DNA of 24,000 bases from an uncultured Chloroflexia bacterium. Its GTDB lineage: Bacteria; Chloroflexota; Chloroflexia; Chloroflexales; Kallotenuaceae. Of this stretch, positions 1 to 24,000 are shown piece by piece. The stretch is from the NCBI GenBank assembly GCA_963810425.1, contig CAWENH010000004.1, positions 78,746 to 102,745 on the forward strand. The letters are read 5' to 3'. The translations under genes were made by a program, and so were the position numbers. The notes beneath the pieces are model-generated. The model worked only from the letters and a program-made list of their open reading frames with translations. It was not told where the DNA came from and did not search any database. Numbering within the stretch: the first letter of the stretch is position 1; each line of letters starts with the position of its first letter.

Positions 1-1003
1 GCCACCCGTACTGCGCCGTCAGCCCGTTGGTGTACAGCTCGCGGTGCTGGCGCAGCAGGCTCAGCTTGCTGCCGCCGCCGGGGATCGCGCAGGTGCTGGA
101 GAGCAGAATCCGCACGTTGAAGCGCAGCATCATGGCGTGCAGAGCGGCCCGCAGCACCGTGTAATTAAGCGCGGTGCCGGCGATGATCACCGTGCGCTGC
201 TCGTCGTAGCGCGCGCCCTGCGGGTGGCCGTGCTGCGAGGCTCGCAGGATCGCGTCGAAGTGGTTGCCGTGCAGGCCGCGCTCGTCGGGCGCCACCTCGT
301 CCGACAGCCCCAGCTTTGGGAACGGGATGATCCGGGCATCGGGCGCGGCGATGCCGGCGGCGATGTCGTTGCTGATCCGCGCGCGCTCGGCGTCGAGCAG
401 CTCGCCGAACACCGGCGCCAGCTGCGCGACCTCCTCCTGGCAGTGGACGAAGAACAGCCCGAACTCAGCGTCCTGCGGTTCGCCAAACACCACCCGCCAC
501 TCGCCCACCGTCAGATGATCTTCGTGCAGCAGCCGCTCGGCCAGCGAGGGGTAGCGCTCGATCTTGCGGCGGTCCTCGGGCAGCAGCTGCTCATACAGCT
601 GCTTGGTCAGCCGCGTCGGCGTCAGGGCGTCGTTGTCGAACAGTGCGGGGTTGGTGTGAAAATCAAACGGCACCAGCGTCAGAATGTCCTGCGCCACGGC
701 CTGCCGCGCCAGCAGCGCCAGCGCCGCGTACTCGGGGGCGTCCAGCGGCAGCAGCCCGCCGCCGCTCTTGGGCGCCGCGCCGTCCCACTCCAGGGCCAGC
801 GGGTCGGTGATGATCAGGACCGGCTTGCGCCGCCCGCCCGGCCACACGCCGGCGCTGCGCACCGTGATCGTGCTGGTCCCCAGATACCGCTGCCAGAACG
901 GAAACCGCGCGGTCACGGGCGTCGTCGTCGGGGTCCAGATGGCGTCGTCGGGGCGGTGCGGCACCGCGCTGCGGTACATGGGCTTCCAAGCGTTCGTAGT
1001 CAT
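1..1003 (-). CDS. hypothetical protein, N-terminal ~334 codons; C-terminus lies beyond the left edge
   Basis: ATG at 1003..1001, 5 nt downstream of GGAGGA (rc of tcctcc 1009-1014). The frame is open to position 1. My hand translation (MTTNAWKPMYRSAVPHRPDDAIW...IIAGTALNYTV...AIPGGGSKL) has ordinary composition, whereas the listed + ORF 44..1027 is Arg/Ala/Gly/Gln-rich shadow. No family recognised. Confidence 0.6.
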   Translation of the reverse strand, partial: MTTNAWKPMYRSAVPHRPDDAIWTPTTTPVTARFPFWQRYLGTSTITVRSAGVWPGGRRKPVLIITDPLALEWDGAAPKSGGGLLPLDAPEYAALALLARQAVAQDILTLVPFDFHTNPALFDNDALTPTRLTKQLYEQLLPEDRRKIERYPSLAERLLHEDHLTVGEWRVVFGEPQDAEFGLFFVHCQEEVAQLAPVFGELLDAERARISNDIAAGIAAPDARIIPFPKLGLSDEVAPDERGLHGNHFDAILRASQHGHPQGARYDEQRTVIIAGTALNYTVLRAALHAMMLRFNVRILLSSTCAIPGGGSKLSLLRQHRELYTNGLTAQYGW

Positions 1004-1019
1004 ATCAATCCTCCAAGTG

Positions 1020-1040
1020 GCGAGTAGCGAGTAGCGTGCG
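1020..1040. repeat. heptamer tandem GCGAGTA x2 plus a degenerate third copy (gcgtgcg), directly abutting the 21-bp array
   Basis: Read directly: gcgagta(1020-1026) gcgagta(1027-1033) gcgtgcg(1034-1040). The complementary word recurs at 1447-1456 and 3612-3640. Confidence 0.85.
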
Positions 1041-1049
1041 AGCGTTGCC

Positions 1050-1365
1050 GAAGGTCGTGCAGGTCTTGCCGAAGGTCGTGCAGGTCTTGCCGGAGCGCGT
1101 GTAGGTCTTGCCGGAGCGCGTGCAGGTCTTGCCGAAGCCGCGTGCAGGTCTTGCCGAAGCGCGTGCAGGTCTTGCCGAAGCGCGTGCAGGTCTTGCCGAA
1201 GGTCGTGCAGGTCTTGCCGAAGCGCGTGCAGGTCTTGCCGGAGCGCGTGCAGGTCTTGCCGGAGCGCGTGCAGGTCTTGCCGGAGCGCGTGCAGGTCTTG
1301 CCGGAGCGCGTGCAGGTCTTGCCGAAGCGCGTGCAGGTCTTGCCGAAGCGCGTGCAGGTCTTGCC
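1050..1365. repeat. tandem array of 15 units of 21 bp (one unit is 22 bp), with invariant core CGTGCAGGTCTTGCC and a variable 5' part
   Basis: Counted unit by unit. The variable part is gaaggt (units 1, 2, 8), ggagcg (units 3, 4, 10-13) or gaagcg (units 6, 7, 9, 14, 15). Unit 5 (1134-1155) is gaagccg with one extra c, giving 22 nt. Unit 3 has a single core change, c to t, at 1102. There are no spacers. The array lies between the FHA gene stop (1451) and the start of the gene at 1003. Confidence 0.97.
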
Positions 1366-1403
1366 ATCGTCCCCTCTTTGCGCCTCTGCGTTAAAACCCC
1401 CCG

Positions 1404-1435
1404 CGTCTTTGCGCTCTTTGCGTCTTTGCGGTTCA
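1404..1435 (-). repeat. 32-nt element, copy A; the minus strand reads TGAACCGCAAAGACGCAAAGAGCGCAAAGACG
   Basis: Matches 30 of 32 nt with 3275..3306 in inverted orientation. Contains three GCAAAGA words. Confidence 0.9.
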
Positions 1436-1450
1436 GCCTCCTCTGACTCG

Positions 1451-1969
1451 CTACTCCGCGAAGCGAAGCAGCAGGCCCGGCGCGCGGCGGGCGGGGTCAG
1501 CCCACGGATCGCCCAGCACCAGCACATCGCCCGGCCGGAGCTGGCCCGAGCGGCCAGTCTCCAGGCTGGTGGTGCGCCCGCGGTCGCCGCCCAGCCAGAT
1601 CACCGTCGTCGCCGCGCCCTCGCGGGTGATGTGCAGCGTGTGATCCGCGTGCCGCACGACCAGCTGGCGGCGGCTGACGCCGTACTGGCGGCCGGCGGCG
1701 GCAACGTGGGGCGTCAGCCAGCCATGAATATCGAGGTCGGGCGCCTGGCCGTTCCAGGACCGGCCTAGCACCAGCGGCGTATTGAGCTGCGTGACCGCGA
1801 GCAGCTCGCCGGTCGGCTGCAGTGTGGCGGCGTCAAGGCGCTCCAGGTGGGGCGGCGCCGCCACAGGTTGCGGCGTGACGCCGGCCAGCGAGCCCAGGCA
1901 CCCCGCGCACCACAGCGCCTGCTCGTCGTTGTTGTGGCCGCAGGCCGGGCAGCACAGCACCTGGTCCAT
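1451..1969 (-). CDS. zinc-ribbon plus FHA-like domain protein (172 aa)
   Basis: Listed ORF. N-terminal CPACG-x10-CAGC zinc-ribbon pattern. C-terminal half has an FHA-like layout (LVLGRS..., GVSRRQLVVRH, LRPGDVLVLG). The start lies 2 nt after the upstream ORF stop, an operon arrangement. Confidence 0.75.
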   Translation of the reverse strand: MDQVLCCPACGHNNDEQALWCAGCLGSLAGVTPQPVAAPPHLERLDAATLQPTGELLAVTQLNTPLVLGRSWNGQAPDLDIHGWLTPHVAAAGRQYGVSRRQLVVRHADHTLHITREGAATTVIWLGGDRGRTTSLETGRSGQLRPGDVLVLGDPWADPARRAPGLLLRFAE

Positions 1970-1971
1970 AG

Positions 1972-2406
1972 CTAGCTACCCAGCTGATCGAGGCCGTCCT
2001 CGGGCAAAACGAGCCGGGTGCGCGCCGAGCGCTGCTGGTTGACATCGCCCGAGCCGAGCGCCGTCAGGTCGGCCAGCAGCGTCGTGCCGACCGCGCCGCC
2101 CAGCTGGGTGGCCATCGTCTGGGCGCGGGTGATCAGCGTCTGGTCGCCGGACGCCACGCCATCCTGCGCCGTGACCCGCGCCGCCGTCGCCAGCATCGTC
2201 TTGGCCAGCGTCTGGTCGGGCGCCGCGACCTGGGCCGGGTTGTCGGTCAATCCGACCTCAATCGCCAGCCGCGTCTCGACCGGGCCGTCGCCGGTCTCGC
2301 ACTGCACCACCAGCTGGCCGCACGTCCACATAGCCCCGGCCGGCGCGTCGCCCTGCAGCTCGAAGCTATAGCTGGCGCCCGTCGCGCCCAGCAGCCCGAG
2401 AATCAT
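1972..2406 (-). CDS. hypothetical protein (about 144 aa from ATG 2406); possibly the displaced C-terminal part of the upstream VWA protein
   Basis: Frame of listed ORF 1972..2499. The part upstream of the internal ATG at 2406 (MILGLLGATGASYSFELQGD...) is Arg/Ala/Cys-rich and overlaps the VWA frame. G/C-rich third positions switch to this frame exactly at 2406. Confidence 0.5.
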   Translation of the reverse strand: MILGLLGATGASYSFELQGDAPAGAMWTCGQLVVQCETGDGPVETRLAIEVGLTDNPAQVAAPDQTLAKTMLATAARVTAQDGVASGDQTLITRAQTMATQLGGAVGTTLLADLTALGSGDVNQQRSARTRLVLPEDGLDQLGS

Positions 2407-3206
2407 CCACCGCCTCGCCGCCGCGCAGCACCGGCACGCGACGGACCTGCGGGCGGGTGCGGGTCCAGTCGGCGACCGCCACGCCGGCGCGCGGCACAAA
2501 CGACACCAGCACGCCGTGGGCGGCGGTCGCGGCCACGCGCTGGGCCAGCTGGGCGAACATCGCCCCGAGATCGGCGGTCCCGGCCGTCACATGCTGCAGC
2601 ACCGAGCCGCCGCCGGCCAGCCCGGCCCAGCAATTCAGTACGTCGTAGTCGTAGGCCACGCCCATGCCGAACAGCGCCAGATCAATGCCGGCCTGCCGCA
2701 GCTCGGCGCACAGCTTCTGGCAGCGCTGCTCGTCGTCGGCGGGATTGACGCTGGACTGGCCATCGGTCAGCAGCACCAGGACGCGCGGGCCGGCGGCGCT
2801 TTTCAGCACGCTCGTCACCGCCGCCAGCGGCTCGGCGAAGCGCGTGGCGCCGCTGGCGTGCAGCTGCTTGGCGGCCTTGCGGAGCGCCGGGCCGCTCTGC
2901 CGCAGCCCGGATGGGCGATGCAGCCAGCGAAACTCGTCGTTGAAGGCTACCAGGCCGACCGTCGTCTGCGCCGGCAGCGCGTCGAAGGCCGCGTCGAGCG
3001 CCTTGCGGGCCAGGCGTAGGCCCTGATCCTGCCGGGGGCCGTCGCCCATGCTGGTCGAACTCATCGACCACAAAGATCACCGTCGCCGGCAGCGCCGCCG
3101 CCGTCATCGCGGGCGTCAGCGTGATCACGCCCTGCACCCGCGCCCCCGCTCGCCGCCGAATCGTCGGCTGCACCAGCTGGACTGTCGCATCTACCTGTGT
3201 TGCCAT
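2366..3206 (-). pseudogene. von Willebrand factor type A (VWA) domain protein, with the reading frame interrupted by a 1-nt indel at the MIDAS motif (assembly error or genuine pseudogene)
   Basis: ORF 2682..3218 encodes MATQVDATVQL...LPATVIFVVDEF and then becomes Arg/Ala/Gly junk. ORF 2366..3073 (TTG start, TGA immediately upstream in its frame) begins ...SSTSMGDGPRQDQGLRLARKALDAAF and continues VLVLLTDGQS...ALFGMGVAYD. Skipping one nt near 3057-3062 gives VIFVVD(E/S)STSMGDG, a canonical DxSxS. Start favoured at ATG 3206 (GGAGG 5 nt upstream); ATG 3218 is also possible. Confidence 0.75.
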
Positions 3207-3220
3207 GATGGCCTCCATTC

Positions 3221-3252
3221 GAGTTTTCAGTTTTCAGTGGTCAGTTTTCAGA
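3221..3252. repeat. heptamer word repeat TTTTCAG x3, with an extra TCAG
   Basis: Read directly: gag ttttcag ttttcag tgg tcag ttttcag a. Located immediately upstream of the VWA start. Confidence 0.85.
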
Positions 3253-3274
3253 GGGACGAGTGACGAGAGCGAGT

Positions 3275-3306
3275 TGAACCGCAAAGAAGCAAAGAGCGCA
3301 AAGAAG
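3275..3306 (+). repeat. 32-nt element, copy B; the plus strand reads TGAACCGCAAAGAAGCAAAGAGCGCAAAGAAG
   Basis: Inverted partner of 1404..1435. The two mismatches both fall at the A/C position after a GCAAAGA word. Confidence 0.9.
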
Positions 3307-3338
3307 GACGAGAGATTTGAGATGGGCTGGCGCTGGGC

Positions 3339-3563
3339 TTACTTGGCGGCCATGGCGTGCTGGGCGGCTGGCAGGCGGAGCGGCGCTGTGGGCGCGCCGC
3401 CAACGATGCGGCTGAGCGCGGCGCTGACCAGCAGCGCGACCACGATTAGCCGAAACCACCGTGGCAGCTCGACGCCGTGCAGCTCCAGCGAACCCGCCAG
3501 CTGATTGACGCCGACAAAAAAGATGGTCCCCAGAAACATCGCACTCACCAGCAGCATGCCCAT
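3339..3563 (-). CDS. small membrane protein (74 aa, two hydrophobic helices)
   Basis: Listed ORF MGMLLVSAMFLGTIFFVGVNQL...FRLIVVALLVSAAL. GAAAGG lies upstream of the ATG. Same strand as the neighbouring genes. Confidence 0.5.
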   Translation of the reverse strand: MGMLLVSAMFLGTIFFVGVNQLAGSLELHGVELPRWFRLIVVALLVSAALSRIVGGAPTAPLRLPAAQHAMAAK

Positions 3564-3611
3564 CGTCGTTGCCTTTCTATTGTGTTGGCCGTGCCAGGCC
3601 GCCCAAACTCC

Positions 3612-3640
3612 ACTCGGTACTCGCTACTCGGTTACTCGCT
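3612..3640. repeat. heptamer tandem ACTCG(G/C)T x4, the complement of the (G/C)CGAGTA word
   Basis: actcggt actcgct actcggtt actcgct, read directly. Overlaps the last codons and stop of the nicotinamidase gene. Contains ctcgctactc (3620-3629), identical to 1447-1456 and the reverse complement of 1022-1031. Confidence 0.85.
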
Positions 3641-4204
3641 GATCTCGTCGCTGGTGGCCAGCACCGCGCCGGCGGCGGTCAGCTCGGCCAGCGCGCGCTC
3701 GCCGTCGCCGGGCTGCACATTGACCGCGCGGATCGCATCGGTGACGACGACGGTGGCGAAGCCAGCCTGGAGCGCGTCGAGGGCCGTGGCCCGCACGCAG
3801 TAGTCGGTGGCCAGCCCGGTCACAAAGACCCGCTCGACGCCTTTGCTGCGCAGCCAGTCGCTGAGGCCGGTGCCGTCGAAGCCGGAGTAGGCGTCGCGCT
3901 CGGTGGTCGTGGCTTTGAGGACGACGTTGCTGAACTGCTCGTCGCGCAGGCCGGTGGGGAACGCGGCGCCGGTGGTCTCGGCCACACAGTGTGCGGGCCA
4001 GATGCCGCCGCTCGCGCTGAACGAGCAGTGGTCGCCGGGGTGCCAGTCTTTGGTGGCGACGGCCAGCGGCAGCTTGGCGAGCAGCGCCAGCGTCGGCGCG
4101 ATCACCGCGTCGCCGTCGGTGACGGCCAGCGCGCCGCCGGGCAGAAAGTCGTTCTCGATGTCAACCGCGATCAGCGCGTCGGTGGGGCGGATGGTCAGTG
4201 TCAT
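3632..4204 (-). CDS. pncA: nicotinamidase / isochorismatase-family hydrolase
   Basis: MTLTIRPTDALIAVDIENDFLPGGALAV...KDWHP..H.SF...WPAHCV...VTGLATDYCV has the isochorismatase/nicotinamidase layout (D, K, C triad context). ATG 4204 is preceded by AGGAG. The upstream extension of the listed ORF to 4234 is not needed. Confidence 0.85.
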   Translation of the reverse strand: MTLTIRPTDALIAVDIENDFLPGGALAVTDGDAVIAPTLALLAKLPLAVATKDWHPGDHCSFSASGGIWPAHCVAETTGAAFPTGLRDEQFSNVVLKATTTERDAYSGFDGTGLSDWLRSKGVERVFVTGLATDYCVRATALDALQAGFATVVVTDAIRAVNVQPGDGERALAELTAAGAVLATSDEISE

Positions 4205-4379
4205 GTCCGTACTCCTGGTGTAGTAATCACACAAAGCAGTGTGGTGAAAAAAGCGGCCGCGCCGCAGGGTGGTGTCCGTCGCCAGTCTCGGCTGGCTTGT
4301 TGTCTCTCTTACACAAAGGAGTATAGCACCTTCGGAGAAAATGTCAAGATGACACTTTAGGACTTAAGACTGATCCCGC

Positions 4380-4408
4380 TTGACGCCACGGCCACTCTCC
4401 CATATCGT
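4380..4408 (+). promoter_or_regulatory. candidate sigma-70-type promoter, TTGACG-17 nt-TATCGT, upstream of the antiporter gene
   Basis: Hexamers read at 4380-4385 and 4403-4408 with a 17-nt spacer. Sequence-only inference. Confidence 0.3.
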
Positions 4409-4470
4409 AGCGCCGAAACCCCGGCGGCCCAGCGTTTCCCCGCGCCGGGCCGCGCTAGCGAGGAGTCCCC

Positions 4471-5598
4471 ATGAAATACCTGCGCTACATGCTGGTGTTC
4501 GTCCCGTTGGCCGTGCTCGCCGAGTTCGTCATCCACAATGAGCTGATGATCTTTTTGTTCTCAGCCATCGCGCTGATCCCGCTGGCCGGCCTGCTGGGCG
4601 AGGCCACCGAGGAGCTGGCGATCCACACCGGGCCAAAGATCGGCGGCCTGCTCAACGCCACCCTCGGCAACGCCGCCGAGCTGATCATCTCAGTCGTAGC
4701 GCTCAGCGCCGGCAAGTACGACTTGATCAAAGTCTCGCTGACCGGCTCGATCATCGGCAACCTGCTGCTGATCCTCGGCTTTTCACTGCTGCTGGGCGGG
4801 CTGCGCAACGGCGTGCAAAAGTTCGACCCGCGCCTGGCCGGCCTGGCCGCCTCAATGATGCTGATGGCGGTGATTGGCCTGGTCATCCCCACGCTGTTTG
4901 AGCTGATCAAAGAGATTCAGGCCGGCAAGGTGGACACGCTGAATACCACCGTCAACGACCCACAGCTCAACTATATTTCGCTGGGCGTGGCCGCGGTGCT
5001 GATGCTGATCTATATCCTGTCGCTGGTCTACCAGTTTCGGAGCAACGCCGGCGCCGCCAGCCACACCGGCTTCGGCGAGGCCGAGGAGATCGAGGCGCAC
5101 ACGGCCAAGTGGAGCGTGCGGACCGCCTCAATTATTCTGGCGGTCGCGACGCTGGCGATTGTGTTCATGAGCGAATTTCTGGTCGGCGTGGTCGAGCCGG
5201 TCGCCAAGTCCCTGGGCGTGCGCGAGATTTTCCTGGGCGTGATCGTGATCCCAATCGTCGGCAACGTCGCCGAGCACCTGGTCGGCGTGCAGGCGGCGAT
5301 CAAAAACAAGATGGAGCTGTCGCTCAACATCTCGCTCGGCTCCTCAATGCAGATCGCGCTGTTTGTCGCGCCGCTGATGGTGTTTCTGAGCCTGTTCATC
5401 GGGCCGTCGGTGCCGGGCGCCGGGCTGTTCGGCCGCCAGGAGCTGACGCTGTTTTTCAGCCTGTTCGAGGTGATGATCCTGGGGCTGACGGTCCTGATCG
5501 CCAGCTTTATCTCGCTGGACGGCGAGTCTAACTGGCTGGAGGGCGCGATGCTGCTGGGCGTCTACGTCATCGCGGCGCTGGGCTTTTTCTTTCTCTAG
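4471..5598 (+). CDS. cax: Ca2+/H+ antiporter (CaCA family, ChaA/Cax type)
   Basis: 375-aa polytopic protein with the two alpha-repeat signatures ([10 protein letters not shown]... and [10 protein letters not shown]...). GAGGAG lies upstream of the ATG. Confidence 0.9.
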
Positions 5599-5774
5599 TC
5601 GTCGGGGTCGGCGTCGTCATCGTCGGGCCGTGGATCGCCCAGCGCCCCCAGCTCGCGGATGCGCTGGGCGAAGCCCCATACCACCCCGAGGGCCAGCGAG
5701 CTGACTATAATCCCGACGACCGCCGCGACCACCAGCAGCAGTGTCGCGCTGGAGCTTGTTTGTAAAAATACCAT
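5595..5774 (-). CDS. small membrane protein with acidic C-terminal tail (59 aa)
   Basis: Tail of listed ORF 5595..6059 from the internal ATG 5774: MVFLQTSSSATLLLVVAAVVGIIVSSLALGVVWGF...[10 protein letters not shown]. The upstream part of that ORF is antisense to the zinc-ribbon gene. TATACT lies 6 nt upstream of the ATG on the minus strand. Confidence 0.4.
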   Translation of the reverse strand: MVFLQTSSSATLLLVVAAVVGIIVSSLALGVVWGFAQRIRELGALGDPRPDDDDADPDD

Positions 5775-5813
5775 CGGGCAAGTATAGCAAAGCCCGAGAC
5801 GGAGGAGGAGAGT

Positions 5814-6029
5814 ATGATCATCATCGGCACGCGCTTTTTCACCTGGGGCAGCGACCGCGACGCCCAGTCGACGCGCTGCGGACAGTGCGGCACGGTCGGC
5901 CAGTTTATTCGCAAGCAGGGCATGCGCTTTATCACGGTATTTTTTATCATCCCGCTCATCCCGATCAGTGGCATCAAGCAGATGGTGCAGTGCCCCAACT
6001 GCGCGGCCCGCTACGAGGCCCAGGGCTAG
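5814..6029 (+). CDS. zinc-ribbon domain protein with an internal hydrophobic segment (71 aa)
   Basis: CGQCG ... CPNCAARY cysteine pairs flank FITVFFIIPLIPISG. Strong GGAGGAGGAG upstream of the ATG. Confidence 0.7.
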   Translation: MIIIGTRFFTWGSDRDAQSTRCGQCGTVGQFIRKQGMRFITVFFIIPLIPISGIKQMVQCPNCAARYEAQG

Positions 6030-6031
6030 CG

Positions 6032-6952
6032 GTGCTGAGCGTTGACCACCTGCAAACATTCCTGGCCGTCGCCGAGACCGGCAGCTTTACGGCGGCGGCG
6101 GCGCGGCTGGGCTTTACGCAGCCGGCGGTCAGCCAGCAGATTCGCGCCCTGGAGAGCCAGGTCGGCGCCACGCGGCTATTCCGGCGGGTTGGCCAGCGGA
6201 TGCAGCTGACGCCGGCCGGCGACACGCTGCTGAGCTTCGCCCGCGACCTGGTGACGCTGGCCGAGCGCGCCGAGCGCCAGCTGCAGGGCCTGCGCGGCAC
6301 CGCCGTGAGCCGCATCGAGCTGGCCTGCGCGCCCTCGCTGGGCGAGCGGCTGCTGCCGGCGCTGCTGGCCGCCTTTCGCGCCGACCACCCCGACGTGCAG
6401 TTTGCCGTCGAGGTCGGCGCCACCGAGCGGCTGGTCGGCTGGCTGAGCGAGGGCAGCGTGCAGGCGATTGTGGTCGACGAGCACCCGCGCCGCCGCACGC
6501 TGGAGGTGCTGGCGCTGGGCCTGGAGCCGGTCGTGGCCGTGGCGGCGCGCGGCGCGGCGCTGCTGGACGGCGCGCCCACCGTGAGCGCGCTGCGCGACAC
6601 GCCGCTGATCCTGCCGCAGCGCGGCACGCCGCTGCGCCGGCTCCTCGATGAGCAGTGGCGGCGGCGGGTCGGCGCCGCGCTGGTCGTCCTGGAGACCGAC
6701 AGCGTGACCCTGGCGCTCCAGGCCGCCGCCGCCGGGCTGGGCCTGGCGTTCGTGCCCGAGCACCGCGTCCCCAAAACCCGCGAGGTCGGCCTGGTCGCGC
6801 TGCCGGACTGGGAGATCGCGCAGCCGTGGTATCTGGTGCGGCTGCGCGGCATCGAGGGGCGGCGGGCGGTTGATGACCTGTGGGATTTTGCCGCCAGCGC
6901 CGCCGGCCGGCGGCTGATCGGGCGGCTCGGGCTACAGGCGGAGCACCCATGA
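6032..6952 (+). CDS. LysR-family transcriptional regulator
   Basis: Starting at GTG 6032, the product VLSVDHLQTFLAVAETGSFTAAAARLGFTQPAVSQQIRALE is a typical LysR HTH followed by a substrate-binding domain, about 306 aa. The listed ORF from 5741 is over-extended into the preceding genes. Confidence 0.85.
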   Translation: MLSVDHLQTFLAVAETGSFTAAAARLGFTQPAVSQQIRALESQVGATRLFRRVGQRMQLTPAGDTLLSFARDLVTLAERAERQLQGLRGTAVSRIELACAPSLGERLLPALLAAFRADHPDVQFAVEVGATERLVGWLSEGSVQAIVVDEHPRRRTLEVLALGLEPVVAVAARGAALLDGAPTVSALRDTPLILPQRGTPLRRLLDEQWRRRVGAALVVLETDSVTLALQAAAAGLGLAFVPEHRVPKTREVGLVALPDWEIAQPWYLVRLRGIEGRRAVDDLWDFAASAAGRRLIGRLGLQAEHP

Positions 6953-7791
6953 GCGCGACCTATGCCAGTGCACTGCGCGCCGCGACCGCCGTGCTGGCCG
7001 CGACCTCGCCGACCGCGCGGCTGGACAGCGAGCTGCTGCTCAGCTTTGTCTGTGGCGTGCCGCGCATTGCGCTGCTGACCGAGTGGCAGACGCCGCTCAG
7101 CGCCGACGAGGCGGCGCGCTTCGATGCGCTGGTCGCCCGCCGCGCGCTGGGCGAGCCGGTCGCCTATCTGGTCGGGACGAAAGAGTTTTATGGCCGCGAG
7201 TTTGCGGTCGACCGTCGGGTGCTGGTGCCGCGGCCCGAGACTGAGCTGCTGGTCGAGCAGGCGCTGGCGTGGGCGCGCCGCCGCACGGCGCCGCCCAGCA
7301 TCGCCGACATTGGGACTGGCAGCGGCTGCATTGCCGTCACGCTGGCGCTGGAGCTGCCGGGCAGCGCCGTGGCCGCCGTTGATCTCTCGGCTGATGCGCT
7401 GGCGATCGCGGCGCTGAACTGCGCGGCGCACGCGGTCGGGCCGCGCGTCGCGCTGCTGCACGGCGACGGCTTCGCGCCGCTGGCCGGGCAGGTCGATCTG
7501 GTCGTTACCAATCCGCCCTACACCGTGCTAGCCGCGGTCGACGCCAACGTGCGCGATTTCGAGCCGCACCTGGCCCTCGACGGCTTTGGCGACGATGGCC
7601 TCGCCGTAATTCAGCGCCTGATCGCGGCGGCGCCCCGTCACCTGGCGGCTGACGGGGCGCTATTTATGGAGATCGGCGCGTGGCAGGGCGCTGCGGCGCG
7701 CGCGCTGGCGGCCGCCGCCTTTCCCGCGGCGCAGGTCAGCGTCCTCGCCGACCTCGCCGGCCACGACCGCCTGCTCGCCGTAATCTGCTAG
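6949..7791 (+). CDS. prmC: peptide chain release factor N5-glutamine methyltransferase (PrmC/HemK)
   Basis: GTGSGCIAV SAM-binding motif and the NPPY motif (VVTNPPY). ATG 6949 overlaps the LysR stop (ATGA). Confidence 0.85.
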   Translation: MSATYASALRAATAVLAATSPTARLDSELLLSFVCGVPRIALLTEWQTPLSADEAARFDALVARRALGEPVAYLVGTKEFYGREFAVDRRVLVPRPETELLVEQALAWARRRTAPPSIADIGTGSGCIAVTLALELPGSAVAAVDLSADALAIAALNCAAHAVGPRVALLHGDGFAPLAGQVDLVVTNPPYTVLAAVDANVRDFEPHLALDGFGDDGLAVIQRLIAAAPRHLAADGALFMEIGAWQGAAARALAAAAFPAAQVSVLADLAGHDRLLAVIC

Positions 7792-8531
7792 CTGACATAA
7801 TGAGGCAGATGCACTTGCAGTTCGCGGAACATCCGGTCGCTGTCCCCGCCCGCGGCCGTAAAGATCAGCTGGCGCGGCACACCGTCGCTGTTGCTGAGCT
7901 TGACCTTGCGCTGCGCCGCCGTCAGCGTCTGGATCGCGCCGTATGGCACAGTGACCGCAACGCGCCGCCGCCCGACCAGGCGGGCGATCAGGATCGCTGG
8001 GATGACGCCGACGCCAAGTCCGAACCGTAGCACCACTGGGAGGACACACAGCCCCAGCACAATTGCCAGCTGGAGCAGCGGATGGGGGTCGAGCCGGCCC
8101 TCGGCTAGCAGGCCCTCGTTGGTAAACGTCACCTTGCCCGGCCCGCGCAGTGACCGCACCCGCTGCGGCTGAAAGCGCACCTCAAACTCGTAGTTCAGAA
8201 TGTCGGCCGGCACCATGCCATAGCGCGGCTGAAAGCGGGGCGGCAGCCGCAGCTTCGGCGCCAGGAAGCGCACGCCGAATCCGCCGACGATCAGCGCCAC
8301 CAGCGCGCCAACGCCAGATAGCCAGATTGACGGATCTGGATCTAGTTTGCCGGTATTGAGGGTGACAGCAAAAATAGTGATCACAAAAAAACCGCCGAAC
8401 ACCATCAGTAGGAGCATCAGCATCATGCCCAGTACGGCCAGCAGGCGCTGTCCATATGACAGATCAGCGCTACGCCAGGTTTCGAGCGTGATGGTGGAGG
8501 GGCGAGAGCGATTCACAAAGGGACCTTTCAT
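7788..8531 (-). CDS. hypothetical membrane protein (about 247 aa)
   Basis: From ATG 8531: MKGPFVNRS..., with hydrophobic helices (LLAVLGMMLMLLLMVFGGFFVITIFAV, GVGALVALIVGGFGV, LLQLAIVLGLCVLPVV). The start is uncertain; the TTG at 8615 is also open. No family recognised. Confidence 0.6.
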   Translation of the reverse strand: MKGPFVNRSRPSTITLETWRSADLSYGQRLLAVLGMMLMLLLMVFGGFFVITIFAVTLNTGKLDPDPSIWLSGVGALVALIVGGFGVRFLAPKLRLPPRFQPRYGMVPADILNYEFEVRFQPQRVRSLRGPGKVTFTNEGLLAEGRLDPHPLLQLAIVLGLCVLPVVLRFGLGVGVIPAILIARLVGRRRVAVTVPYGAIQTLTAAQRKVKLSNSDGVPRQLIFTAAGGDSDRMFRELQVHLPHYVS

Positions 8532-8685
8532 GGCGGACGCGCCAAAAGCCCAGCAGCCGCGCGGCAGCAGCGCCGACAGCCGGGGAGTTTGGGCGGGTCG
8601 CGGGGCTAAAAGCAAACAGAAGGTTTAATCGTGGTCTTGCGCCGTCAGAACCGAACGCGCTATAATGGGTTAGATGAGCAGCGCA

Positions 8686-8718
8686 TTAAAGCAAAAGGCC
8701 CACCGCAGTGGGTGGACC
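8686..8718 (-). terminator. candidate intrinsic terminator of rpmB
   Basis: The minus strand reads GGUCCACC-cacugc-GGUGGGCC (8-bp stem with one G.U pair) followed by UUUUGCUUUAAU. Confidence 0.5.
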
Positions 8719-8727
8719 CTCAGCCAG

Positions 8728-8910
8728 CTAGCGGGTTTTTGCAGCTGTCCGAATGCAGCGGGTGCAGAGTTTGCGGCGGACCAATTTGCCATCTTTGGGG
8801 GCCGTCACGACCTGCAGGTTGGGATTAAAGCGGCGGCGGGTGTGTCGATTCGAAAAGCTAATGCTATTTCCGAACGATGGACCCTTGCCGCATTCAGCAC
8901 ACTTAGCCAT
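8728..8910 (-). CDS. rpmB: 50S ribosomal protein L28 (Cys-containing, zinc-ribbon form)
   Basis: MAKCAECGKGPSFGNSISFSNRHTRRRFNPNLQVV...LCTRCIRTAAK, 60 aa. AGGAGG lies upstream of ATG 8910. The listed ORF to 9135 is over-extended. Confidence 0.9.
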   Translation of the reverse strand: MAKCAECGKGPSFGNSISFSNRHTRRRFNPNLQVVTAPKDGKLVRRKLCTRCIRTAAKTR

Positions 8911-8946
8911 TGATAACCTCCTGAAAAGCGACACAAGCGACTTTGG

Positions 8947-8975
8947 ACTATAGCATATTCGGGCGCTTCTGGCAA
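8947..8975 (-). promoter_or_regulatory. candidate rpmB promoter, TTGCCA-17 nt-TATAGT
   Basis: Minus-strand hexamers are the reverse complement of 8970-8975 and 8947-8952, with a 17-nt spacer, about 35 nt upstream of the rpmB start. Confidence 0.5.
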
Positions 8976-9001
8976 CCGAGCGCTGGAGATTGAACGAACA
9001 T

Positions 9002-9370
9002 ATGGCCGACCACACCGCTCCCAACACCCGCCAGCTGCCGCAGGGCAGCATCGAAGTTATGCCACGCGCCATTGCCAGCATCGTGGCGCACGCCGTCTGC
9101 CGCTCGTATGGCGTCGTGGGGATGGCGCCCGCCAACCTGCGCGATAGCCTCGGCCAAGTGCTGCGCCAGGAAGATCAGCATCGCGGCATTGATGTCCACA
9201 TTGGCCGCGACTCGATTGCGGTGGATGTCTATGTGGTGCTGGCCTACGGCACCCGCATCTCCGAGGTGGCCCAGCAGGTGATCGCGACGGTGAGCTACGC
9301 CCTGAAGCAGTCGCTCGGCCTGCCGGTCGGCGCCGTCAATGTGCATGTTCAGGGGATCAACAAGCTCTAG
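9002..9370 (+). CDS. Asp23/Gls24-family envelope stress protein
   Basis: GSIEVMPRAIASIVAHAVCRSYGVVGMA...IDVHIGRDSIAVDVYVVLAYGTRISEVAQQV is a typical Asp23 domain. ATG 9002 is preferred over the TTG at 8990. Confidence 0.85.
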   Translation: MADHTAPNTRQLPQGSIEVMPRAIASIVAHAVCRSYGVVGMAPANLRDSLGQVLRQEDQHRGIDVHIGRDSIAVDVYVVLAYGTRISEVAQQVIATVSYALKQSLGLPVGAVNVHVQGINKL

Positions 9371-9487
9371 CTGCCGTCCACCATTGTATCGTGATGCGTT
9401 GCGCCCGGCGTGGCGGTACAGTACGCTGATACCGGCGTGGCTCAGCCCTGAGCTAGCGCTGTCAACCTCACCTTTTGGAGCTATTCA

Positions 9488-11146
9488 ATGACCACTGCCA
9501 CGACCTGGGATGGAACTCAACTGCTCGCGGCTCTTCAGGCCGCCGCCCGCTGGCTGGAGCAGCATGTGGGCGAAGTCAATGCCCTCAACGTTTTTCCGGT
9601 GCCCGACGGCGACACCGGCACCAACATGAACCTGACCTTCACCGCCGCGCTCAAAGACATTAAGCCGCAGCCCAGCGCCGGCGCGGTCGGGATGATTTTG
9701 CAGAAGCAGGCGCTGCGCGGCGCCCGCGGCAACTCCGGCGTGATCCTGTCACAGATTCTGCGCGGCTTCAGCGAGGGCATCGGCGACTCGGCCACGCTGG
9801 ACGCTGGCGGCATGGCTCAGGCCTTCACCAAAGCGGCCGACCGCGCTTACAAGGCGGTCATGAAGCCGACCGAGGGCACGATGCTGACAGTGATCCGGGT
9901 CGTCGGCGACCGGGCGCGCGCGGCGGCCGAGGGCGGCGCGGCGCTGCTGGGCGTGCTGGAGGCCGCGGTTGAGGGCGCCCACGCCGCGGTCGCGGACACG
10001 CCCAACCTCCTGAAACAGCTGCGCGACGCGGGCGTGGTCGACGCCGGCGGCGAGGGCGTCGCGGTGATCCTCGACGGCGTGCTGCGCTGGGCGCGCGGCG
10101 AGTTGGTCGAGCGGCCCGATGCGCCCGTCCAGAGCGCGGCGGTCGCCTTCGATGATATTCACAGCGACGACGACTTCGGCTACTGCACCACTCTGCTGCT
10201 AGAGGGCGAGAATATTCCGTTCGACGAGGTGCGGGCGACCATCGCCAGCATGGGCGCGTCGGTGGTGGTGGTCGGCGATGAGACCACCGTCAAAGCCCAC
10301 GTCCACACGCTGCGGCCCGGCGACGTGCTGAACTACGCGATCACCTACGGCGCGCTGACCCACATCGAGATCGCCAACATGGACGCCCAGCGCGCCCAGA
10401 TTCACGCCACCGGCGCCGTCGCCGCGGTACCGGGCCATGCGCCGAAAGAGGCCAGCCTGGCCAGCCGCGCCGCGCCCGTGGACGACGCCAAGATCGGCAT
10501 CGTGGCGATTGCGCCCGGCCCTGGCTGGGCGGCGGTGTTCCGCTCGGCGCGGGTCGGTGCGGTCGTCACCGGCGGCCAGACCATGAATCCCAGCACCGCC
10601 GAGCTAGCCGAGGCCATCGAGAGCTTGCCGCAGCAGGAGGTCATCGTGCTGCCCAATAACTCGAATATTCTGATGGCGGCCCGGCAGGCCCAGGAGATCG
10701 TCGATAAAACCGTCTCGATCATTCCGTCGCGCACGATCCCGCAGGGCGTCGCGGCGATCCTGGCTATGAACTTCGAGCAGGACCTGGAGCGCAACACCAA
10801 AGCCATGACCCGCGCGATCAGCACGGTGCGCACCATTGAGATCACCACGGCGGTCCGCGATGCGACCGTGGATGACACCGCGGTTAAAATCGGCCAGACG
10901 ATTGGGCTGCTGGATGATAAGCTGATCGCGGCCGGCGATGATCAACTGGCGGTCGTGGACCAGATGCTTGAGGCGCTGGACATGGCCGAGTACGAGCTGG
11001 TGACGATCTATCTGGGCGAGGACGTGGACGCCGCGCGGGGCCAGGCGCTGGCCGAGCGCATCCAGGCGCGCTATGATCACCTTGAGACCGTTGATGTGCA
11101 GAGTGGCGGCCAGCCGTTCTACGATTTTATTTTGGCGATTGAATAA
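9488..11146 (+). CDS. DAK2 (DhaL-like) domain protein, YloV/FakA-type fatty acid kinase subunit
   Basis: 552 aa. N-terminal DhaL signature (VFPVPDGDTGTNM, RGNSGVILSQ). The length and the asp23-upstream / DegV-downstream context match YloV/FakA. Confidence 0.9.
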   Translation: MTTATTWDGTQLLAALQAAARWLEQHVGEVNALNVFPVPDGDTGTNMNLTFTAALKDIKPQPSAGAVGMILQKQALRGARGNSGVILSQILRGFSEGIGDSATLDAGGMAQAFTKAADRAYKAVMKPTEGTMLTVIRVVGDRARAAAEGGAALLGVLEAAVEGAHAAVADTPNLLKQLRDAGVVDAGGEGVAVILDGVLRWARGELVERPDAPVQSAAVAFDDIHSDDDFGYCTTLLLEGENIPFDEVRATIASMGASVVVVGDETTVKAHVHTLRPGDVLNYAITYGALTHIEIANMDAQRAQIHATGAVAAVPGHAPKEASLASRAAPVDDAKIGIVAIAPGPGWAAVFRSARVGAVVTGGQTMNPSTAELAEAIESLPQQEVIVLPNNSNILMAARQAQEIVDKTVSIIPSRTIPQGVAAILAMNFEQDLERNTKAMTRAISTVRTIEITTAVRDATVDDTAVKIGQTIGLLDDKLIAAGDDQLAVVDQMLEALDMAEYELVTIYLGEDVDAARGQALAERIQARYDHLETVDVQSGGQPFYDFILAIE

Positions 11147-11160
11147 AGGTAGCGGTGCAG

Positions 11161-12012
11161 ATGGCTTCTGTCAAAATTGTCACCGACAGCACCTCCGATG
11201 TGCCGCCGCAGCTGCTGCGCGATCTCGATATTGAGGTCGTGCCGCTGTACATAAACTTTGGCGACGAGACCTATCGTGATGGCGTCGACCTGACCGGCGA
11301 GGGCTTTACCAAGCTCATCAGCGAGACCGGCGTGCATCCGACGACCTCGGCGCCGCCGACGATTGTCTTTGAGCAAACCTACCGCCGCCTGGCCCGCACC
11401 CACGACGCGGTGATCTCGATTCACCTGTCGGGTCACCTGAGCTCGGCGTTTCGGGCGGCGGCGCTGGCGCGCGAGAAGCTGCCGCCCTCGCTGATCAAAA
11501 TTAACGTTGTGGACACCCACTCGGCCTCGCTGGGCGTGGGCATGACGGTGATCGCCGCGGCCCAGATGGCCAAAGCCGGCCTGCCGCTCGATGAGATTCT
11601 GCGCGAGGTTCAGCATCGGGTGCAGCACACCCACATGCTGTATTTTGTCGACACCATCGAGTACCTGGAGCGCTCCGGCCGCCTGAGCCTGGCCGCCGGC
11701 ATGGTCGGCTCGATGGCGCGCATCAAGCCGCTGCTCTTGATTGACCAGGGCCAGATCGTCCCCTACGAGCGCACGCGCACCCGCGCCAAAGCGATTGACG
11801 GCCTGTTCACCTTTGTCGAGGATTTTCCTCACGTTGAGGAGATCGGCGTGGTCTACAGCACCACGCCCGAGGATGTTGAAAAAATCTTGGAGAAGGTCAA
11901 CATTCTGTTTCCGCGCGAGCAGGTGATGGTGGCGGAGTACGGGCCTTCGATTGCGGTGCATCTGGGGCCGGGCGCGATGGGCATTGTGGTCTACGAGGGC
12001 CACGAGCCATAA
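11161..12012 (+). CDS. DegV-family fatty-acid-binding protein (FakB-like), paralog 1
   Basis: VKIVTDSTSDVP...TSAPP...ISIHLSGHLSSAF is a DegV signature. ATG 11161; GTG 11155 is also possible. Confidence 0.9.
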   Translation: MASVKIVTDSTSDVPPQLLRDLDIEVVPLYINFGDETYRDGVDLTGEGFTKLISETGVHPTTSAPPTIVFEQTYRRLARTHDAVISIHLSGHLSSAFRAAALAREKLPPSLIKINVVDTHSASLGVGMTVIAAAQMAKAGLPLDEILREVQHRVQHTHMLYFVDTIEYLERSGRLSLAAGMVGSMARIKPLLLIDQGQIVPYERTRTRAKAIDGLFTFVEDFPHVEEIGVVYSTTPEDVEKILEKVNILFPREQVMVAEYGPSIAVHLGPGAMGIVVYEGHEP

Positions 12013-12087
12013 ATCCACGTCCGCGACGTTATTAGTTGAAGGTGAATGCGTCATAGCGCACATGGCGCATTCTTTTTGGAGGACTTG

Positions 12088-12918
12088 ATGAGTATTGCAG
12101 TCGTCGTTGACTTAACAGCCGATCTTTCGCCCGCCCTGCGCGAGCAGTATCAGATCTCGATGGTGTCGCTGGTGATTTTGTTTGGCAGCGAGCAGTTCCG
12201 TGACGGCGTGGACATGACCAGCGAGGCGTTTTATCGTCGTCTGACGACTGATAAGCGGCACCCGACTAGCTCGCAGCCGTCGCCCGGCGACTTCATGGAG
12301 GTCTACGAGCGCCTGGCAAAGGACCATGAGGGCATTATCTCGATCCATGTGGGCGGCAAGCTCAGCGGCACGGTTCGCTCGGCGCAGCAGGCCGCCGATA
12401 TGCTGCCGGACATCCCGATCAAAGTGATCAACTCGGGCAGCGTGTCGATGGGGCTGGGCTTTTTGGGCATTGAGGCCAGCAAAATGGCCTCGCAGGGCAA
12501 AACGCTGGATGAGATCGCGGCGGCCATCGAGGCGCTGCTGCCGAAGATTGAGCTGTGGGCCGTCCTGGACACCCTGACCTTCTTGGAGCGCGGCGGGCGC
12601 ATTGGCAAAACCTCGGCGTTCCTGGGCAACCTGCTCAGCGTCAAGCCGATGATCTACATTCGGGGCGAGGTCCTGCCGGGCGAGCGGCTGCGGACCCACA
12701 AGAAGGCCGTCGCCCGCATGGCCGAGCTGGCCGGCGATGAGGCGCCCTACCAGCATCTGGCGGTCATGCACAGCCAGGCCGAGGGCTACGCCACTGAGCT
12801 GGCCGATATGCTGGCGAACGTCCACCCGCGCGACCAAATCTTGGTGGCCGAGCTGACCGGCGTGCTCGGCGTGCACGGCGGCCCCGGCATCGTGGGCGTC
12901 ACCGGCATCAAAAAATAG
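12088..12918 (+). CDS. DegV-family fatty-acid-binding protein (FakB-like), paralog 2
   Basis: MSIAVVVDLTADL...TSSQPSPGDF...ISIHVGGKLSGT. ATG 12088 lies 4 nt after GGAGGA. Confidence 0.9.
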   Translation: MSIAVVVDLTADLSPALREQYQISMVSLVILFGSEQFRDGVDMTSEAFYRRLTTDKRHPTSSQPSPGDFMEVYERLAKDHEGIISIHVGGKLSGTVRSAQQAADMLPDIPIKVINSGSVSMGLGFLGIEASKMASQGKTLDEIAAAIEALLPKIELWAVLDTLTFLERGGRIGKTSAFLGNLLSVKPMIYIRGEVLPGERLRTHKKAVARMAELAGDEAPYQHLAVMHSQAEGYATELADMLANVHPRDQILVAELTGVLGVHGGPGIVGVTGIKK

Positions 12919-12960
12919 GCCGTGCGGCGCGCAGCCTGCACCGCAGCAGCCTCGCACGCA

Positions 12961-13010
12961 GCGCACGACCGTGAGCAGTCACGGCCGTGCGCTGCTTTTC
13001 ATTGTTTTTT
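12961..13010 (+). terminator. intrinsic terminator after the second degV gene
   Basis: gcgcacgaccgtga / gcag loop / tcacggccgtgcgc (13 of 14 bp paired), followed by tgcttttcattgtttttt. Confidence 0.75.
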
Positions 13011-13076
13011 GGCGCAGCGCGACCGAGCAGGACGGGCCGCGCCGCGCGCTTGGCGGTGCCGCGGGCCGCGACGCTG

Positions 13077-13082
13077 TATAAT
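13077..13082 (+). promoter_or_regulatory. perfect TATAAT hexamer 9 nt upstream of ATG 13092 (near-leaderless arrangement)
   Basis: Read directly. No convincing -35 at 17 nt; TG lies immediately upstream. Confidence 0.3.
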
Positions 13083-13091
13083 GACCTGAGC

Positions 13092-13280
13092 ATGAACGAG
13101 CGCGAACATATTATTCAGCTGGGCCGCTGCCTGGCCGCCGAGGCGACCGCGGGCTATGGCAACGCCGTGTCCGGCGGCCTCGATACATTCTTGGCCAAGT
13201 GGCGCGCCGCCCTGCCCGCCGCCGCGGAGCAGCCGGCCGTCGCGGCCGCGCTGATCGCCTGTCCGACTACGCCGCGCTGA
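13092..13280 (+). CDS. ORF (MNEREHIIQLGRCLAAEATAGYGN...) likely to be the frame-displaced N-terminal extension of recG
   Basis: G/C-rich third positions run in this frame to about 13257, then in the frame of ORF 13199 (LSDYAALIEPS), then from about 13290 in the recG frame (AERQQAIDISLRELRALFKAAP...PLSDVPGIGPSL). The recG frame has no ATG/GTG/TTG between its upstream stop (13252-13254) and GTG 13417. Confidence 0.45.
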   Translation: MNEREHIIQLGRCLAAEATAGYGNAVSGGLDTFLAKWRAALPAAAEQPAVAAALIACPTTPR

Positions 13281-13416
13281 TCGAGCCGAGCGGCAGCAGG
13301 CGATTGATATTTCGCTGCGCGAGCTGCGGGCGCTGTTCAAGGCCGCGCCGGCCGCCGCGCCCGCCAAGCCGGCGCGGCCCCAGCCGCTGCTCCGCCCCGC
13401 GGCGCCGCTCAGCGAT

Positions 13417-15576
13417 GTGCCGGGCATCGGGCCGTCGCTGGTCAAAACGTTTGGGCGGCTCGGGCTGCGCACGGTCTACGACCTGCTCTACCACTTCCCC
13501 AGCCGCTACGACGACTACTCATCGCGCAAAACCATCGCCGAGCTGATGGTCGGCGTGCCTGAGACGGTGATCGGTGAGATCGTCGAGGTCAAGACCTTCA
13601 CCACCCGCAACAGCCTGGGCGGCGTCAACATTATTATCAACGACGACACCGGCGCGCTCCGCATCTCGTTCTTTGGCCAGCAGTGGCTTGCCAAGCAGCT
13701 GTTTGTTGGGCAGCGGATTGTGGTCTCGGGCAAGGTCACGGGCTTCAACGGCCAGCTTCAGATGTCCAGCCCGAAGTGGGAGCCGCACCGCGAGGACGCG
13801 CTGACCCACGCCGGCCGCCTGGTGCCGGTCCACCCGCTGACCAAAGGGCTGTACGAGAAAAACGTCCGCACGCTGATCAAGCAGGTTGTCGAGAGCGCGG
13901 CGCCGCACGTCGAGGATTTTTTGCCGCCCGAGGCTCGCGAGCGCTCCAACCTGCCGCCGCTGGCCGAGGCGCTGGCGCAGGTGCATTTTCCCGACAGCTA
14001 CCCGCAGCTGGAGCGCGCCCGCTTCCGGCTGGGCTTCGACGAGTTTTTGCTGATTCAGCTGGGCGTGCTGCAGCGCAAGCAGCTGTGGCAGGGCGAGTCC
14101 AGCCTGCCGATCACGATTGACCAGGCGGTGCACGCGCGCTTTTTGAGCAAGCTGCCGTTTCAGCTGACCGCCGCGCAGCTCACTGTGGTCGGCGAGATTT
14201 TCGCCGATGTGGCGCGGCCGGTGCCGATGGCGCGGCTGGTGCAGGGCGATGTCGGCTCGGGCAAGACGGTCGTGGCGGCGGCGGCGCTGGTCCAGGCGGT
14301 CGCCAACGGGCTGCAGGGCGCGCTCATGGCGCCGACCGAGATTTTGGCCGAGCAGCACTACAAAGGCTTAAAGCAGCTGCTGGCGCAGGTCGAGGTGCCG
14401 CGCACCGCCAAGCAGGCCGCCGAGCACAGCAGCGACTGGAAGGAGCGCCTCGACGACGATCAGCGCAAGCGCATGGCCGAGATCAAGCGGCTGCTGGGCA
14501 TGACCGACGAGGAGGATCACGGCGGCGCCGGCATCCGCGTCGCGCTGCTGACCGGCTCGCTCAAAAGCAAGGAGCGCAAGCGCGTGCTGGAGGGCGTGGC
14601 GCGCGGCGAGGTCGATCTAGTGATCGGCACCCACGCGCTGATCTCCGAGAGCGTACAGTACAACAGCCTGGGCCTGGTGGTCGTCGACGAGCAGCACCGC
14701 TTTGGCGTCGAGCAGCGCGAGCGGCTCAAGGCTAAAGGTCACAACCCGCACCTGCTGGTTATGACTGCGACGCCGATCCCGCGCTCGCTGGCGCTGTCGA
14801 TCTACGGCGACCTCGACTCGTCGGTGATCGGCGAGCGCCCGCCGGGCCGGCAGCCGATCCGCACCAAGTGGATTCAGAAGGCCGACATCAAAAAAGCCTA
14901 CCGCCATGTCCAGCGCGAGGTTCAGGCCGGCCGCCAGGCGTTTGTGATCTGCCCGCTGGTCGAGGAGTCCGAGAAGCTGGAGTTGGCCTCGGCGGTCGAG
15001 ACCCAGGAGCTGCTGCAGCACGAGGTCTTTCCCGACCTGCGGGTGGGGCTGGTCGACGGCCGCATGGCGCAGGCCGAAAAAGATGCGGTCATGACCGCCT
15101 TCCGCGACCGCACTTTTGACATCCTGGTGGCGACTGCGGTGGTCGAGGTCGGCATTGATATTCCCAACGCCTCGACGATTTTGATTCTGGGCGCCGAGCG
15201 CTTTGGCTTGGCCCAGCTGCACCAGTTCCGCGGCCGGGTCGGGCGCGGCGCGCACGCCTCGTTCTGCATCGTGGTCTCCGACGTGGAGAACGAGGCGACC
15301 CAGGAGCGGCTCCAGGCGCTGGAGAACAGCGAGGACGGCTTTGTGCTGGCCGAGAAAGACCTGGAGCTGCGCGGGCCGGGCGAGTTCTTTGGCCGCCGCC
15401 AGTCGGGCACGCCCGACCTGAAGATGGCGCGGCTGGGCGACCTCAGGCTGCTGCACGTCGCCCGGCTGGAGGCCGAGCGGATTCTGCAAACCGACCCCAA
15501 GCTGGAGCGCCCGGAACACCGCTTGCTAGCGGCCAAAGTTGCGGCGTTTTGGGCCGAGGCCGGCGCGGCCAACTAG
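13417..15576 (+). CDS. recG: ATP-dependent DNA helicase RecG (core; the true start is probably upstream)
   Basis: GIGPSLVKTFGRLGLRTVYDLLYHFPSRYDD is a RecG N-terminal motif. Wedge/OB region, Walker A GDVGSGKT, DEQHRFG, and helicase C-terminal motifs (QLHQFRGRVGRG). Confidence 0.9.
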   Translation: MPGIGPSLVKTFGRLGLRTVYDLLYHFPSRYDDYSSRKTIAELMVGVPETVIGEIVEVKTFTTRNSLGGVNIIINDDTGALRISFFGQQWLAKQLFVGQRIVVSGKVTGFNGQLQMSSPKWEPHREDALTHAGRLVPVHPLTKGLYEKNVRTLIKQVVESAAPHVEDFLPPEARERSNLPPLAEALAQVHFPDSYPQLERARFRLGFDEFLLIQLGVLQRKQLWQGESSLPITIDQAVHARFLSKLPFQLTAAQLTVVGEIFADVARPVPMARLVQGDVGSGKTVVAAAALVQAVANGLQGALMAPTEILAEQHYKGLKQLLAQVEVPRTAKQAAEHSSDWKERLDDDQRKRMAEIKRLLGMTDEEDHGGAGIRVALLTGSLKSKERKRVLEGVARGEVDLVIGTHALISESVQYNSLGLVVVDEQHRFGVEQRERLKAKGHNPHLLVMTATPIPRSLALSIYGDLDSSVIGERPPGRQPIRTKWIQKADIKKAYRHVQREVQAGRQAFVICPLVEESEKLELASAVETQELLQHEVFPDLRVGLVDGRMAQAEKDAVMTAFRDRTFDILVATAVVEVGIDIPNASTILILGAERFGLAQLHQFRGRVGRGAHASFCIVVSDVENEATQERLQALENSEDGFVLAEKDLELRGPGEFFGRRQSGTPDLKMARLGDLRLLHVARLEAERILQTDPKLERPEHRLLAAKVAAFWAEAGAAN

Positions 15577-15628
15577 CGGCGCTCCTTATGGTAGCGATGC
15601 GTTTTTTTAGATGAAAGGAGGGGTTTGT

Positions 15629-16285
15629 ATGCCCCGTGAGCACTACGATCAGCAGCTGCGCGGTCTTCAAGATGACCTGCTGCGGCTGGCCAGCCTTGTC
15701 GAGTTCCAGATTGGCCGCGCGGTGGCGGCGCTGGAGGCGCAGGACATCGAGGGCGCCCGAGCGATCATCGCCGACGACGACATCATTGACCGCGGCCAGT
15801 ATGCCCTGGAGGACAAGGCGCTGCTCCTCATCGCGCGGCAGGCGCCGATGGCCGCCGACCTGCGGATGATCAGCGCCGTGATCTCGATCGCGTCGGAGCT
15901 GGAGCGGATCGGCGACTATGCCGAGGGCATCGCCAAGATCACGATTCGTGGCGCCGGCGAGCCGCTGCTGAAGCCGCTCATTGACATCCCGCGCATGGCG
16001 GTGATGGCCCAGCGCATGCTGCGCGAGTTGGTGGACGCCTTTGTGCGCCGCGATGTGGCGGCGGCGCGGCAGCTGGCTGACCAGGATAATCAGGTCGACG
16101 ATCTGACCTCGCAGGTCCAGGAGGAGCTGCTGGGCATGATGCTGCAAAATCCCAGCAACATCGAGCGCGCGCTGCACCTGATCTTCGTGGCCCACAATTT
16201 GGAGCGCGTCGCCGACCGCACCACCAACATCGCCGAGCGGCTGGTCTTCCTGGTGACGGGCGAGATCGAAGAGCTGAACCACTGA
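15629..16285 (+). CDS. phoU: phosphate signalling complex protein PhoU
   Basis: Two PhoU repeats (ELERIGDYAEGIA and NLERVADRTTNIAE). ATG 15629 lies 5 nt after AAAGGAGGGG. Confidence 0.9.
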   Translation: MPREHYDQQLRGLQDDLLRLASLVEFQIGRAVAALEAQDIEGARAIIADDDIIDRGQYALEDKALLLIARQAPMAADLRMISAVISIASELERIGDYAEGIAKITIRGAGEPLLKPLIDIPRMAVMAQRMLRELVDAFVRRDVAAARQLADQDNQVDDLTSQVQEELLGMMLQNPSNIERALHLIFVAHNLERVADRTTNIAERLVFLVTGEIEELNH

Positions 16286-16292
16286 GGAACGT

Positions 16293-17666
16293 ATGATTGC
16301 AATGCTGCGCAACCTGCGCCGGGCCCGCTTCATCGAGCTACAGCTCCTGATCACCGCGCTGCTATTTTTTGCCAGCGGCTATGTGCTGACGGCGGCGGCC
16401 CGGCCGGGCGCCGGCTTTACGCGCACGCCCGCTGGCCTGGCCAGCCTCTCGTGGCCGTCGAGCCTGCCGCTGGTCATGTTTGTAGCGATCAGCATTATTT
16501 TGTCGTGGCGGCTGCCGAAGGCCGACCAGGTGCTGCTGCCGGTCGTGGCGGTACTGGCGGGCCTCGGGCTGCTGTTGATGGCGCGCTTTCAGCCCAGCTT
16601 CGACGCGCAGGGCCTGACCGACGACTACGGCAAAGTCGCCGACAAGCAGACAATCTTTGTCACGCTGGGCGTCGGGCTGCTGCTGTTCATGGCGCTGGCG
16701 CCGCTCGACCGGCTGTTTATTCGCTTTCAGCGCATGTCGCTGATGGACTGGCTCAAAAATCACCGCTGGGTCTGGATGGCGGTCGGCCTCCTGATGGTGG
16801 CGATCACGTTTGTGTTTGGCAAAGGCCCGCCCGGCCAGGACCAGAAGCTGTGGATTGACTTCAAGGTTTTTCAGTTTCAGCCCTCGGAGCTGCTCAAGCT
16901 CTCGCTGGTGATTTTTATGGCCTCGTATCTCGATGAGCACCGCGAGGTCGTGGCGGCCGGCTACCGGCTGGGCCGCATCACGCTGCCGCCGCTGCCCTAT
17001 CTCGTGCCGATGATCGGGATGTGGGGCCTGACGATGGTGTTTATTATCGTCCAGAAAGACCTCGGCAGCGCGCTGCTGCTGTTCGGGATTTTCCTGGCGA
17101 TGCTGTACGTCGCGACCGGCAAGGGCTGGTACGCGCTGGTCGGGCTGGGCGCATTTTCGCTGGGCGCCTACGGCCTCTACAAAGTCATCCCGCGCGTCGG
17201 CGCCCGCGTCGGCATCTGGCTGAACCCGTGGGTCGAGTCGGGCTACCAGATTGTGCAGGGCCAGTACGCGCTGTCGGCCGGCGGGATTTTCGGCTCGGGG
17301 CTGGGCCAGGGATCGCCGACGGTGGTGCCGGCGGTCCACACCGACTTTATTTTTTCGGCGATTGGCGAGGAGATGGGCCTGGCGGGCGCGATGGGCGTGC
17401 TGCTGCTGTATCTGCTGCTGATGTACCGCGGCTACCACATTGCCGTCAGCCTCAACAGCCGCTTTCGCGGCTTCGAGCAGCTGTTTGCGGTCGGCCTCAC
17501 ATCGATCATCGTCTTCCAGGCCTTTATTATCATCGGCGGCGTGCTGCGGGTGATCCCGCTGACCGGCGTGACGCTGCCGTTTCTGTCGTATGGCGGCTCG
17601 TCGATCCTGATCAACTTCCTGATCATCGGCCTGCTGCTGCGGATTTCGGCCGGCCGCTCGGCGTGA
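16293..17666 (+). CDS. FtsW/RodA/SpoVE-family peptidoglycan polymerase (SEDS protein)
   Basis: 457-aa polytopic protein with SEDS motifs (QPSELLK, HTDFIFSAIGEEMGL, PLTGVTLPFLSYGGSS). Whether it is FtsW or RodA cannot be told from sequence alone. Confidence 0.9.
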   Translation: MIAMLRNLRRARFIELQLLITALLFFASGYVLTAAARPGAGFTRTPAGLASLSWPSSLPLVMFVAISIILSWRLPKADQVLLPVVAVLAGLGLLLMARFQPSFDAQGLTDDYGKVADKQTIFVTLGVGLLLFMALAPLDRLFIRFQRMSLMDWLKNHRWVWMAVGLLMVAITFVFGKGPPGQDQKLWIDFKVFQFQPSELLKLSLVIFMASYLDEHREVVAAGYRLGRITLPPLPYLVPMIGMWGLTMVFIIVQKDLGSALLLFGIFLAMLYVATGKGWYALVGLGAFSLGAYGLYKVIPRVGARVGIWLNPWVESGYQIVQGQYALSAGGIFGSGLGQGSPTVVPAVHTDFIFSAIGEEMGLAGAMGVLLLYLLLMYRGYHIAVSLNSRFRGFEQLFAVGLTSIIVFQAFIIIGGVLRVIPLTGVTLPFLSYGGSSILINFLIIGLLLRISAGRSA

Positions 17667-17687
17667 CGATGGGCGGGCGGGGCCGGC

Positions 17688-18933
17688 GTGGCGACTGAGG
17701 AGCGGCCGCCGCTGGCATTCTGGCAGATGACCTTCTGGGGCTGGGCGGCGCTGGGGAATTTCGAGCTGCTGCTGCCGCTGCTGGGCCTGGCGCTGGGCGC
17801 CACGAGCACCCAGATCGGTCAGGTGTTCAGCGTCTTTTCGATCACCGCGCTGAGTTCTGCGGATCGCGCTCGGCCCGCTGCTGGACCGCTGGCCGCGCCG
17901 GCCGCTGCTCCTGGCGGGTTTGGCGATCTATGTGGTGGCGCTGAGCGGCTTTGCGGTCGCCGGGTCGGTCGCGACGCTGATCGGCGCGCGGCTGCTGCAG
18001 GGCCTCGGCTCCACCGCCGTCTGGCCGACCGCCACGGTGCTGCTGGCCGAGTGGGGCGGCCGCCAGCAGGGCGCGAGCTTCGGGCGCTACCAGACGATCA
18101 GCGTGCTGGGCGCCGGGGTTGGCACCGGCTGGACCGGGCTAGTGACGCTGCTGCTCGATGGGCAGACGCGGGCCACGCTGGGCCGCTTGGTGACGCTGCC
18201 GGCCTGGCTGCCGGCGCCGTGGCCGCAGCTGGCGCTGCTCCACCTGATCTTCGCTGGCAACGCAGCCTGCGCGGCAGTCGCGCTGGGCTGCGCGGCGCTG
18301 CTGCGGGCGCCCGCGCGCACAGTGCCGGCCGAGCGGCTGCGCTGGTCGGTGCCAGGCTGGCTGCGGCCGCTCTTGGTGTGCGGCGCCGTCAGCGGCGCGG
18401 CCAGCGGGCTGCTGGCGCCAGTCCAGGTGGTGCTCCTGGAGCAGCGCTTTGGCCAGGGCCTGGTCGGCATCGCGCTGGCTTATGGGCTGCCGGGCGTGCT
18501 GTACGCGCTTGTGCCAGCGCCCGCCGGCCGCTGGGCCGACCGGGTCGGCTACCGCCGCGCCGCCACGCTCGGCCTGCTGCTCCCGCTGGTGGGCTACGCG
18601 CTGATCCCGCTGGCGACCAGCCAGCTGGCCTTCACGCTCTGCCTGTGTCTGGAGGCGGTCGGCCTCAGCATTCTGGTGCCGGCGATCTATGCGCTGGTCG
18701 GCGCCGGCAGCCCGGCGCAGCGCGGGCAGTCCTATGGCCTCTACACGTTTGCCGGCGGGCTGGGCGGCGCGCTGACGCAGGCCGTCGGCGGCTGGCTGTA
18801 TCAGCACGCGGGCGCCGGCGCGCCCTTCTGGCTGGCAGCCGCGCTCATGGGCCTGAGCGCCGCCGCGCTGTACGGGCCGGGCCTAGCGCCGCGCGCGCCG
18901 GGCGTAGGCGCCCAGCTCCAGGACGGCGAATAG
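17688..18933 (+). pseudogene. MFS transporter with a 1-nt frame disruption near 17853-17857 (assembly error or pseudogene)
   Basis: ORF 17688.. starts MFS-like (FWQMTFWGWAALGNFELLLPLLGLALGATSTQIGQVFSVFSITAL) and then turns to Ala/Arg/Gly/Pro junk. The +1 frame, closed by TGA at 17851-17853, continues VLRIALGPLLDRWPRRPLLLAGLAIYVVALSGF..., which carries MFS motif A (G-x-L-x-D-R-x-x-R-R), and runs on as listed ORF 17920..18933. The total of 1246 nt equals 415 codons plus 1 nt. Confidence 0.75.
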
Positions 18934-19158
18934 GAGCGCGGCCAGGATCACCCACACCAGGATCAGCCCGGCCAGCGCGCCGGCCTGGAGGCCGATACTG
19001 CGGCCGAGCAGCCCGCCAACGCCTTGCACCCAGAGTGCCGGCAGCCCAATCGTCGTGCGCAGCGCCGGCCGTGCCACGCTGGCGTAGATGCCAATCGTCA
19101 TCCAGGCGACCGCCAGCGATCCGGCGGCCAGAAACCGATACTGCGTGAATCTGCTCAT
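18883..19158 (-). CDS. small membrane protein (91 aa)
   Basis: ATG 19158 overlaps the stop of the upstream gene (ATGA). MSRFTQYRFLAAGSLAVAWMTIGIYA...AGLILVWVILAALLFAVLELG. It is the 3' part of listed ORF 18883..19659. It converges on and overlaps the MFS 3' end by 51 nt. Confidence 0.5.
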   Translation of the reverse strand: MSRFTQYRFLAAGSLAVAWMTIGIYASVARPALRTTIGLPALWVQGVGGLLGRSIGLQAGALAGLILVWVILAALLFAVLELGAYARRARR

Positions 19159-19673
19159 TGCATGCTGGCGCCGATAGCGAACAGCAGACAAATGCCAATT
19201 GCGCCCAGCACCACCATGCCAATCGAAATCCAACCGACAATGATGCCGGCCGTCGCCAATCCGTCGCCGCTCTGCTGGCCGTTCGACCCACGAATCTCGT
19301 TTCGCGCGCGATAGCCCAGCACGATGCCAATGATCGCGCCGATCAAGGGTAGAAGGAAAAACGACAGCACGCTTAGGACCAGCGAGGCCACCGCCATGCT
19401 GTTGGTCTGGGGCATCATGCCGCTGGGCATAATGTACGGCTGCGCGCCCGGCATGTAGTTCGGCTGGGCGCCCGGCGTAAACGTCGGCGGGGCGGGGGCG
19501 CTGGGTGGGGCCTCGTAGATGCGCGGGGCGCTGGGCGGCTCGCTGCTCTGCGGCGGGCGGTTGAGGTTGACGGTGGCGCCGGTGGCCGGGCGGGGCGCGG
19601 TCAGCGCGCTGCCACAGGTGATACAGAAGGCGGCGTCGGCCGTGTTGCTGGTGCCACAAACACTACATTGCAT
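19155..19673 (-). CDS. zinc-ribbon / Pro-rich linker / DUF4190-like membrane domain protein
   Basis: MQCSVCGTSNTADAAFCITCG, then a Pro-rich low-complexity linker, then two hydrophobic helices flanking YRARNEIRGSNGQQSGDGLA. AAAGGAAG lies upstream of the ATG. Confidence 0.8.
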   Translation of the reverse strand: MQCSVCGTSNTADAAFCITCGSALTAPRPATGATVNLNRPPQSSEPPSAPRIYEAPPSAPAPPTFTPGAQPNYMPGAQPYIMPSGMMPQTNSMAVASLVLSVLSFFLLPLIGAIIGIVLGYRARNEIRGSNGQQSGDGLATAGIIVGWISIGMVVLGAIGICLLFAIGASMQ

Positions 19674-19780
19674 CGGAGGCTTCCTTTCGTTGACGGTATG
19701 ATAGCAGCCGCGTCCCGAACTGCAACCGCTCGTCTGTGGAATAAACCTTGCAGCGTCAGCGCTGTAACAAGGAGCGAGCG

Positions 19781-20344
19781 ATGCGACATACTCTCGTGCT
19801 GGGCGCGCCGGTGGGGCGGGCCGACCATGCGTTTGGCAAGCTTTCGGCGATTCTGGTGGACAACGGCGTGGCGAATCAGATTGTGGTCAATCCAACTGGG
19901 CTGTTCAGCGGGCCGGAGCGGGTCGTGCCGCTGAGTTCGCTGGGCGCGAGCACCGCCGACCAGGTTGTGCTTGACGTAACCGACGATGATTGGCGGGCCT
20001 TCGGCGCGTTTTCGATGGAGACACTGCATGTCGCGGCGCTGACAGCGCCTCACGGCCTGCCGGTGAATCCCGGCATCGACCTTGACCGCAAAATGGCCGA
20101 GCTGCCGACCGAGCAGAATGTTTCGACCGATCCGACGGTCGCCGACACAGTGGTGGTGCTGTCGAAGGATACGCAGGTCGGGACGCTGGGCGCGCTGCAT
20201 GGCCTGGTGATCGACACCGGCATCCCCGAGGCGCTGCTGGTCGGTCATCAGCAGTTGCCGTTCAGCCAGGTCGGCCGCCTGGATAGCAAGCAGATCGAGC
20301 TGGGCGCCACGCCCCACTCCGACGAGCCGGCGCGCAGCCACTGA
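19781..20344 (+). CDS. tandem PRC-barrel-like domain protein
   Basis: From ATG 19781 (AAGGAG 6 nt upstream): LGAPVGRADHAFGKLSAILVDNGVANQIVVNP...ERVVPLSSL...VVLDVT, plus a second similar module (VVVLSKDTQVGTLGALHGLVIDTG...LPFSQVGRLDSKQIEL). The domain call rests on pattern recognition only. Confidence 0.6.
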   Translation: MRHTLVLGAPVGRADHAFGKLSAILVDNGVANQIVVNPTGLFSGPERVVPLSSLGASTADQVVLDVTDDDWRAFGAFSMETLHVAALTAPHGLPVNPGIDLDRKMAELPTEQNVSTDPTVADTVVVLSKDTQVGTLGALHGLVIDTGIPEALLVGHQQLPFSQVGRLDSKQIELGATPHSDEPARSH

Positions 20345-20739
20345 TGCGCCTGGCGGCCGCGGCGCTGCGGCAGCTCCTGGCGCTGGCCCAGGCCGCGCCG
20401 CAGCACGAGGTCTGCGGCGTGCTGCTGGGTCCGCGCGCCGACCACGCCGCAACCATCGTTGCGGGCCGCAATGTGGCGGCGGCGCCAGCCACTACGTTTC
20501 TCCTGGACGCCGCGACGCTGCTCGCGGCCGACGCCCAGGCTCGCGCCGCCGGGCTGTGCGTCGTGGGCTTTTTTCATAGCCACCCGGCCAGTGTGCCATT
20601 CCCGTCGTCCAGCGACCGCGCGAGCGCGTGGCCCGACACCTGGCACTTGATCGTCGGGCGGGTCGGCGCTACGTGGGCCGTGACCGCCTGGCAGCTTGGC
20701 GCGGGCCGTGTCGTGCCGGGCTGCATTGTGGTGCGCTGA
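20344..20739 (+). CDS. JAMM/MPN+ (Mov34/JAB) family metalloprotease
   Basis: EVCGVLLG (catalytic Glu) and HSHPASVPFPSSSD, an exact H-x-H-x7-S-x2-D JAMM motif. The ATG overlaps the upstream stop (TGATG). Confidence 0.85.
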   Translation: MRLAAAALRQLLALAQAAPQHEVCGVLLGPRADHAATIVAGRNVAAAPATTFLLDAATLLAADAQARAAGLCVVGFFHSHPASVPFPSSSDRASAWPDTWHLIVGRVGATWAVTAWQLGAGRVVPGCIVVR

Positions 20740-20751
20740 ACTGCCCTGGAA

Positions 20752-20796
20752 CCGCAGCGCGCCGCCGTCAGCTGGGCTGGCGGCGGCGCGCTGCGG
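20752..20796. terminator. very strong GC-rich hairpin between convergent genes (bidirectional terminator-like)
   Basis: ccgcagcgcgccgccg (20752-20767) pairs perfectly with cggcggcgcgctgcgg (20781-20796). The inner cagc/gctg extends the stem around a tgg loop. There is no U-tract on either side. Confidence 0.5.
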
Positions 20797-20816
20797 TGAG
20801 TGCGGCGGGTGCGCTG

Positions 20817-22097
20817 CTAGCGCGCGGCAAACCGCGACAGCTGGGCCTGCTCGCCGCCGACGCCCAGCAGCTTCATGGCACGCAGCAGCTGGCTGTCTTT
20901 GGTGGTCGTCAGCTGCTCAGGTTTGAGCTGCTTTACCGCGGTCGGCGTCAGGCCGCGCACGCCCGCGGGCAGCGCCACGGTCAGGTCGGGCGCGACGCCC
21001 TCGCGGCGCAGGTAGCGGCCCTTCGGCGTCAGCCACTGGCCGGTGCCGAGCAGCAGCGCGGCCTTGTCCTGGAGCTCCAGCGTCGAGAGCACGGTGCCGG
21101 TCCCGGCGGTCGGGACGCCGATCAGCGTCGCCCGGCCATAGTCCTGCAGCGCGCCGGCGAAAATCTCGGCCGACGACGCCGAGCCGCCGTTGATCAGCAC
21201 GACCATCGGCAGGTCGAGCTGTGGCTCCGCGGTCTGGCTGCGGTAGACTTTCTCCTCGCCGTCGCGCACCGACTCGCGTAGCACGACCTCGCCTTTTTTG
21301 ACAAATAGCCCGGTGACGGCGGTGGCCTGGCTCAGCAGCCCGCCCGGATTGTCGCGCACGTCAAAGATGATCGCGGTGGCGCCGGCGGCTTTGGCCTCGT
21401 CGAGCCGGCCCTGCACTGCCTCGGCCGCATTGTCCGAGAACTGCGTTAGGCGAATCAGGGCGATGTTGCCGGGCAGCATCGTCCACGCGGTCGCCGGCAC
21501 GGTCACGGCGGCGCGAGTGATCGTCATCTCCTCGGTCGCCTCCTCGCCCACATGCCGCACGGTGATCGTCACCGACGTGCCAGCCTTGCCGCGGATCAGC
21601 GCCACAACCTCGTCGATCACCAGCCCCTCGGTGGAGTTGCCGTTGACGCGCACGATCACATCGCCCGGCCGCACCCCCGCCGCCTCGGCCGGCGAACCCT
21701 CAATCGGCGCAACAATGATTGGCACGCCGTTCTCGGTGTTGACAAAGGCGCCAATGCCTTCAAAGGAGCCTTGCAGCGACTCGCTGAAGCGCTTGACCTG
21801 CTCGGCGGTCAGGTAGCGGGTGTGGCCCTGGTCGCCCAGCGAGTCCAGCATGCCGTTGATCGCGCCAGTGATCATGTCGTCGGGGTTGACGGCCTTCGGA
21901 TCGACAAAGCGGGTCTCGGCCAGATTCCAGACTTTCCAAAACTGGGTAAACTTGGCGCACACCTCGGCCAACTCGGTGCAGGCGCCGTCGCCGGCCGCGC
22001 CGCGCACCAGCGACCAGCCCGGCCCCAGGCTCAGGCTGACAATCATTAAACCGGCCACCAGCCACAGCGGCGGGCGCCACAGCGCAACCTTTCGCAT
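20817..22097 (-). CDS. S41-family C-terminal processing peptidase (CtpA-like) with a PDZ domain
   Basis: From ATG 22097 (GAGGAG upstream): signal/anchor helix, PDZ (GIGAFV...GSPAEAAGVRPGDVIVRVNG), and catalytic region (DVRDNPGGL, GGSASSAEIFAGAL). The listed ORF to 22190 is over-extended. Confidence 0.9.
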   Translation of the reverse strand: MRKVALWRPPLWLVAGLMIVSLSLGPGWSLVRGAAGDGACTELAEVCAKFTQFWKVWNLAETRFVDPKAVNPDDMITGAINGMLDSLGDQGHTRYLTAEQVKRFSESLQGSFEGIGAFVNTENGVPIIVAPIEGSPAEAAGVRPGDVIVRVNGNSTEGLVIDEVVALIRGKAGTSVTITVRHVGEEATEEMTITRAAVTVPATAWTMLPGNIALIRLTQFSDNAAEAVQGRLDEAKAAGATAIIFDVRDNPGGLLSQATAVTGLFVKKGEVVLRESVRDGEEKVYRSQTAEPQLDLPMVVLINGGSASSAEIFAGALQDYGRATLIGVPTAGTGTVLSTLELQDKAALLLGTGQWLTPKGRYLRREGVAPDLTVALPAGVRGLTPTAVKQLKPEQLTTTKDSQLLRAMKLLGVGGEQAQLSRFAAR

Positions 22098-22161
22098 GAT
22101 CTGCTCCTCTAAACCGCTACAATATAACGATACCCGAGCCGCCTTGCAACACAGGACCGCG

Positions 22162-23397
22162 ATGCCAAAAATTTTACACGTCGCCGACATTCATATCGGC
22201 ATGGAAAACTACGGCCGGATCGACCCGGCGACCGGGCTGCACACCCGGCTGATCGACTTTTTGGACCGCCTCGACGAGGTGATCACCTACGCCCTGGAGA
22301 CCGAGCCGGTTGATCTGGTGCTGATCGCCGGCGACATCTATAAGACGCGCTCGCCCAACCCGACCCACCAGCGCGAGTTTGCCAGCCGCATCCGCCGCCT
22401 GACCGCCGCCGGCCTGCCGGTCGTGATCCTGACCGGCAACCACGATGTGCCCGCCGCCAGCGGCCGCGCCCACTCGGTCGAGATTTTCCAGACGCTGGAC
22501 ATTGAGCACGTCACCATCGCCGACCGCCTCCAGGTGCTAACTATCCCTACGCACGGCGGCCCGGTGCAGATTGTGGCGATCCCGTGGCTCAATCGCCAGG
22601 TGCTGCTGAGCAGAGAGGACCTGCACAGCCTGCCGATGGCCGCGCTGGAGACCGAGATGATCAGCCGCGTTGAGGCCTGGCTGGACGCCAAGCTGCCGAC
22701 GCTCGACCCGGCGATCCCGACGATCCTGACCTTTCACGGCTCGCTCGCCGGCGCAACGTTTGGCGCCGAGCGCTCGATCATGCTGGGCCACGACCTGATC
22801 CTGCCGCGCTCGACCGTCGCCCGCCCCGAGATTGACTATGTGGCGCTGGGCCACATCCACAAGCACCAGGTCATCGGCGACCTGCCGCCGGCGGTCTACG
22901 CCGGCAGCATCGAGCGCATTGATTTCGGCGAGGAGCGCGAGGCCAAAGGCTTTGTCGTCGTCGATCTGGCGAAGGGTCAGACGGCGTGGCGCTTCGTGCC
23001 GGTGGCGGCGCGGCCGTTTGTGACCGTCGAGGTCGACGTGCGCGAGCATCCCGAGCCGCAGAGCCGCGTGCTGACGGCGATCGGCAAGCACAAGCTGGCC
23101 GGCGCCGTGGTGCGCGTGCTGGTGCAGTGCAAGCCCGAGCAGCGCCCGCGCCTCGATGACAAGGCGCTGCGCGAGGCGGTCGAGGCGGCCGGCGCACACG
23201 TCGTCGCCGCCATCGCCATCGAGGTGGAGCGCGGCGGGCGGGGCCGCTTCGCCGCCTTCGACGACGAGCTGCGCGGCGGCACCACGCCCGAGCGCGCGCT
23301 GAAGCTCTATTTGCAGGCCAAAAATGTCAGCGCCAGCCGCCAGGCCCAGCTCCTAAACTCGTTCCGCAAGCTGCGCGACACGCCGGCGAGCGACTGA
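22162..23397 (+). CDS. sbcD: SbcD/Mre11-like metallophosphoesterase nuclease
   Basis: From ATG 22162: KILHVADIHIG, LIAGDIY, LTGNHD, TFHGSL, ALGHIH calcineurin-like phosphoesterase motifs, plus a C-terminal capping/dimerisation region. The listed ORF from 21820 is over-extended. Confidence 0.85.
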   Translation: MPKILHVADIHIGMENYGRIDPATGLHTRLIDFLDRLDEVITYALETEPVDLVLIAGDIYKTRSPNPTHQREFASRIRRLTAAGLPVVILTGNHDVPAASGRAHSVEIFQTLDIEHVTIADRLQVLTIPTHGGPVQIVAIPWLNRQVLLSREDLHSLPMAALETEMISRVEAWLDAKLPTLDPAIPTILTFHGSLAGATFGAERSIMLGHDLILPRSTVARPEIDYVALGHIHKHQVIGDLPPAVYAGSIERIDFGEEREAKGFVVVDLAKGQTAWRFVPVAARPFVTVEVDVREHPEPQSRVLTAIGKHKLAGAVVRVLVQCKPEQRPRLDDKALREAVEAAGAHVVAAIAIEVERGGRGRFAAFDDELRGGTTPERALKLYLQAKNVSASRQAQLLNSFRKLRDTPASD

Positions 23398-23421
23398 GAC
23401 GAGCGAAATTAAAGACTTCAA

Positions 23422-23451
23422 GCGGCCCGTCACCAGCGCGTGACGGGCCGC
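23422..23451. terminator. perfect 12-bp stem / 6-nt loop hairpin between convergent genes
   Basis: gcggcccgtcac cagcgc gtgacgggccgc. On the minus strand the flanking sequence is moderately T-rich (gcttgaagtctttaattt). Confidence 0.65.
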
Positions 23452-23479
23452 TCCGCTTGGGTATATAAACAAGGATAGG

Positions 23480-24000
23480 CTACTGGAACGTCCAAGCCTG
23501 GGTTGCAAGGTCAAAGGTGCCGGTCTTGCCCTCGGGTGTTGTGAAATGCATGCTTCCTGTTGGCCCGGCTGGAGTAAGCAGGAGTGACTCGAAACCGCTG
23601 ACCGTCAGCGCAGTGAGGTCTGCGGGTGCCAACCAGTACTGATTATAAATCTGCTGGAGGACGGGGTCCTCGGTAGAATACTCCGTCAGGATGAGGACTG
23701 GACCGCGTGTGTCATTTTTTGGATAGCAAAATAGCAGGACAACCGCGTAGTCCGAGCCGTCACTTCCTGAGAGTGCCCCAAGCTGCCACGCATCATTTGC
23801 GCCATACGGCACCATTATGGGTGGTATTTCCCGTCGATCCTCCATGCTCATCCGCTCCACCCGACGTGCCCGCTCGGAAATATAGCCGCGCGGCTTCGGG
23901 GTTTGCAGTGGAAGTACTACCGGCGGCACAGTTGGGAATATGGCATCACTACTCTGCGAGGTAGCAATCGCATCTTGCTCTTCCTGCGCAAACCGTGTAT
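23480..24000 (-). CDS. hypothetical protein in a lower-GC segment; the frame is open to the right window edge
   Basis: Listed ORF 23480..23929 starts at a GTG, but my hand translation shows the frame stays open upstream to position 24000 (..TRFAQEEQDAIATSQSSDAIFPT-VPPVV..). Internal ATGs (MSMEDRREIPPIMVPYG) are also possible starts. No family recognised. Confidence 0.5.
   Translation of the reverse strand, partial: TRFAQEEQDAIATSQSSDAIFPTVPPVVLPLQTPKPRGYISERARRVERMSMEDRREIPPIMVPYGANDAWQLGALSGSDGSDYAVVLLFCYPKNDTRGPVLILTEYSTEDPVLQQIYNQYWLAPADLTALTVSGFESLLLTPAGPTGSMHFTTPEGKTGTFDLATQAWTFQ

Follow-up and report, generated by a model that had tools for sequence, protein, structure and literature searches.

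A probable 21-bp VNTR between two genes of a conserved bacterial gene cluster

The tandem array of 21-bp units at positions 1035–1365 is, in our reading, a young, lineage-private and non-coding VNTR, which acts only passively and was amplified inside a conserved gene cluster. We assign this reading a probability of about 0.6. Positions refer to the window, that is, the whole 24-kb stretch of DNA that was analysed. The array lies between two minus-strand cistrons, in a gap of 447 nt (1004–1450), of which it takes up 331 nt and leaves a remainder of 116 nt. Intergenic minisatellites are a familiar feature of bacterial genomes, and the array itself, being private to a single assembly, is of small importance, although it is likely to serve as a VNTR marker. 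Its surroundings are of greater interest. They include an uncharacterised, conserved gene cluster that joins nicotinamidase-type enzymes to vWA, FHA and kinase signalling parts, and also a widespread 26-nt GCAAAGA element.

Structure and integrity of the array

The array is built from a 15-nt core, CGTGCAGGTCTTGCC, and a 6-nt linker. Fifteen cores are arranged head to tail between positions 1056 and 1365, 14 of them exact and one with a C>T change at 1102 (core position 5); the final unit consists of the core alone and is cut after 1365. The start-to-start distance is 21 nt everywhere except for a single 22-nt step. Linkers are restricted to three variants (gaaggt, ggagcg and gaagcg), plus the gaagCCg of the 22-nt unit (1119–1140), whose extra C displaces every reading frame running through the array. 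At the edge facing the downstream gene, which we refer to as gene X, there is a degenerate 16th copy, CGTGCGAGCGTTGCCGAAGGT (1035–1055), which is 17/21 identical and may be either the founder copy or an edge copy spared by homogenisation. Tandem Repeats Finder describes the region 1035–1365 by a period of 21, 15.7 copies and 94% matches. The earlier note had listed the 15 cores, the 21-bp period, one 22-nt unit, the c-to-t change at 1102 and three linker variants, and all of these were re-found. It had also placed the array between the stop of an FHA gene (1451) and the SD and ATG (1003) of the next minus-strand gene, and the flanks match.

The pattern of variation carries a hint of age. The array units are at least 94% identical, and the most diverged copy is an edge copy. 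Linker variants are clustered in blocks, with ggagcg present four times in a row and gaagcg twice in a row at two places. Three features fit a recent local duplication: the variants lie in blocks, the edge copy is more diverged and the final copy is cut short. The identical variants in blocks agree with the suggestion of recent slippage or duplication made at the outset.

We asked how widespread the unit is. With up to two mismatches allowed, the core has a single, unrelated match outside the array in the whole 24-kb window. The core search in shuffled sequences gave a mean of 0.11 matches, and none of the 100 shuffles reached 16. A pattern consisting of two cores had zero matches in genome, metagenome and viral contigs, and a blastn search of the gap against plasmids and phages returned no match. 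The unit is private to one locus within the 24-kb window and the collections searched. A generic satellite scattered in unrelated contexts, which the earlier note had named as an outcome that would speak against its view, was not seen in the window or in the genomes, metagenomes, viruses, plasmids and phages covered.

A different concern is that the array might be an assembly artefact or have the wrong length, the long-read consensus having expanded or collapsed a repeat. The locus is known from one strain and sample only, and the copy number comes from that one assembly. Two k-mer contigs of the same strain (L001 and L002, run ERR11523665) each encode one of the flanking proteins. L001 corresponds to window positions 3158–1450 and stops at the stop codon of the FHA-like gene; L002 begins at window position 1074, one unit into the array. 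Over the 1.7 kb compared, exactly three 1-nt indels and zero substitutions separate L001 from the window. Two of the three are window errors as judged by reading-frame continuity, namely an extra C at 3057 and a missing C at 2401. Since the window assembly thus contains about one indel per kb, the additional C in the 22-nt unit may be one more such error. On the other hand, the short-k-mer contigs break near both array edges, which argues that the array is a real multi-copy repeat. These independent contigs hold unit–unit and unit–flank junctions and stop at them, the behaviour expected of a genuine repeat whose linkers vary, and consensus errors do not yield three linker variants in ordered blocks. 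We therefore consider an artefact very improbable. For annotation, the locus is a warning, as the array interrupts short-read assemblies and the surrounding long-read assembly carries frameshifting indels.

The earlier note had pointed out that a 21-bp period puts every core on one face of the DNA, as would suit an iteron-like or cooperative protein-binding array. In such an iteron-like or operator-like array a DNA-binding protein would recognise each core, and the near-invariant core at a constant 21-bp phase speaks for it. The core also contains a weak pseudo-dyad, CAGGTCTTG (6/9), which would suit such a role. However, a period of two helical turns is true of any 21-bp repeat. The whole array varies at about four sites: position 2 and positions 5–6 of the linker, position 5 of the core in a single unit, and an insertion. 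Of these four, three fall into the 6 of 21 positions that belong to the linker, and such linker-biased variation has p ~0.07 under uniform placement, or ~0.2 if cg/gt is counted as one event, which makes the invariant core a weak sign of binding. Because there are only ~3–4 variable sites in the whole array, the invariance of the core is weak evidence of constraint, and core uniformity is uninformative in a young array homogenised by slippage. As an observation in its own right, the core is more uniform than the linker, as a binding site also would be; the numbers are too small to tell.

The setting of the array also speaks against cooperative binding. The core lacks clear dyad symmetry and there are no additional single sites in the 24 kb. 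Pfam, NCBIfam and PADLOC models identified no Rep, initiator or DNA-binding gene in the cluster; the sole DNA-binding gene seen in the window encodes a LysR regulator ~5 kb from the array. There is no AT-rich region that could serve for unwinding, as GC content within 901–1600 is 0.63–0.77 per 200-nt window and never falls below 0.63. The neighbours are housekeeping genes of a chromosome: PrmC, FakA, two DegV proteins, RecG, PhoU and FtsW/RodA are encoded nearby on a 1.01-Mb contig. Finally, relatives have the same cluster without such an array. Taken with the missing initiator and the housekeeping context, the iteron-like reading is improbable.

The gap within a conserved gene cluster

Gene X (P0001; 1–1003, minus strand) encodes 386 aa and extends beyond the window. 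It starts at ATG 1003, preceded by the SD sequence GGAGGA (1014–1009), and the array, which begins at 1035, stops 31 nt short of this ATG. Directly upstream of the gap is a zinc-ribbon plus FHA-like gene of 172 aa (1451–1969, minus strand). It is preceded by a vWA gene (1972–3218, minus strand), split into three ORFs by the two 1-nt assembly indels at 3057 and 2401, and by an isochorismatase-family, nicotinamidase-like gene (3632–4204, minus strand), the first conserved member of the cluster. The 172-aa protein of the window has no Pfam match, yet it aligns with FHA-like proteins of two related loci, L003 and L004, and its L003 counterpart matches Pfam FHA (1.7e-12). The name "FHA gene", given to it from the sequence alone, is right by homology through these counterparts.

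Gene X itself has no match in Pfam, NCBIfam or PADLOC models, and 18 homologues were found among 1.84 billion representative proteins. A single-sequence structure model (pLDDT 35) was discarded for one based on a 16-sequence alignment (pLDDT 84, pTM 0.83). The best matches of the latter among solved structures were the nicotinamidases 3o93, 3o90 and 3s2s (target TM 0.67–0.74), and it also matched other isochorismatase-family amidases. The segment IIAGTALNYTV of gene X aligns with VTGLATDYCV of the isochorismatase encoded in the window, with Thr replacing the catalytic Cys. Judging by the model, gene X is predicted to be a divergent nicotinamidase-fold paralogue.

In relatives, the cluster has the order isochorismatase, vWA, zinc-ribbon/FHA, X, an unknown gene and a Ser/Thr kinase. 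The order vWA, zinc-ribbon/FHA, X is kept in L003, L004 and L129, and vWA, FHA, X also in L126. The isochorismatase gene lies just upstream of vWA/FHA/X in L003, and the unknown gene and the kinase are found downstream in L004 and L129. In L125/L126 (GCA_001774615.1) a NUDIX/NrtR-type regulator comes first, followed by isochorismatase, vWA, a 201-aa protein and X, with a 302-aa protein and a Ser/Thr kinase behind them. X comes directly after the isochorismatase gene in L130 and L131. X is co-oriented with its upstream gene in all six related loci (6/6) and lies 11–172 nt away from it. Behind an FHA-like gene the distance is 11 nt in L003, 12 nt in L004, 35 nt in L129 and 71 nt in L126; behind an isochorismatase gene it is 132 nt in L131 and 172 nt in L130. 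The FHA-like gene and X of the window are 447 nt apart, or 116 nt without the 331-nt array.

Since X is co-oriented with, and close behind, the upstream gene in the six related loci, the array is most likely within a polycistronic transcript. Going by gene order, the array thus lies between two cistrons of an elsewhere tight operon, and it is probably outside the promoter region. The same six loci make it doubtful that a change in copy number alters promoter geometry, as had been proposed. A scan of positions 800–3700 for sigma-70-type promoters and intrinsic terminators found neither in the gap. At the FHA–X junction of L126 there is an intrinsic terminator, GGGGATGCA-TCC-TGCATCCCC-TTTTT, so downstream expression can be attenuated at this junction in this family.

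Could the array code for protein? According to this alternative, it would encode a heptapeptide repeat, either as an N-terminal extension of X beginning at ATG 1367 or as a separate repeat protein. The period is divisible by 3, one of the frames (QDLHALR) makes a perfect a/d heptad, and ATG 1367 would be in frame with X were the 22-nt unit truly 21 nt, that is, if its extra C is erroneous. None of the six frames of the 21-nt unit contains a stop codon, and ORFs spanning the array are for this reason meaningless on their own. The frame of gene X is open across the array, without any start codon ahead of ATG 1003. The sole ORF starting within the gap, M(ARPARAS)n (1005–1367, minus strand), is shifted by the 22-nt unit and ends with TGA 1007–1005, 1 nt short of the gene X ATG. 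Its start codon, ATG 1367, and the SD-like GAGGGG ahead of it lie exactly at the distal edge of the array, and a ribosome-delivery role for them is conceivable.

Several lines of evidence argue against coding. In all 16 aligned homologues of gene X (16/16), the N-terminus falls at the M of position 1003 and the extension is missing. The ARPARAS frame has a GC3 of 0.26 and scores −2.25 bits/codon, whereas the genes of the window have a GC3 of 0.82–0.93 and score +0.4 to +0.9 bits/codon. The antisense frame VQVLPKR does have gene-like codon statistics (+0.57 bits/codon), but a TAG interrupts it in the unit at 1098, and it lacks a plausible start and crosses the FHA-like gene in antisense. The frames QDLHALR and GKTCTRF have no start codon in the gap. 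The heptads VQVLPKR, GKTCTRF and QDLHALR occur in no protein among 5.8 billion clusters, and the four array-spanning ORFs are absent from public gene calls (a 15-billion-protein collection), in which a neighbouring 74-aa ORF is present. A coding role is barely credible in view of these data, and the array is non-coding and located upstream of the gene X start codon. The position "in the 5' region of a gene" given in the title of the earlier note accordingly holds as far as it means upstream of the start codon; the homologue N-termini and the codon statistics place the array outside the coding sequence.

Dispersed elements, origin and possible effect of the array

A perfect 11-bp inverted repeat bounds the gap, with one copy of GAGTAGCGAGT at 1022–1032 (plus strand) and the other at 1446–1456 (minus strand). 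The first copy is contained in a heptamer run, (AGTAGCG)x3 (1016–1036, plus strand), and the second overlaps the last codon and the stop codon (GAG TAG) of the FHA-like gene. The heptamer run recurs after the isochorismatase stop, at 3612–3640. On the sense strand, an arm of a GCAAAGA element, TGAACCGCAAAGACGCAAAGAGCGCAAAGA (1406–1444, minus strand; sequence 1435–1406), lies close upstream of the array. The inverted partner of this arm, 39 nt long and 87% complementary, is found in the isochorismatase–vWA gap (3266–3304, plus strand), with the vWA and FHA genes lying between the two arms. In the mRNA, the arms might pair into a duplex of −70 kcal/mol, compared with −40.6 ± 4.6 in shuffles, that would enclose the vWA and FHA cistrons.

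The GCAAAGA element is by no means confined to this locus. Exact copies of its 26-mer, CCGCAAAGANGCAAAGAGCGCAAAGA, occur at least 120 times in metagenome contigs, so that a 26-nt element absent from Rfam is unchanged across the contigs of very different organisms (GC 0.32–0.69). At about half of those loci, the 26-mer forms the 5' side of a hairpin whose loop measures 13–130 nt. Its neighbours fall into 187 gene families, the commonest being small PDDEXK_3/GxxExxY ORFs (7/150). Rfam searches at the element in 16 loci with the 26-mer detected no family, the sole match being an unrelated 6S RNA in L083, and a literature search on the GCAAAGA sequence found nothing. We also looked for a progenitor or sister array at 120 other GCAAAGA-element loci. 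None was comparable: there were only 7–9-nt micro-repeats, and core matches were not above chance. Since no comparable array is present at these loci, the array seems to have grown beside a dispersed element, outside its usual make-up.

The RNA that the gap would contribute to a transcript has distinct properties. The sense RNA is unstructured and C-rich: it folds far worse than shuffled sequences (z = +6.4), the antisense RNA being ordinary (z = +1.0), and the sense RNA of the array has 39.7% C and 28.1% G (C/G = 1.41). Rfam searches of the gap at both gathering and permissive thresholds revealed nothing relevant.

From these observations we infer a slippage origin, co-transcription and a possible polarity effect of the array. 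In the proposed scenario, a 21-nt stretch of the FHA–X gap would have been duplicated first, and slipped-strand mispairing or unequal recombination would then have raised the number to ~16 copies within a pre-existing gap of ~116 nt. The array would be co-transcribed in the polycistronic mRNA without having a sequence-specific partner of its own, and X would be translated from its own SD and ATG 1003. By stretching the gap from the 11–71 nt seen in relatives to 447 nt, the array would abolish close FHA–X coupling and expose ~330 nt of unstructured, C-rich and probably untranslated RNA. Untranslated, unstructured, C-rich RNA favours Rho loading, and such loading may take place here. If so, X, the next gene and the kinase would be expressed less strongly as copies are added. 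The array thus possibly lowers X expression. Should copy number indeed set downstream expression, the locus would offer a clean example from nature of a repeat rheostat that works between cistrons.

An alternative to passive effects of this kind is that the array is a selected expression tuner of the contingency or MIRU type. Copy number, or a 1-nt frame state, would then set how strongly X, the next gene and the kinase are expressed in comparison with vWA and FHA, either by Rho-dependent polarity or by having the ORF from ATG 1367 deliver ribosomes to the X start codon. The layout of the reading frames is suggestive. The three sense frames arrive at the start of gene X as TGA-T-ATG, as ATGA over the ATG, or in frame, and all are open to within 4 nt of it: the ORF from ATG 1367, which begins behind GAGGGG, ends 1 nt before the X ATG, the second frame ends in the overlapping ATGA, and the third runs in frame into X. 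As 21 is divisible by 3, gain or loss of a unit would keep the frame. MIRUs also sit at start codons with an ORF coupled to the downstream gene (PMC12548453), and a tuner working through polarity would be consistent with the C-rich, unstructured sense RNA and with the terminator at the same junction in L126. However, open frames are cheap in this sequence, and we estimate that such a layout would arise by chance in ~16% of cases given the repeat and the GC content. The codon usage of the ORF from ATG 1367 is strongly non-coding, and X retains a strong SD of its own. Furthermore, the array is known from one strain, and its unit, unlike MIRUs, is undispersed in the 24-kb window and the collections searched. 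We regard a selected tuner as unlikely. The more specific proposal that the array is a copy-number-tunable attenuator within the operon, working by Rho loading or by a ribosome-delivering ORF and setting the ratio of vWA/FHA to X/unknown gene/kinase, is decidedly unlikely. If true, it would represent a minisatellite phase or rheostat switch placed between cistrons, neither at a promoter nor within a coding sequence. A passive VNTR remains our preferred reading.

Comparison with known systems

How does the array relate to known repeat systems? Like REP/BIME, ERIC and Correia-type MITE sequences, its gap contains a sequence of dispersed type (the GCAAAGA 26-mer) and has an inverted repeat at its limits, here of 11 bp, as is usual for small non-autonomous elements. 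In contrast to those systems, the 21-bp unit itself is undispersed. Structured cis-regulatory RNAs offer a poor parallel, as the array shows no excess of folding (z +6.4/+1.0) and no Rfam match.

The resemblance to iterons is confined to geometry. Both plasmid or phage iterons and the array are direct repeats of ~17–22 bp at about two helical turns. Iterons occur in ~3–8 copies within a replicon origin, where a rep gene and an AT-rich unwinding element adjoin them, whereas the array has 15–16 copies in a chromosomal operon, with neither a rep gene nor an AT-rich region. Only one of the four defining features of iterons, in-phase direct repeats, is therefore present; a Rep gene, an AT-rich region and a plasmid, phage or replicon context are all missing.

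With contingency loci the array shares the character of a hypermutable repeat in which a change of length could alter the expression of a downstream gene. Classical contingency loci have units of 1–9 bp, are located in promoters or coding regions and show documented cell-to-cell variation. The array differs in having a 21-bp unit, in lying between cistrons and in being known from one strain.

By analogy of architecture, the mycobacterial MIRU-VNTRs appear to be the closest counterpart of the array. MIRU units are 40–100 bp long and occupy dozens of loci per genome; the array differs in its 21-bp unit, in its restriction to one locus in the window and the collections searched, and in the non-coding codon usage of its ORF. 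Start codons are the insertion sites of MIRUs, and the ORF within a MIRU is coupled to the gene that follows, which presumably preserves downstream expression (PMC12548453). An internal ORF ending at the downstream start is found both in MIRUs (PMC12548453) and in the window (1367–1005), where it stops 1 nt before the ATG, has a GC3 of 0.26 and depends for its frame on the doubtful 22-nt unit. The likeness extends to position, since in both cases tandem minisatellite units lie between operon genes, immediately before a start codon; for the array, co-orientation of the genes is supported by synteny in L003, L004, L126 and L129. In both systems, copy number is expected to vary by slippage.

The GCAAAGA element and its inverted arms

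Adjoining the tandem array (1056–1365) is a 26-mer, CCGCAAAGANGCAAAGAGCGCAAAGA, named after its GCAAAGA motif (1406–1431, minus strand). A second copy lies in the gap between the isochorismatase and vWA genes (3279–3304, plus strand). In metagenome contigs, the same 26-mer is matched exactly at least 120 times (loci L005–L124). Among the matches listed, the GC content of the host contigs ranges from 0.32 to 0.69 and 187 different gene families adjoin the 26-mer, the commonest neighbours being small ORFs of the PDDEXK_3/GxxExxY type. Again among the matches listed, about one locus in two has CCGCAAAGANGCAAAGAGCGCAAAGA as the 5′ arm of a hairpin, with a loop of 13–130 nt and a partner arm reading TCTTTGCG...GCGG, which carries T>C changes in most cases. 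In a scan of 16 element-bearing loci, the element itself matched no Rfam family, and a literature search found no paper containing the sequence. The GCAAAGA element appears to be a very widespread, undescribed intergenic element.

In the window, two inverted GCAAAGA arms (39 nt, 87% complementary) flank the vWA and FHA-like genes. The duplex that they could form in a polycistronic mRNA (1400–1460 with 3252–3310) has a predicted energy of -70 kcal/mol, compared with -40.6 ± 4.6 for shuffled sequences. The arm pair could act as an RNA processing site or, at the DNA level, as an inversion substrate. The arm order in the window, in which the TCTTTGC arm precedes the other, is rare: among the matches listed, 4 of 62 metagenome copies have it.

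Intergenic gaps and assembly errors

Each of the cluster's two gaps has, at both of its edges, a run of the heptamer GAGTAGC/AGTAGCG or of the complementary heptamer (1016–1036, 1446–1456, 3256–3274 and 3612–3640). The genes upstream of the gaps take their stop codons from these runs: the FHA-like gene ends in GAG TAG and the isochorismatase gene in GAG TAA. The 11-mer GAGTAGCGAGT occurs four times, against 0.14 expected.

The isochorismatase–vWA gap spans 413 nt in the window versus 19 nt in the closest relative (L126, from GCA_001774615.1); in another related locus, L003, the two ORFs overlap, leaving no gap. Within the window gap, four copies of the 7-nt repeat AGTTTTC (3222–3251, minus strand) lie directly upstream of the vWA start, and a 74-aa hydrophobic ORF (3339–3563, minus strand), called as a gene in the public annotation, is missing from related loci. 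At the junction between the FHA-like gene and the gene X homologue, which the array occupies in the window, L126 has a textbook intrinsic terminator (L126 5942–5972; 9-bp stem with six GC pairs, T5).

Three 1-nt indels (window 3057 and 2401, and L001 ~609, corresponding to window 2551) are the sole differences between the window and L001, a k-mer contig from the same strain. Two of the three are window errors, which break one vWA gene of ~415 aa (3218–1972) into three ORFs. Therefore, frameshifting indels occur about once per kb in this part of the assembly.

The conserved cluster and gene X

These genes belong to a conserved uncharacterised cluster (1–4204, minus strand), also present in the related loci L003, L004 and L125–L131. 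Its carriers include MAGs labelled Cyanobacteria and Deltaproteobacteria, several further assemblies and metagenome contigs. The gene order is (NUDIX/NrtR regulator), isochorismatase/nicotinamidase, vWA, zinc-ribbon/FHA, X, an unknown protein of ~280–300 aa and a Ser/Thr kinase. The product of gene X (P0001; 1–1003, minus strand) has no match in Pfam, NCBIfam or PADLOC, and only 18 homologues were detected among 1.84 billion representatives. Its predicted structure (pLDDT 84) is a nicotinamidase/isochorismatase fold. Thr replaces the catalytic Cys, and most homologues have Ser there; the invariant residues are D67, D114, E180, H187, N247 and G276, with H116 almost invariant. The cluster joins NAD-salvage-type enzymes to vWA, FHA and kinase signalling parts.
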